Virus record (IMG/VR): IMGVR_UViG_3300032216_001891
Span: 90,555-154,554 of that record
Direction: 5' to 3' (one strand)
DNA length: 64,000 nt
Source of the DNA: a virus
Lineage: Duplodnaviria > Caudoviricetes
Of this stretch, positions 1 to 64,000 are shown one piece after another. A program made the translations under genes and the position numbers. Numbering within the stretch: position 1 is the stretch's first letter; each line of letters starts with the position of its first letter. The notes beneath the pieces are model-generated. The model did no database searches and had not been told where the DNA came from. It was given only the letters and a program-made list of their open reading frames with translations.

Positions 1-105
1 GTAGCAAGGAATACTCACGCAGTCAAAGCAGTTGCTAAGGTAGGAGTTAATGCTCTTGCCAATCGAGTGCAAAGTCCTTTTACTTCGTATTAACGCAAAT
101 ACTAG

Positions 106-450
106 ATGCGTATAAATGAAATTTCCGTACCTCAATATAAAGAAATAGAATTTGTCTGTGCCAATGCCGAGCATCCTGACGCTACAGATCCCGCTGTACA
201 ACGAAAACTGTATAGAGAATTACAAAAAATCCCCGGAGTAATACCTTTATATCAAGATTGGACCGATTACAGTGAAGGTCAATATAGTTTAAGTGCTATA
301 TATAAAGACCGTGCTGTTCGTGGTAAAATTTTATCACTGGCTCGGCAGTTGGGCGTTGATGTTGACTTGGAACAAACAGTGGATGGGGACTATGTTGATC
401 GTGCCTTAACAGGTAGTCACGAAGGACAAATTAACGCAAGTAATTCTTAA
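106..450 (+). CDS. hypothetical protein with MRINEI N-terminus (same style as the putative capsid-targeted proteins at 41-52 kb)
   Basis: 114 aa ORF; CAAATA late-promoter-like motif just upstream. Confidence 0.6.
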   Translation: MRINEISVPQYKEIEFVCANAEHPDATDPAVQRKLYRELQKIPGVIPLYQDWTDYSEGQYSLSAIYKDRAVRGKILSLARQLGVDVDLEQTVDGDYVDRALTGSHEGQINASNS

Positions 451-1537
451 CGCTATTAGCGACCCGTTCAACTTCTAAATCGGTGAGTTCAGGATAAATC
501 GGTAGGCTGATTGCTTCTCTCGAAAACGCTGTAGATTCTCTAAACAATTCTCTAGCATAGTCAATATAGTCATAGCCTACGGGCAATTCAAACAAGGGCG
601 TGTCATAATGGAAACGTGAGTCAATTTCACAACTCTGTAAGTAATCACGCAGGCCATGACGTTCACTCAGCCGTATTACAAATTTACTCCAAGCCGAAGT
701 TACGTGTTCTCCGGGTAATACTACATCTACATATTCAGCGAGTTCTTGTGTGTAGTATTCGGCGATCTCCTGTCTACGTGTCTGCCAAGCATCAAAATAT
801 TTGAGTTTGACCAACATCTGAGTTGCATCGCTTTCGCTCATTTTACTGTTGGTGCCAAATCCTTGATGCCCCATGTGCTTGCCATTGTCACGCAGGTCCA
901 TTACATCTTCATACATGACTTGACTGTCGGTGAGTACCATGCCACCCGATCCGTAGTTGTTTAGATTCTTAGTGGGATCAAAACTCAACACACTGATGTC
1001 ACCGAGACTGCCCGAGGGTTGATCCTTGTACCTGGCACCAAAACTCTGTGCAGCATCTTCTATCACACGTATGTTGCTGTTGAAAAACTCTGTTTGCAGT
1101 CTAAATCTATCATAGTCTACAACATGCCCAAACAGGTTGGCATACATGATACAGTTAACACCAGCTCCGGTTAGGGCCATGTCCATGCTTTCTAAATCTA
1201 TTAGTGCTGCATCATCAGTGTCGCAAAACACCGGAGTATTGCCGGTATACAGCACCGAGTTAATAGTGGCTGCAAAACTCAAGGTGGGAATTAACACACG
1301 AGATTCCTGTGGCAATGTCACTTGTTGTGCAAAAATCAATCCCTGTGTGGCACTGTTCACTGCAACTGCATATTCTCGACCACATCGACGGGCTATGGCT
1401 GTTTCAAACTGTTGAGTACATTCACCATCCAACACCTGCCCGGATCGGTACACTTGATCCACGGCATCAAGTATCTCTTCACGCAGAGTCAAGTATTGAC
1501 GATCAACGCCGAAGAAGGGTATCTGTGATCCACTCAT
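431..1537 (-). CDS. DegT/DnrJ/EryC1/StrS family PLP-dependent sugar aminotransferase
   Basis: Motifs AVNSATQGL, IEDAAQSFGA, SFDPTKNL (PLP Lys), SLPIYPEL; start refined to MSGSQIPFF (ORF track 431..1600). Confidence 0.93.
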   Translation of the reverse strand: MSGSQIPFFGVDRQYLTLREEILDAVDQVYRSGQVLDGECTQQFETAIARRCGREYAVAVNSATQGLIFAQQVTLPQESRVLIPTLSFAATINSVLYTGNTPVFCDTDDAALIDLESMDMALTGAGVNCIMYANLFGHVVDYDRFRLQTEFFNSNIRVIEDAAQSFGARYKDQPSGSLGDISVLSFDPTKNLNNYGSGGMVLTDSQVMYEDVMDLRDNGKHMGHQGFGTNSKMSESDATQMLVKLKYFDAWQTRRQEIAEYYTQELAEYVDVVLPGEHVTSAWSKFVIRLSERHGLRDYLQSCEIDSRFHYDTPLFELPVGYDYIDYARELFRESTAFSREAISLPIYPELTDLEVERVANSVKNYLR

Positions 1538-2459
1538 GATATTTTTTAAATCCTGACTCAATGTCTGTGGTGCCACGATAACCAAAGTCTTCGCCAGCAC
1601 GTATGTTACTTAATGTTCCTCTTGATGGGAATCTAGGATTGGCATCGACAATTTTTATTCTGCCACCACCGGCTATGGCGACAGCCAATTCAGCAGCCTC
1701 TACCAAACTTCTGGCCTCACCTCTAGTTATGTTGTATGTTCTACCACTGCTGTTGAAATTGACAGCGGCACGTACAATACCCTCCACTACATCATCCACA
1801 TAGGTGAAATCCAAACGTTCTCTAGCACCACACACAGTTAATTCTTCATTGCGTATGGCCGAGAGCAAGAATCTACTTACAACTCTATCAACAACATCAT
1901 GCGGGCCATACACAGCACTGGGCCGAATCACAACATGGTCAATGCCAGCTGTTCTACAAAGATCACGTGTGAGTGTTTCACCAGCGAGTTTTAATATTCC
2001 GTAGATGCCGCGTGGTCGGCACTGCATATCTTCATAGGCCAAGGGAGCAAAGTCACCGTACACCATACTGCTACTGATATAGACAAATCTACGCAAGCGA
2101 ACCTGTTCACTGGCACGTAGTAGATTTATCAAGCCCTGTGTCAGCACTTGACTGCCTTCAGTGGGATTCAAATCCACGGCCTTGGCTCGAGGATATGCTG
2201 CACAGTGTATAACCACATCCGGGCGACATTCTTCAAACGCAGTTACGACATAATTGTAGTTTCTAATGTCTACATTGTGTATGCTCTGTGTTTGAATACG
2301 ATCAAGACGTTGTTGATGTAGGGGAGTTAATTCTGATTCAGGTATAATACCATAGTTGGTGAAGTTGTCCAGCACACAGACTTCATGTCCTTGCTGTTCC
2401 AATAGTCGTACTATGTTGTGTCCAATAAATCCAGCACCGCCGGTTACTAGAAATTTCAT
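1503..2459 (-). CDS. NAD-dependent nucleotide-sugar epimerase/dehydratase (extended SDR)
   Basis: TGGAGFIG Rossmann motif, SSSMVYG, YGILK (YxxxK). Confidence 0.93.
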   Translation of the reverse strand: MKFLVTGGAGFIGHNIVRLLEQQGHEVCVLDNFTNYGIIPESELTPLHQQRLDRIQTQSIHNVDIRNYNYVVTAFEECRPDVVIHCAAYPRAKAVDLNPTEGSQVLTQGLINLLRASEQVRLRRFVYISSSMVYGDFAPLAYEDMQCRPRGIYGILKLAGETLTRDLCRTAGIDHVVIRPSAVYGPHDVVDRVVSRFLLSAIRNEELTVCGARERLDFTYVDDVVEGIVRAAVNFNSSGRTYNITRGEARSLVEAAELAVAIAGGGRIKIVDANPRFPSRGTLSNIRAGEDFGYRGTTDIESGFKKYHEWITDTLLRR

Positions 2460-3133
2460 TGTACAAATTCACCAGCCATGGGAAATATTTCTGCAATGAC
2501 ACCGGCACAGGCACGAGCAATCTCTTGATGCTCCAGTTGTGTACCATTGGCACTGCGAAGTTCTATGTAGTGAATCCAACTACGCAAGGTGCCGTTCATG
2601 TAGAGTCTACTCACTGTATTACCCTCGGGCAACACAGCACGGGCCTGTTCTTTGGCAATGCCGTTGCGTACAGCCCATGTGTAAGTTTCTCGAGCTAGGT
2701 CAATCACAGCCTGTTGTCGTTCCTGCCAAGTTTCTCGAAGAATTTGATTTGACACAGAGTCTTCCAGCTCAATACTGTTTTGACGATTTTTAGTATCTTG
2801 TAAACGTGCTTGTCTTGTAACAAAACTTAAATCTTGTGTGGGATCTGCATAGCGTTGACTAAACTCTTGGAAACTAAAACTTCTATGACGCAACATCTGT
2901 CTTGCAATGTCTCTAGTAGTGGTAATTTCCAAACAGGCCGACACCATTTCCAATGGACTCCAGTGTTGATGTTTGACCAAGTATCTAATTAATCGTTCAC
3001 TGGTTTCAGTATTGATTTGATTTGATGGATTACTGACTCTTGCACAGAACGCTACCAGTTCCTGTACGTTGTTTACCTCAGACTCCAGCATGTCTTGGCT
3101 GGGAGCAGAATAACTTATTAATTTAACTTGCAT
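2456..3133 (-). CDS. thyX: FAD-dependent thymidylate synthase ThyX
   Basis: HWSPLE and RHRSFSFQEFSQRY (ThyX signature), EQARAVLP. Confidence 0.96.
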   Translation of the reverse strand: MQVKLISYSAPSQDMLESEVNNVQELVAFCARVSNPSNQINTETSERLIRYLVKHQHWSPLEMVSACLEITTTRDIARQMLRHRSFSFQEFSQRYADPTQDLSFVTRQARLQDTKNRQNSIELEDSVSNQILRETWQERQQAVIDLARETYTWAVRNGIAKEQARAVLPEGNTVSRLYMNGTLRSWIHYIELRSANGTQLEHQEIARACAGVIAEIFPMAGEFVQ

Positions 3134-3635
3134 GTTTATGTTGTCGTTTAAAAATTGGTGTATATTTTACCAGTGTGGATCGAAAATCGGCAGCTACTTC
3201 TGCCCTAACAGGAACAAATCCTGCCAAGAAGGTTTTAAGTTCCATTCTAGTATCTATTTTAAATGAACCACGAACATGTGTCAAGTAAACACTATCCAAA
3301 ATATTAACACAGCCAGCAATCAATTCGGGACCGCCTGCCAGCCATATGATCCTGGTGGGGTTTTCCTGTTCCAACTTGAGCACAGCCTCACAGATATCTC
3401 CTGCCACAGTGCCCGCGGTGTTGATGTGGTGATGTGTGGCCACATACACCATACGTCCCACAAAAGGTTTAGGTATCACAGGATCGTCCCAAGTGTGTCG
3501 TCCCATCACCACCACGTGGTTTTGGGTCAGTCGTGTGAACGAGTCAAGATTGTGTGTGGTGTTGGGCCATGGTCTAGTGCCATTGACGCCCATGCCGCCA
3601 TAGTAATCCGCGGCAAATAGTGCATTGATAGTCAT
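3123..3635 (-). CDS. folA: dihydrofolate reductase-like protein
   Basis: GMGVNGTRPW, VVMGRHTW, WLAGGPEL, VYLTHVRGSFKIDT; the conserved Asp27-equivalent appears to be Asn. Confidence 0.8.
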   Translation of the reverse strand: MTINALFAADYYGGMGVNGTRPWPNTTHNLDSFTRLTQNHVVVMGRHTWDDPVIPKPFVGRMVYVATHHHINTAGTVAGDICEAVLKLEQENPTRIIWLAGGPELIAGCVNILDSVYLTHVRGSFKIDTRMELKTFLAGFVPVRAEVAADFRSTLVKYTPIFKRQHKHAS

Positions 3636-3638
3636 TGA

Positions 3639-3989
3639 TTATAAATTTTTAAGTAAGTTGTCAGTGATGGGTTGTACTGCTTGAGCAACATGATCTACAC
3701 TGATGAAAAAGTCGACATTTTTTATAATGTCTTCCAAGGATTCTAGTCGCTCGTTGATGCGTTGTTCTAAATCTTCTGGTGCCGCACCCTCGGCCAGTAG
3801 TTCTTGTATGTCAATATCTACTTGGGTGCCGTCTATTAGGTTAACAGTGATTGCACGGAGTACAGATACTGGAGCCTGAGCTTTTTCAACTTCGGCCAGT
3901 ATCTGTCGCCATTTGTCACGTTGTGTAATAGTTAATTTAAGCCGTTTGTTTTTTCGCGGGAGCTTTTTTGGCTTTGGTTGGTTTGACAT
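3639..3989 (-). CDS. hypothetical protein
   Basis: 116 aa ORF in a co-directional tightly packed run. Confidence 0.6.
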   Translation of the reverse strand: MSNQPKPKKLPRKNKRLKLTITQRDKWRQILAEVEKAQAPVSVLRAITVNLIDGTQVDIDIQELLAEGAAPEDLEQRINERLESLEDIIKNVDFFISVDHVAQAVQPITDNLLKNL

Positions 3990-4617
3990 TGTTTACGGGT
4001 GTAGTGAATTCAGCAGCTTCAAGTTCTAATCTCTCTGCTTCTTTTAATAAAGTCTGTGCGTCTAATTTCATTTTAGCGGCTTGAGCAATTCTTTGACTTG
4101 CAATCTGCTCGTCAGTTAGTACATCGCCAATAGTAGCTGTGCTGACTGTGGCGGGCTGACTGCGACTTGCTGGGCTTACACCTACTTCTCTTGGTTCACG
4201 ACGTCCGGTCATTCCGGCATTGGCATCTAAATCTGCCAATTTTTTAATAGCTTCTTCACCTTGTGCCATTTCGTTTAGGATTTTGTTTAATTCGTCTAAA
4301 CGAACTGTGCTCTTGGCATTGGGAGTGATAATGACTTGATTGGTGTTGACTTTCTTTAAAAGCCCTTGGGTATGCAGAGCTTCTAGACAGTTACGTCCAT
4401 CAGCCAATACATGACGGAATAATGCATCGGCCAATTCTGTACTGTTTTGTCCCACTGGACTTTCCAACACTTTCATTACATCATCGTGAATCATCTGTGG
4501 CAATGTGTCGCTGTAAATCACCAGGCACATGTGATCATCGCCAGGAATCTGACGATATGCTAGTACAATTCTTTTTCCATTGTGTTTACCAATGTGCTTG
4601 AGTACGCCTTGTGCCAT
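3937..4617 (-). CDS. hypothetical protein
   Basis: 226 aa ORF, GGAGAA Shine-Dalgarno, basic Lys/Ala tail. Confidence 0.75.
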   Translation of the reverse strand: MAQGVLKHIGKHNGKRIVLAYRQIPGDDHMCLVIYSDTLPQMIHDDVMKVLESPVGQNSTELADALFRHVLADGRNCLEALHTQGLLKKVNTNQVIITPNAKSTVRLDELNKILNEMAQGEEAIKKLADLDANAGMTGRREPREVGVSPASRSQPATVSTATIGDVLTDEQIASQRIAQAAKMKLDAQTLLKEAERLELEAAEFTTPVNNVKPTKAKKAPAKKQTA

Positions 4618-4619
4618 GA

Positions 4620-4859
4620 TTATTCTCCTTGTGGTTGGTCAGCTGTATCTGCTGGGGGTGTTGCACCAACGCCTTGAGCTTGTAAAAATGCAGATAACCG
4701 ATCATGTAAACCGCCGACTACGGCCATTTCGTCTGCACGTATAGCACCGCGTTGTGCTGTTACTTGAATAGTTTGTAAAGCCAGGCTAAGATCGCTTAGT
4801 GTCAACTGCGGTGCAGGTGCGTTCTCTGGGGCTTGTGGTTGTTGTAATTCGTCTGACAT
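4620..4859 (-). CDS. hypothetical protein
   Basis: 79 aa ORF with GGAGA SD and TAAATA upstream. Confidence 0.7.
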   Translation of the reverse strand: MSDELQQPQAPENAPAPQLTLSDLSLALQTIQVTAQRGAIRADEMAVVGGLHDRLSAFLQAQGVGATPPADTADQPQGE

Positions 4860-4925
4860 GTTTTTCTCCGTTTAAATAATTAACTACAGTTATTTAACCA
4901 GGTCAGTATGCCACGGAAAAATTTT

Positions 4926-5237
4926 TTAGAACGGGCGTTGGTCGTGGTTAACAGTGGACAACACCAATGCAAAGTAACTGGCCTCTCCGGCAGTTTCAAA
5001 GGCGGCTCTTTTTGAAAAACCCACGCCCAAGGTGACTTCTTTTGGCAGTACATCTCCAAAGTAAAATCTACCATCAAGATTTGCCCAAATCCAGTCTGTG
5101 ATGTCTTTGTCATCCACCAAGCACTCGAAATCCACTGGTGTAAAGTGTGGCGGACAGTGGGCCAACTGTCGTAGCCCAAACACTGCCAGGGGATTGGCAT
5201 CGTTGAGTTTAAGCAATTCCCGCGGCCTTTTTCGCAC
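4926..5237 (-). CDS. hypothetical protein
   Basis: 103 aa ORF in the run; exact start uncertain. Confidence 0.55.
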   Translation of the reverse strand: MRKRPRELLKLNDANPLAVFGLRQLAHCPPHFTPVDFECLVDDKDITDWIWANLDGRFYFGDVLPKEVTLGVGFSKRAAFETAGEASYFALVLSTVNHDQRPF

Positions 5238-5562
5238 GTTCAGTGATGGCTTGATTCAAGCGTTCTTGTGTAACATCACTGACTTCACCAGTGACCACAG
5301 TGATATTTGGTTCATCTGGTTGCGGATACTCCACTGTGATTTTATTCTTCAATGCTGAATCTGCATCCAATCTAAATCCACCAATGATGTGCCACTGTGA
5401 CGATGCTTCGGCAATTTCTGTGGCTCTAACCAAATCTTCCAAACGCATTTCCAATTCCATAATGCGAGCAATGGCCCGATCCATGTCCGCAGGTGCATTA
5501 TGATGAATGGGTTTTCTGTCTGCAGGCAAATCTCGTTTATCAACTGCTGTGTTATCGCTCAT
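5209..5562 (-). CDS. hypothetical protein
   Basis: 117 aa ORF, ATGA overlap with upstream gene. Confidence 0.65.
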   Translation of the reverse strand: MSDNTAVDKRDLPADRKPIHHNAPADMDRAIARIMELEMRLEDLVRATEIAEASSQWHIIGGFRLDADSALKNKITVEYPQPDEPNITVVTGEVSDVTQERLNQAITERAKKAAGIA

Positions 5563-5972
5563 GCTGTTCCTTGTGTTGTGTTTGATTCATGTGGGGGTAA
5601 CGCCAATGCTTCAACTCCGCTTTTATACCAGGCAGTTAAGGGTTCAACTCCCCGTGTTTGTTTTAATTTAATCATGTTGCCATTCATGAACAAGGCTTGG
5701 TATTCAATCCAAGCATCGTTCTGGTAACCACCTTTATCTTTATCTTCACGATAAAATCGTATCGCTCCATCGAATTCGTCGCACAATACCCAGCGTTCGT
5801 TAAATTTTCTTATTCCGCCGCCAAATAGGCCTTCTCCTTCTACCCATTCACTGTCGTATTCTTCGTACCAAAGCTCACCGTTTTCGATTTTATAATTGTC
5901 CAATGCCTGCGCCGGAGTATCTTTGGTCTGATACTCGCGTCCTTCAAAATTTAAAAGATCAAACATGCCCAT
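5559..5972 (-). CDS. hypothetical protein
   Basis: 137 aa ORF, MGMFD...YQTKD start, stop/start coupling. Confidence 0.7.
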   Translation of the reverse strand: MGMFDLLNFEGREYQTKDTPAQALDNYKIENGELWYEEYDSEWVEGEGLFGGGIRKFNERWVLCDEFDGAIRFYREDKDKGGYQNDAWIEYQALFMNGNMIKLKQTRGVEPLTAWYKSGVEALALPPHESNTTQGTA

Positions 5973-6370
5973 TATTTTGCCTGCAACGCCAATGTTCGAT
6001 ATCCCTGTGCCGTAGGATGCACTCCATCAGCAGACACCTGTGTGATGTGCAACACTGTGTCGTGATGGTCATGGGCTACTTTTTTAACCAAGGACTGTAT
6101 GTCGGCCTTGATGGCTGGCACTATCCAGTACACACGATGGGCCTGTGTTTGACTTCTAATCAGTCTCAGTTCCGCTTCGGTATTGATGCCTCGATAATCG
6201 TTGCTACCCAAACTGATGATCACAGTCTTGGCTTGGAAAGGCATTTTACTGATGTTTCGATTCACCCAGTCTCGGCTGTTGATGCCACTGCGAGCAATCA
6301 CACTACATTGGGGTCGAGCCTGGTGTGTGCCCACTGCAATGCTATCGCCCAGGATCAAACATTCAATCAT
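5972..6370 (-). CDS. small SGNH/GDSL hydrolase-like protein
   Basis: ILGDSIA (block I), SLGSND (block III), DGVHP (block V). Confidence 0.85.
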   Translation of the reverse strand: MIECLILGDSIAVGTHQARPQCSVIARSGINSRDWVNRNISKMPFQAKTVIISLGSNDYRGINTEAELRLIRSQTQAHRVYWIVPAIKADIQSLVKKVAHDHHDTVLHITQVSADGVHPTAQGYRTLALQAK

Positions 6371-6609
6371 TTTGATTTTCCCTGCATGTGTAGTTGATGT
6401 AGTCTCAGTGCTTCGTCACTGAGATAAACATAGGTTGAAGGTGTAAAGTTTTTTACATGATCTGTTGGTATTTTAGGGTGTAGATTGTTGCGGTATGCAT
6501 ACATTCTATCGTGATATATTTGTGATAAAGATTCCATTTTCATTGCTTTAGTGTCTCCCATATTAGTGTTGGATCGGTTCGCGGAACTGAGGCCACTGGC
6601 CGTATCCAC
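6367..6609 (-). CDS. hypothetical protein
   Basis: Short ORF filling the gap; start uncertain. Confidence 0.35.
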   Translation of the reverse strand: MDTASGLSSANRSNTNMGDTKAMKMESLSQIYHDRMYAYRNNLHPKIPTDHVKNFTPSTYVYLSDEALRLHQLHMQGKSK

Positions 6610-6773
6610 TGTTGTTCAATGGCCAAGGCCACGACATCTGCATAATACCCGGGGCAGGTTTTGGCGATTTCAATTGCGGCACGTCCAGTCACCGCAACAT
6701 CACCCTGCAGTTGGAAACTGACATCACCGGGACGCAGTTCCACCCACGGAGTTTCTTGTACAGAGATGGTCAT
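6540..6773 (-). CDS. hypothetical protein
   Basis: Start refined to MTISVQETP, which overlaps the upstream stop (ATGA). Confidence 0.6.
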   Translation of the reverse strand: MTISVQETPWVELRPGDVSFQLQGDVAVTGRAAIEIAKTCPGYYADVVALAIEQQWIRPVASVPRTDPTLIWETLKQ

Positions 6774-7159
6774 CGTGCATGTTCCTTGCAAGCAGTTTTG
6801 ATCCAACCGCCCGGTTGACGTTGACCCGGGGCACCACAGGTTTCGCACACTCGACCACTCATGCTTTCAGCAAACCATGTCATGCCACTGATCAAATCAT
6901 CACCTCCGGTGTAGTAAAATCTCAAAGTACCAAACTTTTCCTTGACCTGATCCACAACAACTTGTGGAATGGGCCTGTCGGGTCTGCTGTTGGCGTCAAT
7001 ATAGCCCTGTATGTTACTACACAGTTCGTCAATCAAATCAAACCAACCGTCGCCACAGGAGAATCCCCACGACATGGCTGTAGTAGAGATGTCCGCATGT
7101 CGATTCGCAAACATCTTGGGATACCGTTGGCACAGCAGTGCGTCTAATTCTTTGTTCAT
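6770..7159 (-). CDS. conserved phage hypothetical protein
   Basis: CGDGWFDLI, QVKEKFGTLRFY and CETCG...C motifs typical of a widespread phage family. Confidence 0.75.
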   Translation of the reverse strand: MNKELDALLCQRYPKMFANRHADISTTAMSWGFSCGDGWFDLIDELCSNIQGYIDANSRPDRPIPQVVVDQVKEKFGTLRFYYTGGDDLISGMTWFAESMSGRVCETCGAPGQRQPGGWIKTACKEHAR

Positions 7160-7365
7160 TCCGCCACTCCAAAATGTTGTTTAATTGCCTTACCAACACC
7201 AAGTGTAACACCTTCAACTTCTGAATTATAGTCGTCGGCAAATTCAGCACATTCATTAATAATCAACTCGGCGAACTTTTCAGCAAACTCATCATGCAGG
7301 GCATATCGATCGCCTACGAACTCGGCCTGTTCTTTAAGTTGTTTTAATATTTCGTTCATTACCAA
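7156..7365 (-). CDS. hypothetical protein
   Basis: EKFAELIINEC...IKQHFGV pattern common in small proteins of large phages. Confidence 0.65.
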   Translation of the reverse strand: MVMNEILKQLKEQAEFVGDRYALHDEFAEKFAELIINECAEFADDYNSEVEGVTLGVGKAIKQHFGVAE

Positions 7366-7658
7366 TCTCCTGACGAACCACCGCCAAAATCTCCACCACC
7401 GCCGGAGTAATCGGATGAACTAGATGAACCAGAATCACTGCCAGTGGACGAGTCGGATCCAATGTCGGTATAGTAAACTGTGTTGGAACTATACTGAGAA
7501 CCACTGGGTGTAGTCTTATTTTTGTTGTTTGTTTGCGAGCTTTGAACACTGGCCGCCCGTGCCGCTTGTTCACTTATAGCTCGTGTTATTAAACATACTT
7601 GACAAATCATCGTGCCCGCAAGCATCCAATCACCGCAAGTTTTACATTTCGTATTCAT
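7359..7658 (-). CDS. hypothetical protein, CxxC...CxxC N-terminus and Ser/Gly-rich tail
   Basis: MNTKCKTC...CQVC; ends SGGGGDFGGGSSGDW; start refined. Confidence 0.6.
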   Translation of the reverse strand: MNTKCKTCGDWMLAGTMICQVCLITRAISEQAARAASVQSSQTNNKNKTTPSGSQYSSNTVYYTDIGSDSSTGSDSGSSSSSDYSGGGGDFGGGSSGDW

Positions 7659-8899
7659 TATTCCGCCTCTTCGTAGTGTACACCAACGCCAAACTCGGGC
7701 TCTGCTGAAGGATTGCCCTTGATAATCCATACTGTGTCGCAGTAGTTTTCAACCTCTTGCGGTCTCCATCCACCAAAGCAATAGTCAGTAAACATGATCA
7801 ACTTCTTGGGTTCAATGCCCTGTTCAATCAAATACTCCCACACACAATGCGGATCTGTACCGCCGCCACCTTGCGGGTCAAAACTGGTGATGTCTTCTAA
7901 ATTATCACTGGTGAATTCACCAACACCGCCGATAGCAGTATCCCAACCCAGCACAGTGATTTTGTATTCACTGTAGGCTTCCATGATGCCTTTGATCTCA
8001 CTGAAGAATATCTTTAATTCTGCGGCTCCGATACTGCCCGAAGTGTCAATGCCAACCACTACATCAATCTGTTCGCCCGGCTTCATACCTGGCAGTATAG
8101 CATCCATGCCCCAGCCCTTGCGATTCATTCTACCAAAAGTGTAGTCCTGTTTAATAGTGCTTTGAATCTGTTGCTGAATCAATTCCTGCCAAGAAATTCT
8201 CGGCTCAGTTAAATCTTTAATTAGACGTTTGACACCGCCGGGCACATTGCCTACACCTGCGGACTGTGCCGCTTGCAACACAGCATCCTTGATTTCATCA
8301 CGTATGGCTTGACGCTCACCAGCAGATAATTTTGGACGGTTGCCTTTGCTTTTGCCTTCACCGTCCTCACCTTCACCATCATCGCCATCCAAGTGTTCGT
8401 CCAACATCTGTTTCAACAAAGACTCAATGTCAATCTTGTCGGCATTTTTGTACAAGTCGTCGTACACTTCTTCGGCACTCATGCCGCGATACTTGTTGTT
8501 GTACAAACCAATGGGAATACGTTCTCCGATACGCTGTTCTTCTAAATCAGCATTGACGCAGTAGTCATCGGCAATGTTCCACAATTTAGGATCTCTGCTG
8601 TCTCTACGTCCCATGTGATCATACACTACATGCAACACTTCATGTCCAACTAAGAATTCCACCTGCTTGAGTGGCATTTTATTGACAAACTCGCTGTTGT
8701 AGTACAATCTTCTACCGTCAGTTGCGGCAGTGGCACACCAAGCATCGGCATTCACCAATTGCATACGTGTGGCTAGATTACCAAAGAACGGAGCCTTGAG
8801 CAGTAAACCAATACGTGCAGTGATGAACTTTTCACGTGCCGCCTCATCAATTCTTGGATCAGTCACTGTCACGGGCTTGTTTAATTGTTCTGTAGTCAT
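7658..8899 (-). CDS. VWA domain protein with N-terminal metallopeptidase-like domain (DUF2201-type)
   Basis: TAATDG, HEVLH (HExxH), WNIADD, DTSGS MIDAS motif, GGGGTD. Confidence 0.9.
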   Translation of the reverse strand: MTTEQLNKPVTVTDPRIDEAAREKFITARIGLLLKAPFFGNLATRMQLVNADAWCATAATDGRRLYYNSEFVNKMPLKQVEFLVGHEVLHVVYDHMGRRDSRDPKLWNIADDYCVNADLEEQRIGERIPIGLYNNKYRGMSAEEVYDDLYKNADKIDIESLLKQMLDEHLDGDDGEGEDGEGKSKGNRPKLSAGERQAIRDEIKDAVLQAAQSAGVGNVPGGVKRLIKDLTEPRISWQELIQQQIQSTIKQDYTFGRMNRKGWGMDAILPGMKPGEQIDVVVGIDTSGSIGAAELKIFFSEIKGIMEAYSEYKITVLGWDTAIGGVGEFTSDNLEDITSFDPQGGGGTDPHCVWEYLIEQGIEPKKLIMFTDYCFGGWRPQEVENYCDTVWIIKGNPSAEPEFGVGVHYEEAE

Positions 8900-8950
8900 A
8901 TCTCAATTCCTTATTCTATACTAGTATTATACTACTTTTCAATTCTCAAT

Positions 8951-8968
8951 GTGTTGTATTTACACTAC
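8951..8968. promoter_or_regulatory. GTGTTG-N8-C(T)AC palindromic operator-like site, degenerate copy
   Basis: One mismatch to the copies at 10187, 11601 and 14867; lies upstream of a TATAAT box before the VWA gene. Confidence 0.45.
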
Positions 8969-9028
8969 AAATAAATTGGAGGGCTTACGGCCATTTCTAC
9001 CTGCCTCCGGCTCAGAGACTAGCTGATC

Positions 9029-10129
9029 TTACTTACCACTTGCGGCAATGATGTACTTGCCAAATCTCTTGTGGAACTCGTTGAAGTTAGGCATCTTGCC
9101 CGGTACCATGGGTAAATTGTATGTGGTCAACGCAACTCTAGCACCCATAACAACAACTTCAGTGGTAAAGTTATCCATCATAAACTTTAGGAAACGGTCA
9201 GCTTCAACGTGCCAGTCTGCCAAATTTGTACCACCGGACTTCTTAAATCTTTCCTGTAATTCATAGCACAGGCTAATGGTCAAGCTGTACATGGCTGAAA
9301 TTTCTTTATTCTTTAACTCGGTTACTTTACCACTTAAAATATCTTCGGGACGTGGCATAGAACCTGAAACCTTGCGATGTGCCATGAACTTGAGAGCCAA
9401 GCCTTCGCCCACAGTACCTGCAATTAAATCTGTAAGTTCAGCATCAGTAGCATCTTCATCCTCCAAGAACTGACTGACAAAGTGCCACGATCTTGGTGTA
9501 GCAAATGCACGACTCGAGCTCTTTGGATCAAAGTCAAACAAGTCCTGCTTGGCAAAGGTCAAGTAACCCACTACATCATTGTGCTCGTTGTTTTTAACTG
9601 CCCAAGCAAACCATGAATCAAAGTCCTTACGCATTTCCAAATGCACAAAACGATTGGCAAGCGGAGTAGGCATACGGTATGTGACACCTTTGTCGCTTTC
9701 TTTATTACCTGCCGCCACCAATACTACATTTTTAGGCAAGGTATAAGTGCCCACACGACGGTTTAAAACCAGTTGATATGCAGTGGCCTGTACCGCTGGT
9801 GCCGCTGAATTCATCTCGTCCAAGAACAGCACTACAATGGGAAACTGGCTAGCAAACTCTTCCGTAGGCAAGTCAATTGGCGGAGCCCAATTCATAGTTT
9901 CTGTGTTCTTGTTAAAGAACGGAATACCACGAAGGTCTGTGGGTTCCATTTGACTCAGTCGCAAGTCAATCATATGTCCGCCCAATTCCGCAGTTAATTC
10001 TGCAATAATTTCGCTTTTACCAATACCGGGAGGGCCCCATAAAAATACTGGACGCTGGGCTTTGAAACAACGTAAAATTCTACTACGTGCCGCATCCGGG
10101 CTAACTGTTCTGTTCTCACTCACTGACAT
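9029..10129 (-). CDS. MoxR-like AAA+ ATPase
   Basis: GPPGIGKS Walker A, LFLDEMN Walker B, AAGN, PLANRF, TPRSW; adjacent VWA partner. Confidence 0.9.
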   Translation of the reverse strand: MSVSENRTVSPDAARSRILRCFKAQRPVFLWGPPGIGKSEIIAELTAELGGHMIDLRLSQMEPTDLRGIPFFNKNTETMNWAPPIDLPTEEFASQFPIVVLFLDEMNSAAPAVQATAYQLVLNRRVGTYTLPKNVVLVAAGNKESDKGVTYRMPTPLANRFVHLEMRKDFDSWFAWAVKNNEHNDVVGYLTFAKQDLFDFDPKSSSRAFATPRSWHFVSQFLEDEDATDAELTDLIAGTVGEGLALKFMAHRKVSGSMPRPEDILSGKVTELKNKEISAMYSLTISLCYELQERFKKSGGTNLADWHVEADRFLKFMMDNFTTEVVVMGARVALTTYNLPMVPGKMPNFNEFHKRFGKYIIAASGK

Positions 10130-10186
10130 AATTGCTTTCCTTTTGTTAATTGTTACTGCTATTATAAAATAAAATTAATTCTTGGT

Positions 10187-10204
10187 GTGTTGTTATTGTG
10201 CAAC
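10187..10204. promoter_or_regulatory. GTGTTG-N8-CAAC palindromic operator-like site
   Basis: gtgttg ttattgtg caac, about 20 nt upstream of minus-strand TATAAT (10161-10166) before the MoxR gene. Confidence 0.5.
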
Positions 10205-10531
10205 TGAATACGATTCTGCATCCAATCTAGCCGATAGCTCTGCTGCTTCTCTAGCACGTTCATCGGCCAACCATCGTGCATGCATGGCCGAGTCTTCGTC
10301 TGACTCTTCAATGACCCAGCCTGCGGCTCTAAGCTCTTCACGACCAGCAAATGTTGACTTCATGCGATCCATCTGATTGTGGATAGCATTGATGCTGGCC
10401 TCCAACCACTCACGACTACGCCATTGTTCTGGAGTAGCATAACGTGGACGAAAACCAAAGAAATCCTTGTGAAAATCGCTGAAATAACCTTGTAATTCTT
10501 CTACTGAGTATTGGGCTAACGAGTTTTGCAT
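10193..10531 (-). CDS. hypothetical early protein
   Basis: 112 aa, SDFHKDFFGFRPR motif; GGAG SD and its own promoter. Confidence 0.75.
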   Translation of the reverse strand: MQNSLAQYSVEELQGYFSDFHKDFFGFRPRYATPEQWRSREWLEASINAIHNQMDRMKSTFAGREELRAAGWVIEESDEDSAMHARWLADERAREAAELSARLDAESYSVAQ

Positions 10532-10560
10532 AACAGCTCCTGTTGTTTAACTATACTAAT

Positions 10561-10594
10561 ATTATAACAAATTGGGAATTCTGGGTCAACCAAA
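10561..10594 (-). promoter_or_regulatory. sigma70-type promoter TTGACC-N17-TATAAT (repeat copy 1)
   Basis: 19 bp gaattctgggtcaaccaaa is identical at 10576, 11374 and 11552. Confidence 0.85.
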
Positions 10595-10864
10595 CTACTG
10601 ATCTTGAAAGTATACTGTAAATGCTCTAGCATCGGCCTTGTGAGTGTCCCTTTGCTGAGCATGCGGTCCACGATAACGAATTCTAACTCGATATCCCAAC
10701 TGCTGTAGTCCCGTTTTTACAGCCGTATAATGCTCAATCGGAACCATACGCAGGTCAGGGTTGGTTCTTGTTAATTCGTATAGTTCCTCAAATCCAGCAA
10801 CAAAACTTTGAGTTATAAGATTTGTTGCTGGTACTTGTGTATTCTCGGGACGATAAGTGTACAT
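10595..10864 (-). CDS. hypothetical protein
   Basis: 89 aa ORF, RVRIRYRGP. Confidence 0.65.
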   Translation of the reverse strand: MYTYRPENTQVPATNLITQSFVAGFEELYELTRTNPDLRMVPIEHYTAVKTGLQQLGYRVRIRYRGPHAQQRDTHKADARAFTVYFQDQ

Positions 10865-10865
10865 G

Positions 10866-11330
10866 TTAGTTGGCCTCGTACACCGCTTTCAACTGCTTCA
10901 TAAATTCAGCACGTAACTTGCCTGCTTCTTTTGGGCTGATTGTGTCTTTTTCGTACTTGACTTGACGATTGGTACCTGGGATTGTCTTGTAAACAAAGTC
11001 GCCAGCCTCTGCAACTTTAACAGTGTTTTTATGCACAGCAACTGTCTTGGGCTTTTTAACTGTTTTAGGCTTAGCAACCGTGCTTTCATCTTTGATCAAA
11101 CTTTTTAGCAATGCTGTTGCTTCGACTGCATCAACTGTCCAACGATCTAAGTTAGCAAGTACAAACTTAACAGTGTCATTTTTAGTCATTGTAGTGGGCA
11201 ACATACGCATGTTGATGTCAGTGTCACCATATTTAAATAGCATTTGAGCACGACCGGGGTCATTAGCAGTTCTAAACTTTAAAACACCCTCGGTACGACT
11301 AAAACCTGCAAATGTAAATGTATTCATCAA
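10866..11330 (-). CDS. hypothetical early protein, Lys-rich
   Basis: 154 aa ORF with AGGAG SD downstream of promoter copy 2. Confidence 0.75.
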   Translation of the reverse strand: MMNTFTFAGFSRTEGVLKFRTANDPGRAQMLFKYGDTDINMRMLPTTMTKNDTVKFVLANLDRWTVDAVEATALLKSLIKDESTVAKPKTVKKPKTVAVHKNTVKVAEAGDFVYKTIPGTNRQVKYEKDTISPKEAGKLRAEFMKQLKAVYEAN

Positions 11331-11358
11331 CTGCTCCTTAAAATTTAACTATACATAT

Positions 11359-11392
11359 ATTATAGCAAACCCAGAATTCTGGGTCAACCAAA
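11359..11392 (-). promoter_or_regulatory. sigma70-type promoter TTGACC-N17-TATAAT (repeat copy 2)
   Basis: Same 19 bp repeat; contains the 16 bp palindrome acccagaattctgggt. Confidence 0.85.
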
Positions 11393-11527
11393 ATGCTCAC
11401 GATTTTGATGCTTTTCTTGACGCTTGAAACGTGTTTTCAACTCCACTGTACGGCTACGAAAAGGGCTGTTGTTCATAAACAACACTCGATGAGCACGGGT
11501 TTTTTGGGGTTTTTGTTTAATTTTCAT
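11384..11527 (-). CDS. ArfA-like (alternative ribosome rescue factor A-like) small basic protein
   Basis: 47 aa MKIKQKPQKTRAHRVLFMNNSPFRSRTVELKTRFKRQEKH; resembles the ArfA core L..PLFRQRVE...Y.RK.KH by eye. Confidence 0.5.
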   Translation of the reverse strand: MKIKQKPQKTRAHRVLFMNNSPFRSRTVELKTRFKRQEKHQNREHFG

Positions 11528-11536
11528 AATACAGTT

Positions 11537-11570
11537 ATTATACGGTATTGCGAATTCTGGGTCAACCAAA
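11537..11570 (-). promoter_or_regulatory. sigma70-type promoter TTGACC-N17-TATAAT (repeat copy 3)
   Basis: Same 19 bp repeat; predicted start site within a few nt of the ATG at 11527. Confidence 0.85.
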
Positions 11571-11572
11571 AG

Positions 11573-11598
11573 AAAAAGCCCCAAAACGGGGCTTTTTT
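11573..11598. terminator. bidirectional rho-independent terminator
   Basis: aaaaagcccc aaaac ggggctttttt hairpin with A and T tracts, downstream of the peroxiredoxin gene. Confidence 0.85.
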
Positions 11599-11600
11599 CA

Positions 11601-11618
11601 GTGTTGTTTTTGTGCAAC
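11601..11618. promoter_or_regulatory. GTGTTG-N8-CAAC palindromic operator-like site
   Basis: gtgttg tttttgtg caac. Confidence 0.45.
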
Positions 11619-11622
11619 AGAT

Positions 11623-12153
11623 TTAGGCAGTGAGATACTGCATGACATTTTCTGGACTGCTTTCCTGATAAGGATCACTGCCAAAATTGTCTTCACGTCC
11701 CGGTTCTTCAAACATTTTTTCCACCACCCCATCATTGATGATGGCGGCATAGCGATGACTGCGAGCACCAAACCCAATGGCAGACTTTGATACCAGCATG
11801 CCCATGAGTCTTGTGAAATCTCCATTGCCGTCGGGTATCATTTTGACATTTTTGATACCTAAACTTCTAGCCCATTCGTTCATGACAAACGCATCGTTTA
11901 CACTGATGCAATAGATTTCGTCAATGCCAAGATCTTTAAAACTGTTGTACTGCTCTTCAAATCCCGGCAATTGATATGAGGAACAAGTGGGAGTAAATGC
12001 TCCCGGCAAGCTGAACAAAATCACTCGCTTTTTACCGAACAGATCCCGGGCGGATTTGAATACAAATTCTCCTCCAATAGGACAACCGCCCGATTCAGGC
12101 GCTTCGTCACCTTGACGAAAAGCAAATGTTACATTTGGAATACATTGAGTCAT
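11623..12153 (-). CDS. peroxiredoxin (Prx5-like, Redoxin family)
   Basis: SLPGAFTPTCS, SVNDAFVMNEW, IPDGNGDFTR, RSHRYA. Confidence 0.95.
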   Translation of the reverse strand: MTQCIPNVTFAFRQGDEAPESGGCPIGGEFVFKSARDLFGKKRVILFSLPGAFTPTCSSYQLPGFEEQYNSFKDLGIDEIYCISVNDAFVMNEWARSLGIKNVKMIPDGNGDFTRLMGMLVSKSAIGFGARSHRYAAIINDGVVEKMFEEPGREDNFGSDPYQESSPENVMQYLTA

Positions 12154-12209
12154 ATAATTCTCCTTAAATTTTTTTACTAGTATATAGTGGTTTCTACTGA
12201 TATGTCAAA

Positions 12210-13271
12210 TTATTTTTTACCGATGTACTCGTGACTGTAGCACACACGATGGGCGTCTCTAACAGTGGTGGTGCCACCATAGCCCGGCATCTTACGTGCA
12301 GTGCCATCTTTGTTTAAGTAACTGCCGGCACGGGATTTCTTGTTCATTGAAGTGGGGCGCCACAGAGGTGATTTTTCTCTATGCTCACCAAATGATGGGT
12401 GTGCGGTTTTAGAGAAGTATCGTAATCCACGACTCACATAGATTTCGGCAATAGCGTCTGAGAAGGCGGTGCCGATGCCCATGCCTTGGAACTCGGGCAG
12501 TATCACTGTCCTATGTCCACGCCAGTAACTGTGTATGTCTCTATTGGTTGAATGTATTGCGGCATGGAATCCAATGGGCTTATCGCCCAACAGTAGTACA
12601 TAGTAGTGAGCTGATTTACTTATAGCAGTGTCTAAATAGTGATACTTACCGAAATATCGCCAATAGTGTCGACTTGTGCTTTTGATGGTGAATGTGAGTT
12701 TTGGTCTTGATCCCACTGGAAGAAGTGACCTCCGATTTTCTAAGACACAGAGGTCTGTGTCATAAACGCTATCAGGATCAAGCCACTCGACGATGTCACG
12801 GTGGCAACTAGCAATATACAATGGAGTTTTAGTTTCTTGTCGGTCATAATATCGCCTTATGCTGAGTGCTAAACTTTTGGCTGTGTCTCTATCTACTACT
12901 GATGTAAATTCATCAATGGTCGTGATACCTCGATCCAAACACATGGCCATTTCAAATCTATGATACTCACCATTGCTGAGTGTAGCAGGCGTTCGAAACC
13001 AAGCTGGTATGGTTCTAAGACCACAGGCCAATAATAATTCTTCACCACGTTCGGCGGTGGTGAAGTTGTTAATAACGCTCATGTCGTTGTCGACATAAGC
13101 AATAACGCTCTTGTTGCTACGGCTTAAGGTATCAAGTATAGTGCTTTTGCCCGATCCCGATGTGCCTACAATCAGCACAATGCCTTCAGTGGGCAACTCG
13201 GGAATAATAACGGACTGTTCTTTATAGTCAGTAATATCGTATTTTTGTTTAATTTCGTCTAGGTAGCTCAT
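12210..13271 (-). CDS. ABC-type ATPase fused to a C-terminal GNAT acetyltransferase
   Basis: GTSGSGKST, LSNGE signature, IDEFTSVVDR, SCH; C-terminal RTVILPEFQGMGIG acetyl-CoA motif A. Confidence 0.85.
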   Translation of the reverse strand: MSYLDEIKQKYDITDYKEQSVIIPELPTEGIVLIVGTSGSGKSTILDTLSRSNKSVIAYVDNDMSVINNFTTAERGEELLLACGLRTIPAWFRTPATLSNGEYHRFEMAMCLDRGITTIDEFTSVVDRDTAKSLALSIRRYYDRQETKTPLYIASCHRDIVEWLDPDSVYDTDLCVLENRRSLLPVGSRPKLTFTIKSTSRHYWRYFGKYHYLDTAISKSAHYYVLLLGDKPIGFHAAIHSTNRDIHSYWRGHRTVILPEFQGMGIGTAFSDAIAEIYVSRGLRYFSKTAHPSFGEHREKSPLWRPTSMNKKSRAGSYLNKDGTARKMPGYGGTTTVRDAHRVCYSHEYIGKK

Positions 13272-13675
13272 ACTATTTCCTCAAAAAGATCTGGTGATAG
13301 AAAAACAGAATTAGCATATCTAGTTAGATGGTGTCCGTTGTCAGTGGTTACACGTTGATGACATACTCGACACAACACTTCAAGATTGGCGGTGGTGTTG
13401 TTGTGGCGATCACCGTCGATGTGATTTACATCTAATTGTTCGGGCCTTGTAATATGCGATGTACATTTAAATCCGTGATGTGCATCTGTATTGGAACACC
13501 CTTGGTTAGTTTTCCATTCATCAACTACAATCTTTCCTTTTGTACGATGATGGTCACAAAACATTTTCCATCTGTATCCCGGGGATTGTTGACCCATTCT
13601 ACCGTATTTTTTATGATAGTTAACTTTAGTAATACAATCGGGTAAAGCACATTTTGGTGCCCATAAATTTGACAT
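13268..13675 (-). CDS. HNH endonuclease-like protein
   Basis: LDVNHIDGDRHNNTTANLEVLCRVCH. Confidence 0.85.
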   Translation of the reverse strand: MSNLWAPKCALPDCITKVNYHKKYGRMGQQSPGYRWKMFCDHHRTKGKIVVDEWKTNQGCSNTDAHHGFKCTSHITRPEQLDVNHIDGDRHNNTTANLEVLCRVCHQRVTTDNGHHLTRYANSVFLSPDLFEEIV

Positions 13676-13714
13676 TTTATTTTACTCCAGAGTAATTGTG
13701 ATAATCTTGTTTGA

Positions 13715-14197
13715 TCATTTAGCCATCTTGCATAATTCTTCCCAACTTGAGATTTCGTGATCCCACCAGTGGTTACTGCGTCGTGGTGTTCCGTCTAACT
13801 CAAATGGTATACTTACAGCGTTAGCGTTCATATGCTGATAGGCCCGGTATGGTATATAGAAAAAATATTGTTGTTTAGTTAATCTTTCTGTTACCACTAA
13901 CAATATAGGAGCAGAAGTATTTTCAATACCAAACCAGGCTTTTAAACAGTTATTTTTAATATTACTTTTACCATTGGGGTTTGTTTGTGCATGTTTAATC
14001 TGTTTACCTGAGACTAGATCAATTTCTGGAGTATTCTTATCACATTGAGCAACGCCGGATTGTTTACTAATTGCTTTTTCGGCAAGCTCTCCAACTTCAA
14101 TTAAATTTTGTTCAGCAAATATTTCAAACGCTTGTTCAAGGGTATATGTGTTTTGTAATTTACTACCAAAAACGGTTTCAAGTAATATGTTAGGCAT
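13715..14197 (-). CDS. hypothetical protein, possible PD-(D/E)xK-like nuclease fold
   Basis: GELAEKAI...PEIDLVSGKQIK arrangement; AT-rich; weak. Confidence 0.4.
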   Translation of the reverse strand: MPNILLETVFGSKLQNTYTLEQAFEIFAEQNLIEVGELAEKAISKQSGVAQCDKNTPEIDLVSGKQIKHAQTNPNGKSNIKNNCLKAWFGIENTSAPILLVVTERLTKQQYFFYIPYRAYQHMNANAVSIPFELDGTPRRSNHWWDHEISSWEELCKMAK

Positions 14198-14257
14198 CCT
14201 ACACCTTTGTAAGTTAATGACAACTATATTATAAAATAAATTTTGCTCTCAGTCGAC

Positions 14258-14809
14258 CTAAATTTCTAAACTACTACCCTTTGCACGATTGTAGAAAATG
14301 TGAGCACCAATTTTCTTTGCACGTTGGCCAACATCGGCCCAAGCGGGATTACGAATATAATCGGCATGATAAAATAAACTGCGTTCCAAGCCCGCAACAC
14401 CTTCGCCCGCCAATACCGCCTGAGCAATTTCTTCACAACGCTGGTATATACCTGGGTCGGGCCGTGGCAGTCGCTTCAACAAGGTCCATGAGAATTGACT
14501 GGGAGCATGCACTACACCACAAACAGTCTTACCCCAGTATCCCAAACGTACACGATTCACTGTGACGTGACCCACTGCATACCTACCCACATCATCTTGA
14601 TTGCCGGCCTCGTAATAAATGTTTCGAGCCATGCATTCCACGTCTCGAGCAGTGTAGTTGACACGATGACCGGTGTCAACAATACCTTCCAATCTATGCA
14701 ACCGTTGTTCAATTTGTTCGGTTTGAGTTGATATATCACCAATGGTGTATGTAAGTCGAATCAACAACAGCACAGCAACGCCAGACAACAACAATATATA
14801 ACGATTCAC
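14258..14809 (-). CDS. cell wall hydrolase, SleB/CwlJ (Hydrolase_2) family
   Basis: N-terminal TM; CMARNIYYEAG, VTVNRV, VCGVV, QFSW, FYHADY, IGAHIFY. Confidence 0.92.
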   Translation of the reverse strand: MNRYILLLSGVAVLLLIRLTYTIGDISTQTEQIEQRLHRLEGIVDTGHRVNYTARDVECMARNIYYEAGNQDDVGRYAVGHVTVNRVRLGYWGKTVCGVVHAPSQFSWTLLKRLPRPDPGIYQRCEEIAQAVLAGEGVAGLERSLFYHADYIRNPAWADVGQRAKKIGAHIFYNRAKGSSLEI

Positions 14810-14866
14810 GATGGCCTCTACAAGTGGTTAGACAAGTAGTCATTATACCAAATTTTGAATTATCAT

Positions 14867-14884
14867 GTGTTGTGTTTACACAAC
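14867..14884. promoter_or_regulatory. GTGTTG-N8-CAAC palindromic operator-like site
   Basis: gtgttg tgtttaca caac upstream of a minus-strand TATAAT before the SleB gene. Confidence 0.5.
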
Positions 14885-14886
14885 GG

Positions 14887-15261
14887 TTACAGATTTGATT
14901 GGAGATTGTTTAGATATGTGGCGAGATCACCACCGTGTAACTGTAGCATCACAGCATCGGTTTCACTGTGAACATACAGGTACCCAGTGGTGGCAAGATA
15001 GTAGGGCGAGCGAAAAACTCTTTCCAACTGCAACAGTTGACGATACTTTACATCCGAGGACACAGCAACAGCGTGAAACACAATGTCAGTGTGCCGTTTG
15101 ATCCAACGATGTCCTTGAGGTGTTAGTCTGAGACTGTGTGGGTTTAAGGGATTCTTCCACCATTGATGTTCAACACCGGGCCAAGCAGCTCCCGGTTCCA
15201 CGTGATCAATTAAAAATTGAGTCCACGCGGCTTGCGAGTCAAGGTCGGTAAACGGTGTCAC
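14887..15261 (-). CDS. hypothetical protein
   Basis: 124 aa, WWKNP...SLRLT. Confidence 0.65.
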   Translation of the reverse strand: MTPFTDLDSQAAWTQFLIDHVEPGAAWPGVEHQWWKNPLNPHSLRLTPQGHRWIKRHTDIVFHAVAVSSDVKYRQLLQLERVFRSPYYLATTGYLYVHSETDAVMLQLHGGDLATYLNNLQSNL

Positions 15262-15529
15262 CTTGCTTTAACAACACCACCGTAAAGGCGTGAGTCTTGA
15301 AAAGTGTATTGAGTTTCTTAGCCAAGTTTATGGCATGCCCTGAATTAGAGAATGAAACCTTCTTGTACTTGGGCCCAGGATAATTTATCAGCACGTTGAA
15401 GGTTTTTAAATTGATGGGTTGATCATTGTAAAACACTGCCCAGATTCCTTCGCTGGCCAAAACTTGGTCACTTTTGTAGTTTGATTTGTTTACATGTTCT
15501 ACTAGAACTGTGGGTTTTGGACGACTCAT
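15239..15529 (-). CDS. hypothetical protein
   Basis: 96 aa MSRPKPTVL..., GGAGA SD, TAAATA upstream. Confidence 0.75.
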   Translation of the reverse strand: MSRPKPTVLVEHVNKSNYKSDQVLASEGIWAVFYNDQPINLKTFNVLINYPGPKYKKVSFSNSGHAINLAKKLNTLFKTHAFTVVLLKQGDTVYRP

Positions 15530-15585
15530 TGATATCTCCTGTATTTTTGATACAGTTATTTATGCCTATAAGTGCGTATATTATA

Positions 15586-15801
15586 TTAAAATCCGCCGCC
15601 GTCCATGTTGATCTCCACAGGACTGTCAATGGTGGCGGGTCGCTCACTGAGTTCAGTGATGTGTGACAACAGTGCAAAAATATCTGCATGCAGGTTACGT
15701 GCATCCTGAGCAGTCATTACCAGTGTGGTGCTTTGTGTTTGATTCATTACACGAATTCTATCATTGAAGTTTCGTACGTGTATGCTTAGTTTATGATCCA
15801 T
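15586..15801 (-). CDS. hypothetical protein
   Basis: 71 aa ending MDGGGF. Confidence 0.6.
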   Translation of the reverse strand: MDHKLSIHVRNFNDRIRVMNQTQSTTLVMTAQDARNLHADIFALLSHITELSERPATIDSPVEINMDGGGF

Positions 15802-16267
15802 TTGCTGTCCTTAAGTGTTGATTAGCTGTTTCCTGTGTGTGAAACGGTCCTTGATATTCATAACGATTCAATGTAATGGCCTTGGGACAATATCCACGCA
15901 CCCAATGCGAATCAAATTTTATAATATAGTAGCCGGCACAGAAATGACTTTTGCTCTTGGCAGTTTTGGTAAAAATTGGTAACTGTCGTTGTACATCAAA
16001 CAACACATTGTAGGGACGATGCGGAGTGGGATAACCATAGATTTCATAGGCTTTACCTTCGGCACTTCGCGGCTTTTCTGTTTTAACAAATTCAATGTTG
16101 TACTTCTTACTTAACAGTTTGATTGACGGAAATACTTCACGCTGTTCATTGCGAACATAGGCAACTCCGCCTTCGTCAATGGCCTGTATTGTAGCAATCT
16201 TTTCTCCCGATGCCTCTACAATCCAGAATTTATTTTTTACTACAGTTTTTGCTATGGTTTCAGTCAT
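15791..16267 (-). CDS. hypothetical protein
   Basis: Start refined to MTETIAK (ATGA overlap). Confidence 0.7.
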   Translation of the reverse strand: MTETIAKTVVKNKFWIVEASGEKIATIQAIDEGGVAYVRNEQREVFPSIKLLSKKYNIEFVKTEKPRSAEGKAYEIYGYPTPHRPYNVLFDVQRQLPIFTKTAKSKSHFCAGYYIIKFDSHWVRGYCPKAITLNRYEYQGPFHTQETANQHLRTANGS

Positions 16268-16632
16268 GTCAGTAATCCTATTATTAATATGTAAGTCAGT
16301 GTGTGTAGCAATTGGTCCAAGCCCATCAACCACCAAAATTCTTCATGTGTTGTTGCTGTCCAACCGTAGTGACGATTGATGTTGACCTTGGCCCAATCAA
16401 TGTGATAATGTAGTACAGTGTCCAATAAGCCCAGTATCATCGCCAACTCCATACTATACCCAAACAAGGCCAGGCATAGCATTGTAGCTGTGCCATGTAG
16501 GCCAGCATGTAACACACCACCCGGGTGACCATATGTACCTTTGTTTAAGTATTGGTAAGGCCGTTGCAACAAAAAGTCCACAACAAAATGTTTGGTGAAT
16601 AATACTAGTAGCAAGCTCAGTGTGGTGTTCAT
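16264..16632 (-). CDS. DUF3307-like membrane protein
   Basis: KHFVVDFLLQ, HAGLHG, HYHIDWAK, GLDQLLH. Confidence 0.8.
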   Translation of the reverse strand: MNTTLSLLLVLFTKHFVVDFLLQRPYQYLNKGTYGHPGGVLHAGLHGTATMLCLALFGYSMELAMILGLLDTVLHYHIDWAKVNINRHYGWTATTHEEFWWLMGLDQLLHTLTYILIIGLLT

Positions 16633-16633
16633 G

Positions 16634-16984
16634 TTATTTTTTCAAACAACTCATGGTGATTATTTTGCCCAGTTCCACACCTAGATCCTGCTCTTCGGGC
16701 ACAATGTACAACTGTGGGTCTTGATATATGCGATTGATTTGCACAATCCATCCGCCCGAGGCCGGGGTCACAGTGAGGTTTATACCATTCTTAAGGTCCA
16801 CTGGTTGTGGTGCATGAGAGTTGCCGGTATTGACACCAAGAGTGTACCCGGTGTTGTTTGTTGTGTGTATTTGATAATTTCCCACTGCCATGTCATTTTC
16901 CTTTTCCTGTGCGTTCACAAACCTAGTACGACTGGGAGCCGCTAACCAATTCAATAACTGTACTCGCAAATTTGCAAAAATCAT
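16634..16984 (-). CDS. hypothetical protein
   Basis: 116 aa; C-terminal half resembles 17331..17618. Confidence 0.6.
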   Translation of the reverse strand: MIFANLRVQLLNWLAAPSRTRFVNAQEKENDMAVGNYQIHTTNNTGYTLGVNTGNSHAPQPVDLKNGINLTVTPASGGWIVQINRIYQDPQLYIVPEEQDLGVELGKIITMSCLKK

Positions 16985-17334
16985 ATAGGATCCGTAAGCA
17001 GTAGCACTAGTTTGAGTTGTTCTTCAGCATGTTTTACTTGAGCCACGGCCGCGGCCACTGTGACATTTTCTTTGGCCAACTGTTCCATACGATATTCTTC
17101 CTTTGACTTGTCCAATGCCCATTTCAATGCAGACATGACTTCATCGCTCAGTTGCACTGTGGTATAGCCAGCGGGCAACGATATCCAACTACCGCTATCA
17201 AACGCCTGTATATCATTACCACAGATACGTAGCATGCCCTGTGTAGGATTGTTGCTGTTTGGGGTAATGTACGGTAGGTTGTTATTACCATTGGTTACAC
17301 TGATTCCCTGGTTTCCGGTCAAGCTTCTAATCAT
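16981..17334 (-). CDS. hypothetical protein
   Basis: 117 aa, ATGA-coupled. Confidence 0.65.
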   Translation of the reverse strand: MIRSLTGNQGISVTNGNNNLPYITPNSNNPTQGMLRICGNDIQAFDSGSWISLPAGYTTVQLSDEVMSALKWALDKSKEEYRMEQLAKENVTVAAAVAQVKHAEEQLKLVLLLTDPI

Positions 17335-17618
17335 GACTTCAATAACTCCATGCTGACAATGTGTCCAATGGCAGTGGTGATGTCTTCGCCCTCGGGAATA
17401 ACATGTGTGAACAAGTTATCTTGATCTGCTTTGCGATTGTAACTGCGAATCTGCACAACAGTTCCGCCCTGTGCCGGCATAACATTAAATGTCAAACCTT
17501 CAACTTCGACGTGAGCATGATTTCTACCCGCTTTTGTATGGTATATCACTTCTCGCTCGTAGTCACGATGGTAATCCCAACCCCACTTCATTATTGCTGA
17601 CCAAATTTTTCTAATCAT
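17331..17618 (-). CDS. hypothetical protein
   Basis: 95 aa, ATGA-coupled. Confidence 0.65.
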   Translation of the reverse strand: MIRKIWSAIMKWGWDYHRDYEREVIYHTKAGRNHAHVEVEGLTFNVMPAQGGTVVQIRSYNRKADQDNLFTHVIPEGEDITTAIGHIVSMELLKS

Positions 17619-18607
17619 TTGGGATAACTCCTTGATAAAAATTCCACGTAACCGGCGGCTTGCTCGCTGATTCTTTTTAAATCATACTTGCCACAAAACT
17701 TCAAAAACAGTGTACCAATCTGGCTCACTGCTTTGGGCACCGCATTGGTGGCTATGGTTTCTGTTATTTTTGCCTTGACATCATCGGGCTGTGCAGAAAG
17801 ATCCACTAGTGTGACATTGCGTTGGTAATCATCCAACACTCTGTGTTCTTCTCCATTGTGGTCAGTCCAGCGACTCAGCATCAAGTTGTTCCACGCGAAC
17901 CCTTTTTTATCCCGGTCTTCGTAGGCTTCTTTGAGTCCAACTTTATTCTTACTTCCAACTGTCCTGACGCCATGGTACGCACTGAATACGTTGTCTGTGG
18001 GGTCGCCTCGCATACATTTTTCAAAAAGGATCCAACTTGGATCAGGTATGGATCGGTTTGCTTTAGTTTTTTTATCTTTGACTGGGGAACCCTTTTTGTC
18101 AAATATGCCCGTAATAGTGTGTAGCTCATCTGCTATCCCGTTGTATTGTTGTACGTTTTCACGCAACAGTTGATAAAAATCTGTGTCACTGCTGACTATG
18201 ACATGCTCGTCTTGGGGGTGACTTTGTATCCATCCGGCAATGAGATCATCGGCTTCTAAATTCTCATGTTGTAGCACTGTGCAGTTGGTTTTCTCTGCTA
18301 GGAAAGTTTTAAGTTCATCAAATGCTTCCCAAAACAATCTATCCTCTTCGGCTTCGGATTCGGTCAAGGCCGCACGTGCCACCGAGCGATTCTTTTTATA
18401 TGGTTCGTAGTAGTCCTTGCGCCACGATCTACCTTCCAAACAGAACACCACATGGTCGGCCCGTTGATCTCTAAAGGCCTTATTTACACTGCCCAAGGTA
18501 ACATGTATAGCAAAGCCCAATCTGTCCCAAGTGTCTGTTTGTCTATGGGCCGAGTGTCTAGCACGAAAGAATGTATTTGCTGTGTCAACTATTAGATATT
18601 TTGTCAT
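17615..18607 (-). CDS. rnh: T4 RNase H-like 5'-3' exonuclease (FEN/PIN fold)
   Basis: LIVDTAN, SWRKDYYEPYKKNR, EADDLIA, SSDTDFYQL, GDPTDNV. Confidence 0.9.
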   Translation of the reverse strand: MTKYLIVDTANTFFRARHSAHRQTDTWDRLGFAIHVTLGSVNKAFRDQRADHVVFCLEGRSWRKDYYEPYKKNRSVARAALTESEAEEDRLFWEAFDELKTFLAEKTNCTVLQHENLEADDLIAGWIQSHPQDEHVIVSSDTDFYQLLRENVQQYNGIADELHTITGIFDKKGSPVKDKKTKANRSIPDPSWILFEKCMRGDPTDNVFSAYHGVRTVGSKNKVGLKEAYEDRDKKGFAWNNLMLSRWTDHNGEEHRVLDDYQRNVTLVDLSAQPDDVKAKITETIATNAVPKAVSQIGTLFLKFCGKYDLKRISEQAAGYVEFLSRSYPK

Positions 18608-18613
18608 ACAGTA

Positions 18614-18642
18614 ATAATAGCATATAACTATTTAGTGGTCAA
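18614..18642 (-). promoter_or_regulatory. composite promoter TTGACC-N17-TATTAT with TAAATA in the spacer
   Basis: ggtcaa 18637-42, tattta 18629-34, ataata 18614-19. Confidence 0.55.
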
Positions 18643-19329
18643 TAACTTTAATATCATATTGGAATATAAAAATTCAGCCCAGGCTTGGTGTGCTGCTGCA
18701 CCAAAATGGTAACTGTCAGGAGCCACTGTGGCAAACCCATTATTCTTACACCAGTTGTAGTACGTGAAATTGGGGTCATACGGAGCCAAGTAGCGGCCAT
18801 TCCAATCAAACTGTTTGACACCGGTCCAGGGTTCGTAACTAGTGAAGAAAAAATGATTTACGCCCAAGCGTTCTAACTCTTGATGAAAATTGTAAATGTA
18901 CTGATGCGAGCGATTCATGGTGGGTTGCCATTGGAATTCTGTTACCCATTTGCGATACTGTTCTTTTATCTGCTGAGGCCAATCTTCACCTTCACCCGCA
19001 GCATTTATTTGCCACCATACATCATCATAAAACCACTCTTCACGTTCCCATGTGCTCCAACCAATGATGACTAGATCGGGTTTGGGATTATTTTTTAGAT
19101 ATTGCCCAGTGGTTCTTATTATTCTACTGTTGCTGGCAGCACTTTCGGCATCACAGTGCAACACGGCACCCAACTGATTGGCTATGTGACAACCGTAACT
19201 TGCCCGTTCATTGTCAGGATGAGGCCTACGAGCCAAGGCCCAGTATAGTGGATCGTCATTGGCAAAACAATAGTTGTTTACTGCTTCGGCACCGGCACTA
19301 TGACTGTCACCGTTGACGTAAACGATCAT
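18628..19329 (-). CDS. SGNH-like hypothetical protein
   Basis: YVNGDSHSAG, SNSRIIRTT, IIGWS, HFGAAAHQAWA; start refined. Confidence 0.65.
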   Translation of the reverse strand: MIVYVNGDSHSAGAEAVNNYCFANDDPLYWALARRPHPDNERASYGCHIANQLGAVLHCDAESAASNSRIIRTTGQYLKNNPKPDLVIIGWSTWEREEWFYDDVWWQINAAGEGEDWPQQIKEQYRKWVTEFQWQPTMNRSHQYIYNFHQELERLGVNHFFFTSYEPWTGVKQFDWNGRYLAPYDPNFTYYNWCKNNGFATVAPDSYHFGAAAHQAWAEFLYSNMILKLLTTK

Positions 19330-19628
19330 TGCCAACCTATCATGCACATGGTTTTGAACATTTCCCAGTCCTGTTCCAGTTCAAAGTAAAAGCGATAACG
19401 GGACTCCTGCCATGCTCCCTCGCAGGTTTCCTTGAGATATACACATATCTGTTCAGTTTGTCGTTGAGTCGCGGCCTTGTCCCATCTCCAAGTACGAACT
19501 CCGCTGGCCCATTCCGTTTGGTCACTCATCATGGGTTTGTCGGGCAATACCCAATATCTAAAGACCAATTCCGGATTGCCATCACTGTCGAACGATTCTG
19601 CTCCTGATGATTTACCTGACTTCATCAA
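19326..19628 (-). CDS. hypothetical protein
   Basis: 100 aa coupled ORF. Confidence 0.55.
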   Translation of the reverse strand: MMKSGKSSGAESFDSDGNPELVFRYWVLPDKPMMSDQTEWASGVRTWRWDKAATQRQTEQICVYLKETCEGAWQESRYRFYFELEQDWEMFKTMCMIGWQ

Positions 19629-20113
19629 CTGATCTCGGTTTTGCCGTCGCCTAGATCCTTCCGATCCAGCACTCTTGGTCTAGCTTCAAGGGGTTGATTG
19701 GCTTCCCACTGTTCGTAATTCTCTTGTACAATGTTACGGCATACATCCTGGAACCAGCGATCCACTATCACAGAATCTTCTTCGCCGGGTTTGCTTTGAT
19801 AACCTTGTCTAACCAAGTTGACAATAAACTTTTCGTTCCAATCCAGTTCAAATGCACCGTTGCCAATGTTGTCTGGATCCAAGTCCACTTTGACCACACT
19901 GACCCAAGGCTCGCCTTTGAGTGTGGCTGTGTCCTTGGGCGACATGTTGCCCAAACGTGCCCATGTGTCTAATCCATCATCGGCATCTGCAGTTTTTTTT
20001 GTTGCGGCTTTGGGTTGTTTAGGCCTGGGCTGTTTAGGCTTGGGCTCGGGCGTTGGTGTCAGCTCAGGTGCAACCTCTGGAGTTGCTTTTTTAAATCTAT
20101 CAAATATTCCCAT
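19625..20113 (-). CDS. hypothetical protein
   Basis: 162 aa, GAFELDWN. Confidence 0.7.
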   Translation of the reverse strand: MGIFDRFKKATPEVAPELTPTPEPKPKQPRPKQPKAATKKTADADDGLDTWARLGNMSPKDTATLKGEPWVSVVKVDLDPDNIGNGAFELDWNEKFIVNLVRQGYQSKPGEEDSVIVDRWFQDVCRNIVQENYEQWEANQPLEARPRVLDRKDLGDGKTEIS

Positions 20114-20117
20114 TTTA

Positions 20118-20477
20118 TTATCCTTTTAAATTCTGTATCTCATACTCATTTTTTAACGAATAAGGATTACAGTGGTTCAGGTCAGCAAGCCTGCGTCTTC
20201 CTTGGTTTTCCTCTTCCACCTTGGCTATCAAATCCATGGACCAGTCCGGGTACAAGCGTAACTCATACTCGCAAATTTGATCAATTTGCCAGGAATCAAA
20301 TATCGCAGGCACATATTCATGTTTCTCGGCCTCTTCTACAGCATGTGCGTTATACTGTTCTAATCTTTCCCTGATGTCCAATACCAATTGTGCATAATCT
20401 TCATCAGTTACATATCCAAATATTCCGGCTATTTTTTTAAAAAATGACATCATACTCGTTAATCTTTCAACAACCAT
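20118..20477 (-). CDS. hypothetical protein
   Basis: 119 aa ORF; start uncertain. Confidence 0.55.
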   Translation of the reverse strand: MVVERLTSMMSFFKKIAGIFGYVTDEDYAQLVLDIRERLEQYNAHAVEEAEKHEYVPAIFDSWQIDQICEYELRLYPDWSMDLIAKVEEENQGRRRLADLNHCNPYSLKNEYEIQNLKG

Positions 20478-20719
20478 ATTAAATGTTCTACTGTGCTGTG
20501 ATACCTAGTAAAATAATCTGGACCTCTAACAATCAGCACACCCTGATAAGCTGTTTCCAACCACATCAGTCGTCCACTTATGTCACACCGACGAGGCCAC
20601 CATAGGTATCGCAACCGCCACTCAGCTTTTTTTCGAAATAGGTCATCTCCATAAACAGGATTCCCTATGCTGTCAACAGAGTAGTAGTTGAATTTAGGTA
20701 TAGGCATTAGGTGCCCCAC
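20459..20719 (-). CDS. hypothetical protein
   Basis: WWPRRCDISGRLMWL; start probably MPIPKF. Confidence 0.55.
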   Translation of the reverse strand: MGHLMPIPKFNYYSVDSIGNPVYGDDLFRKKAEWRLRYLWWPRRCDISGRLMWLETAYQGVLIVRGPDYFTRYHSTVEHLIWLLKD

Positions 20720-21573
20720 TCGTTCTTAAAAAGCGGAACTTGAAGTCGGTCACTGTATCTCAAACCGTGTCGCATGGCCATCTCGGCCACACGGCGATTG
20801 TTTAGTGCATACACACTTTCTACTCCGCCCACTGGCATCAAGTACACAGGTACGCATACCAAACTAGTCCAATATTCATCCCGAGCCCGCAGTGCATCCT
20901 CAAGATCCTGTTCTGTGGCAATTACAAATTTAAGATACACATCACCCACGTCTCGATATTCGCTTACTATTTTTGGAAGTATAGCATCTTCCCAACGCTC
21001 GCCCGATCCAGGAAGTTTGGCACTGACACTGAATGTGACTTCTCTATCAGAGGGATAGCAATTTTTGTTCTTTTTCCACTTTTTCAAGTATTCCTTGAAT
21101 TCAGGATCTAACTTTTGCGTACCATTGGTTTCAAATGTGATCTCTTTCAGCATGGCCATATCAGGATGATCCAACAGATCTGCATAGGCACGTTGCCAAC
21201 CCAACAAGGGTTCGCCTCCAGTAATCACAAGATGTTCCCACAGCCATCTATTCTCTGGTAATATCTCCATGATACGCTCCACAATGGCATCTGTGGAGAG
21301 CATGGGACTGAGATGTTTAAAGTCTGGATGCCACGACGCATAACTGTCACAGCCGGTTGACACCAATGGCAAACTTTCATATCGTGGATAAGGATACAAT
21401 TCATGTACTGCAGCAAGTTCATCTGCTTCTGTGCTTGACTCGCCTCTGGGCATACCAAAGCCAGCACATTTAAAGTTACAGCCAAAAGTTCTAAGGAATA
21501 CACTGGGTACTCCCATGTATTTGCCTTCACCTTGAATCGAGTAAAACAACTCTGCTATTTTAATCTTGCTCAT
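20707..21573 (-). CDS. queE: 7-carboxy-7-deazaguanine synthase QueE (radical SAM)
   Basis: ELFYSIQGEG, FLRTFGCNFKC...CDS, VITGGEPLL, FETNGT, YLMP, RLQVPL. Confidence 0.92.
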   Translation of the reverse strand: MSKIKIAELFYSIQGEGKYMGVPSVFLRTFGCNFKCAGFGMPRGESSTEADELAAVHELYPYPRYESLPLVSTGCDSYASWHPDFKHLSPMLSTDAIVERIMEILPENRWLWEHLVITGGEPLLGWQRAYADLLDHPDMAMLKEITFETNGTQKLDPEFKEYLKKWKKNKNCYPSDREVTFSVSAKLPGSGERWEDAILPKIVSEYRDVGDVYLKFVIATEQDLEDALRARDEYWTSLVCVPVYLMPVGGVESVYALNNRRVAEMAMRHGLRYSDRLQVPLFKNEWGT

Positions 21574-21865
21574 CGAATATTGTACTCCACTTTCGTAATT
21601 TGTTGAATTTGTTTTGTTTTGCCGCTGTTATTTCTTCCTGTGTAACAACTCCGTGTTGTTCTAATAGTTCAATCATGGCCACAACATCACCAATTTCTTT
21701 CACTAAGTGTTCACGTTGTGTGCCTGACTCTTTGATGTACACATTCTCCATACCAAAACGTTTGCACTTGCTGATGCTTTGTATCACCTCGGCACACTCT
21801 TCTTGTAGTATGTCTAATATTTCGTTAACCTTCGTATATTGCACTGTTGGCTCCATGTTCTGCAC
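21560..21865 (-). CDS. MazG-like NTP pyrophosphohydrolase
   Basis: LQEECAEVIQ...KEIGDV (EExxE...ExxD). Confidence 0.8.
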   Translation of the reverse strand: MQNMEPTVQYTKVNEILDILQEECAEVIQSISKCKRFGMENVYIKESGTQREHLVKEIGDVVAMIELLEQHGVVTQEEITAAKQNKFNKLRKWSTIFDEQD

Positions 21866-22451
21866 ATTCTACTCGTACACAATAACAACGATTGTTAGTA
21901 TGTTTTCTAATCAACTGATCGGCAAAATAAAATGCATGTTCGGCAAACTTCTCTGCACCCACACCATTGAATATTCTAATTTCGGCTAGGCCCAGTTCCT
22001 CTAATTCTTGGAATTTGGCAAGATATGGATCTCGTTTGTCCAATGCCAATTTATGATCAAACTGATCCTCCAACCAGGCCTTGAGTGGTTTGAGTCCACC
22101 AAAGTCCACTGCCCAGTTTTTGTCATCTAACTCGTCACATCCAAATGTAAATGTAAATGCTAGACTGTAACCATGTAGCAAATGACAATGACTGTGATCT
22201 GCGTTGGGTTGACGAAACACAGCACTGAGTCCAATATTGTGTCCGTAGTGCTTGGTTGAGTAATATTTTGCCCCAGACCTTTGCCCTGCTAGGGCAATGT
22301 CATTGAGTACTTGTTCTGAGGATTGAACCTTATTGCGTAACTGTTCAATATATTCAGATGTTTCGTCGCTATCCGCCTTGGTGCTATGATAGTGGTTGAT
22401 GCGAGCATCGAAGTAGTCGCTCAGTGCCGATGTAAAAGTTTTATTTGCCAT
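21825..22451 (-). CDS. queD: 6-carboxytetrahydropterin synthase QueD with an N-terminal extension of about 60 aa
   Basis: HSHCHLLHGY, WAVDFG, FDHK, GAEKFAE, EHGANSA. Confidence 0.88.
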   Translation of the reverse strand: MANKTFTSALSDYFDARINHYHSTKADSDETSEYIEQLRNKVQSSEQVLNDIALAGQRSGAKYYSTKHYGHNIGLSAVFRQPNADHSHCHLLHGYSLAFTFTFGCDELDDKNWAVDFGGLKPLKAWLEDQFDHKLALDKRDPYLAKFQELEELGLAEIRIFNGVGAEKFAEHAFYFADQLIRKHTNNRCYCVRVECAEHGANSAIYEG

Positions 22452-22540
22452 TGTGATTCTCCTATGTTAGATTATAGCATAGGCTTGCAGAATTTGTCGA
22501 GCGGGATGAAAGCCAGAGAGTCCGCCGGAAACAGTATTTA
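22452..22540 (-). promoter_or_regulatory. structured 5' leader of queD (SD-sequestering hairpin overlapping a promoter)
   Basis: CCTATG-11nt-CATAGG hairpin pairing with part of AGGAG; second stem GGCGG...CCGCT; TAAATA at 22535-40. Confidence 0.5.
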
Positions 22541-23089
22541 TTGTTGCCACCAGGCTTCCCAAGGAAAAACACACCACACTGGGTCTTCCAGTTTATTGAT
22601 GTCTGTTCCCGAATAGTCCACCAAAAACTCACTCACAGTGTTGTTCACCAGCACAGCAGTTCGAACATTGTGATGCCAGACATTTAGCCAACGATCGTGA
22701 TTGGGCAAACAACTGCTTTGCCAATCCTCTCGAATCCAAGACAGTGTGGCACCGGAATCATTGATGTCGTCTACTATTAATATACGTTTAGCATGTATGG
22801 TGTAATCAAATGCACTGTTGGTGCCTAGACCTTGATATCCACCATCCACCCAACCAAATGCATCTTCCGCCATGCTGAGATTACTGGTACATTCATCTCC
22901 GTCACGCAGACTCACATCCAGGCTACGCATTGGTACGCCCAAGTAATGACTCAACATCAAGGCCGGAGTCAATCCACCACGTGTGAGTCCCACAATGTAG
23001 TCGGGTCGCCACGAGCCTTCATGCAGGTCACGAATAATTTCATGCACCCAGCCACGAACATCTGCGTCGTTGTAATAGATTTTTTTCAT
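22538..23089 (-). CDS. type I phosphoribosyltransferase (Gpt/Hpt-like)
   Basis: VGLTRGGL, ILIVDDINDSGATL PRPP motif, VFPWE. Confidence 0.9.
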   Translation of the reverse strand: MKKIYYNDADVRGWVHEIIRDLHEGSWRPDYIVGLTRGGLTPALMLSHYLGVPMRSLDVSLRDGDECTSNLSMAEDAFGWVDGGYQGLGTNSAFDYTIHAKRILIVDDINDSGATLSWIREDWQSSCLPNHDRWLNVWHHNVRTAVLVNNTVSEFLVDYSGTDINKLEDPVWCVFPWEAWWQQ

Positions 23090-23835
23090 CTTGGAGCAAA
23101 CTCCTGTTGCAGTTTGATATTGTCAAAGAACTCTTTTTTAGTTGCCGGATCTGTGTTGAACGAACCTTTGAGCACTGTGGTCTGTGTTAAGCTTGAATGT
23201 GCCATTATGCCTCTATTTTCGCAACATCCGTGTACTGCTTGAATGTATACACCAACATGTTCTGAATCTGTAGCTCGCATTATTTCTCTTGCGATGTCGT
23301 TGCACAGTTCTTCCTGTAGTGTACCACGTCTAGCACACCATTGAGCAATACGAGTGTACTTGCTAAGACCAATAAGTTTGTTGGCAGCAATAATACCGAT
23401 ATAAGCCACACCAGACACAGGCTGATGATGATGGCTACACATGCTCCGAAGCTCACTTCTAACAACCAACATGCCTTCGTAACGATCCTCGTTATCATTT
23501 GGGAACGCTGTGGCATCTGGTGCAAGATCATATCTACCCGCCATTACCTCGTTAAAATACATTTTGGCCAAACGTCTTGCTGTGCCTTTTGAATTAGGAT
23601 CGGTTTCTCTATCAATCAGCAAGCGATCTAAAACAGTTTCAAATGCCTCAGCGGCTTCGTCGATCAATTGTCGTTTGATGGCATCATTATTAACATATTC
23701 GCTAATATTGTCACCTGCCCAAAATCTTTTACCATTGCGTTTCATTGTGGCGCGAATTACGTCTGATACCGGGCACAGTCGATAACCGCCGTTGCCTGCC
23801 ATTGCCTCTAATGCTGTTTCTTTTTTGTTTGTCAA
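23086..23835 (-). CDS. folE: GTP cyclohydrolase I
   Basis: TARRLAKMY, SMCSHHHQP, IGLSKYTRI, LQEEL, HGCCENRG. Confidence 0.95.
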   Translation of the reverse strand: MTNKKETALEAMAGNGGYRLCPVSDVIRATMKRNGKRFWAGDNISEYVNNDAIKRQLIDEAAEAFETVLDRLLIDRETDPNSKGTARRLAKMYFNEVMAGRYDLAPDATAFPNDNEDRYEGMLVVRSELRSMCSHHHQPVSGVAYIGIIAANKLIGLSKYTRIAQWCARRGTLQEELCNDIAREIMRATDSEHVGVYIQAVHGCCENRGIMAHSSLTQTTVLKGSFNTDPATKKEFFDNIKLQQEFAPR

Positions 23836-23858
23836 TTCGTTCTCCCGTGTATTGTGTT

Positions 23859-23887
23859 ATTGTATAGTATTTAGATCTTTATGTCAA
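23859..23887 (-). promoter_or_regulatory. composite promoter TTGACA-N17-TACAAT with TAAATA in the spacer
   Basis: tgtcaa 23882-87, tattta 23868-73, attgta 23859-64. Confidence 0.6.
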
Positions 23888-23937
23888 ATAATTATGAACA
23901 TATATCATATAATAAATACCAAAACAATTTGAGTAAA

Positions 23938-25020
23938 ATGAAAAGAGCTGTCATTTGTGTAACCAATCCGCAGGATTATATCCATCAACTTGATGATTAC
24001 AGCATTATGATCATCAATCCCGATGTGGTACCTGCACGACGTCAGTATCTATTAGATCGTTCGGATTGGAGTCTGCTGATCACAGCCCAGGGTGAGCAAC
24101 ATCGCAACGGTGGCGATTATGTCAATGAACGAGTGTTGTGGTACACAAGTGGCACCACCGGCGATAGTAAGTTTTGCAGTTTTAGTCAACGACAATTGAA
24201 TCACATGGCGGAAACCATTGTACGTGCATATGATTTGAGCGAACAGGATAGATATGTCAGTGTCATGAGTCTTTGGCATGCACACGGGCAAGGATTTTAT
24301 TGGGCCTCACAGTTGGCCGGATGCGAAACGCACTACCTTGGTATGAAAAATATCAGAGATTGGCCCAGCTTCAGTCCCACATTCGTCACAGCCATACCCG
24401 ATGTGTTAAAAACTGCACTCGGTCTCAAATTTGATAAAAATCTTAGATTCATACGCACAGCCAGTGCACCATTGCCCGATGCAACTTACCGGGCCTTGAA
24501 GCAACAGTTTGCAGTTCCTGTACTAGAAGCATTTGGTATGACCGAAGCCATGAGTCATTGTTTTACCAATCCCTTACATGGAGAACAGCGAATGGGCACA
24601 GTGGGACTACCGTCGGGTGTTGAGGCCTGTATTGACCATGGACATTTGCTTATTCGCGGCCCCACCTTGGATCGAGATGCATGGTTTGACACCGGAGATT
24701 TGGCCGAACAAGATTCAGCCGGCTATTACCGTATCCTGGGACGCAGTTGCGATCAAATCAATATACGTGGTGTTAAAATAAATCCACAGAGCTTGGAACA
24801 AAAAATTCTCGAAAACTTTAGCGAGGTCTCCGAAGTTGCTGTGTTTGGAAACGACACAGTGAAATGCGTATATGTTGGTTCAGAAATCAACAGTGCAATT
24901 CAAAGATTTTTATGTGAGTTGGGCCCGCAGTGTCGCGCCACAGTGTTACAGTCGGTCGCTGCTATACCCTTGACACCGGCTGGTAAAATATCCCGCAGTT
25001 GGTTAAATACTCTTTATTAA
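23938..25020 (+). CDS. AMP-binding (ANL superfamily) adenylating enzyme, short form
   Basis: YTSGTTGDSK, FGMTEA, FDTGDL, GRSCDQINIRG, GKI; start refined. Confidence 0.88.
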   Translation: MKRAVICVTNPQDYIHQLDDYSIMIINPDVVPARRQYLLDRSDWSLLITAQGEQHRNGGDYVNERVLWYTSGTTGDSKFCSFSQRQLNHMAETIVRAYDLSEQDRYVSVMSLWHAHGQGFYWASQLAGCETHYLGMKNIRDWPSFSPTFVTAIPDVLKTALGLKFDKNLRFIRTASAPLPDATYRALKQQFAVPVLEAFGMTEAMSHCFTNPLHGEQRMGTVGLPSGVEACIDHGHLLIRGPTLDRDAWFDTGDLAEQDSAGYYRILGRSCDQINIRGVKINPQSLEQKILENFSEVSEVAVFGNDTVKCVYVGSEINSAIQRFLCELGPQCRATVLQSVAAIPLTPAGKISRSWLNTLY

Positions 25021-25601
25021 CGTAAATCAAGTTGTCGAAGATCTGGGTAAGTTTGATGAGTCACAGTGCTACCGATCAAAGGCAGATTTATTAATCCTTG
25101 ACGACAGATTTCCAGTGTGGGGCAATAGTGGTATCCCTCTCCAAATTGGGTTTGATCTTGCCAAGGTGTGATGTGCAGGTCTCTACCATCACTACGCATA
25201 CGGCTTAATTCTTCGTATTCCTGTTTGGAGTCTAGTAGTATAGCACCAGCACGACCCAGGTGCAGGGGTTTGCCATGTCCAAAGCTCACACACTGTTTCA
25301 TGCCCGGTCTATACATACCGGGACGTAATAGTCTAGCACTGTCCCATATATTGGTTTTGGCAAATTGATATTCGCCGGCCGAGCTCCAGTATTCGGTTTT
25401 TAATTCATACCCAACACTCAGCCGGTGCATCAACTGTGGAATGCTTAGGTACGTAAACGCTGTGAATTCTGTATAAAACACAAGATCTAATCTAAAACAA
25501 AGTTCAATGGCATGTGTACAGCAGTCGGTCACAACTGCATAGGGTGCTCCGGTGTATTCGGCTAACTGTTTTTCAAATTCAAACAACACTTCAAAACTCA
25601 T
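25017..25601 (-). CDS. short DegT-like PLP-dependent aminotransferase
   Basis: FEKQLAEYTGAPYAVVTDCCTHA, WDSA, SFGHGKPL, GAIL; start refined. Confidence 0.8.
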   Translation of the reverse strand: MSFEVLFEFEKQLAEYTGAPYAVVTDCCTHAIELCFRLDLVFYTEFTAFTYLSIPQLMHRLSVGYELKTEYWSSAGEYQFAKTNIWDSARLLRPGMYRPGMKQCVSFGHGKPLHLGRAGAILLDSKQEYEELSRMRSDGRDLHITPWQDQTQFGEGYHYCPTLEICRQGLINLPLIGSTVTHQTYPDLRQLDLR

Positions 25602-25669
25602 TGACTTTCCTTTATATACACAATATAATAACATAAGTACAGTACAATATCAATTAATTTTTATCCAAT

Positions 25670-26749
25670 ATGTCCAAACGAGCCGTTATTTGTGTTAAAC
25701 AACCACATCTAATCATTCCGCAGTTGTCTGACTACAGCGTCATGATAGTAAATCCCGATGCAACAGAGTCGCGATTAAAATATTTGCTAGACAATTCCGA
25801 CTACAGTTTACTTGTTACAGAATCAGGCGAACAGTGGCGCGACGGTGGGGACTATGTCAACGAACGTGTGTTACAATACACCTCGGGCACCACCGGTGAT
25901 AGTAAATTTTGTGCATTTACACAAAAGCAACTGGATTATGCATCGGACCAATTGATTTCTGCGTTTTCTTTAACTGCAAATGATAGATACACTGGTGTAA
26001 TGCCACTATGGTCAGGTCATGGGCAAGGATTTTATTGGGCCACAGAACGAGCAAAATGTGAAAGAAACTTTTTGTCAATTAAAGAGGTAAGATCAATTGC
26101 TCGATATCACCCAACTTGTTTAACAGCAGTTCCACACATATTAAAATTATTTTTAAATTGTGATTTGGATAATTTACGTTTCATTCGCAGTGGAGGAGCT
26201 CCACTACCCTATACTTTACACCAAGCACTTGAACAAAAGTTCAAGACTGCTGTGTTAGAAACTTGTGGATTTACCGAAGCATTGAGTCTTGGATTCTGTA
26301 ATAGAATTAGTCAAAACGTTCCAGGCACTGTGGGACTCCCTGTGGGCATTGAAGCTAGAATCGATCAAGGTCATTTAGAAATACGAGGACCTTCGTTATT
26401 TGTTGACGGATGGTATGACACCGGAGATTTGGCCGAACAAGATAGTGCGGGCAATTTTAAATTGACAGGAAGGTCTAGAGATCAAATCAACATCAAAGGA
26501 GTCAAAATCAATCCTTTGAGTTTAGAATCACATTTGATTAAAAATTGCAATGAAATTGGTGAAGTGGTGGTATTTGGCACAGACAGTGTCAAATGCATGT
26601 ATACTGGTTCCTCGGAACCAATTGAAGTTAGAAAAGTTTTAGTAACCCTTGGCCAATACTGCTGGCCCACTGCGATTCTACAGGTGGATCAAATACCATT
26701 AAGTCCCGGTGGTAAAGTTTCCAGACATTTTCTTAATATGCTGTATTAA
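25670..26749 (+). CDS. AMP-binding adenylating enzyme, paralog of 23938..25020
   Basis: YTSGTTGDSKFC, GFTEA, YDTGDLAEQDSAG, GKVSR; collinear with the paralog. Confidence 0.88.
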   Translation: MSKRAVICVKQPHLIIPQLSDYSVMIVNPDATESRLKYLLDNSDYSLLVTESGEQWRDGGDYVNERVLQYTSGTTGDSKFCAFTQKQLDYASDQLISAFSLTANDRYTGVMPLWSGHGQGFYWATERAKCERNFLSIKEVRSIARYHPTCLTAVPHILKLFLNCDLDNLRFIRSGGAPLPYTLHQALEQKFKTAVLETCGFTEALSLGFCNRISQNVPGTVGLPVGIEARIDQGHLEIRGPSLFVDGWYDTGDLAEQDSAGNFKLTGRSRDQINIKGVKINPLSLESHLIKNCNEIGEVVVFGTDSVKCMYTGSSEPIEVRKVLVTLGQYCWPTAILQVDQIPLSPGGKVSRHFLNMLY

Positions 26750-27469
26750 TACATCAGCATAAACCTTGTGTGCCGGCGATTCTACTACTCTTTTGTTATA
26801 GTAATGTCCCGACTGGCCAGCCATTGTTACCAACTGTACCTCTTGAAACACACAGTCCCAATCCAATAATTGATACAAGTCCTTGAATCTATGTAGGCCC
26901 GTATATGGCCTAGTGGGTAAAAAAAGGTAAGGTTGATTTTTCTGTTTAAGTGTATTTTGCAAACAAATCATCTTAATCAAATTTTGTTTTTTTATTTGTG
27001 AAAAATTGCTGGATAGGTAATGGTTAAATAAATTTTTTACTTGCGTATTTTTTTCCAATTTTAAGGAACTATTAAATATCCAATTGGATTGAAATTGCTC
27101 GTAATTAAAATTTCTATATTTTATTTCCTTTGAATTTATACCAGATTCTTTGGCAACTATGTATTGATTTATTTTATGTAATCTAGCAGCTTCTTTTATC
27201 CTACTGTGACTAGAATATCGTACATTGGGAAAAAGATCAATATTGTCAACTTGTACATCTACCCTGTCGCACTGGGGCCACATCACTAGTACCAAGTCAA
27301 AAGTATTTTTTGTTATGGCGTCTATGGTTGTATGCAATACATAATCAAATCCACTACCCACCAAGGAAAGATTGGTAATGTCCCAGTTTTCTTTCTGTTG
27401 TACGAAGTCAGGCCATCCTCCACCCACAAACCCTCTAACCGAACAAGCACCATTGATTAGTAGTTTCAT
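26699..27469 (-). CDS. hypothetical protein, degenerate SGNH-like
   Basis: LLINGACS, NLSLVGSG, LVMWP; very AT-rich. Confidence 0.55.
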   Translation of the reverse strand: MKLLINGACSVRGFVGGGWPDFVQQKENWDITNLSLVGSGFDYVLHTTIDAITKNTFDLVLVMWPQCDRVDVQVDNIDLFPNVRYSSHSRIKEAARLHKINQYIVAKESGINSKEIKYRNFNYEQFQSNWIFNSSLKLEKNTQVKNLFNHYLSSNFSQIKKQNLIKMICLQNTLKQKNQPYLFLPTRPYTGLHRFKDLYQLLDWDCVFQEVQLVTMAGQSGHYYNKRVVESPAHKVYADVLIQHIKKMSGNFTTGT

Positions 27470-27477
27470 ATTTTTAT

Positions 27478-28362
27478 TTATTTTTTTAAAATTTTGTTCA
27501 TCATGAACAGTGGTTGTGTTGCGTTTTTTAAATTAAACCCTAAATCTATTTTTTCAAATATAACTTGTGCTTCTTTTGTTTGTGCCCATAGTACAAACTC
27601 TCGTTGTATTGTTGAAATTTTGTCCGGTGATACGCCAGGACTGGCCCATAAAAATAAATGTGCGAATCCCGTGTCAAACGGAATACCTTGTTCAAAAGCG
27701 GTTGGCACCTGAGGTAATAGTGTTGATCTACGATTGGATAAAACAGCCAAGGCTTTTACTTTACCGGCTTGTATCAATGGTTCTGCACCAACCACACTGA
27801 CTATGCCTAAATCTAAATTACCATTGGCTACATCCATCACCACTGCACCTCCAGATTTATAAAAAACTTCATTTATATCTAAATTTGGATTTTGCTCGAC
27901 CAGCTGTCTAGTCCAAAATAATTGGCTACTACTGTAGGCAGCTCCTAGATTAAGTTTTCTTGTGCCACTCACCAACTCTTTAATGTTACGTACATCTAAT
28001 CTATTGCTGGCAACCAAGGCCACAGGGGCTACGCCCAAATACAATATTGGCACAATATCTCGCTGTTGATCAATGACAAATTCAGGTTGCACAGCACCAA
28101 GCATCAACGATATGTCTGATCTTTTATTATCAATCAATGCTTGTGCAGCAACTAACCCTTGAGCACCGGGATGAAATTCCAATACAACGTTCTTTTTCAA
28201 TATGCTAGACAGCACAGGAGTAAATTCCAACGCATATTTGTGATATAATCCGCCTGCCCCACTGGGTACAATCAAAGCGGTTGTTTGTGCATAGATCGAA
28301 AAAGATATGAATTGAAAACAAATTAGAAAATATTTAAACACAATAAACTTTCCTAGGAACAA
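27478..28362 (-). CDS. Bug/TctC tripartite tricarboxylate transporter substrate-binding protein
   Basis: IVPSGAGG, HPGAQGLVA, YKSGGAVVMDVANG, GKVKALAV, RSTLLPQVPT. Confidence 0.85.
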   Translation of the reverse strand: MFLGKFIVFKYFLICFQFISFSIYAQTTALIVPSGAGGLYHKYALEFTPVLSSILKKNVVLEFHPGAQGLVAAQALIDNKRSDISLMLGAVQPEFVIDQQRDIVPILYLGVAPVALVASNRLDVRNIKELVSGTRKLNLGAAYSSSQLFWTRQLVEQNPNLDINEVFYKSGGAVVMDVANGNLDLGIVSVVGAEPLIQAGKVKALAVLSNRRSTLLPQVPTAFEQGIPFDTGFAHLFLWASPGVSPDKISTIQREFVLWAQTKEAQVIFEKIDLGFNLKNATQPLFMMNKILKK

Positions 28363-28365
28363 GGA

Positions 28366-29352
28366 TTATCGGTTGTACCATTGATGGGCACTGTCAATGA
28401 TGGTGGCTATATCGCTGTATTGCGGAGTCCACCCTAATTTTTCTTGTATCCTGCTGGCATCGGCCACAAGTTCTGCTGGGTCACCAAATCTAGGTGATCC
28501 ATACGTGATGTAGGGAATACCGTATTTTTCGTCTATGTAATTAACAATCTCTTGATTACTGGTGCCACGATTGGTGCCGAGATTATAAACTTCAAAGCCC
28601 AGTTGTGTGGGAAACGGAAGATCATCGTGATGGGGTTGACTGGCCACGACATGTGCTTGAGCTATGTCCCAAACATGCACATAGTCACGCACACAGGTTC
28701 CATCTGCTGTATCAAAATCTTGTCCATTGATCACTAGTCCTTGATCGGGACTGTTGGCTCGGCTGGCTTCTAAAGCACGAGCCACCAAGTGTGTGGCTCC
28801 GGGTTCTTGACCTAGGTCAAAGGAGAAAGGTTCTGCTCCAGCGGCGTTGAAATATCTAAAAACCACACTGCGTAGAGCATAGGCGCCCCAGTAGTCTTTG
28901 AGAATTCGTTCGGTCATGGCCTTGGTGGCACCGTAGGGACTAATGGGCTGAACGTCATGGTCTTCTCTACATGGTAATACATCGGGTTCTCCGTACACAC
29001 TGGCACTGCTACTGAACATGATCAAGGGTTTTGTATCAAAGTCCCGCAACACATTCAGCATGCGTATGGTCTTGGCAATGTTGTTGTCGTAGTATTCACC
29101 CGGGTCCGTCATGCTGGGTCCAACTAAGCTGGTTCCAGCACAGTGTACAACAATATCGGGTGCTAGGCTGTGCATGGTGGCAAGGCTGCTGTCACTGGCA
29201 AAATCACCAATCGAATATCCATCCAAGTCTTTCAGTGTGTGATCGCGTTGTTCTCGATCAATGATGTAGACTTGATCGCCATTTTGTTTAAATGCACGTG
29301 CCACATGACTACCTATATAGCCACATCCTCCGGTTACAATTACCGTTCTCAC
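28366..29352 (-). CDS. galE: UDP-glucose 4-epimerase
   Basis: TGGCGYIGSH, FSSSASVYG, YGATK, FRYFNAAGA, DGTCVRDYVHV; GTG start assumed. Confidence 0.92.
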   Translation of the reverse strand: MRTVIVTGGCGYIGSHVARAFKQNGDQVYIIDREQRDHTLKDLDGYSIGDFASDSSLATMHSLAPDIVVHCAGTSLVGPSMTDPGEYYDNNIAKTIRMLNVLRDFDTKPLIMFSSSASVYGEPDVLPCREDHDVQPISPYGATKAMTERILKDYWGAYALRSVVFRYFNAAGAEPFSFDLGQEPGATHLVARALEASRANSPDQGLVINGQDFDTADGTCVRDYVHVWDIAQAHVVASQPHHDDLPFPTQLGFEVYNLGTNRGTSNQEIVNYIDEKYGIPYITYGSPRFGDPAELVADASRIQEKLGWTPQYSDIATIIDSAHQWYNR

Positions 29353-29582
29353 TGCTTTTTGTTTTTTTGTTCCAGTTCCCAATTCTTTTCCAGTAGTATG
29401 TTGTTTTGACTGCGTAGGCGAGAGACATCCTGTCTCATGCTGTCGGTCAAATTACGATGATACGCTAAATCGCGTTGTAGCTTTTCATCAGTGATGGGAG
29501 GTTTTTGTTGACTGGCACAATAAGAATATCCGGCTAAAAAGCCTGCCGCGCCAACTACTGCGGTTAATAAGTCAAAGGTCAT
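29349..29582 (-). CDS. hypothetical membrane-anchored coiled-coil protein
   Basis: N-terminal hydrophobic helix. Confidence 0.55.
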   Translation of the reverse strand: MTFDLLTAVVGAAGFLAGYSYCASQQKPPITDEKLQRDLAYHRNLTDSMRQDVSRLRSQNNILLEKNWELEQKNKKQ

Positions 29583-29797
29583 ATATAAAATCCTTTTAGG
29601 GTATTGGTATCGGGAATACCTTGTATAGTTTTTAACATTACATATTGATCATACAGGTTGGATAATTCATTTTCCTCACCAAGATACCACTGACTGGCAG
29701 CTCGCATGCTCAAAGCGTCAAGTTCAGTTTCGGTCAACATGGGGTACTGCTCTCGAGCCAAAGTTATCCAAATTTCTCGTTTAGTGCCAAGACTCAT
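29579..29797 (-). CDS. hypothetical protein
   Basis: 72 aa coupled ORF. Confidence 0.55.
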   Translation of the reverse strand: MSLGTKREIWITLAREQYPMLTETELDALSMRAASQWYLGEENELSNLYDQYVMLKTIQGIPDTNTLKGFYI

Positions 29798-29812
29798 GTG
29801 TGTTTTCTGTAA

Positions 29813-30058
29813 TTAAAAATCGGGCTCGTAATCATCTGCACCATACAGTACCTGTCCTTTTCTCACAATCATAAGGTCACTCTTGGTTGGCAACACCCAA
29901 ATACGCTGTGTTAAAAAATAAACTCGTGCCACATCACGCACTTGATTCATGTACTTTTCTGCCATGTGCATGGGCAGAGAACCCACATCTACTCGCAAAA
30001 TAATAAGGTCATCATCTTCTACATGTAAGATTTTTACATCTAGGACTTTATCTAACAT
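29813..30058 (-). CDS. hypothetical protein
   Basis: 81 aa, VDVGSLP...AEKYM. Confidence 0.55.
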   Translation of the reverse strand: MLDKVLDVKILHVEDDDLIILRVDVGSLPMHMAEKYMNQVRDVARVYFLTQRIWVLPTKSDLMIVRKGQVLYGADDYEPDF

Positions 30059-31236
30059 TAGTATTTGCTCTCATGTGTGTGTTTTCTGTAATCTGTACTC
30101 ATGCGTAGCCACTGTTCTCCAGAACCTTCAAGTATATCAACAATACGATCTATAGTACCATCGGTCCAGGCACTGATCTTACCCTGGTTCTTATGTGGTG
30201 CCGTTAACAATACATCTAGTTTAGCAATAGCATCATCTAGACTCCAAGGAATGTATAACCGTTCTGGATCATTTGCAAAAGTTTCAGGGAAGCTACGATA
30301 AGCAGGATATAGAACATTGGCTCCGAGTGTATCTGCTTCACTAACTGTGTTCGAAACCCAGTCTTGTAAAGCACAGTTAAACAATACCCTAGTGTCGTTA
30401 AGAAGATTGTAGTAATCATTTTTACTCAAGTCCTCGTATACAGTCAATAATCCACGTGCTTGTAAGTCACGTGTACGTGCCATGTAACTACTATTATTTG
30501 ATTTAAGTTTACTGCCTGAGAAGACACAAAACTCTACTGCGGGATTGCCAGCATCAGCATGCCAAGCTTCAATCAAGTCCATATAAAAGTCTGGTTGCTT
30601 TTCTTGATCCCATCTTGCAGCAAATCCCACACGCATGGCTCGTTGGTCAAATGGTGTTAGTTCTCCAGCGACTCTTGCACGGACTTCATCTCGACCAAAC
30701 GCCAAGCCGGAGATGTTGTAGATCGGGGCTTCCCAGCCAGCTATTTTCATGTGCATTGCCATTTCTTCATTTGAAGCTAGTACAATATCCGCAAAACTAT
30801 CCACCATTTTCTCATAAAGTGCCATCCACTTTTGCATACCCCAGACATGAACAAAATCATCCGGGTCAATGCTTTGTGCAAGACAACGAACAGCGATCCT
30901 AGGACGCATGTTAGGCTCAACTTGATTAATAATGTAAGGTAGGCTCTCGATGCCTGGTTGAAACATGTCTTCAAAGTATATAACATCTTCATTTGTGATT
31001 TCCCCTGCTTTCATTTTTGCTACAAGCGTCATTAGTTGACTCATGCCAAAGTAAGTGCGTCCGTGTGCATCCAACACCTGTCCTGTTACAATGGCTTGAT
31101 CATTGCTTAATGTTTCACCAGCAACAACTTCATAGTCGATGCTACGACGCCGAAATACACGTTCGTTCCAGTCTTGTAACTGTAGTGTGTATCTTGCTTT
31201 ATAGGGCTCCAAACCCATGTACCAAAGTTTTCTCAT
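30058..31236 (-). CDS. GT-B fold glycosyltransferase-like protein
   Basis: FAARWDQEKQP, ALQDWVSNTVSEA, YRSFPE resemble the GT4 C-terminal donor-binding region. Confidence 0.7.
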   Translation of the reverse strand: MRKLWYMGLEPYKARYTLQLQDWNERVFRRRSIDYEVVAGETLSNDQAIVTGQVLDAHGRTYFGMSQLMTLVAKMKAGEITNEDVIYFEDMFQPGIESLPYIINQVEPNMRPRIAVRCLAQSIDPDDFVHVWGMQKWMALYEKMVDSFADIVLASNEEMAMHMKIAGWEAPIYNISGLAFGRDEVRARVAGELTPFDQRAMRVGFAARWDQEKQPDFYMDLIEAWHADAGNPAVEFCVFSGSKLKSNNSSYMARTRDLQARGLLTVYEDLSKNDYYNLLNDTRVLFNCALQDWVSNTVSEADTLGANVLYPAYRSFPETFANDPERLYIPWSLDDAIAKLDVLLTAPHKNQGKISAWTDGTIDRIVDILEGSGEQWLRMSTDYRKHTHESKY

Positions 31237-31586
31237 CGTGCTTTCCTAAATTCTTCAACATCTTCCACTGCATGATGTAGTATTGTAGCATAGTTCATAG
31301 CCTGTTGTCTATTCATGCTGATTGTGGTTTCGCAACGAACATGTCCTTTGGTCAGTAACTGCCAAATGTGATACCAGCGTGTTTGGCTCCACCAGTTGGA
31401 TTTTACTCGAACATACACATTTACTTCAACATCGCACTCGTTGGCCTCGACCCAAACATCGTGCTCGTGGTCACTTTGTCCACATTCACATGTAACTTGG
31501 TAGCGTCTGGCATCACCCCAGGTGTTTTTGATCAAGACTCCGGTGGCAGGAGTTTCGGGTGTTAGCGCCATGTTCTTGGACGCCAA
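31233..31586 (-). CDS. hypothetical protein
   Basis: 117 aa, CECG...H. Confidence 0.6.
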   Translation of the reverse strand: MASKNMALTPETPATGVLIKNTWGDARRYQVTCECGQSDHEHDVWVEANECDVEVNVYVRVKSNWWSQTRWYHIWQLLTKGHVRCETTISMNRQQAMNYATILHHAVEDVEEFRKAR

Positions 31587-31831
31587 TTTGCATCACGTGG
31601 TTTGAAATCACGTTTCTCTTTGGGATAAGGACTCCAGTTGTCCTTAGGATGCTTGCCGGCTTTTACACGTTGCATTTCGCCCCAAGGAGTCTTTTCGTTG
31701 TAGAGATGATTCTCATCATACACATAACCTTGACGTTTGCAGAATTCTAAATATTCTGCAAGGTCGTCGAATAGGTCACGTACTTCGGGTTTCATGCGAA
31801 GATATTTGTTTAACCAAGTGGGCTGGCCCAT
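31562..31831 (-). CDS. hypothetical protein
   Basis: Start refined to MGQPTWL after AAGGAG. Confidence 0.65.
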   Translation of the reverse strand: MGQPTWLNKYLRMKPEVRDLFDDLAEYLEFCKRQGYVYDENHLYNEKTPWGEMQRVKAGKHPKDNWSPYPKEKRDFKPRDANWRPRTWR

Positions 31832-31842
31832 ACACTGCTCCT

Positions 31843-32286
31843 TTAAATTACGATTAATTGACTTGGACGGGTTACGTTGTAATTGATTCGGCATCCGTTT
31901 TCACCGTCCTCGGATACCTCAATTGATACATAACGACCGGGATAACGGGCCGCAATTTGCAAGTACAAGTCATCTGCCATCATTTCGCAGCTCTTGAAAT
32001 CTAATTCTAACACATCCTTGCTGTAAAGACTCTCCAACCAGCGTTTGACCTGTATAAACTCCAAATCTCGATCGTTATGTTCCACTCCAATCCCGACTTG
32101 AAAATGGAATATGTGTCTGTGACTATTGGCCAAGAAACTCACATCATACTCACCGGGAGTACACAAGTTGGGATCTGTGGCCGCCGCAGGATAACGATGT
32201 ATGCCTTCACGTTGGAACTTGACCCAAATCTGTCTTTGGGCCTGCGTCATGATTCTATCTACTGTTTCTCTCAATTCTTGATTCAT
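31843..32286 (-). CDS. QueD-like T-fold protein, candidate CDG decarboxylase (DpdL-like)
   Basis: FLANSHRHIF (LxxxHRHxF), DRDLEF, SCEMMA, EVSEDGENG; in the deazaguanine cluster. Confidence 0.7.
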   Translation of the reverse strand: MNQELRETVDRIMTQAQRQIWVKFQREGIHRYPAAATDPNLCTPGEYDVSFLANSHRHIFHFQVGIGVEHNDRDLEFIQVKRWLESLYSKDVLELDFKSCEMMADDLYLQIAARYPGRYVSIEVSEDGENGCRINYNVTRPSQLIVI

Positions 32287-32795
32287 TTTATTACCTCATC
32301 TTTAGTATATTGACTCCACACCGTAAAACACTTACGGTCTTGTAACGCATGTATGCTGTGACACCAGACTCCAGGATTAGAGGCCGCAAAGTCTCGATCG
32401 TCTAACTTAATTGTAGCATTATATCCCAACTGTTGTATATGGGGTAATTTAACCGAAATCATGGGAACAAAGTTGTGATGTTGTATTAGATCAGTTTCAA
32501 GCAAACGTTCCACATGTACCACATCCAAATCCAGTGTACACAAAAACTGTTGACCCAAACATCTCGATATCATGGCACTCCACTCGTCCCAGATACTGTA
32601 GTTAGCCTCGGTTGACGGAAAACTTTGATTGGCACCAAAGTAAATATGTTCGACATCATTGGCACGAGCATGTTTAATCACTTCCAGTTGACTTTGCACT
32701 CCCACTACAAACAAAGTCTTCATTCCATAAGCCGGAGTATGCTCTACCTCAGTGCCAACAAAAAAGTTTATATCTTCATGGCCTTCACGGTTCAT
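32283..32795 (-). CDS. hypothetical protein in the deazaguanine cluster
   Basis: GTEVEH, HIYFGANQSF, NPGVWCH; start refined. Confidence 0.7.
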   Translation of the reverse strand: MNREGHEDINFFVGTEVEHTPAYGMKTLFVVGVQSQLEVIKHARANDVEHIYFGANQSFPSTEANYSIWDEWSAMISRCLGQQFLCTLDLDVVHVERLLETDLIQHHNFVPMISVKLPHIQQLGYNATIKLDDRDFAASNPGVWCHSIHALQDRKCFTVWSQYTKDEVIK

Positions 32796-32796
32796 G

Positions 32797-34365
32797 TTAT
32801 TCTCCAAATAAGTCAGGGTTGAGTACGGGCTGTGGCTGTACTGTTTTAACAGGTTTATCGCGAGCCAAATTGCCTTCAATGTCCACAAGTTCCGCTGCCA
32901 TGGTCTGTGAGTTCATGGCTTTTTTGCCTTTGTTTCCTCTAGTGCCTACAATTTCCATCCAGTACTTGCTGTAGTAGGCAATAATTTCCAAACTCTCTTG
33001 TTGTGTTGGCGCAGAAAATATACGTTCCACAATATCTTCAAAATAAGCATTGTCTCCGGTGTACTGCATCATGGCTGGATGTTCTCCTGCGTCAAATCTT
33101 CTATTGGCTTCTTGTACTGCTGTCAAGTGCATCCAAACATTGTGGCCCATTAGCAGTGCATAACTGAAACTATCCCACGAAGTTTTTCCTTCTTTGCCGT
33201 TTTTATTGACATCACCGGGAGCGTAGATACAAATGTCTTTCATTTTCAGCATGTTGCTGATGGGACTGTCCTGCCAATTTTTAATAGGCGAGTTGGGATC
33301 CTTGAGTGTTATGTCGGCCAATAGGCCCACACCCCACTTGCGTGTGTCACGAGCGTATTTTTTATCATCCAATACCGGAGCCATTTTATAACTCCATTTG
33401 CCCTCCGGCGGGAATACATTTTCATAGTACACCTGTCCATTGGCAGTGGCCAAGAAAGGACTGGCACAGTCAAAACTAATAGTGAAATTGGGATTGATGT
33501 GTTTTCTTACACTACGTTGTATCACAGTGAGCAACACTGCCCATTCCAACTTGCTTGTGCCCAAGAAGTGCATCCAATCATGCACACCCTCCTGCAACAA
33601 GTTATCATACTTTAATGCAACCAGTCGCTTCAACACCAGTTCCACATCACACATGTTCTGTCCACCCATGCTCCAGCCGTTGAAGTGTGTGTCGGGATAC
33701 TGCACAGGGTCGCAATAGTGTTTCATGGTTTGATACCATTGTTCAGCATCCTTGTGAGTAGCTCCCTGCAACACATTCAACACTCGCATGCCGCCATTTT
33801 TAACACCTCGACGATGTTTGATGTAAAAGTCATTGTTGTACCGGGTGGCATCAACCAATTCATTAATATCTTTAAAGTTACCAATTTTACTGTTGGCCAC
33901 TCGGTTGTTTATCACCCAAGTTGGTATATCCAAAGTCATACCATAATCTGCAACTCCGTCAAGCCATTTGAGTACAGCTTCGCGTCGAGCCTGTGCCCGA
34001 GCACAACCGGATCCGGCTCGCCAATCACCCTCCCACAAGCCCTTGGCTATCTGGAATCCGCCCGAGTCGCCCAACATAACTGTTGCGGGATCACGTTTGC
34101 GAACCATATCCTCACTGGAGTCGGGTTTGGTTAAATCTAAATTGGCATGTCCGCCGGAATATAAACTCCATTTATAGGGAAACAACGCCTGTTGTGCATT
34201 GAGCCAGTTCAGTTGTTCCATGTCGGTCAAGCCTTGAGGAAAACGTGCTGGATCTACATAATTTTCGTTTCTTTGCTTGCCAATGAAAGTGGCATAGAAT
34301 CCCGAGATGGCCGGAAGGAATACTGCATAATCCTGTTGTTTTGCTGTTAAGTTATCTTGCTCCAT
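32797..34365 (-). CDS. tRNA-guanine transglycosylase-like protein (DpdA-type DNA deazaguanine inserting enzyme)
   Basis: LGDSGGFQ, MTLDIP, LNVLQG, GWSMGG, HFLG, SFDCASP match TGT/DpdA barrel motifs; cluster context. Confidence 0.8.
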   Translation of the reverse strand: MEQDNLTAKQQDYAVFLPAISGFYATFIGKQRNENYVDPARFPQGLTDMEQLNWLNAQQALFPYKWSLYSGGHANLDLTKPDSSEDMVRKRDPATVMLGDSGGFQIAKGLWEGDWRAGSGCARAQARREAVLKWLDGVADYGMTLDIPTWVINNRVANSKIGNFKDINELVDATRYNNDFYIKHRRGVKNGGMRVLNVLQGATHKDAEQWYQTMKHYCDPVQYPDTHFNGWSMGGQNMCDVELVLKRLVALKYDNLLQEGVHDWMHFLGTSKLEWAVLLTVIQRSVRKHINPNFTISFDCASPFLATANGQVYYENVFPPEGKWSYKMAPVLDDKKYARDTRKWGVGLLADITLKDPNSPIKNWQDSPISNMLKMKDICIYAPGDVNKNGKEGKTSWDSFSYALLMGHNVWMHLTAVQEANRRFDAGEHPAMMQYTGDNAYFEDIVERIFSAPTQQESLEIIAYYSKYWMEIVGTRGNKGKKAMNSQTMAAELVDIEGNLARDKPVKTVQPQPVLNPDLFGE

Positions 34366-34984
34366 AGAACTTTACCGAGTTAATTAATTCGTAGTCAAGG
34401 GCAAAGTAATCCTTCACCGCTTTGAGATATTTAGGGTTTTGTATTTCTCTTGCAAATATATTTTTAAATTTTTTACGTATGGGATCTGCTTCGCTCACAT
34501 GTTGTGGTTCATATCTATGATATCTATTAGGCATACCGTGTTCATCCAAGAACACACTAAAGTCCTGTCTATAGTGTTCGTCACACAGGAAAAACACACA
34601 CTGTTCACGATCAAGCCCATGTACAAAGTTTACTTGACGCTCGGTGTGATCGTCAAACGCAATTCTATCGAAAATTAAATCCATGGCTTCTAAATCATGC
34701 ATGATAAAATCTGGATGATACAGTGCAAGGTATTCGGCGATGCCGCTTAACCAACGCTCAACAGGATCACGCAACACCACCATGGCTGTTTTTACTTGAA
34801 GAATACGATCGGTGTGATAGTTGTAAAACTCCCAACCAAAATCCTGCAGGTTGGGTTTGGTCCACGAGCTGGCACATTTGGGAATATTGACATACATAAG
34901 GTCAGTGCTGTTACTGGACATGCATTGACCATACACATGCCCTTTTGAACTCCACTGATTTAAAAACTCTGCATCAATTTTCAT
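34352..34984 (-). CDS. sulfotransferase family 2-like protein
   Basis: YVNIPKCASS (5'-PSB-like), LRDPVERWLSG (3'-PB-like), YFALDYEL. Confidence 0.7.
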   Translation of the reverse strand: MKIDAEFLNQWSSKGHVYGQCMSSNSTDLMYVNIPKCASSWTKPNLQDFGWEFYNYHTDRILQVKTAMVVLRDPVERWLSGIAEYLALYHPDFIMHDLEAMDLIFDRIAFDDHTERQVNFVHGLDREQCVFFLCDEHYRQDFSVFLDEHGMPNRYHRYEPQHVSEADPIRKKFKNIFAREIQNPKYLKAVKDYFALDYELINSVKFYGAR

Positions 34985-35712
34985 TTGGTTTGAGCTGGGA
35001 TAATATATGAATATTCTGCAATTCCCGAGTCCACAGTGATCATAGCAGCACCTTCGTCGGAGATTTTAAATGTTTTATCCCCACTCAGGCTTAAAATACT
35101 GATCACAGCCGATACGGGCCAATTCCAATTTTTAGTTATAGCACCTGTGACACCGGCTTGGAATACAAAGTTACCGGCATGGCTACTGGCATCTCCAAAG
35201 AAGAATTTTAAATCACCATTTTCAGTCTTGGCCACAAATGTAGTTTCTTCGCTGTTGGCACTGGCTTGAAATTTCAAACGCTGAATGTTCACAGCAGTGG
35301 GAGCAAAGTCCACACCCCACTTGACACCTTTGAATTTAACTGCTTTGAGTTTGTCATTGATGATTTCTGCCGCCATAAAACGATAGTCGTTTTTAAAGTC
35401 ACCTGCGGCATTTTCAAAATGCACTCCTGCGGGAATGGATTCACCATTGCGTTCTTGACGATTGATGCTGAGTCTAGCATTTTCTCTGTACTCGGGGATA
35501 CCCAATATGGTATTGAGTTTTCCTAAATTAGGCATACCAAACACACCAATGAAGTCTGGGTGTGCTGATTTAAAACGTGCTTCTACAATAACTGATCTAT
35601 CTTCAGCCACTGCATTGATCACTGTGGCATCTTCAGTACCAGTGATTTTAACTAGGTCAATGATGCCCAGTCCATGTGTATGTGCCACAATATCTTTTAA
35701 AAAATCTTGCAT
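34981..35712 (-). CDS. probable DNA polymerase sliding clamp (gp45/PCNA-like)
   Basis: 243 aa alternating beta/alpha pattern, C-terminal YSYIIPA, close to polB; fold inferred. Confidence 0.55.
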   Translation of the reverse strand: MQDFLKDIVAHTHGLGIIDLVKITGTEDATVINAVAEDRSVIVEARFKSAHPDFIGVFGMPNLGKLNTILGIPEYRENARLSINRQERNGESIPAGVHFENAAGDFKNDYRFMAAEIINDKLKAVKFKGVKWGVDFAPTAVNIQRLKFQASANSEETTFVAKTENGDLKFFFGDASSHAGNFVFQAGVTGAITKNWNWPVSAVISILSLSGDKTFKISDEGAAMITVDSGIAEYSYIIPAQTK

Positions 35713-35732
35713 AAGGTTCTCCTGTTTTATGT

Positions 35733-35762
35733 ATTATACGTGATTGTATTTAGACCTGTCAA
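35733..35762 (-). promoter_or_regulatory. composite promoter TTGACA-N18-TATAAT with TAAATA in the spacer
   Basis: tgtcaa 35757-62, tattta 35747-52, attata 35733-38. Confidence 0.6.
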
Positions 35763-36694
35763 CGGTCGATGTTTTTTATTTCGCCCAATACCTGATGTGC
35801 TTTGACGGTGTGCAAGACACCGGGACGTTGAATTTCTAACCAGCTGATGTTGTATTGATCGAACTCACTGTGTATGCTGTAGCCCAAGCTTTGGCACAAC
35901 AGTATCAGCAAGCTCTTGGGCATGTAGGTTTGTGCAAATCTTTCAGCCAAGCCAGCACCGTGTGTGGTGTCACCATCGTTGTAACTGAACATAAACACAC
36001 CGCCCGGTCTCAACAAATCAAATATCTGTTGTAGATACAATTTCATAGTGTCCATGCTGACATAGTTAAAATATCCCCAACTGAAAACAAACGCCATCTG
36101 TTGCTGAGGCAACGCAGATAAATCATGATCGCGTATGCGATATTTTCTCAATCTTGTTTGATATTCTGGGGTAAATTGGCTGTTGGAGGAGTCAAGAAAC
36201 TCTTGATGGGGATCGGCCAAGTACAAAGGATCTGCTGCCACCATGTACTGAGTCCACTCGCCATCTCTGCATCCAATTTCCACAGCCGGATATCTCCAAT
36301 TGGTGTGCAACATTATACGTTGTTTGACATCTTGTTCGGTATCGGGCTGTATAACAATTCTGCGATTGGTTCTAATGGATTCAACAGTACCGGGCTGTTG
36401 TTCTAGGCTGTAATTATTGGCAAATAGTCTGTGAGTTATCTCATTGATTTCTTGGTCAATCTGTTCAATCTTAACTTTTAATTCATCGGACATTTGCACA
36501 ACTGTTTCGGTCAAGTGTATAAATTTAATAACAGTGGTTTGAATATGCTGTTCGTACGTGTCGCTGATATTGCTGACTTGAGCATTGATGTTTTCAAAAT
36601 TACGTTTCAACTGTTGCAATTCTTCAACGGCAGAGTCAATGGCCATGGCTTCGATCAGAGACTGCCGCAGTGCAACAAGATTATATAAATTCAT
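35759..36694 (-). CDS. class I SAM-dependent methyltransferase-like protein with N-terminal coiled coil
   Basis: AVEIGCRDG motif I, LLRPGGVFMFSY. Confidence 0.7.
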   Translation of the reverse strand: MNLYNLVALRQSLIEAMAIDSAVEELQQLKRNFENINAQVSNISDTYEQHIQTTVIKFIHLTETVVQMSDELKVKIEQIDQEINEITHRLFANNYSLEQQPGTVESIRTNRRIVIQPDTEQDVKQRIMLHTNWRYPAVEIGCRDGEWTQYMVAADPLYLADPHQEFLDSSNSQFTPEYQTRLRKYRIRDHDLSALPQQQMAFVFSWGYFNYVSMDTMKLYLQQIFDLLRPGGVFMFSYNDGDTTHGAGLAERFAQTYMPKSLLILLCQSLGYSIHSEFDQYNISWLEIQRPGVLHTVKAHQVLGEIKNIDR

Positions 36695-36696
36695 TG

Positions 36697-39366
36697 TTAT
36701 TCAAATGTAAACAAACTGTCAAACGTGGTTTTGATATCAGTGGCTTCGGCAATGCCCCACTCCAACACACCCAATAAATTTTCCACCTTTTGATCCACAA
36801 TGGTCACTTCCATGAGATCGTTGTCAAATGGTAAGTTTTTAAACCAGTCGGGTATGTGACTTTCATCTGTGGGATAACCCACCGACGTATAGCTCAAGGG
36901 ATTGTCCTTTAATTTACACACAATAGTTTTCATACCATCCACAATGCTCATGGAATAGTTGTCACTCATCATGCGTTTTAAATTGTTCCAGTTCATTGCT
37001 GCTCTCACATGTCCCGGCATATTTGCCTTGCCCAAGCGTTTTTCTTCGGCTGTGTATTTGGTTAAGTTGTTCACACGTTTGGGTGTACCTTTTTCCCAAG
37101 CCGGACGTTCGGCAAATTCAATCTTGAATTCTCTGACTCTATCCACCACACGTTGTCTAACATCTCCAGTGCCAGTGAGTACCTCTAATAAAATTTCACT
37201 GAGAAACTCCTGTACAATTTTGGGAGTGTCACTGCGTTTTAAATCCAAGCCCATGGCCTTGACCTTACCGGGCCGACCCATGACATCCAGTCTGTGTCCT
37301 TCCAAGTCATAGATTAGTACAGCATAGCGTTTCTTTTTAATAAACAAGCCTTTTGACGCAACCATTTCACGCCCACCTTTAATAATAGCACCCATGTCTC
37401 TCGGGCAGTGACAAGCACGTTCCATAAATGCCGGAAAACTTTCGTTTACACTTTCGGCAATGGTGTCGTACAGTTGTACGCAGATGTCCCGGTTCCACTC
37501 CATTCGCCCGGCCTCGACTTCCTCTTTGACTGCGGGCCACGCCGAGAAGTATACCGAGTCTGTGTCACCGTAGATGATGCTAGTTCCGACATGATCATAT
37601 TCACCCGTAATTGCTTCATTAACGTGTGCATCCATGTGCCTTGCAATGATCCTGCCGGTAAGAGTCGTGCTCTGCCCAATGCGGTGATCGAAGAACCTGC
37701 AACCCGGGTTGAGGATCGCACCGTAGAGGCTGTTGAGGTTAATTTTTTTGACCAACTGTCGTTTGTCCCAGAACGCAATATCTTCCGGAGTTTCTGCGGC
37801 TTTCTTTTTGGCTTGTAAGTCTTTTCTTTCTGCATACCATCTCTCCAATAATCCAGGAATAATTCCTTTAACATCGTATTTAAAAATTGTACCATTGGCA
37901 CTGAGTGTCCACGGTTGTCTGCTGTCAAATATCATTCGCCATACTTCAGCGGCTGAATGCACTGTGCTACGACCCGAGTCTTCCCAGTCTATGGTGATTT
38001 CTGTGCCGGGTTCGGCGTTCATCACAGCAGTGTATTCCACGCTGCCAAACATGTTTTCCCAAGCATCAGCAAAACTACTGCCACTGTCGACTTTTTCTTG
38101 AATATATCTATCTGTCATGATGGGACGCAGTTGACCCACAACAGTTTCCGGACCCATGTTGAGAGCTCGAATAGCCGAGGGATACAAACTGTTGATGTCT
38201 ATGGCACCAATGTATTCGTGTACACCGCGTTTGGGATAGGCCACATAAGCACCCGCGGCCTGTGTATTGACTTCTTCCTCTCGTCCTCTGCGATTGGGCG
38301 CCACCATGCCACGGCTGTGTGCTTCATTGATGATGGCCTGTTCAGTAACAGCCACAGCACCCATTGTGGTGGGCAACAACACTGTGTTGTCATGTGCCAG
38401 TTCATTGGCCAAATCCAAGAAACGTAGTTTTTTGTCTAGTTTGGCCAGCAAGGCCACGTCTTGACGATTGTAGTCTATGAACTTTTCAAACTCTCTGTTG
38501 TACAGTTGATCCAAGGTACCTTCGTAGGCAGTTTTATTGCCCACTTCTTCGTATTCGCCGATGGCATCTAAACTATAACTGTGACGTTCTTCATAGGTGT
38601 ATTTTCTATACAACTGCATATAGTCCATATGCACACGTCCAATCAAGTCAAATGTCAACTGTTCTGCACCAAAGCGTTCAAACTTACGTTGTTTGGGAAA
38701 CTGGCCCCACAGGCATAGGCGTCGTGTGTCGTCTTTGCTTAATACACGATTGATACGCATGGTGGTGTAGGGAATATCATAGCCCTCCGAATTCCACCCG
38801 CTCAAGATGTCGGCATCGTCAATGATGTCTAGGAATGTGTTCAACATGTCTGCTTCACGTTCAAACAGGAAACAGTTGTCGAATCTCGAACAGATTTCCT
38901 GTGCCGACTCCCACGAATAACTGCGTGGTGGCACCACCAAGGTAACCATCCGGTCCATCCAGTCCATGTACACTGAGATTGAAGTAATGGGATTGAAAGG
39001 ATCTTCGGGTTTTGAATAACCACGTTCGGGATCAAAGTCTACTTCGATGTCAAAAAAGGCTGTGTGCAAGCGAGGTGAAGCCACGCCAAGATAATTTTCT
39101 TCTAGGCAACGAAATATGGGATTGATATCGCTTTCCCACAGTTGCTTGTTGGAATTTATGCGTAGTTCTTTTTGGAATTCTTTACTGTTACGTGTGGTAA
39201 AACGGCTCACAGGTGTGCCGTATATGGTTCGATGTTTGCCCTTGGGGTCATCATAGTACAGGGTGTAGTTGGCGGGATATTCCCGATAAACTCGTTCACC
39301 TGCAACTCGTTCTACAACATGAATACGATCTTTACTGCGATCAAATAGGGCGTCAACATATGACAT
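36697..39366 (-). CDS. family B DNA polymerase with 3'-5' exonuclease
   Basis: FFDIEV, GWNSEGYD, YNRQDV, DINSLYPS, KINLNSLYG, YGDTDS, KKRY. Confidence 0.97.
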   Translation of the reverse strand: MSYVDALFDRSKDRIHVVERVAGERVYREYPANYTLYYDDPKGKHRTIYGTPVSRFTTRNSKEFQKELRINSNKQLWESDINPIFRCLEENYLGVASPRLHTAFFDIEVDFDPERGYSKPEDPFNPITSISVYMDWMDRMVTLVVPPRSYSWESAQEICSRFDNCFLFEREADMLNTFLDIIDDADILSGWNSEGYDIPYTTMRINRVLSKDDTRRLCLWGQFPKQRKFERFGAEQLTFDLIGRVHMDYMQLYRKYTYEERHSYSLDAIGEYEEVGNKTAYEGTLDQLYNREFEKFIDYNRQDVALLAKLDKKLRFLDLANELAHDNTVLLPTTMGAVAVTEQAIINEAHSRGMVAPNRRGREEEVNTQAAGAYVAYPKRGVHEYIGAIDINSLYPSAIRALNMGPETVVGQLRPIMTDRYIQEKVDSGSSFADAWENMFGSVEYTAVMNAEPGTEITIDWEDSGRSTVHSAAEVWRMIFDSRQPWTLSANGTIFKYDVKGIIPGLLERWYAERKDLQAKKKAAETPEDIAFWDKRQLVKKINLNSLYGAILNPGCRFFDHRIGQSTTLTGRIIARHMDAHVNEAITGEYDHVGTSIIYGDTDSVYFSAWPAVKEEVEAGRMEWNRDICVQLYDTIAESVNESFPAFMERACHCPRDMGAIIKGGREMVASKGLFIKKKRYAVLIYDLEGHRLDVMGRPGKVKAMGLDLKRSDTPKIVQEFLSEILLEVLTGTGDVRQRVVDRVREFKIEFAERPAWEKGTPKRVNNLTKYTAEEKRLGKANMPGHVRAAMNWNNLKRMMSDNYSMSIVDGMKTIVCKLKDNPLSYTSVGYPTDESHIPDWFKNLPFDNDLMEVTIVDQKVENLLGVLEWGIAEATDIKTTFDSLFTFE

Positions 39367-39379
39367 TGGGTCTCCTTAT

Positions 39380-39423
39380 GTGTGACTTTGAGCTCACACT
39401 GCTCTACCTGTTCTTAAGTGAAC
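39380..39423 (-). promoter_or_regulatory. hairpins in the polB translation initiation region (possible autoregulatory operator)
   Basis: GUGUGA-8nt-UCACAC stem directly 5' of the UAAGGAG SD; second stem GUUC-6nt-GAAC. Confidence 0.45.
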
Positions 39424-39434
39424 GACTCTATATA

Positions 39435-39728
39435 TTATACTGTTTTACTTATCATGCGAACAAGACCTATTAGATCAATTGTTACTAAAAAGATGCTATT
39501 GATCATTAGCCCAAAACTTTTTCTTGTGTAACAGGCCCATCCACTGGCTATACAGCCGGAAATAAAAATAGTATATAAAGGAATAACAGGAATGTTGGGC
39601 ACTGTGGCAGCAAATATCACAGCACTGATCACACTACAGGTCCAAGCAAAAAATTCTGCACAAAATCTCAGTGGATAACTGTTCCAGTCGTTCTTGATGT
39701 ACTGCCAAATGTTTTGTAACAGCTTCAT
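39435..39728 (-). CDS. small 3-TM membrane protein
   Basis: Hydrophobic helices; start refined to MKLLQNIW. Confidence 0.65.
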   Translation of the reverse strand: MKLLQNIWQYIKNDWNSYPLRFCAEFFAWTCSVISAVIFAATVPNIPVIPLYTIFISGCIASGWACYTRKSFGLMINSIFLVTIDLIGLVRMISKTV

Positions 39729-40732
39729 GTGCTTAGGTTCTTCCAAAGTTGTTGATTGTTGTGTGCCCAAATTTTTAACAGCAGTGGGTTGTGTGTAGTT
39801 TTGGGATACCACAGCCGGCCAATGGCTTCGGCCACCGCTGCTCCAGTGGCCCGTGTTACTCCTAGATTATCTAGGCAACTGGTCCAAGCGTACTGACTAT
39901 CCACCACAACCGGCATAAACTGCAAACATTCCAGTGCAGCCAATCCTGGACATTCATTCTTACTGGGTACATAGGCCACACGATGTTGTGCCATTAGGTC
40001 ATACATCTGCTCACGTTGGTCAAGTCCAAATGTGTATACATCGGCTCCGGCAAACAGTTCAGCATCGGGTTCATGCGTGATCACTGTTGGTGTTACTCCC
40101 AAGGCTCGTGCAGTTTCCATAAATTCTCTAGCACCTTTGCGTTCAGTAGCATCACCAATATAAAGCAAACCTCGAGTCTTTTCTGTATTTCTGCTATCCC
40201 GCACAGTGAACGGTGTCGGGGTGTACACCGGTCTCGTGGGTGCAACATTGGTAGTGGGTACATTTAAACCTATACGCCATGCAGTGTTGTTGACAATGTC
40301 AATTTGTTCCTGCAGATACTCGTCACTGAGAAAACTATAACGTGAGCCGGCATAGTACACATCACTCTCGTGTTGTACAAAAATACCGTCAGACGAGTGG
40401 GATTGGCAACCCAAAAAACTATGTAGGTCGTGAGCCACAATCAAGTCCGGTTTCACATTTAGTTGAGCCAAGGCTTGAGACACCGTGTCGGCAACACCAC
40501 GATCCACCTGCAACCACACATGCCCGTCCCGCCAATTGGGCTGATATTTGGATTCTAAATCAACATAGACAATTTCGTCTGCAAGTATCTTTTGTGTGGG
40601 CCGAGCATCAGTGACAAAAATTACACGTCGTCCTAGACTGCGTTGCAACTCCATGACAGCATTGATGTAACGTACAATGCCATTGGGCCGTACCAAAACA
40701 CTGCTACAGGTGTGAACAATGGTTTGTATCAA
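39725..40732 (-). CDS. GT4-like glycosyltransferase
   Basis: PNGIVRYI, ERKGAREF, PSKNECPGLAALE (ExxGxxxxE). Confidence 0.8.
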   Translation of the reverse strand: MIQTIVHTCSSVLVRPNGIVRYINAVMELQRSLGRRVIFVTDARPTQKILADEIVYVDLESKYQPNWRDGHVWLQVDRGVADTVSQALAQLNVKPDLIVAHDLHSFLGCQSHSSDGIFVQHESDVYYAGSRYSFLSDEYLQEQIDIVNNTAWRIGLNVPTTNVAPTRPVYTPTPFTVRDSRNTEKTRGLLYIGDATERKGAREFMETARALGVTPTVITHEPDAELFAGADVYTFGLDQREQMYDLMAQHRVAYVPSKNECPGLAALECLQFMPVVVDSQYAWTSCLDNLGVTRATGAAVAEAIGRLWYPKTTHNPLLLKIWAHNNQQLWKNLST

Positions 40733-40989
40733 AGAGTGTGTCCTGCTGTTTCTAAAATCTCATTCAATTCCTCGTGATCGGCATTGGTGTCGCTGAGTTT
40801 TGATTTTTGAGCAATTTTGATGGCTTTTTTCAACAGTGCTGGTTTTAGTTCTAATTCTTCGGCAATGGCCTTGACTGTTTCACTTAAACCTTCGTTTAGT
40901 GCTTCAATTTCGGTTAACACAGCAATACCCTCGTTGAACACTTGTTGTAATTTTGCACGTTGTTCGGCACTGAACATTCTTGATGTCAT
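40729..40989 (-). CDS. T4 DsbA/GapR-like double-stranded DNA-binding protein
   Basis: 86 aa helical protein, ETVKAIAEELELKPALLKKAIKIA; TTGCTT-N17-TACAAT promoter upstream. Confidence 0.55.
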   Translation of the reverse strand: MTSRMFSAEQRAKLQQVFNEGIAVLTEIEALNEGLSETVKAIAEELELKPALLKKAIKIAQKSKLSDTNADHEELNEILETAGHTL

Positions 40990-41054
40990 AACATTCTCCT
41001 ATTGTGATTGATATATCTATTGTACGGCATGTTGTTTGAAAAAGCAAAGAATGT

Positions 41055-41146
41055 TTGCTCGTTTTAGGGAGTTTTGGGCACGACTCCTACTCCTCCCAGG
41101 CCAGCAGCCGGCCACACCACCGTAACTAGTACGGGTCCTAAGGTGA
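41055..41146 (-). ncRNA. candidate structured non-coding RNA
   Basis: GC-rich intergenic stretch with stems CACC/GGUG, CCGUA/UACGG, GGCC/GGCC and GGGAG/CUCCC. Confidence 0.4.
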
Positions 41147-41155
41147 TTCTTTACG

Positions 41156-42850
41156 CTAGAAGACGCCGATGGGATCCACTATAACCAACTGCCCGTTGGC
41201 ACGTCTTCTAATATTTTCAATCTGACCCAAATCCAAATGATAACCTTTTGGCCCAACCAACCCATCAATGATCGCTTCGGTGGCATTTATCAAGCCCGCC
41301 AATTGTTGTTCACTAATGCTGGAGGGTCTTGTTTTATTCTTCATGAACGCATCCAACGCCAGCCGACCTCGTTCCATGGCTGTCATCAAATCCTCAATGT
41401 ATTCTAGAGTAGCTTCTTCACTGGCCACATATTCCAAATACTCTGTTTCGTACACAAAATAATATTCCCTGCCCAGCCAAAACTCTCCTGAATTATATAT
41501 TTGTGGATAATATGTATTGTGTTGATTACGTTGAAAAAACTCCACATAGTCACGCACAGCCTGTTCTCTATCACCATCGCCTATACCCAACACCTTGACT
41601 ATGGTGTTTCTTGGGCTTTTGAAAACCATTTGATCCCGTCCTTCGCCCACGTACTTGTAGCCTTTTGAAAAGAAATAGTCTTGTATTTTTTCGCTGACAG
41701 TGAGTTCATCTGCATCGTTGACTTCGGCAAGTTCCACAGATTCTTTTGTATTCAAATCGCCTGCATAATGCGATATACTACTGTCACTGAAAGGATTATA
41801 TTCTCCTTGTGCTGTCTTTTGTAGTCCCATTTGTTGATAAAAACCTGCACTGTTCCATTTGGCTTCTACACGTATGGTCTTGGCACCACGTTGCAAAGCC
41901 TCTTTAGCAGCACGAGTATACAGTTCACGACCTGCACCGGGTTCACCAATACTGCCAAGCCATAACACATGTGCTTCGGTACCCGCCAGTTCAATGTGTA
42001 TAGCAGACATTTTGGCAACAACACCATGGTAGTTGTACATGAAGATATTATGATCCAATGTACCTTTTTTCATAGAGATGATGTGATTTTTTAACACTGC
42101 TTCAATGGCTGTTAATGCTTGATAATCTTTTTCTAATTTTTCTTCCTGTGCAGGTGTTATTCGCTCATCCATGGAAAGATCATCAACCCGTTCCATGGCC
42201 CGTTCAACCTTGCTTAACACAGTGCTGATTGCTTGTGGGTTGATGGCTTGTTCAGCAAGTTCCACAGATTCTCTTGCAAATTCTCTAGCCCTGCCCTCGG
42301 GGTCCACATGCCAAGCATAGAATCTTGTGTTGGGATATTCCTGTTTCAGTTCCATGAAACTGTTCAAGTTGGGCACAGCATCATCATACATGATGGCCTT
42401 GGTGTAAAGACCTTGATTCAACAAATCACGTATGATCTTCTTTTTCTTTTCTTCTGTTGTAGCACCCTTCATGTTGCCGGCACGGTACACATGCACACGA
42501 CTCATGTCAACACCGTACTTGCGAAAGGTGTCTAAAAACAGTTCTTTATCATCAAAGTCAGCTCGTGCAGTCACCATCACAACACGGTTGCCGGTGTTGA
42601 TGTCGTGCTTGAGTTGATTCATCATGGGAATGATTGGACGTGATTTTTCAAAAAATTCTCGTGCGTTTCTAAAGTCTGCAAAGTCAAACTCTTCGCCCGG
42701 TTGGAGTTGATACAGGGTAAAGTCATGACTGTTTAGGCTTCGAATCACGCGACCATCTCGAATCACATGCACTCGAGTTTGTGTATGCACTAGAGTGTCG
42801 TCTATGTCAAACACCACCAGTTTGCTTGGTTGTATCTCGTCGGCTCTCAT
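41156..42850 (-). CDS. multi-domain protein: HAD phosphatase-like + GNAT-like + protein-kinase-like modules
   Basis: VFDIDDTL/MVTAR/MYDD (HAD); GAGRELY...AGFYQQMG (GNAT); VGEGRDQMVF, IVKV, DLGQIEN, IVDP (kinase-like); modules separated by two ESVELAE copies. Confidence 0.7.
   Translation of the reverse strand: MRADEIQPSKLVVFDIDDTLVHTQTRVHVIRDGRVIRSLNSHDFTLYQLQPGEEFDFADFRNAREFFEKSRPIIPMMNQLKHDINTGNRVVMVTARADFDDKELFLDTFRKYGVDMSRVHVYRAGNMKGATTEEKKKKIIRDLLNQGLYTKAIMYDDAVPNLNSFMELKQEYPNTRFYAWHVDPEGRAREFARESVELAEQAINPQAISTVLSKVERAMERVDDLSMDERITPAQEEKLEKDYQALTAIEAVLKNHIISMKKGTLDHNIFMYNYHGVVAKMSAIHIELAGTEAHVLWLGSIGEPGAGRELYTRAAKEALQRGAKTIRVEAKWNSAGFYQQMGLQKTAQGEYNPFSDSSISHYAGDLNTKESVELAEVNDADELTVSEKIQDYFFSKGYKYVGEGRDQMVFKSPRNTIVKVLGIGDGDREQAVRDYVEFFQRNQHNTYYPQIYNSGEFWLGREYYFVYETEYLEYVASEEATLEYIEDLMTAMERGRLALDAFMKNKTRPSSISEQQLAGLINATEAIIDGLVGPKGYHLDLGQIENIRRRANGQLVIVDPIGVF
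41723..42272. repeat. 22 bp direct repeat (21/22 identical) flanking the GNAT module
   Basis: ttcggcaagttccacagattct at 41723-41744 and ttcagcaagttccacagattct at 42251-42272; 528 bp apart, in frame. Confidence 0.9.
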
Positions 42851-43782
42851 GATTGATCTAACCCATCTATATTAATTGGCATATCTTGCGGAGCAGATGT
42901 TAGTAACATAGTTACAGCTAGTTCAGCTGCTGATTGAGTTGAAAACAATGCCGAATGATCAATTGGTTGTCCTTTATATTTTGCAAGGTACTGTCTTGGC
43001 CAAACATCATCGGGGTCGTTATTAAATTCAAGTTTTACAATGGTTTTTTCTGTTGGTTCTCTATAAATTTTAGTAATAGTTTTTGGTGCTGTTGACCCAA
43101 ACAAATGTGGAAATCCTCCGTGAGAAGACATAACTAAATTTATTACGGCAACTGTGCTTCCAATTTTAATGTTTATATTTTTTCTTTGATCTAATCTCTT
43201 AAATGTGTTTAAAATCTTTTCGCTATCTTGTAGTGCCGATTCTGTTACAGAATTTTTATTAAATATTCTAGAGGATATAGTACGAATATTGACCCAATGA
43301 GTCAACTGTGTACAATTTTCACGCAATACAGGCATGATATTATGTTTAACATACTCCATTACTTCTCCTGGAGAATATAATTCTTTGTAATAGAATTCTT
43401 TACTTTCTTTTAATTCAAAAAACTCCGGATGTTGCTTGCCAAAGTCACGCATGAGTACACCGGCCGCTGCATTGGCTTGATTTTCGGCGTCACTGCCGGT
43501 GGCTCCGTCACCTGGATCCAGTTCATCTTGTTCTCTTTGTCGTGCATGTACCAATTCGTGAGCCAGAGTGCGTAACACATCAATGGGGTGTCTATCACCC
43601 ACTACTAAATTTATTTGTTCTGTCTCCATGTTGAATCCACCAAAACTAGTATCAATGGGCTCACGAAGCAATCGAATTTTGGGAACAGATTTTAATTTTA
43701 CTTGACCAACAAACCAAGGCAAGTGCTGTCGAACCACTGATACAGTGTCTTGACCTTCAACAAGTATTTCAACAATTTTCAT
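42847..43782 (-). CDS. zincin-like metallopeptidase domain plus an unrelated AT-rich C-terminal module
   Basis: RTLAHELVHARQ (HExxH), ENQANA; N-terminus MKIVEILVE. Confidence 0.7.
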   Translation of the reverse strand: MKIVEILVEGQDTVSVVRQHLPWFVGQVKLKSVPKIRLLREPIDTSFGGFNMETEQINLVVGDRHPIDVLRTLAHELVHARQREQDELDPGDGATGSDAENQANAAAGVLMRDFGKQHPEFFELKESKEFYYKELYSPGEVMEYVKHNIMPVLRENCTQLTHWVNIRTISSRIFNKNSVTESALQDSEKILNTFKRLDQRKNINIKIGSTVAVINLVMSSHGGFPHLFGSTAPKTITKIYREPTEKTIVKLEFNNDPDDVWPRQYLAKYKGQPIDHSALFSTQSAAELAVTMLLTSAPQDMPINIDGLDQS

Positions 43783-44465
43783 TTTTTATGGCCTGACTTC
43801 ATGTTGGCACACCAGTGGTACATTCGAGCCCGTTCGCCCGATGCATTTTTGGCTTTACGACGAAGGTCAGTTACACTGCCTGCACAACTGGCACCCGAAC
43901 GTTTCACACGTCCGGGACGACTCTTGCCTCGTACCTTGCCATCGGCAAAGTTTTCATCTATATCTTTTTCTAAAAAACAATCGGCAATTTCTTGGCATAC
44001 ATGCTGTATTTTTTCGTTTTGTGTGGCAACGCAATCAAATGTGTTGTGTTGGGTATGTATATCCTGTGTGGGATCCATGTAACCACAATACACTCGATGT
44101 ATGTTTAAGTCATCCATTAGTTCGCTACAGCTGATGCCTGCACGTTCTTGAGCCATGTGTCCTGTACGTTCTACACAAGGGCTCAGTGTGGTAATCATTA
44201 AACAACCCGAGGGCAACTCACCATGTGCTTGCTCGTAATTTCTCACTGCCGCACGTTCGGCATGTATACGTTTGCTGTTATCAACAACATGATTGATACC
44301 CAAGGCTTGATTGCCTTTGGGGTCTACTACACAAGCAGCCACCAGTCCATAATGATCGGCGTTTTTACGCTGTGCCTGCAGGATCATTTCGCAAAGATCC
44401 ACTAGAATACGATCGTACTCTTCGGTATTGTCAAACTGGTGCGTAAGGATTTCTTGGGCGATCAT
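43779..44465 (-). CDS. cytidine/deoxycytidylate deaminase-like domain plus a basic C-terminal module
   Basis: VAACVV, HAERAA, TTLSPC...SC; followed by DENFADGKVRGKSRPGR module. Confidence 0.7.
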   Translation of the reverse strand: MIAQEILTHQFDNTEEYDRILVDLCEMILQAQRKNADHYGLVAACVVDPKGNQALGINHVVDNSKRIHAERAAVRNYEQAHGELPSGCLMITTLSPCVERTGHMAQERAGISCSELMDDLNIHRVYCGYMDPTQDIHTQHNTFDCVATQNEKIQHVCQEIADCFLEKDIDENFADGKVRGKSRPGRVKRSGASCAGSVTDLRRKAKNASGERARMYHWCANMKSGHKK

Positions 44466-44510
44466 CTTCAGGGTTTTCCGGTTCAGGATACACAGGGTAA
44501 GGATAGTTCA

Positions 44511-45392
44511 TCAGCAATTCCAACGACGACGTGCCTTGCATATTGCCTTGTCCGGAGTCTTGGAACACGAAATGTTATGCATCTTCATTTGACCTCGGCT
44601 TCTTGAACAGTAGCTTTTTCTACGCTTTGACGCTTTGCTACCACGCTTTAGCTTCGACGGCTTGGTGGTTACAGCAGTTTTTAATTTTGAACCCGGATGC
44701 TCTCTGCGATAGGCATTGACAGCTTTTTGACTCATGCCTGATGTGTGATCCTTTTTATTGACCTTTTGCCAATCTTCAGTGATGGTTTGTTGTGTGACTG
44801 CAAATACATACAGTTCATCATCTGTTAATGATTCTAGGTCTTCCCATATCACTTCGGCATCTACACCGTTGTGATCAGCCAAGCCTTCAATGATGCTTTC
44901 AACAAGATCAAACTCTTCATTTAAATCTCCATTGTAATTGTCGTGTTTATCACGAATACTATCTAATTCTTCTTCGCTGGCTCCGTCACGCCCGGCTTTT
45001 GCTAGTTCTTTCATTCCATCTTTGCCGTATTTCATTACACCTTTAGCAGCACGACTCATTGTTTTTTCTTCTTCAATGACACTTTCATTGGGCACACAGT
45101 TACGCACCTGTCCGCCGTTTTTACCCCGCTTGGTGCCTTCGGCATGTTTGCCGGGCCAGCAACGGGTAAAACCGTTGGCGTCCTTTTGACCTTTGGCAAT
45201 TTCATTTAAGTTGCCGTGTGTTTGACACCGGCCGCAATCCGGGCAAGTCATTTCCATTACTTCATGACTTTCATTATGCTTCTTTTTACCAGCACAGTGA
45301 GCCCGTTGACTAAATCCCTTTGGGTGTGAGCAGTTGATACTCTTCTTGTATTTGGCTGTCCACTTTTCTGTTAGTATTTCGCTGATTCTCAT
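44511..45392 (-). CDS. modular basic, Cys-rich protein (putative internal head polyprotein)
   Basis: Start refined to MRISEILTE; short Lys/Arg/Cys-rich segments separated by xNE/LNE/ITE. Confidence 0.65.
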   Translation of the reverse strand: MRISEILTEKWTAKYKKSINCSHPKGFSQRAHCAGKKKHNESHEVMEMTCPDCGRCQTHGNLNEIAKGQKDANGFTRCWPGKHAEGTKRGKNGGQVRNCVPNESVIEEEKTMSRAAKGVMKYGKDGMKELAKAGRDGASEEELDSIRDKHDNYNGDLNEEFDLVESIIEGLADHNGVDAEVIWEDLESLTDDELYVFAVTQQTITEDWQKVNKKDHTSGMSQKAVNAYRREHPGSKLKTAVTTKPSKLKRGSKASKRRKSYCSRSRGQMKMHNISCSKTPDKAICKARRRWNC

Positions 45393-45826
45393 TTCAATGT
45401 ACTCTTTAGCATCCATGCGTGTTTTCTAAAAGCATCCATTCTTTCGGCAAGAAAATTGCTGAAGCCGTGTTCACCTGCTGCCTCGGCTTGATCGTAAACA
45501 ATTTTTAATATTTTAACCATTTTGTCTGCATCTTCCAACAGTTCTGCCACCATTGCTTCTCCGGGGAGCACCTGTGTTTCATCTTCAATGCGGGTCAACA
45601 TGCTGAATCTACTGTTTGACCCGGGAGCATAAGCACCTAAACTACGAATCTTTTCAGCAAACTCGTCAACAGTGCCGTAAACTTCTGTATACACAGTTTC
45701 AAATAATGCATGTAGTTCTTGGAAGTGTATTCCTTCAACATTCCAGTGAAAGAATGCGGCCTTTAAATAAAATGTAAATTGACTGGCAAAGGCTATCTTT
45801 GCCGCTTGTGTTAGTTCATCGTTCAT
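45389..45826 (-). CDS. dps: Dps/ferritin-like protein
   Basis: FHWNVEG, FQELHALFE, DEFAEKIRSLG, KHAWML. Confidence 0.93.
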   Translation of the reverse strand: MNDELTQAAKIAFASQFTFYLKAAFFHWNVEGIHFQELHALFETVYTEVYGTVDEFAEKIRSLGAYAPGSNSRFSMLTRIEDETQVLPGEAMVAELLEDADKMVKILKIVYDQAEAAGEHGFSNFLAERMDAFRKHAWMLKSTLK

Positions 45827-48621
45827 AGTATCTCGTATCCTGCTTGTTTAAGTTGTTGTAGATAATTTTCCATGATGTCAAGTTCGTCGTCACCATGCCA
45901 GCTTTTTTCTTCTTTATCATCTGCGTATTTATTGTATTCAACATTGCTAGTATGGAAACTGTGTTTTCCGTAATTATACAAGTCAACAACTACAAACGAT
46001 TGGCCACGACCAAACTCAACTATGTCACCAGTGGCACCGTTGAACTCGACCGATCCTGTGATGATGACAGGATCACCCACATGCAACTGTTGACCTTCTG
46101 CAACACCGTGTATCGGGCTAGTGCTGTCCACTGCCACTGGCATGTTGCTGTCTTCGTCAAATGATCGCAGTCCTTGCCCGGCAGGGCATAGGGTATATAG
46201 CGGCACCTTGAATCTGTTTTTAGTCTCATCACCAATCTGTGCCATTCTGCCTTCTATTTTTTGAACTTTGTATATTCTTCCACCGTAGTCAACTGACTTG
46301 CCTGGAGTTAACCACGCAGGTGTCTTGGCCTCGGCCACATCCTGCTTGTCACCCGTAATAGCCTGTAACATGGCACGTGCCACCACACGATCTTTTTCTT
46401 TTTCTTCTTCTGGTAACTGAGCATAATTCTGCGTTACCAGACGTTGACGCTGTGCTATCTTGGCTTGTAGTTTTTCTGGAGCCATAGTTTTACTGTCGTC
46501 AAATATCATTGGGTTTTGTATAAATGCCTGTGCGGTGACATTCCACCCTCTGTGGATGGCATCACTGATCTTTTCAATATCAGTCTCACCTGCATCAATC
46601 ATCTTTTTAGCATAAGCAGCTGATTTCAAGTTGGCCTGCCATCCAAATGTGTTACCTGGTGTGCTACGACCATAATGATAAGCCGCATCTAATGCCTCGT
46701 CACTGATGGTGGCTAACTGTTCTACACTCAATGGTTTTCCAGTAGATTCGGCCAATGCCTTATTTTGTAAATCTTCTAATTTATCAGCCATTTTATATAT
46801 AACATCTTTATCCACTTCTTGCATGGCTTTGGCTGCAATTTTGCCAAACTCTCCGTGTCCTTTCTGCAACCAAGCAGCAGCTTGTGCAACTCCGTATGCG
46901 GCTGCAACAGCAGCAAAGGTTGCAACAGGAATGCCCCATTTACCCAAGGTTGAGAATATCATGCCCCACCCTCCCGAGAACCCCGGTAACATGTCAGTAA
47001 TACCTTCCGCTACATCTTGCTCATCGTAACGCTTTCTGTTGGCAAAGTGTTTTTTAATGCTGGCATTGCTGGTGCGTGGCTTGCGTTTAATTTTATAACC
47101 AAGACCAAGTTTTTTCACAGCCGCACGTGCCTGTTCTTGACTGTTGTAAACAGTCTCTTCACCATTGCCTACAACAATGTAAGAATAGTTTACATCCGGA
47201 GTATCACCTTCCGCTATGCCCGACTCACGGGTCATGTACCGGTCGGCATCTGCGGCTCTGCACTGTGCCGGATCTGTTGGATCAAACTTTGCATTGCCCA
47301 TTGTAAAATTCTTTCCGTATTTCTTATAAAGACTATTTGCAAGATTCTCTCTGGCTCGGCTGGCGGTTGACAAGGTAGGAAATACTTTCCAGTAGATATT
47401 ATTGCCACCTTGAGTTTTTCTCCACCAAACCACTTGCGGAGTATTTTCTATTGGGCCATTGCGATCAACATAGCCTTCCGCCACACCTTGTCTAATCATA
47501 AGTTGGCTTGCTGGTCCGATCCCACGTCCGGTTACACGATTAAACTTTAACATTTCCCCAGTATTATGATCATACACTACAATGACAGTTGGTGTTTCAC
47601 GTTCAATATTAAATGCACCGTACTTGCCCATATCCTTACCATGTTGATGCTGATGTACTTGGACAACGTCTCCGGAGCCTTCCGCCACACCTTGGAATTT
47701 ACTTTGTATCTCTTGTAATGCTTGAGCCAATAGTTCAGTTGGTGCCCGACTGAGTAATTGTGATATATCGTCGTTGAACTGACGGTATAACCGACCCCAA
47801 GTTGGGCAACCGTGTGCCATTGCATGAGCACGATTACTACTGCCTTCTTGATCTAGAGAGCGAACGTATTTCCAAAGTTCACGTCTAATCGTGTCACGAT
47901 CGGTTGGAGCAACCAGTTCTCTACGTGCATCTCTAGACAACGGAGCAGTTTCCTCCACATCTCGCACAGCAACACCGTAGCGACGCAACAGATTTCTACC
48001 ATCACTCACTCTAAATGCACCTTTTACATAAGGTCCCACTCGCTTGATGGCTTTTTGTTCTATATGGGGTAGATGCATTTCAGCCTGTTCAGGAGTGTTG
48101 TATTCACCGTATATCACTGCTGCACCATCCCAGGCCCATACATAATACGAACCGGGATCAACCGGATACTCTCTACCTCGAATGGTTTCAATTGCTTCCT
48201 CCACACCCGAACCAATGGGACTTGCTACATTGTCTGAATCCTGTGTGGCCGCCACTCCGTTCAAGCCTGCAGATGTGAATAAGTCCGTATCTTCATCAGC
48301 ACGAGAACCACTTAATTCTTCCGGAGTCCACTGTGTATAACTGTCTCCGTTTTCGTCATGATTCTGTACTACAAATGCACCACCGTCTTCGTCTTCAACT
48401 TCGCCAATGCCCCAGTTTGATTGGCCTAGAATAGTTTCTACTTGCCGTTGTACAGCAGAATCGCCGTTCCACCACATGCGAGCATACTTAAACAACATGT
48501 CATCATTGCTCGAGTCATCGGGTTCTGCTACAGCAAACTCGTGTATGATTTCAATCCGGGATTCGCTGACCGTGGGTTTGCTTGGGTTTTTGTTGCTGTC
48601 AAATAAGTCGTATATGTTCAT
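45823..48621 (-). CDS. 932 aa modular polyprotein with repeated (G/D)VAEG-type linkers; includes RyR-like and KOW/SH3-like modules
   Basis: GVEEA, DVEET, GVAEG x3, GIAEG, DVAEG, DVAEA; AIHRGW...YAQLPEEEKEKDR (RyR repeat-like); LHVGDPVIITG (KOW-like). Confidence 0.75.
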   Translation of the reverse strand: MNIYDLFDSNKNPSKPTVSESRIEIIHEFAVAEPDDSSNDDMLFKYARMWWNGDSAVQRQVETILGQSNWGIGEVEDEDGGAFVVQNHDENGDSYTQWTPEELSGSRADEDTDLFTSAGLNGVAATQDSDNVASPIGSGVEEAIETIRGREYPVDPGSYYVWAWDGAAVIYGEYNTPEQAEMHLPHIEQKAIKRVGPYVKGAFRVSDGRNLLRRYGVAVRDVEETAPLSRDARRELVAPTDRDTIRRELWKYVRSLDQEGSSNRAHAMAHGCPTWGRLYRQFNDDISQLLSRAPTELLAQALQEIQSKFQGVAEGSGDVVQVHQHQHGKDMGKYGAFNIERETPTVIVVYDHNTGEMLKFNRVTGRGIGPASQLMIRQGVAEGYVDRNGPIENTPQVVWWRKTQGGNNIYWKVFPTLSTASRARENLANSLYKKYGKNFTMGNAKFDPTDPAQCRAADADRYMTRESGIAEGDTPDVNYSYIVVGNGEETVYNSQEQARAAVKKLGLGYKIKRKPRTSNASIKKHFANRKRYDEQDVAEGITDMLPGFSGGWGMIFSTLGKWGIPVATFAAVAAAYGVAQAAAWLQKGHGEFGKIAAKAMQEVDKDVIYKMADKLEDLQNKALAESTGKPLSVEQLATISDEALDAAYHYGRSTPGNTFGWQANLKSAAYAKKMIDAGETDIEKISDAIHRGWNVTAQAFIQNPMIFDDSKTMAPEKLQAKIAQRQRLVTQNYAQLPEEEKEKDRVVARAMLQAITGDKQDVAEAKTPAWLTPGKSVDYGGRIYKVQKIEGRMAQIGDETKNRFKVPLYTLCPAGQGLRSFDEDSNMPVAVDSTSPIHGVAEGQQLHVGDPVIITGSVEFNGATGDIVEFGRGQSFVVVDLYNYGKHSFHTSNVEYNKYADDKEEKSWHGDDELDIMENYLQQLKQAGYEIL
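47472..47694. repeat. 19 bp perfect direct repeat CAAGGTGTGGCGGAAGGCT (minus strand) encoding QGVAEG
   Basis: agccttccgccacaccttg at 47472-47490 and 47676-47694; 14 bp core again at 50144-50157. Confidence 0.9.
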
Positions 48622-49295
48622 CGTGTAGTTCCTGCTGAGGGTGGTGTTTGCCCGGGTTGATTTGTTGCTGGTTGTCCTGGTTGCCCAGGCTTTGATCCCT
48701 GTGTGTTGGCGGCTGTTTGTCCCATGGACTTTTGAGCCTGTTGTACCTGTTTGTTTTTTTGTAATTCTGTTTGTTGTGTTTTATCCAACAACTGTTTGAA
48801 CTGACCAGCAGTTTGTGGATTCTGCAAGATATTACTGGCTGCTACTCCCAGTGGTGCCAATTGATTTTGTTCAGCATTGCTGAGGTTGGTGTTGGGAGCT
48901 TGATCCAATTTATCCATTACACCAGTGAACTTGGCAGGATTCATCTGCTGAGCACTGCCCAGCTGATTTAACTTTGGTTTAATTTGATTCACTGATTTTT
49001 GTATCTGTGCTTGATCTGTTTTCTGTTGCATTACCGCTGGATCGGGTTTTTGTGCAGTGGAGCCTTGTGGAGTTTGAGCAGCAGCTCCATAACCACCCAC
49101 GCCACCGTATTCGGCAACATAGGAGTAATACTCCTGCATCAAGTCTTGGGCAGTTTGTTTCACCTGCGGACGACTTTTTAATTCAGCTTGTAATTCTCGC
49201 AGTACACTTTCAGTGACAGAGGTTGATGGTTGAACCGACGGTGTTGCGGTGTCAGCAATGGTGTCCATGCGATGGATTAGTGTGCGTAGATCCAT
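48618..49295 (-). CDS. Gln/Pro-rich hypothetical protein
   Basis: 225 aa, MDLRTLI start, VTE and VAE sites. Confidence 0.65.
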   Translation of the reverse strand: MDLRTLIHRMDTIADTATPSVQPSTSVTESVLRELQAELKSRPQVKQTAQDLMQEYYSYVAEYGGVGGYGAAAQTPQGSTAQKPDPAVMQQKTDQAQIQKSVNQIKPKLNQLGSAQQMNPAKFTGVMDKLDQAPNTNLSNAEQNQLAPLGVAASNILQNPQTAGQFKQLLDKTQQTELQKNKQVQQAQKSMGQTAANTQGSKPGQPGQPATNQPGQTPPSAGTTR

Positions 49296-50872
49296 TATCT
49301 TTTAATCGTACTAGATTTTTTAGCAGATTTTTTCTTAGCAGCAAAGGGACTGTCAGGGTTCTCGTAAGTTCCACCAAACAGTGTGCCAGTCTTGGGGCCT
49401 GATCCTGGATTGATTGCTGTGCTGATGCCAGAACTAAAACTTTCAATTATTTGATCTAAATCTTCATCCAGCTCTTGACTGGCACCGGGCATGTCTCGTA
49501 GTTTGTTTTTTAAACCAGCAACTCTTGCACGATAGGTTCGAGCCTTGGCTTGATCACCGGCTTTGTCGGCACGATCGGCAATCGCGGTATATTTTTCAAT
49601 TTGTGTTTTTACAGTGACTCTATCCATGCCCTCTGTTACTTCTTTATCTTCCGCCAAACCTAGATCCAATCCCGGGCGAATCTTTTTTTCTCTATCAAAT
49701 TTAACATCAAGAGCACGATCAATGCGATTGGTGCCCGGTTTGTCTAACGTGCGTAGATTATCATGATCAGTTGTGCCACCATACGCCGCAGTGCTGCGAT
49801 GACGTAGGCCTTTGGCTGTTTTGGTAATTTCACCTTCTGCTACACCGCCGACAGATTCTGGCACCTGACAATCAAAACGGCTGATGGCACGATCTGTTGC
49901 ACTGGTGTCCTTGTGTGCGGCTCCACCTGGTTCATATGGTTCTGGTTTTACTCTAGGCTCGCTACGTATACCAGTATCTGTGTCAACATCAACTACTTTA
50001 AGACCTTTTTTAGCATAAAACTGTGTGATATTCTCAATCTCTTCCATGAATTCATCACTATAAACTCGCACTCGGCGTGGAGGATTTTTTTCAGGATTTT
50101 CAAAATGCACAGTCCATATGTAGTACTCACCTCGGCCGGCACTTTCCGCCACACCTTCGCCAAATCTATTTGTTGGGGATATATTGCGTGGATCAGAGAA
50201 GTCAATACTAGGCTCAGGCATACTATATTCATGAACTTCGTGAACCCACTCCTCTGGAATATCTAACTTACGAGCAATAGTTGCCGCTGGTACACCCTTT
50301 ACCAGCAAGTCAATGATCTGTCGATCAATTTTACTTTGTGGGCCATTGCCTTCCACTACACTTTGATCTTCATTCACAGCCCGGTGTTTCACATCCTTCA
50401 AGTGTGCATCAACACCCGCGGTGTTTTTTAATTTCCATTTGGCAGCGGCTTTTCGAGCTGCTTCATAGGAAGTCTTGGCTGTTACCTCGCACTGGCCTTT
50501 CTTTGCATGTACACAAACATAAGCATGTTCTGCATCACTCTCGCCCAATAAATCAGCAAACTTTTCTTCAGCTTCGGCAATGTCAAATGCTGTCATGCCA
50601 CTGGCATGCGGTCTTTCGCCGCCCATGACCTCGTACTCTAACCATTCGGCCACAGTTTTCAAGTAGTCATTGGCTAGACTGATCTTTTCAGCGGCCCAAG
50701 CATCTAGCTCGTGTCCATCAGGCAGTTCGCCAATTAATTTATGTAGTTTGATTGCGTTGACAGCTGAGTGATAGCACTCTTCTCTCAACATGTGGTGTTG
50801 ATGGCTTTGATGCATTTGGTGTGCGTCATCACCGATGAATTCGTTTTCTTTTAGAAATTCTTGTGGTTTCAT
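49295..50872 (-). CDS. modular polyprotein with VAE-type linkers, includes an HTH-like module
   Basis: Start refined to MKPQEFLKE below TAAATA (50895-50900); SVVEG, GVAES, GVAEG, LAED, VTEG; IIDLLVKGVPAATIARKLDIPEEWV. Confidence 0.7.
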   Translation of the reverse strand: MKPQEFLKENEFIGDDAHQMHQSHQHHMLREECYHSAVNAIKLHKLIGELPDGHELDAWAAEKISLANDYLKTVAEWLEYEVMGGERPHASGMTAFDIAEAEEKFADLLGESDAEHAYVCVHAKKGQCEVTAKTSYEAARKAAAKWKLKNTAGVDAHLKDVKHRAVNEDQSVVEGNGPQSKIDRQIIDLLVKGVPAATIARKLDIPEEWVHEVHEYSMPEPSIDFSDPRNISPTNRFGEGVAESAGRGEYYIWTVHFENPEKNPPRRVRVYSDEFMEEIENITQFYAKKGLKVVDVDTDTGIRSEPRVKPEPYEPGGAAHKDTSATDRAISRFDCQVPESVGGVAEGEITKTAKGLRHRSTAAYGGTTDHDNLRTLDKPGTNRIDRALDVKFDREKKIRPGLDLGLAEDKEVTEGMDRVTVKTQIEKYTAIADRADKAGDQAKARTYRARVAGLKNKLRDMPGASQELDEDLDQIIESFSSGISTAINPGSGPKTGTLFGGTYENPDSPFAAKKKSAKKSSTIKR

Positions 50873-50904
50873 GCGTAACTCCAGTATATTATAGTATTTA
50901 GCAA

Positions 50905-51183
50905 CTATATTGTAAACGATAAATCTTGACTGCTGATGCCGGCGCCGTCGACAGTGAAGTTTTTTACAACAATGCAACCTTGTGTAACACATTCTTCTAC
51001 AGTCAACTGATGTTCACCGGGTTCAAGATCTACCTCAATATTTTCTCGAACATAAACACTGTATGCTGGCCAACACCAAGTGCGTTCAGTGAGTAGATCA
51101 CTGTCAACATAAACTCTATACACAGGAGTACCTGCAGCAGTGGAGTTGCAATGAACATCCACACAAAGTACACGTAGGGTCAT
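50905..51183 (-). CDS. hypothetical beta-rich protein
   Basis: PVYRVYVDSDLLTERTW; start refined. Confidence 0.6.
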   Translation of the reverse strand: MTLRVLCVDVHCNSTAAGTPVYRVYVDSDLLTERTWCWPAYSVYVRENIEVDLEPGEHQLTVEECVTQGCIVVKNFTVDGAGISSQDLSFTI

Positions 51184-52082
51184 TGATGCGAGCCCTGCCA
51201 AAGTTGCTGAATTTTACGTTTTAACTCGGCAATTTTCTTTTGATAGTAGGGTTTGACTGCGGAATCAATGTTGCCATCAGCGATCAAATCTTGATAATAG
51301 TCAATGTCATCTCGATATTTTTTAATCAAGTACACAGTGGTATCTGTCACAGGATTGTTTTCTGCTAGATCAAATGCACGTAAATTTTTATTGATAGCTC
51401 CGGGACGTACATCCTGGGTCAAGCTCATACTGTAGCGTGGATCACGTGCTTGACTCTTGGAAGCAATCACTCCTGATGCATCTTCTTGCACAGCAAGATA
51501 CTTGTCTAATATGTGTTGAGCTGCAACAGGATCAGCCGGATACAGTTCTTTTGCCCATGCTCGTCGTTGCTGGGGTGTGGCCCCGGGCCACTGGTTGCGT
51601 ATTTCGCTGGCACTGGTAATGCCTCCTGTGAATTCCACTGTGGGCAAGTACGCCATGTAACCGTGTTGACTCAAGGGTTTGAGTGTTTTACCAATGGGTT
51701 GTAGATAGCTGGGCTCACCGTTCTTTTTTACACCGCCGGCTCTTGGCGGCTCTGCACGGTCTTTTTCGCTTCTAGCAAAAATCAATACTGTGTTGTTGGC
51801 GTCGTACTGATCAACTATTTCTTTTGCTTGAAAGGGACTTTTGACTTGTACAAAATGTCCTGCGGGAACACCGGCAATTTCAGCTAGTCGAGCCTTGTCA
51901 CTGAAATCAAACGGACGTTGATTTTTGTCGTTGGTGGATGCATAGTAAATGTCGGCCTTGGGAAAAGCCTGCTGTGCAGATTGATATAAAGAAAAATGGC
52001 CTGGGTGAAAAGGATGAAATCCTCCAGGCAGGATCACAAGAGTTTTCTTCGAGGTTGCTTCAAATAAATCTGCTATGAACAT
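51180..52082 (-). CDS. HxGH-class nucleotidyltransferase (cytidylyltransferase-like) with appended modules
   Basis: PGGFHPFHPGH, RPFDF, SASEIR; MFIADLFE start; VQE and LAE linkers before C-terminal modules. Confidence 0.75.
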   Translation of the reverse strand: MFIADLFEATSKKTLVILPGGFHPFHPGHFSLYQSAQQAFPKADIYYASTNDKNQRPFDFSDKARLAEIAGVPAGHFVQVKSPFQAKEIVDQYDANNTVLIFARSEKDRAEPPRAGGVKKNGEPSYLQPIGKTLKPLSQHGYMAYLPTVEFTGGITSASEIRNQWPGATPQQRRAWAKELYPADPVAAQHILDKYLAVQEDASGVIASKSQARDPRYSMSLTQDVRPGAINKNLRAFDLAENNPVTDTTVYLIKKYRDDIDYYQDLIADGNIDSAVKPYYQKKIAELKRKIQQLWQGSHQ

Positions 52083-52112
52083 GACAATATCCGTTTACAG
52101 CAGTATTTAGCT

Positions 52113-52577
52113 TTAAATGTGTTCCAACAACCAAAGATAAAAAGGATTGGTCCAATGAAACTGCCACTCACCGTTCCATCCAAGATTTATACAGTTTTTA
52201 ACCACCGAGACTGTTTCGCCGTTGTGTACCACTGGTTCATCAACATGATATTCACTTGACTTATAGATTACACTCTTCAAATCAATTTCATCAATTTCCA
52301 CACTGACAATGTTCAACAACATATCCTTGACTATGCCGGTCTTGTCGGCATTTTCCACAGTGTCTTGTGGAGTTTTGTTTTCCAAGCGTATCTGCAACCG
52401 GTTGAGTTCCACATCGGATTCCATGTCAAACTCTACATAAAAAACTTCCTCCGTGGCTGTATCCACCAGTGAGGATGACACCACAGCCATGTCATTGACT
52501 AAAACACTGTATTGGGGTGGTCGATCCCAATACGTGCCACTGAGTCCAATTCGAAAGTGTAAGGTTTCTTTTTCCAT
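52113..52577 (-). CDS. hypothetical protein
   Basis: 154 aa, NLGWNG...PFYLWLLE. Confidence 0.7.
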   Translation of the reverse strand: MEKETLHFRIGLSGTYWDRPPQYSVLVNDMAVVSSSLVDTATEEVFYVEFDMESDVELNRLQIRLENKTPQDTVENADKTGIVKDMLLNIVSVEIDEIDLKSVIYKSSEYHVDEPVVHNGETVSVVKNCINLGWNGEWQFHWTNPFYLWLLEHI

Positions 52578-52594
52578 AGGGCTCTGTTATGTTG

Positions 52595-53536
52595 TTAGCT
52601 CACCTGTGCCTGTGGTTGTCCGGCCTTGGCCATGTTCACAGCATCTTTCAATGCCGCTGGAACTCCCGACGGTAATGAGTCACCGGATCCTGCCGGAGCA
52701 GCACCTCTTGCTTGATTGATGACATCAATCTTGCTGAGGTCACCAGCAAATTCAAAGTGTCCAATATGGTTAAGTAATACTTTACTGTGTACCCAAATTT
52801 CACCGCCCATGTCCTGCCAACGTCTACAGAACAACCAATCCTCACTGAGGTAGTGTCCTTTGGCATCAATCTTACAATCAAAGATCGAATACATCATTGG
52901 TTCGTACTGCTTGCCCAGGCCAACATCATCCACATATTTTGTTTCTGGAAACTGTGCAATCATCTTTTCGTAAACTGATCTCTTAAACAACAAGAAACCT
53001 GTGCCTGTGGTGTCCACTGTGAAGATGTCGCCTTGAATCTTAGTTTCCGGCTTCAAGTTGATGACATAGTTGACTGGTAAGGCTTTTTTAGGATATAATC
53101 CACCAATGACTTCTTTGTCACAGGCAATCATTTGCAAGATTGATTCTGGTTGGAAACGAATATCAGCATCAATAAACATGAAATGTGTGGCTGCTGTGTT
53201 GGTCATCATTTTGGCCATCAAGTTGTTTCTAGCACGAGTCACTAAACTTTCATTAACCATAGTATCTAAACTCCAGTTAAGTCCTGCTTGGCTCGCCAAT
53301 AGCACAAAACGTAAAAAGCTGGTCATTGTGGGCTCACTCACCATACCACCGTAGCAGGGAATACCAATGTGCAAGTGTACCTTGCTAAAGTCATAGGGAA
53401 CACCCTGACCTTGGTTGGCCGGAACTAGCTCGGGTGGTTTTTGTGCTTGTTGTGTTTGACGTGCGGCTGCTGCTTTGATTAATGCCACCGCATCTTTTTG
53501 ACTGACCGGGGCGCCAGCGGGTTTTTGTGTACTCAT
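52595..53536 (-). CDS. GT-A fold glycosyltransferase-like protein
   Basis: IGIPCYGG, SLVTRARN, FMFIDADI (DxD), GTGFLL, YLSEDWLFC. Confidence 0.8.
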   Translation of the reverse strand: MSTQKPAGAPVSQKDAVALIKAAAARQTQQAQKPPELVPANQGQGVPYDFSKVHLHIGIPCYGGMVSEPTMTSFLRFVLLASQAGLNWSLDTMVNESLVTRARNNLMAKMMTNTAATHFMFIDADIRFQPESILQMIACDKEVIGGLYPKKALPVNYVINLKPETKIQGDIFTVDTTGTGFLLFKRSVYEKMIAQFPETKYVDDVGLGKQYEPMMYSIFDCKIDAKGHYLSEDWLFCRRWQDMGGEIWVHSKVLLNHIGHFEFAGDLSKIDVINQARGAAPAGSGDSLPSGVPAALKDAVNMAKAGQPQAQVS

Positions 53537-53556
53537 TGATTTCTCTCTTTGATTGA

Positions 53557-53721
53557 TTAGGCTATGGTTATTTCAACAAGTGCACCTGCACCTGCTAGTT
53601 CTTGTACTACTGCTTCCAAACTTGTGATTAATTCTTCGTTCAGTGCTGTGCTTACACTATCAGAATCTTTAATTAATTTACTAATTTTAACTACCAATAC
53701 ATCTTCTTGAAGTTTTGCCAT
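53557..53721 (-). CDS. small hypothetical protein (54 aa), below the ORF-track cutoff
   Basis: MAKLQEDVLVVKISKLIKDS...ELAGAGALVEITIA; AAGGAG SD and TAAATA at 53748-53. Confidence 0.7.
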   Translation of the reverse strand: MAKLQEDVLVVKISKLIKDSDSVSTALNEELITSLEAVVQELAGAGALVEITIA

Positions 53722-53750
53722 TTTGGGCTCCTTGAATAATATGCTAGTAT

Positions 53751-54467
53751 TTAGCCAGGCACCGACACCACGGCATGAATATTTGATATTAATCCAGGAT
53801 CTATCAAACTAACAAAAGTAACAACTGCTGGGTCGTTGGTGTAGAAGAACACACCCCAAGTGCTTTCATAGGGTTTTTCCAGCATGCTTCTAGCAGTTTT
53901 ACTCAATTTAACAGTGTCACCTAGGCCATCTAAATAACACAACAACTGTTGTTTTGTTTGCAGTGAATATCTACCATCACGTACAATCACTTTGTGTGAA
54001 TACCCCAACTCAGTACGTGTTATGATGGCTCCAGATCTCAATAACTCCACTTGTTCGGGTTGTGGATACATTACGGATTGTATATACCTAGCATCAATCT
54101 TCAATGCTATGGTTTTTAATGTGGCTTCATCTTGGGTATAAAATTGTATGTTGGGTTCTTCTATACGTGTTCTAACTGAGCCAGACATGCCTATTTTGAT
54201 CTCTTGAACTGTACGCAACAGCGTTAAATCTACTAGATCCAAGTTGGGAGATCTATAAAACCATCCAGTTTTACCAAAATTATATCCAGATTGAGCCATA
54301 GCACGTCTATGTTCCAACGCCGCTTCAAGACTTGCAAGTTTTGAATCCAACAGTCTACCGCCTTCGGCATGTATTACCAAACGCCAAAGATATCTACCGT
54401 GAAATTGCTTCACAGTGGTAGCGAGTTTGATACCCGGTTGTATTTTATTCCAGAACGATGAGTCCAT
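53751..54467 (-). CDS. hypothetical protein
   Basis: Start refined to MDSSFW. Confidence 0.65.
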   Translation of the reverse strand: MDSSFWNKIQPGIKLATTVKQFHGRYLWRLVIHAEGGRLLDSKLASLEAALEHRRAMAQSGYNFGKTGWFYRSPNLDLVDLTLLRTVQEIKIGMSGSVRTRIEEPNIQFYTQDEATLKTIALKIDARYIQSVMYPQPEQVELLRSGAIITRTELGYSHKVIVRDGRYSLQTKQQLLCYLDGLGDTVKLSKTARSMLEKPYESTWGVFFYTNDPAVVTFVSLIDPGLISNIHAVVSVPG

Positions 54468-56715
54468 CGGCGTCCACAGTGGCTTGGGTTGGTGCTGAGA
54501 TTGATTCAAAAGTCAGTGCCTCATTCCTACAGTCAACAACCACTGTGGTAGATTCAGGAATCTTTTCAAATAGTATTTTTTTACTCAAGGGTACTTTGAT
54601 TAAATCGTTAATTTTACGTGCCATGGGTCTAGCACCCATTTGACTGTCATGTCCTACTCTGGCTAGATAATCTATTGCTGATTCGGTCAGTCTAACACGA
54701 ATAGATTTTTCGCTGAGTAATTCATTGAGTTCATTGATGAACTTGGCTACAATCTTTTTCATACTTAGTGCATCTAGCCGATTAAACTTACAAACTCCAT
54801 CCAGTCTGTTGCGAAACTCAGGTTTAAAGAACTCCCGAACTGCTCTATCATCCTCGTCGGTTCGATCAATGCTACCAAATCCTATGCTTTTACGTTCATT
54901 GTCGGCAGCACCCAGGTTACTGGTTAAAATAACAATACAGTTACGTGCATCGGCTTTTTTACCATTACTGCTGGTGACTACACCTTCGTCCATCAAGCTC
55001 AGCAACACATTGGCAACATCCGGATGTGCCTTTTCAATTTCGTCAAACAACAACACACTGTTGGAGTTTTTCTCAATATCGGATATCAACAATCCACCGC
55101 CCAGGTTACCATCATCGTAGCCAACATAGCCGGGAGGAGCACCAATCAACTTGCTGGCAGCATGTTTTTCTTGATACTCGCTCATGTCGTAACGCAACAG
55201 TTTCATTCCAAGATTTTCACTCAGCAGTTTTGCCAATTCGGTTTTACCTGTGCCGGTGGGTCCTAAAAACAAAAAACTACCAATGGGCTTGTTGATGCTT
55301 TTCAATCCCGCACGGCTGACATAGATTTTTTCCAACACAGTGTCCACCACTGACTCTTGTCCGTACAAGCGATTTTTAATATTACTTTCTAAACTGTCGA
55401 GATTTTTAACTGAATCGCTACCGATCTGTTCGGCTGGGATTTTAGTAAATCTACTAATGACATCTACAATGTGGTTGCGTTGTACACACCAATCCTGTTC
55501 ACGTATTTTTAATCTAGCACAGGCCGAGTCAATCAAGTCTATGGCCTTGTCCGGTAAACGCTTGTCTGTTTGATATCTCACACTTAGGTCCACAGCAGCA
55601 TCAATGGCCGAATCGTCAATGACTCCACCATGAAATGTTTCAAAGTGTGTGCGTAGGCCGCGAAGTATATCCTTGGCCACTACCGCTGTGGGTTCTTCCA
55701 CAGTCAATCTATGAAATCTTCGCATCAAGGCACGGTCTTTTTCAAAACTTTGACTGTATTCTTCCCATGTTGTTGATGCAATCACTTTGATTTGCCCCTT
55801 GGCCAAAGCCGGCTTGATCATGTTACTAAAGTCTACATTACTTTGGCTTCCGGCACCGGCGCCACGCATTTGATGTGCTTCGTCAATAAACAATATGCAC
55901 TTGCCCTGAGCAATCAATGCGGCAATGACATCTTTGAGTTTCTCCTCAAAGTCTCCGCGATACTTGCTGCCGGCCAATAAACTTCCAATGTCTAGGTTAT
56001 AAACTGTGTACTCCTGTAGGTATTCGGGAACTGCTCCATCCACTATGTTTTTTGCCAAGCCTTCGGCAATGGCAGTTTTACCAACACCGGGATCACCGAT
56101 CAATAATATGTTTGATTTATTGCGTTTGGCCAACACCTGTGCTATTTCATCAATTTCGTAATCTCTACCAATCACAGGATCAATTTTTCCTGCACGTGCC
56201 TGTGCATTCAAGTCGGTGCAGTACTGTTCTAATGTTTCGGCAGATTTAATATTGACAGCACGTGCCTTGCCGCGTCGGCTGGAATAATTTTCGTTGTAAT
56301 ACTCCAGCACATCTTGACGATTGTCAAGTCCATACTTTAATAAAAAATAATGTGCATAACTGTTGTGTTCAGCAAACACACTGATGTATAAGTCGATCAC
56401 CTGCATGGTGGATCTACCACTGAACAGCACTTGAGTAAAGGCACGATTGAACACACGTTCCAATGCATTGGTTTTTTTAGGTTCTGTTGACTCCACTGTA
56501 CTGACTAAAAATGATTGTTCTGACAAATACTGATCTAAGTCGTTTTGTAATCCCTCAACATCAACTCCGTAGTTGTGGAGAAATTCGCCAAACGGTTCAT
56601 AGGCAACTAGACTTTTTAGAAGGTGTTCTAAAGTCACATACTCGTGATTCAGTGCCCGTGCTTGTTCGCTGGCATTTTTAATAATTACTTCTATTTCGGG
56701 ATTGGGTTGTATCAT
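54445..56715 (-). CDS. clpA: ClpA-type Hsp100 AAA+ unfoldase
   Basis: Clp N-domain HEYVTLEHLL, GDPGVGKT, LFIDEAH, GPTGTGKTE, DMSEY, GAPPGYVGY, SIGF loop, FKPEFRNRLD; no ClpB middle domain. Confidence 0.92.
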   Translation of the reverse strand: MIQPNPEIEVIIKNASEQARALNHEYVTLEHLLKSLVAYEPFGEFLHNYGVDVEGLQNDLDQYLSEQSFLVSTVESTEPKKTNALERVFNRAFTQVLFSGRSTMQVIDLYISVFAEHNSYAHYFLLKYGLDNRQDVLEYYNENYSSRRGKARAVNIKSAETLEQYCTDLNAQARAGKIDPVIGRDYEIDEIAQVLAKRNKSNILLIGDPGVGKTAIAEGLAKNIVDGAVPEYLQEYTVYNLDIGSLLAGSKYRGDFEEKLKDVIAALIAQGKCILFIDEAHQMRGAGAGSQSNVDFSNMIKPALAKGQIKVIASTTWEEYSQSFEKDRALMRRFHRLTVEEPTAVVAKDILRGLRTHFETFHGGVIDDSAIDAAVDLSVRYQTDKRLPDKAIDLIDSACARLKIREQDWCVQRNHIVDVISRFTKIPAEQIGSDSVKNLDSLESNIKNRLYGQESVVDTVLEKIYVSRAGLKSINKPIGSFLFLGPTGTGKTELAKLLSENLGMKLLRYDMSEYQEKHAASKLIGAPPGYVGYDDGNLGGGLLISDIEKNSNSVLLFDEIEKAHPDVANVLLSLMDEGVVTSSNGKKADARNCIVILTSNLGAADNERKSIGFGSIDRTDEDDRAVREFFKPEFRNRLDGVCKFNRLDALSMKKIVAKFINELNELLSEKSIRVRLTESAIDYLARVGHDSQMGARPMARKINDLIKVPLSKKILFEKIPESTTVVVDCRNEALTFESISAPTQATVDADGLIVLE

Positions 56716-56748
56716 CCGGTCTTCCAAGTTGGTGCCTCGTAAAGATAT

Positions 56749-57591
56749 TTATTGAGAGATCTTAATCTGTCTAATTAAGTCTAGTTGAGCAGGTGAAAGC
56801 TGTCTTGGAACTGTAATCATTATTTTAACAAGTAAATTGCCTCGATGCGAGCCGTTTAATTGCCAAACTCCGTTGTTGGGTATTCTAAATAAATTGTTGT
56901 GCTGTGCGCCTGCAGGAACAGTAAGTAAAAATTTACTACCATCAATGCCAGTGACTTCAACATCTGCACCGGTGATGGCATCCAAACAATCAATTTCCAC
57001 AGCAGTGACCACATCTAGATCGTGTAATTCAAACTCAATCGGCACCGTTACTGCAAACGCCACATACAAATCTCCACGCGGCAATGAATTGAAAAAATTA
57101 TCGCCCAAGCCAGAATATTTGATTTGTGTACCATGAGTCACACCGCGGGGTATGGTCACTTCCACTGTTTCTCTGTGCCCATTTGTTGTTTGTACGCTGA
57201 CAGTTTTGTGTTGATCCGCTAGTGTGCTGGCCAAATCCACTGTGATTTCTATACGTAGATCCTTGTTGCGTCTTGGTTGATGTACATGCCAAGGAGCACC
57301 GCCAAAATTGAATCCAAACTGTTCAAAAATATTTTCCATTCCTGGAGGAACACCAGAAAATGGTTGTCCATTGAATGAGAATCTCATTCCACCGGGATTG
57401 GCTCGTTCATGATCATACTGGGCTCTGCGATCTGCATCACTGATGATGTCATAGGCTGCTTGTATTGTTTGAAATGTAGCAGTGTCTCCTCCACGATCGG
57501 GGTGATGCCGACTGGCCAGCTTGCGATAGGCTTGTTTGATTTCTTCTGGAGTGGCTGATTCGCCAACACCCAGTGTAGCATAATGTGTCAT
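56749..57591 (-). CDS. DnaJ/CbpA-type co-chaperone (no zinc finger)
   Basis: J-domain with HPD, G/F-rich linker, GDLYV, DnaJ C-terminal domain. Confidence 0.93.
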   Translation of the reverse strand: MTHYATLGVGESATPEEIKQAYRKLASRHHPDRGGDTATFQTIQAAYDIISDADRRAQYDHERANPGGMRFSFNGQPFSGVPPGMENIFEQFGFNFGGAPWHVHQPRRNKDLRIEITVDLASTLADQHKTVSVQTTNGHRETVEVTIPRGVTHGTQIKYSGLGDNFFNSLPRGDLYVAFAVTVPIEFELHDLDVVTAVEIDCLDAITGADVEVTGIDGSKFLLTVPAGAQHNNLFRIPNNGVWQLNGSHRGNLLVKIMITVPRQLSPAQLDLIRQIKISQ

Positions 57592-57630
57592 ACTGCTAGT
57601 GTAAACGAAAACTCGGTTACAGTCAAGTGT

Positions 57631-58173
57631 TTAGGCCTTGCCGGCTATCTTTTCTTGACTACGTCCGTACGCTGCTAGTCCCAGCACAGCACCCATGGCA
57701 ATATGATATAATCCTGCACCTTGCAAGGTCAAAGGAGCCCACTGACTGGTTACTGATCCATGAAATACAGCCTGCAATAAACTCCATAATATCGGAAATA
57801 CAACAAAGTCAGTGGTACAAGTGATCATGTATATCACTGCCATCATTGGACGCCATTTGCTATTGATAAAGTCTCCAAAACCATGGCTGGTTTCGATAGC
57901 AGCAGTACCACCTTCTTGTATAGCACCACCGGTACTGACCAAATTACTGTTGGCCTGTGCAGTACTGTTATAGTTATTGCTTTGAGTCATTGCACTGGAA
58001 CTGGAACCAAACCCACTGCCAAAACCGGATGGGGTACTGCCAAATGCCGGTGGTATTGTACTTACACTGTTGTTACCCAATGGCACACTTCCGAACGCTG
58101 GCGCCGGATTAAAGGGCACGGGTGCTACTGCGGTAGCGGCTGAGTCAATATCTGATGGGTCTAGTTTTGGCAT
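57631..58173 (-). CDS. putative holin-like membrane protein
   Basis: KWRPMMA followed by two TM helices; located in the lysis cassette. Confidence 0.6.
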   Translation of the reverse strand: MPKLDPSDIDSAATAVAPVPFNPAPAFGSVPLGNNSVSTIPPAFGSTPSGFGSGFGSSSSAMTQSNNYNSTAQANSNLVSTGGAIQEGGTAAIETSHGFGDFINSKWRPMMAVIYMITCTTDFVVFPILWSLLQAVFHGSVTSQWAPLTLQGAGLYHIAMGAVLGLAAYGRSQEKIAGKA

Positions 58174-58189
58174 ATTTTTCCTTTTGTTT

Positions 58190-58489
58190 TTATTTTACGG
58201 CATCCCAAATTTGTTTTTGTTCCCGATACCACTGTTGCCAAGATTCGTATTTTTGTTTTAGTATGTAATACTCACCAAAATTGGCATTGGCATTTTCTAA
58301 CAAATCAGTTAAAGTTTTTTTGTCTGCGGGCAAAGGAGTTAAATCATTTGCTGGTGCTGAGAGCTCTGCTGGAACCCGGGGCCACTGCATTTTTTGTGGA
58401 CTGGTTGTAGAGCATCCAAGCAGTGTCAGACAACCTGCACTCAGCGTTAATACTGTCACGCTGTGCTTCAATTGCTTGATTGTTGGCAT
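58190..58489 (-). CDS. putative o-spanin (Rz1-like lipoprotein)
   Basis: Lipobox LTLLGC, Pro-rich, overlaps the 3' end of the i-spanin candidate. Confidence 0.65.
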   Translation of the reverse strand: MPTIKQLKHSVTVLTLSAGCLTLLGCSTTSPQKMQWPRVPAELSAPANDLTPLPADKKTLTDLLENANANFGEYYILKQKYESWQQWYREQKQIWDAVK

Positions 58490-58835
58490 TTGTGTTCTCC
58501 TTGATTATTTTTACTTCTTTGACAATTTTTTCTTTGATCACTGTGTTGACTTTCCCCGACTTGACTTCAGCCTCGGCCACTTTCTCCGCCATCGCTTCCA
58601 GTTCATGTTTCCACACAGCAGTGACACCGGCGCTGCCCAACATAAAAACACCAAACAGCATGGTGGCAAATCCTAGATATTTAACAGCAACACTGGTGAG
58701 TTTTGCTTGCACAAAAGGAACAGCAGAAAGAAATCCGCTGAAAAAATATGCAACAGCACCCAGTCCAGCAATTAACGCCCAGAACTCAGCAGGTATGTTA
58801 CCGATTATGTGTTGAATTATCCAGCCAAACATCAT
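58344..58835 (-). CDS. putative i-spanin (Rz-like)
   Basis: N-terminal TM helices, coiled coil, C-terminal Cys; directly after the endolysin. Confidence 0.65.
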   Translation of the reverse strand: MMFGWIIQHIIGNIPAEFWALIAGLGAVAYFFSGFLSAVPFVQAKLTSVAVKYLGFATMLFGVFMLGSAGVTAVWKHELEAMAEKVAEAEVKSGKVNTVIKEKIVKEVKIIKENTNANNQAIEAQRDSINAECRLSDTAWMLYNQSTKNAVAPGSSRALSTSK

Positions 58836-59455
58836 GCACTCAATACTTGAACAGCGTGATGAAAACGTGCTGTGCGATCATCTAATCCCAATGTACCACC
58901 ATTGATAATCTTAGTAACTTGTAAAACATTGCCGGCATCTGACCAGTGATTTAAATTATGATGTTCCCAAAAGAAGCAGGCCGATTCCACAGCACCTTCG
59001 GGAGTTTCACAATACTTCACACACTCGTCGAGCGACATACCGATTTCGTTGGCAAATGCTACATAGTTGCTTTTGCCTGTGAGTTGTATTAGCCCACGTC
59101 CGTGAAACTTCCAACCATCACCGCTTGCTTCAGGGCCATTGCCCATTCTATCGCAGTAGGCACGATTGGCAATCTTTTCTGGATTGTGTTCGTATAATTT
59201 TGCTATGTCTGCGGGGAAACGCTTGGGCCATGTACCAGTTAATCCAGAGGCACGATAGTTTAAATTTTCGGTAAGTGCTGTGTAGCCACCTGATTCATGT
59301 GCTGTTTGTGCAATAAACATGGCCACACGTGAAACAGAAGTTATGTTGTATTTGGGGAGTTCTTTACTCAAGGCCGCGTACCACTCGGTGATGTGTGGAT
59401 TGTGTGGTAATAATTGAGCTAATTGATTGGCTGTAAATGTAAATTCAAAACTCAT
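58832..59455 (-). CDS. glycoside hydrolase family 19 endolysin
   Basis: FIAQTAHESGG, ENLNY, GRGLIQLTGKSNY, TKIINGG. Confidence 0.93.
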   Translation of the reverse strand: MSFEFTFTANQLAQLLPHNPHITEWYAALSKELPKYNITSVSRVAMFIAQTAHESGGYTALTENLNYRASGLTGTWPKRFPADIAKLYEHNPEKIANRAYCDRMGNGPEASGDGWKFHGRGLIQLTGKSNYVAFANEIGMSLDECVKYCETPEGAVESACFFWEHHNLNHWSDAGNVLQVTKIINGGTLGLDDRTARFHHAVQVLSA

Positions 59456-59523
59456 CGAAATCTCCTAAACAGTGTTGATAAAACTATTTATCAAAATTCG
59501 AATTTTAATTTGTTACAGGTTTG

Positions 59524-60069
59524 TTATTTTAAGCCGGCTGCAATGCGTAAGCCGTCAGTGAAATCATTGACCGGTGCTCGTGTGGTAATTTGTACTCCGG
59601 CTACAGCTCGCATTTCGTCCAAGGCCTCGCTACCAAATCTACGCCGATATTCTTCACTGGTGGTGGGGATTAATTTTTTTAAACTATCAACAGTCAATGG
59701 ATTATCTGTGTGGTCTTTGTAGTAACGAACACGCCATTGTTCTAAACGTTGACCAGTTAGATTCATTATGTCCTTCATCATCTCAATGATGTGTTCAGGC
59801 ACTGTGGAATTGCGTTCACATTCAACAAACACAATATAGTCACCGTCGTCCATTTCCCCCGAACTGACATCGGCATCAATGATCCAATCGTAGCCTTTTT
59901 CAATAAAATTTACCAAGTCGGTTGCGGGTTCTTTGCCCACAACTTTGAAACTCACAACCACAACATCTTCATCACGACCCAGTTTGCTTTTGAACTCGTC
60001 AATGTGCAGTTCTGTGTGTACAAGGCGTTTTAAATCGCCCTGTTCTAATCCCTCGTGTAATCTTGTCAT
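59524..60069 (-). CDS. hypothetical protein
   Basis: 181 aa, ends RIAAGLK. Confidence 0.7.
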   Translation of the reverse strand: MTRLHEGLEQGDLKRLVHTELHIDEFKSKLGRDEDVVVVSFKVVGKEPATDLVNFIEKGYDWIIDADVSSGEMDDGDYIVFVECERNSTVPEHIIEMMKDIMNLTGQRLEQWRVRYYKDHTDNPLTVDSLKKLIPTTSEEYRRRFGSEALDEMRAVAGVQITTRAPVNDFTDGLRIAAGLK

Positions 60070-60656
60070 TGTACGCCTCCCGCCGCAGCCGGAGCTGGTG
60101 CACCTGTGGCTTGTGCATTTTTTTGATCAGCTTGCTCACCACCTTGATACATTTCATCATCCAAACCTTCCTCGTAACTGGCTTCTACGTCTTCACTGTT
60201 GAGTGTTTCGTTTTCTAATTCCAAACTGCCTTGATGTATGTCTTGCATGAGTTTTTTAGGAACTGTGATCTCTACCAGCCAAATTGGAGCTTTGGCCATT
60301 TTTGCCAGTTTGGTACCGGGCTGAAAATCCATGGGGCTTTTGAGTTTGATGGGATAACTTATGGTGTCTCGACGATACTTGACCACACATCCGTAGTCGG
60401 CTAAACGTTTGGCACCACGTGTGTCGGGCTTGGTTTTGTAGGGCCACATAAAAGTGCAGGTAACAAAATATTTTTCGTAAACAGGACCTTCCACCAGCTC
60501 GCCCTGTTTCCAGTGGTCAAATGTGTATAGGTCCAGTTCATCAATGATGCGTTCAAAATCCAATAAGGTATTGAGACTGCTGTCAGTCATGTAGATGTCT
60601 TTGGTGTTTTCTATAACATCCGAAATGCTACGAGATTTGCGGGATAATTCAGTCAT
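60066..60656 (-). CDS. hypothetical protein
   Basis: 196 aa; TAAATA at 60677-82. Confidence 0.7.
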   Translation of the reverse strand: MTELSRKSRSISDVIENTKDIYMTDSSLNTLLDFERIIDELDLYTFDHWKQGELVEGPVYEKYFVTCTFMWPYKTKPDTRGAKRLADYGCVVKYRRDTISYPIKLKSPMDFQPGTKLAKMAKAPIWLVEITVPKKLMQDIHQGSLELENETLNSEDVEASYEEGLDDEMYQGGEQADQKNAQATGAPAPAAAGGVQ

Positions 60657-60695
60657 ATTAGTATAAGTTTATACTTTATTTATCCACGATCAGTA

Positions 60696-61358
60696 TTAAA
60701 CTGATACAGAATCAGCTTGTGCCAGCAGTGCTAAAAAAGCCTCAGTGGCCTCGGTACGCACGCCAGTTACTTGCAGTGTGACTCTAGGTGAATGCCCAGC
60801 GTTGGCAGTGGCATGTGGCACATTTTGCCAATCAAATGTAGTGACGTTGCCGGCTCTCCAGCCCGAGTGAACATAGTTTCCGTAACTCCAAAAATGTCCC
60901 GGTTGCCAATCGGTCAACTGTATTTGTACTCGTAACACCGAGTCGGGACTGTTGGGATTCCATTTTTCCAATTTGTCCAGGTGTAAATTCCAAACTTCCC
61001 CGGGCTGTTGCACGTGAACCCTAGTCATGACATCATGCATGGCGAACCGGTCGGCCATGTGTTGAAACTTGGCGGGTATATTCCAATTCAAGTGTGTGAT
61101 TATATACTCCTTGCCGTAGCCTTCACGTTCAAGATCGTATTCTTCTGCGGCCAATTCCTCTTCAGGTCTAGTGTTGCCTGCTTGTCCACGAGTACGCCAA
61201 GTTGCTGGTTCAGCAGTGGCAATGACTTCGGCAAGTTCTTTATCCCAATTGGCCTCAAACTGCCCGAGACGAATCACTGTGTCGTATTGTGGATCTATTT
61301 TTGTTGGATCAAAATGATACCGGCTTCTTGTTTTTGTTGTGTCCCATGAACTGATCAT
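60696..61358 (-). CDS. cupin/2OG-Fe(II) oxygenase-like protein
   Basis: QQPGEVWNLHLD (HxD)...PHATANAG...RVTLQVTG. Confidence 0.6.
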   Translation of the reverse strand: MISSWDTTKTRSRYHFDPTKIDPQYDTVIRLGQFEANWDKELAEVIATAEPATWRTRGQAGNTRPEEELAAEEYDLEREGYGKEYIITHLNWNIPAKFQHMADRFAMHDVMTRVHVQQPGEVWNLHLDKLEKWNPNSPDSVLRVQIQLTDWQPGHFWSYGNYVHSGWRAGNVTTFDWQNVPHATANAGHSPRVTLQVTGVRTEATEAFLALLAQADSVSV

Positions 61359-61975
61359 ATTACAGTTACCTTTATGTCTGACGCCACATAGTCTTGATAA
61401 TACTCTTCTGCCGGTGTTGCAATACCCAAAGTTCTTGCCAGTTGCCTATTTGTTTCTACAGTTTTGGCTGGGTATTCACGTGCAGCACGCCTGTTACCGG
61501 CATTTTCTCTTGCAATGGCTGCAGACATGGATCTTAGATCCAGGTAGTAATCTCTATATGCGGGATATGTGATTTTAAATTCTCCGCACTTGACCCACCA
61601 GCCCAGACAAGCATCATCCGAGCGATTGATTAACACAATGGGGCAATCGGGCCAAGTCTGTTTGATGTAGTCAATGTGATAACCAAACACATGGCTTTTG
61701 ATGATACGTACCCCTGTGCCTGAAAATGGACGATCAAATTCAGCTTCACATTCAGCCTTGCTGTATTGATCTAAGCGTTCAAACCCACCACCAAATTCCA
61801 TTCCCGGTCCCCAATAAACTCCCAAGTGCATGAGGTCGTAGGTGCCCGATGCATCGTGCCAATAGGTACGCTCGTCGCTGTAGTCTGAGCTGTCAACGTC
61901 GGCGCTGTAATAGATATTTTTAACCACACTGCTCCACTTGGAGCCGGGGGCTCCACTGACAAAAATATATTTCAT
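61355..61975 (-). CDS. P-loop sulfotransferase-like protein
   Basis: FVSGAPGSKWS, IIKSH, IVLINR. Confidence 0.5.
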   Translation of the reverse strand: MKYIFVSGAPGSKWSSVVKNIYYSADVDSSDYSDERTYWHDASGTYDLMHLGVYWGPGMEFGGGFERLDQYSKAECEAEFDRPFSGTGVRIIKSHVFGYHIDYIKQTWPDCPIVLINRSDDACLGWWVKCGEFKITYPAYRDYYLDLRSMSAAIARENAGNRRAAREYPAKTVETNRQLARTLGIATPAEEYYQDYVASDIKVTVI

Positions 61976-62925
61976 TCGGGTTTGATCTTTCTAGCAACAG
62001 GTTGCCATACACTTTTTAAACGTTCCATGCTGGCTCTAACACCCTCGGGTGTGTGTTCTGCAGGTGTTGTAAACATTAAGTTTTCTGCAAATTTCTCTCC
62101 AGCTTCTCGGCTACGTATAGCTGGAACAAACTGGTCACGATACCAAGCCTGCACATCGGCGGGGGTGCCTCGCGGCAACACTATGTTCCAGCATCCGTGA
62201 ATTGATAATCCCGGAGCCACCGTTCGCATCAAAGGTGCCGATTCTAAACCTTTTAGCGGCTGTTCGTTGGCAATACCAATTAATTTTAATTTACCTGCTT
62301 GCACATGTGGCCATCCCACTGCCACAGGAGTAACTCCAAATTCCACATGCCCGCCCATGACATCCAACAGGGCTTGAGCTGGACCTTTATACATGGGTGT
62401 TGTTACTGCATCTGCCGGCATCTGCAGGCTATCAACGAGATATTGCACTGCCAGTCTGTGTCCGCCGCCACCAATGGCAATGTTCACCGGTCTCTTTCGA
62501 CTCTGTATTAAATTGGCCAATTGTTTTGGAGTGTTTATGGGACTACCGGGTGCGGCCCAAAATGCCAAGGGACTGCGAGCAATATTGGCCACTGGCTCAA
62601 AATCCTGTGCATTGTATCGAACTATGTTGCTGTACCATACGTCCGCAGTTACCCAGTTGCTTTGGCAGGCCGGCACAGCAATGGTGTATCCGTCTGCCGG
62701 CACTGTGGCAAAGTGATTCATGGCGATGTTGCCATCGGCGCCGGGCCGGTATTCGTTAACAAAGACTGCACCGGTTTTTCTTTCTACTATAGTGGCTACA
62801 AATCTAAAACTGATTTCATTGCCAGCACCGGCACCATTGGGAAATATCACTGTGATGGATCGTTGTGGCTCCCATGCCATGGCCAGCACAGGTATCAATA
62901 ATAATGTTGCTAATAATTTTTTCAT
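61972..62925 (-). CDS. Bug/TctC substrate-binding protein (second copy)
   Basis: Signal peptide, PNGAGAG, RPGADGNIA, YKGPAQALLDVMGGHV, GKLKLIG. Confidence 0.88.
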   Translation of the reverse strand: MKKLLATLLLIPVLAMAWEPQRSITVIFPNGAGAGNEISFRFVATIVERKTGAVFVNEYRPGADGNIAMNHFATVPADGYTIAVPACQSNWVTADVWYSNIVRYNAQDFEPVANIARSPLAFWAAPGSPINTPKQLANLIQSRKRPVNIAIGGGGHRLAVQYLVDSLQMPADAVTTPMYKGPAQALLDVMGGHVEFGVTPVAVGWPHVQAGKLKLIGIANEQPLKGLESAPLMRTVAPGLSIHGCWNIVLPRGTPADVQAWYRDQFVPAIRSREAGEKFAENLMFTTPAEHTPEGVRASMERLKSVWQPVARKIKPE

Positions 62926-62974
62926 TGAGGTTCCTTGGGGTTAAATAGTATTATATTATATTATATTATTAATT

Positions 62975-63541
62975 ATGCTAGATCAACAACACCTAAACAA
63001 TTATTTTGGAAAAGTCTGGAGTCAGCGTGAACGCAGTCTAGACCAATATCAATACTCGGGCTATGCTCTAGTGGATAAAATACTACCCGGTCAACGAGTG
63101 ATTGATGTGGGGTGCGGAGTGAATCCTTTTAAAAACTATATACCAAACTTGATTGGTGTTGACCCGGCATTTGATCCTGCCGATTTCCGCATGACCATAG
63201 AAGAGTATGCAGAGATTCATTATATACAGAGATTTCATGTGGCATTTTGTCTGGGCAGTATAAACTTTGGCTCACAACAGGATATAGAACATCAAATTGC
63301 CTGTGTGGTTAAATTGCTACATCGCAGAGACGCCAAAATCTTTTGGCGTTGTAATCCTGCACTGGCAGATCACGGCAATGCTGAATGTGAAACAATACCG
63401 TTTTATCCTTGGAGTTTTGACGAGCAGGTGCGCCTTGCCGACATGTTTGGGTTCAACATTGTGGAAATGGACTGGGACAATGGCAACAGAATCTACGCCG
63501 AATGGAACAGTAAAAATGTAAGTCAAAATGCTGTGGTGTAG
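62975..63541 (+). CDS. class I SAM-dependent methyltransferase-like protein
   Basis: VIDVGCG, IGVDP, CLGSINF. Confidence 0.7.
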   Translation: MLDQQHLNNYFGKVWSQRERSLDQYQYSGYALVDKILPGQRVIDVGCGVNPFKNYIPNLIGVDPAFDPADFRMTIEEYAEIHYIQRFHVAFCLGSINFGSQQDIEHQIACVVKLLHRRDAKIFWRCNPALADHGNAECETIPFYPWSFDEQVRLADMFGFNIVEMDWDNGNRIYAEWNSKNVSQNAVV

Positions 63542-63656
63542 TCTTATACTTAGTTGAATTTTTACAAGTTATAAACGCAGTTAAATCACCACACAGTATT
63601 ACCTTAAATATTTTTGTGAAACACAGTTCACACAACTAAAACTCAAGGAGATACTT

Positions 63657-64000
63657 TTGGCCAAACGTCGAAACAGAACAGTAGAAGCAACTCAATATTA
63701 TCAACCCAACCCTTCGCGTAACAAACAAAAAACACCTGATATAAAACTAGTAACCGACGACTATGTTAAACACCAAAATCAGCGACGAAAAGTAGAATTA
63801 ATACCCAAAAGTCTAAATCAAGAATCATACATAGACTTGCTCACAGATGAATCCAAATTAATTATATTTGCCACAGGCCCGGCCGGTACCGGTAAAACCA
63901 TGTTGGCAGTTATGGCCGCTATACAAGCATACCAAAGAGGAGATTGCAGTAAAATAGTAATCACACGTCCAGCAGTGGGAGTGGACGACGAACAGCATGG
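63657..64000 (+). CDS. phoH: PhoH family ATPase (runs off the window end)
   Basis: TTG start after AAGGAG; PKSLNQESY, ATGPAGTGKT, IVITRPAVG. Confidence 0.9.
   Translation, partial: MAKRRNRTVEATQYYQPNPSRNKQKTPDIKLVTDDYVKHQNQRRKVELIPKSLNQESYIDLLTDESKLIIFATGPAGTGKTMLAVMAAIQAYQRGDCSKIVITRPAVGVDDEQH

Follow-up and report, generated by a model that had tools for sequence, protein, structure and literature searches.

A block of linker-joined modular genes in a T4-superfamily jumbo phage: predicted precursors of packaged effector proteins

What does a phage gain from proteins built as strings of unrelated modules with a recurring short linker between them? The locus that raises this question occupies positions 41156-52082 of a 64,000-nt window (the whole stretch of DNA analyzed), part of a 154.5-kb fragment whose source is an uncultured ~350-kb jumbo phage of the T4 superfamily. 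Based on sequence analysis, we lean with moderate confidence towards a hyperplastic operon of effector precursors, a judgement made jointly with their predicted packaging, cleavage and ejection. A literature search found no publication describing a linker-joined polyprotein system; the closest were T4 internal proteins (IPs) and 'polyvalent proteins'.

Organization of the block

The block contains ten tightly coupled genes. The ORFs and shared direction of the original prediction were confirmed: all lie on the minus strand, and neighboring genes have start/stop overlaps of 1-4 nt.

51180-52082, minus strand: 300-aa protein; leader MFIADLFE, HxGH nucleotidyltransferase (NTase)-like module (residues 1-200), two short C-terminal segments after VQE and LAE
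50905-51201, minus strand: 98-aa gene without leader or linkers, outside the leader-bearing set
49295-50872, minus strand: 525-aa polyprotein; start MKPQEFLKE with a GGAG RBS, ~6 modules, one HTH-like
48618-49295, minus strand: 225-aa Gln-rich protein; leader of a second class, MDLRTLIHRMD...
45823-48621, minus strand: 932-aa polyprotein; leader MNIYDLFD, then nine modules
45389-45826, minus strand: 145-aa Dps/ferritin-like gene inside the operon, without leader; a conserved neighbor of such polyproteins
44511-45392, minus strand: 293-aa protein; leader MRISEILTE, basic Cys-pair peptides, acidic middle, DUF6321 at the C-terminus
43779-44465, minus strand: 228-aa protein; leader MIAQEILT, cytidine/dCMP-deaminase fold, basic Cys module after IDE
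42847-43782, minus strand: 311-aa protein; leader MKIVEILVE-G, HExxH zincin-like module (residues 1-126), two more modules after LKE and VTE
41156-42850, minus strand: 564-aa protein; HAD/Pnk-type phosphatase (residues 1-200), GNAT-like (201-376) and kinase-like (377-564) modules, two ESVELAE linkers between them

Two block proteins (932 and 525 aa) are chains of 60-280-aa modules. In the former, these span residues 34-110, ~143-314, 315-382, 383-471, 472-539, 540-625 (hydrophobic), 626-764 (RyR-like), 765-842 (a small beta-barrel) and 843-932. Among the module identities proposed initially, the deaminase exceeded its Pfam cut-off (dCMP_cyt_deam_1, 5.5e-11), as did DUF6321 and the Dps-like gene (Ferritin, 1e-20; PHROG 'DNA binding protein', 2e-25), whereas most remained sub-threshold, with the HAD, GNAT, Kinase-PolyVal (E 0.04), RyR, zincin (E 0.03), HTH and cytidylyltransferase (CTP_transf_like, E 0.002) matches all below the Pfam threshold. 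PHROGs supports the Pnk-type HAD phosphatase (2e-10), and the 300-aa protein weakly matches phosphopantetheine adenylyltransferases in PDB (E 0.02). Homologs of the 98-aa gene and of the Dps/ferritin-like gene were found in 23 and 46 of 198 related loci, respectively.

Linker sites and module borders

The linker sites of the 525-, 932- and 564-aa proteins are as follows:

50144-50152, minus strand: V-A-E (GVAES), 525-aa protein, codons
49835-49843, minus strand: V-A-E (GVAEG), 525-aa protein, codons
49649-49657, minus strand: L-A-E (GLAED), 525-aa protein, codons
47680-47688, minus strand: V-A-E (QGVAEG), 932-aa protein, DNA CAAGGTGTGGCGGAAGGC
47476-47484, minus strand: V-A-E (QGVAEG), 932-aa protein, 18-mer identical to that at 47680-47688
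47209-47217, minus strand: I-A-E (SGIAEG), 932-aa protein
47005-47013, minus strand: V-A-E (QDVAEG), 932-aa protein
46747-46755, minus strand: L-A-E (ALAES), 932-aa protein, N-terminal border of the RyR-like module
46330-46338, minus strand: V-A-E (QDVAEA), 932-aa protein, C-terminal border of the RyR-like module
46096-46104, minus strand: V-A-E (HGVAEG), 932-aa protein
42251-42259, minus strand: L-A-E (ESVELAE, copy 1), 564-aa protein
41723-41731, minus strand: L-A-E (ESVELAE, copy 2), 564-aa protein

The 525-aa polyprotein also contains IAEA and SVVEG, the latter reading SGVAEG in the relative L002. The recurring linkers claimed for the block were borne out: besides the two ESVELAE copies, [GD][VLI]AE[GAS] occurs nine times in the 932- and 565-aa ORFs (the 565-aa ORF being the longest ORF of the 525-aa gene), where 0.03 would be expected (Poisson P ~1e-19), compared with once in 45,674 other contig residues.

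The 932-aa protein has matches in more than 1000 metagenomic protein clusters, and the modules-plus-linker architecture is present in the best 149 of these; it was also seen in more than 120 viral contig stretches. No cultured relatives carrying block proteins were found. The commonest pentapeptides in these best 149 clusters are QGVAE and GVAEG, and the linker logo reads Q (49%), G (63%), V (76%), A and E, then a bar, then G (47%). For the commonest module, with borders anchored on the module core and not on the motif, aliphatic-x-Glu was present at 115 of 124 and 115 of 132 borders compared with 21% by chance (P ~1e-60), where the P1 Glu is fixed by construction of the pattern and P2 varies freely. 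Such occupancy of ~90% at motif-independent borders corresponds to the specificity of T4 gp21, and the proposed likeness to gp21 sites fits, with an aliphatic residue at P3 and Glu at P1. Borders with unrelated DNA keep aliphatic-x-Glu (ESVELAE, LKE, VTE and VVE; MAE, VSE and VTE in relatives).

AlphaFold placed the sites between folded domains rather than inside them, an arrangement on which the original prediction depended. In the full 932-aa model, 7 of 7 sites lie in stretches with pLDDT <50 or at domain edges; for example, pLDDT is <50 at residues 760-766, between two domains above 90. In the block proteins, modules of 60-280 aa that fold independently are strung together, with aliphatic-x-Glu linkers (canonical form Q-G-V-A-E-G) at their boundaries.

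The most widespread module is the following:

46330-46746, minus strand: RyR-like all-helical module, residues 626-764 of the 932-aa protein

More than 150 protein clusters and 80 viral contigs contain copies of it (62-97% identity), whose positions vary. The module has an invariant H-x-x-W and, later, E-K-D-R. Its AF2 model has a pLDDT of 93 and disordered ends. The RyR leads are weak (Pfam E 0.06; VIA Z 4.5 and 3.9; Atlas 0.82-0.83), and the fold match is within noise; no significant sequence match was obtained (Pfam, 14 bits versus 27.4), nor any match in PDB or cultured phages. An anti-Thoeris role of this putative RyR-like module would suit an injected effector.

In close relatives, whole modules have been inserted, deleted or swapped at linker sites, and 14 of 18 homology breakpoints against L002 are ≤4 aa from a site (P 2e-8). 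The 564-aa protein and its L002 counterpart have flanks that are 92% and 85% identical and a middle module replaced exactly between the two LAE sites. The 228-aa protein retains its basic C-terminal part in L002 with the N-terminal part swapped for another module, residues 1-123 of the 311-aa protein constitute a whole stand-alone 124-aa protein in L002 and L003, and the L002 ortholog of the Gln-rich protein is 82% identical. The NTase of the 300-aa protein occurs in other phages with a leader, without one, or fused to the RyR-like module. A total of 193 segments fell into 137 module clusters, the common module being found at any position. Both module content and order differ strongly among relatives, and the invariant order named beforehand as counter-evidence was not observed.

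N-terminal leaders and the head module

Eight block genes had been proposed to begin with a similar leader. Their N-termini are real, and a loose version of the nine-residue pattern M-[KRN]-x-x-[DE]-[ILF]-[ILF]-x-E fits 7 of 10 block genes versus 6 of 141 other contig ORFs (Fisher P 6e-7); MRADEIQ is a weak match, and MDLRTLIH falls in a second recurrent class. The pattern also fits 58 of 139 complete homologs from other phages. Some leaders run straight into a linker (e.g. M-K-I-Q-D-I-I-T-E-N-Q-Q-G-V-A-E-G). MRISEILTE and MKPQEFLKE begin at internal Met codons of the longest ORFs, yet are the likelier starts because of an ATGA overlap with the upstream Dps-like gene and a GGAG 7 nt upstream, respectively.

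The capsid-targeting sequence (CTS) of T4 is MKTYQEFIAE (PMC8442874), in which positions 4 and 7 serve targeting and positions 8 and 10 processing; gp21 cuts after L/I-X-E and removes CTS propeptides of 10-19 aa (PMC9026906). The pattern resembles this CTS as suggested originally, with the hydrophobic and Glu positions important in T4 being present (PMC9026906, PMC8442874). In two block leaders, the last residue is Asp or position 9 is not Glu, which argues against packaging and processing; according to a T4 review, Asp at the cleavage position blocks processing.

The same contig encodes an S77 prohead protease (97.8 bits, cut-off 27) and has a T4-like head gene order, a scaffold with 26 [VLI]xE sites, a gp23-type capsid protein whose delta-domain has LLE, LLE, ILE and LME within the first 42 residues, and core proteins that begin MNKYEQLIE and MFLTEMYDE. 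Among related contigs having S77, a gp23-type MCP was present in 5 of 5; in the four S77-negative contigs that were tested, MCP and portal are missing too, so that these contigs look like fragments. Several observations argue against packaging: S77, gp23 and portal were not detected in one linker-bearing 343-kb contig rated 99% complete, the block neighbors polB and DNA-modification genes rather than the head module, and the hydrophobic module 540-625 would be odd capsid cargo.

On balance, we consider it somewhat probable that the phage packages a set of exchangeable small effector proteins, which it cleaves and injects. Each leader would dock its precursor on the scaffolding core of the prohead, and the phage S77 (gp21-type) protease would then strip the leader and cut after the Glu of every linker, freeing enzymes and binders in the size range of IPs (7-30 kDa) within the capsid. 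Ejection would deliver these products together with the DNA, and their action would precede the expression of any phage gene. Candidate cargo includes an RyR-like nucleotide-signal binder/hydrolase, deaminase, NTase, phosphatase, GNAT, kinase-like and zincin modules, and basic Cys peptides. The in silico checks (S77 and head module, leaders, linkers, domain borders and variation) are consistent with the original prediction, which had missed two features, conservation of the linker as DNA and a sigma-70-like promoter.

Conservation of the linker as DNA

The canonical linker is kept as ~18 nt of DNA, CAA GGT GTG GCG GAA GGC, against codon bias, and the conservation is limited to this length. At 57 GVAEG sites in 42 ORFs, the codons are GGT in 55, GTG in 51, GCG in 54, GAA in 55 and GGC in 41, the background for GCG being 10%. 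In the window, GCG is used in 6 of 9 linkers versus a background of 7% (P 8e-6). Predicted capsid sites are L-x-E with varied P2 and not QGVAEG, so protease specificity alone cannot explain the extra conservation. Conservation as DNA with the rare GCG suggests in-frame cassette exchange, that is, a recombination role and a partial non-proteolytic reason for the motif. Linker identity would permit in-frame swaps by recombination between co-infecting relatives, and we propose that the cargo consequently evolves quickly.

Linker synonymous positions are nearly invariant across non-orthologous sites, the 14-mer is widespread and always in frame, module swaps break at the repeat, and QGVAEG is unused at the capsid's own predicted sites. 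All of this also favors an explanation that we regard as unlikely, namely uncleaved multi-domain 'polyvalent' proteins in which the linker is a flexible hinge plus DNA micro-homology for module shuffling and its likeness to gp21 sites is incidental. However, a hinge or recombination joint needs no aliphatic-x-Glu, which is held with varied P2 at ~90% of borders, even in unrelated DNA; CTS-like leaders and leaders fused directly to linkers are left unexplained, and modules so unrelated in kind, with different targets expected, have no obvious gain from tethering.

Promoters and timing

52104-52110, minus strand: CTAAATA late-type motif, 27 nt before the 300-aa gene
50888-50916, minus strand: sigma-70-like promoter TTTACA-17-TATAAT (11/12), directly upstream of the 525-aa gene; its spacer contains CTAAATA at 50895-50901

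The late-type TAAATA motifs pointed out originally are present: CTAAATA at 50895 and 52104 is located 27-29 nt before two starts, and capsid, portal and tail genes of the contig, as well as some replication genes, have it at similar spacing (18-36 nt), the total in the window not being above shuffles (11 versus 7.2). Expression need not be late only, since the strong sigma-70-like promoter before the 525-aa gene implies that block proteins may also, or only, be early.

This early promoter and the location of the block among replication genes would agree with cleavage in the cytoplasm by another peptidase, either the HExxH zincin of the 311-aa protein or a host Glu-specific protease, with products that are not virion cargo. 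Copies of the HExxH module were found in 19 of 198 related loci, and in L002 it forms a protein of its own; MPTase-mediated processing of polyvalent proteins is proposed by Iyer et al. 2017 (PMC5512222). We consider this explanation quite unlikely: aliphatic-x-Glu is the experimentally defined specificity of S77 proteases, not of zincins (PMC9026906), a CTS-like leader ending LVE-G is present on the zincin module too, the zincin match is sub-threshold, and late-type motifs are present. That leaders and linkers merely represent chance or compositional likeness among ordinary multi-domain proteins has a negligible probability given the P values for linkers, leaders, breakpoints and module borders and the recurrence of the architecture across 149 clusters of homologs and over 120 stretches of viral contigs, even though the motifs are short and partly picked post hoc and CTAAATA is not enriched in the window.

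Comparison with known systems

The predicted packaging and cleavage of effector precursors have a close parallel in T4 IPI, IPII, IPIII and Alt. Common features are the T4 superfamily, an S77 protease, a T4-like scaffold and core, short leaders with the same hydrophobic/Glu pattern (E-F-I-x-E type), candidate sites consisting of aliphatic-x-Glu and then a small residue, predicted products of 7-30 kDa, and genes in a hyperplastic, non-head locus; as for IPI, counter-defence is plausible for the putative cargo. T4 IPs, however, are single-module proteins with one cut after the CTS, whereas the block proteins, whose packaging we infer from sequence, have up to ~9 modules with internal sites. Compared with the CTS, the leader is shorter by one residue, and the QGVAEG consensus is much tighter than T4 sites and is also conserved as DNA.

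Polyvalent proteins, as described by Iyer, Burroughs, Anand, de Souza and Aravind 2017 (PMC5512222), likewise combine many unrelated effector domains per polypeptide (kinase, GNAT, NTase, zincin peptidase and others), with predicted delivery alongside the invading DNA, predicted processing into units and extensive mosaicism. Unlike here, autoprocessing by embedded MPTase domains is proposed there; in the searched passages, 'linker' and 'RyR' occur nowhere and 'prohead' once. Their hallmark domains match the block only below threshold, and the modules of the block are far smaller.

Many proteins from the head interior of giant phages are substrates of a prohead protease related to gp21, which cuts them behind Glu in short motifs, in some cases at several sites; these proteins are ejected into the cell (PMC9026906, PMC10052503). 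Such Glu-directed cutting and ejection, predicted here, are shared with phiKZ-like ejection/inner-body proteins (proteases phiKZ gp175 and SPN3US gp245), which belong to another phage lineage and are not described as unrelated enzyme modules that are shuffled and joined by a linker conserved as DNA. The phiKZ-like prohead protease motifs, S/A/G-X-E and A-X-E, are unlike the present linker.

Modular shuffling in T4-type phages is reportedly mediated by short conserved DNA elements (conserved CTS-coding DNA at polymorphic IP loci; promoter-stem-loop cassettes); where units have such short identical stretches at their borders, recombination may exchange them. In contrast to those elements, the one in this block is intragenic, in frame and ~18 nt long, and it also encodes the putative cleavage site.

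Organization of the polyprotein block

Ten minus-strand genes occupy positions 41156-52082 of the window, with start/stop overlaps of 1-4 nt and just two real gaps; they are named here by product length (564, 311, 228, 293, 145, 932, 225, 525, 98 and 300 aa). All of the short leaders named in the original prediction were present at block gene starts, two of them (MRISEILTE and MKPQEFLKE) at internal Met codons within the longest ORFs. MRISEILTE is the better start because of its ATGA overlap with the preceding Dps-like gene (145 aa), and MKPQEFLKE, the likelier start of the 525-aa gene (longest ORF 565 aa), because of a GGAG 7 nt upstream. A loose leader pattern, M-x(2,3)-[DE]-[ILFM]-[LFIQVY], matched 7 of the 10 block genes vs 6 of 141 other contig ORFs (Fisher P 6e-7), and the few matches outside the block include a 74-aa head-core protein (MFLTEMYDE). 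Four leaders close with aliphatic-x-E at residues 7-9 or 6-8 (MKIVEILVE, MRISEILTE, MKPQEFLKE, MFIADLFE), and three lack the terminal Glu (MNIYDLFD, MIAQEILTH, MRADEIQ). The same pattern was found in 58 of 139 complete homologues (such as M-K-A-Y-E-F-V-T-E, M-R-A-N-E-F-L-T-E and M-I-I-D-E-L-F-E-A), several of which have the leader followed immediately by a linker. Identical first modules occur behind differing leaders or without any, and further recurrent N-terminal classes exist, one being that of the 225-aa protein.

The late-type TAAATA motifs noted in the original prediction were also present, as CTAAATA 27-29 nt upstream of the 300-aa and 525-aa genes. CTAAATA stands at similar spacing (18-36 nt) before capsid, portal and tail genes, and also before some replication genes; its total counts show no excess over shuffled sequences, and it is informative by position alone. 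The block adjoins polB. Two further features of the block are:

50888-50916, minus strand: sigma-70-like promoter TTTACA-17-TATAAT (11/12) with CTAAATA nested in its spacer, before the 525-aa gene
45389-45826, minus strand: Dps/ferritin-like gene without a leader, within the polyprotein operon

Given the late motif, the sigma-70-like promoter and the occurrence of the motif at replication genes, late expression is plausible but not exclusive. The Dps/ferritin-like gene has homologues in 46 of 198 related polyprotein loci and appears to be a conserved partner, for which DNA compaction or iron/oxidative protection would be guesses at a role. By eye, the 98-aa gene (50905-51201, minus strand) and a 154-aa gene just upstream of the block (52113-52577, minus strand) resemble distant paralogues; the former type occurs in 23 of the 198 loci, and no family match was obtained for the pair. 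Beyond the last block gene lies a GC-rich non-coding stretch (41055-41146), in which a simple terminator scan of the minus strand found nothing.

Linkers coincide with module borders

The recurring VAE/LAE-type linkers of the original prediction were confirmed. A total of nine copies of [GD][VLI]AE[GAS] were found in the 932-aa and 565-aa ORFs (expected 0.03; P 1e-19) vs one in the remaining 45,674 residues, and ESVELAE occurs twice in the 564-aa protein. Two close relatives from other metagenomes (L002 and L003) are 82-97% identical to the block in shared parts, with whole modules replaced, inserted or deleted. In the 564-aa protein, both flanks (residues 1-200 and 376-564) are conserved and the GNAT-like middle is swapped exactly between the two LAE sites; residues 1-123 of the 311-aa protein stand alone in the relatives as a complete protein of 124 aa, and the counterpart of the 932-aa protein is a 1399-aa protein with extra modules. 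Among 18 homology breakpoints, 14 lie no more than 4 residues from a [VLI]xE site (17% by chance; P 2e-8).

When 1.84 billion representative proteins were searched without a profile, 1041 matches resulted. Residues ~620-766 of the 932-aa protein recur at 42-84% identity, at nearly any position, in proteins of 179-1399 aa, and we refer to residues 626-764 (46330-46746, minus strand) as the common module. In the best 149 of the 1041 matches, QGVAE and GVAEG are the most frequent pentapeptides and outnumber every pentapeptide within the conserved domain; the linker-site consensus is Q (49%), G (63%), V (76%), A and E, followed by G (47%). When borders were anchored on the conserved module core rather than on the motif, with a 14-residue window, aliphatic-x-Glu was found at 115 of 124 downstream and 115 of 132 upstream borders of the common module, vs 21% of random windows; the search pattern fixes the aliphatic residue and Glu, and the only free residue, P2 between them, varies (A, T, S, E, N, D, K and others).

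Neither of two patterns that the original prediction had named as contrary to it, an invariant module order and linkers inside folded domains, was seen. Cutting 47 related polyproteins at the linker gave 193 segments, which fell into 137 clusters; the common module takes the first to fifth place, and module order varies among relatives. The AlphaFold model of the common module is confident (pLDDT 93) with disordered ends, and that of the full 932-aa protein is poor overall (mean pLDDT 57), with confident islands at 40-100, 480-515, 630-758 and 770-815 separated by low-confidence stretches. All seven linker sites of the latter model are predicted in these stretches or at domain edges, although modules 315-471 and 843-910 are unfolded in it and sites between them can be read only as low confidence. 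The clearest inter-domain site is at 760-766, where pLDDT dips between two domains that both exceed 90. Internal initiation of translation behind the linker was rejected, since no conserved Met follows. The data as a whole establish an architecture of leader, modules and linkers, with shuffling of the modules and conservation of the linker as DNA.

Module identities

Four modules or proteins of the block received significant assignments: a cytidine/dCMP deaminase at residues 27-128 of the 228-aa protein (PF00383, 42.7 bits vs gathering threshold 25, E 5.5e-11), DUF6321 at the C-terminus of the 293-aa protein (PF19846, 35.9 bits vs 28.5, E 1.2e-8), the ferritin/Dps-like protein (E 1e-20) and a Pnk-type HAD phosphatase module (PHROG E 2.4e-10). 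PHROGs gave no names in the block beyond the Pnk-type phosphatase and the Dps-like protein. Within the module list of the original prediction, the deaminase and the HAD module stood, whereas the GNAT (E 0.0016), kinase-like (Kinase-PolyVal, 0.04), peptidase (zincin M91, 0.03), nucleotidyltransferase (CTP_transf, 0.002), HTH and RyR assignments all stayed below threshold when single modules were searched against Pfam with E values up to 1.

Cyanomyoviruses and pelagiphages carry DUF6321 as well. In the cultured T4-like cyanophage Synechococcus phage B23, gp266 (L006, 3437-4567; 376 aa) consists of small basic Cys modules with DUF6321 at the end, and its gene sits between two genes annotated as terminase; a leader resembling the T4 capsid-targeting sequence (CTS) and GVAEG linkers are absent from the protein. 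One further module of the 932-aa protein has an unusual composition:

46747-47004, minus strand: residues 540-625, with a long hydrophobic stretch rich in Gly and Ala

This module is possibly membrane-active. It is odd among otherwise soluble-looking modules and has a homologue in just one related locus.

For the all-helical common module, several weak leads point to possible membership of the RyR family. Its match to RyR (PF02026) is partial, at 14.0 bits vs a gathering threshold of 27.4 (E 0.06), and the closest Atlas clusters consist of viral RyR proteins (0.82-0.83), a lead only. A profile of 30 homologues matched no RyR chain in PDB, and Foldseek of the model against PDB gave nothing at E <=0.001. 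In VIA comparisons, the model scored Z 4.5 against 3nrt_A (rmsd 7.4, 78 aligned residues, 23% identity) and Z 3.9 against 4erv_A (rmsd 4.7, 92 aligned, 20% identity); these RyR-chain scores are within helical-bundle noise, yet their identities are the top ones of the listing. H65-x-x-W68 and D119 are invariant in the module alignment, as is E-K-D-R; any correspondence with the ligand/catalytic residues of the RyR/RyDEP family (His, Trp three residues on, a second His and Asp) would be tentative. Phage RyR domains degrade or sponge cADPR signals (PMC13232231).

Head module and prohead protease

The contig, a linear IMG/VR record of 154,554 bp from which the window takes bases 90555-154554, is rated 44% complete. 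Its family-B DNA polymerase shares 50% identity with that of Sinorhizobium phage Phosso, 46% with that of Agrobacterium phage Atu_ph07 and 42% with those of Rak2-like Erwinia/Serratia/Yersinia jumbo phages, which points to an uncultured jumbo phage of the T4 superfamily, with a genome of roughly 350 kb, as the source. Outside the window, the contig (G000:C1) carries a T4-like head module in the order portal, 74-aa protein, 332-aa acidic protein, Peptidase_S77, 367-aa scaffold and gp23-type capsid protein, so that scaffold, acidic core protein, portal and capsid genes are all adjacent to the S77 gene:

G000:C1:20259-20897: Peptidase_S77 (PF03420) prohead protease, 97.8 bits vs a cut-off of 27
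G000:C1:20922-21920, minus strand: predicted prohead core protein, acidic, start MNKYEQLIE
G000:C1:22041-22265, minus strand: predicted prohead core protein, 74 aa, start MFLTEMYDE

The starts of both predicted core proteins are of the same kind as the polyprotein leaders and near the T4 CTS.

Among 15 large related contigs (10 with the common module and 5 retrieved via the linker 15-mer), S77 was detected in seven, and all five S77-bearing records tested, the source contig included, have a gp23-type capsid gene. Four related contigs without S77 also lack capsid and portal genes and hence look like fragments without the head module. One of these four, IMGVR_UViG_3300032268_000986 (342,865 bp, rated 99% complete), has no detectable S77, gp23 capsid protein or portal and carries a genuine SQGVAEG linker; either its completeness estimate is wrong, or it is a linker-bearing phage with a different head type.

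By close analogy with the T4 system, we lean towards a mechanism in which the leader would act as a capsid-targeting signal, the S77 protease would cleave the linkers and the released pieces would be injected into the host.

The linker is conserved as DNA

In the window, the linker Ala codon is GCG at 6 of 9 sites vs 7% of contig Ala codons (P 8e-6). Across 57 GVAEG sites in 42 distinct ORFs, from loci fetched through the common module and not through the linker, the codons were GGT (55), GTG (51), GCG (54; background 10%), GAA (55) and GGC (41). The conserved stretch covers ~18 nt (CAA GGT GTG GCG GAA GGC) and ends abruptly on both sides. A frame-independent DNA signal was rejected, as 807 kb of sequence contained 108 near-copies of the linker 15-mer, every one on the coding strand and in the reading frame. 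The IMG/VR stretches with an exact match to the 15-mer number more than 120, a lower bound. Chance, by which tens of matches to a random 15-mer would be expected in so large a collection on a rough estimate, was rejected as their source because, among the matches listed, 142 of 160 copies encode GVAEG in frame within ORFs of 150 aa or more, and 96 are preceded by Gln.

The linker sites are non-orthologous, and synonymous positions in the modules beside them are saturated, suggesting that linker DNA is copied along with modules or kept identical by exchange, which would also explain a consensus far tighter than a gp21-type protease needs. Shuffling through recombination between linkers fits these nucleotide patterns. 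In one alternative, which we consider unlikely, the products would be uncleaved polyvalent proteins and the linker merely a recombination joint; DNA-level copying would suit such a joint, but borders with unrelated DNA retain aliphatic-x-Glu (ESVELAE, LKE, VTE, VVE, MAE, VSE), and this speaks for a constraint on the peptide itself. Processing in the cytoplasm by a different peptidase seems less probable still.

Returning to cleavage by the prohead protease, a tentative extension is that the ~18-nt linker is dual, its peptide being a prohead-protease site and its DNA a dedicated in-frame signal for cassette exchange, so that a clade of uncultured jumbo phages might share a re-sortable library of small injected effectors. 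If so, recombination would re-sort effectors with frame, targeting and processing all intact, in the manner of integron cassettes or polymorphic-toxin loci but in a phage and within genes.

Implications and comparison with known systems

If the proposed delivery is correct, phages of a large environmental clade (~350 kb) bring a processed mixture of small enzymes and binders into the host at DNA entry, the moment when restriction, Thoeris-type signalling and abortive-infection systems settle the outcome, and the T4 CTS/gp21 paradigm of single internal proteins would come to include true polyproteins of tailed phages. The linker is a simple sequence handle by which hundreds of polyproteins that lack annotation could be split into modules with a candidate role in counter-defence, with a ready discovery set in the >120 IMG/VR stretches and in >1000 protein clusters homologous to the 932-aa protein. 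As in-frame conserved DNA, it would be a concrete and testable mechanism of domain shuffling, and leader plus linker could be a natural design for multi-cargo loading of T4-type capsids.

Among 50,697 phage genomes, cultured or deposited, near-identity and tblastn searches found no match to the block, the 932-aa protein or the RyR-like module, and the 564-aa and 300-aa proteins matched only uncultured huge-phage records, apart from weak partial hits; no cultured relative was found among these genomes. Searches of the literature on the linker peptide and on polyprotein/prohead-protease combinations yielded no description of the linker system, the nearest reports being those of T4 internal proteins, phiKZ/SPN3US ejection proteins and Aravind's polyvalent proteins.

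As in polyvalent proteins (Iyer et al. 2017; PMC5512222), unrelated effector-type domains are joined in a single mosaic polypeptide, with folded islands, many segment clusters and variable order. Among the traits of that family, the hallmark domains (MPTase, Kinase-PolyVal, GNAT, NTase and others) were matched in the block only below threshold; for the association with packaging and late genes, the block has CTAAATA before two genes, yet adjoins polB and carries a sigma-70-like promoter.

The T4 CTS is MKTYQEFIAE (PMC8442874), in which positions 4 and 7 serve targeting and positions 8 and 10 processing; gp21 cleaves after L/I-X-E, and the propeptides have 10-19 residues (PMC9026906). The block leaders are shorter than the T4 CTS by one residue and retain its aromatic/aliphatic pair and closing aliphatic-x-Glu. 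As a pattern match only, they may be regarded as putative T4-type propeptides with hydrophobic targeting positions ending in L/I-X-E. As in the system of T4 internal proteins, the phage encodes both a gp21-type protease and a T4-like scaffolding core.
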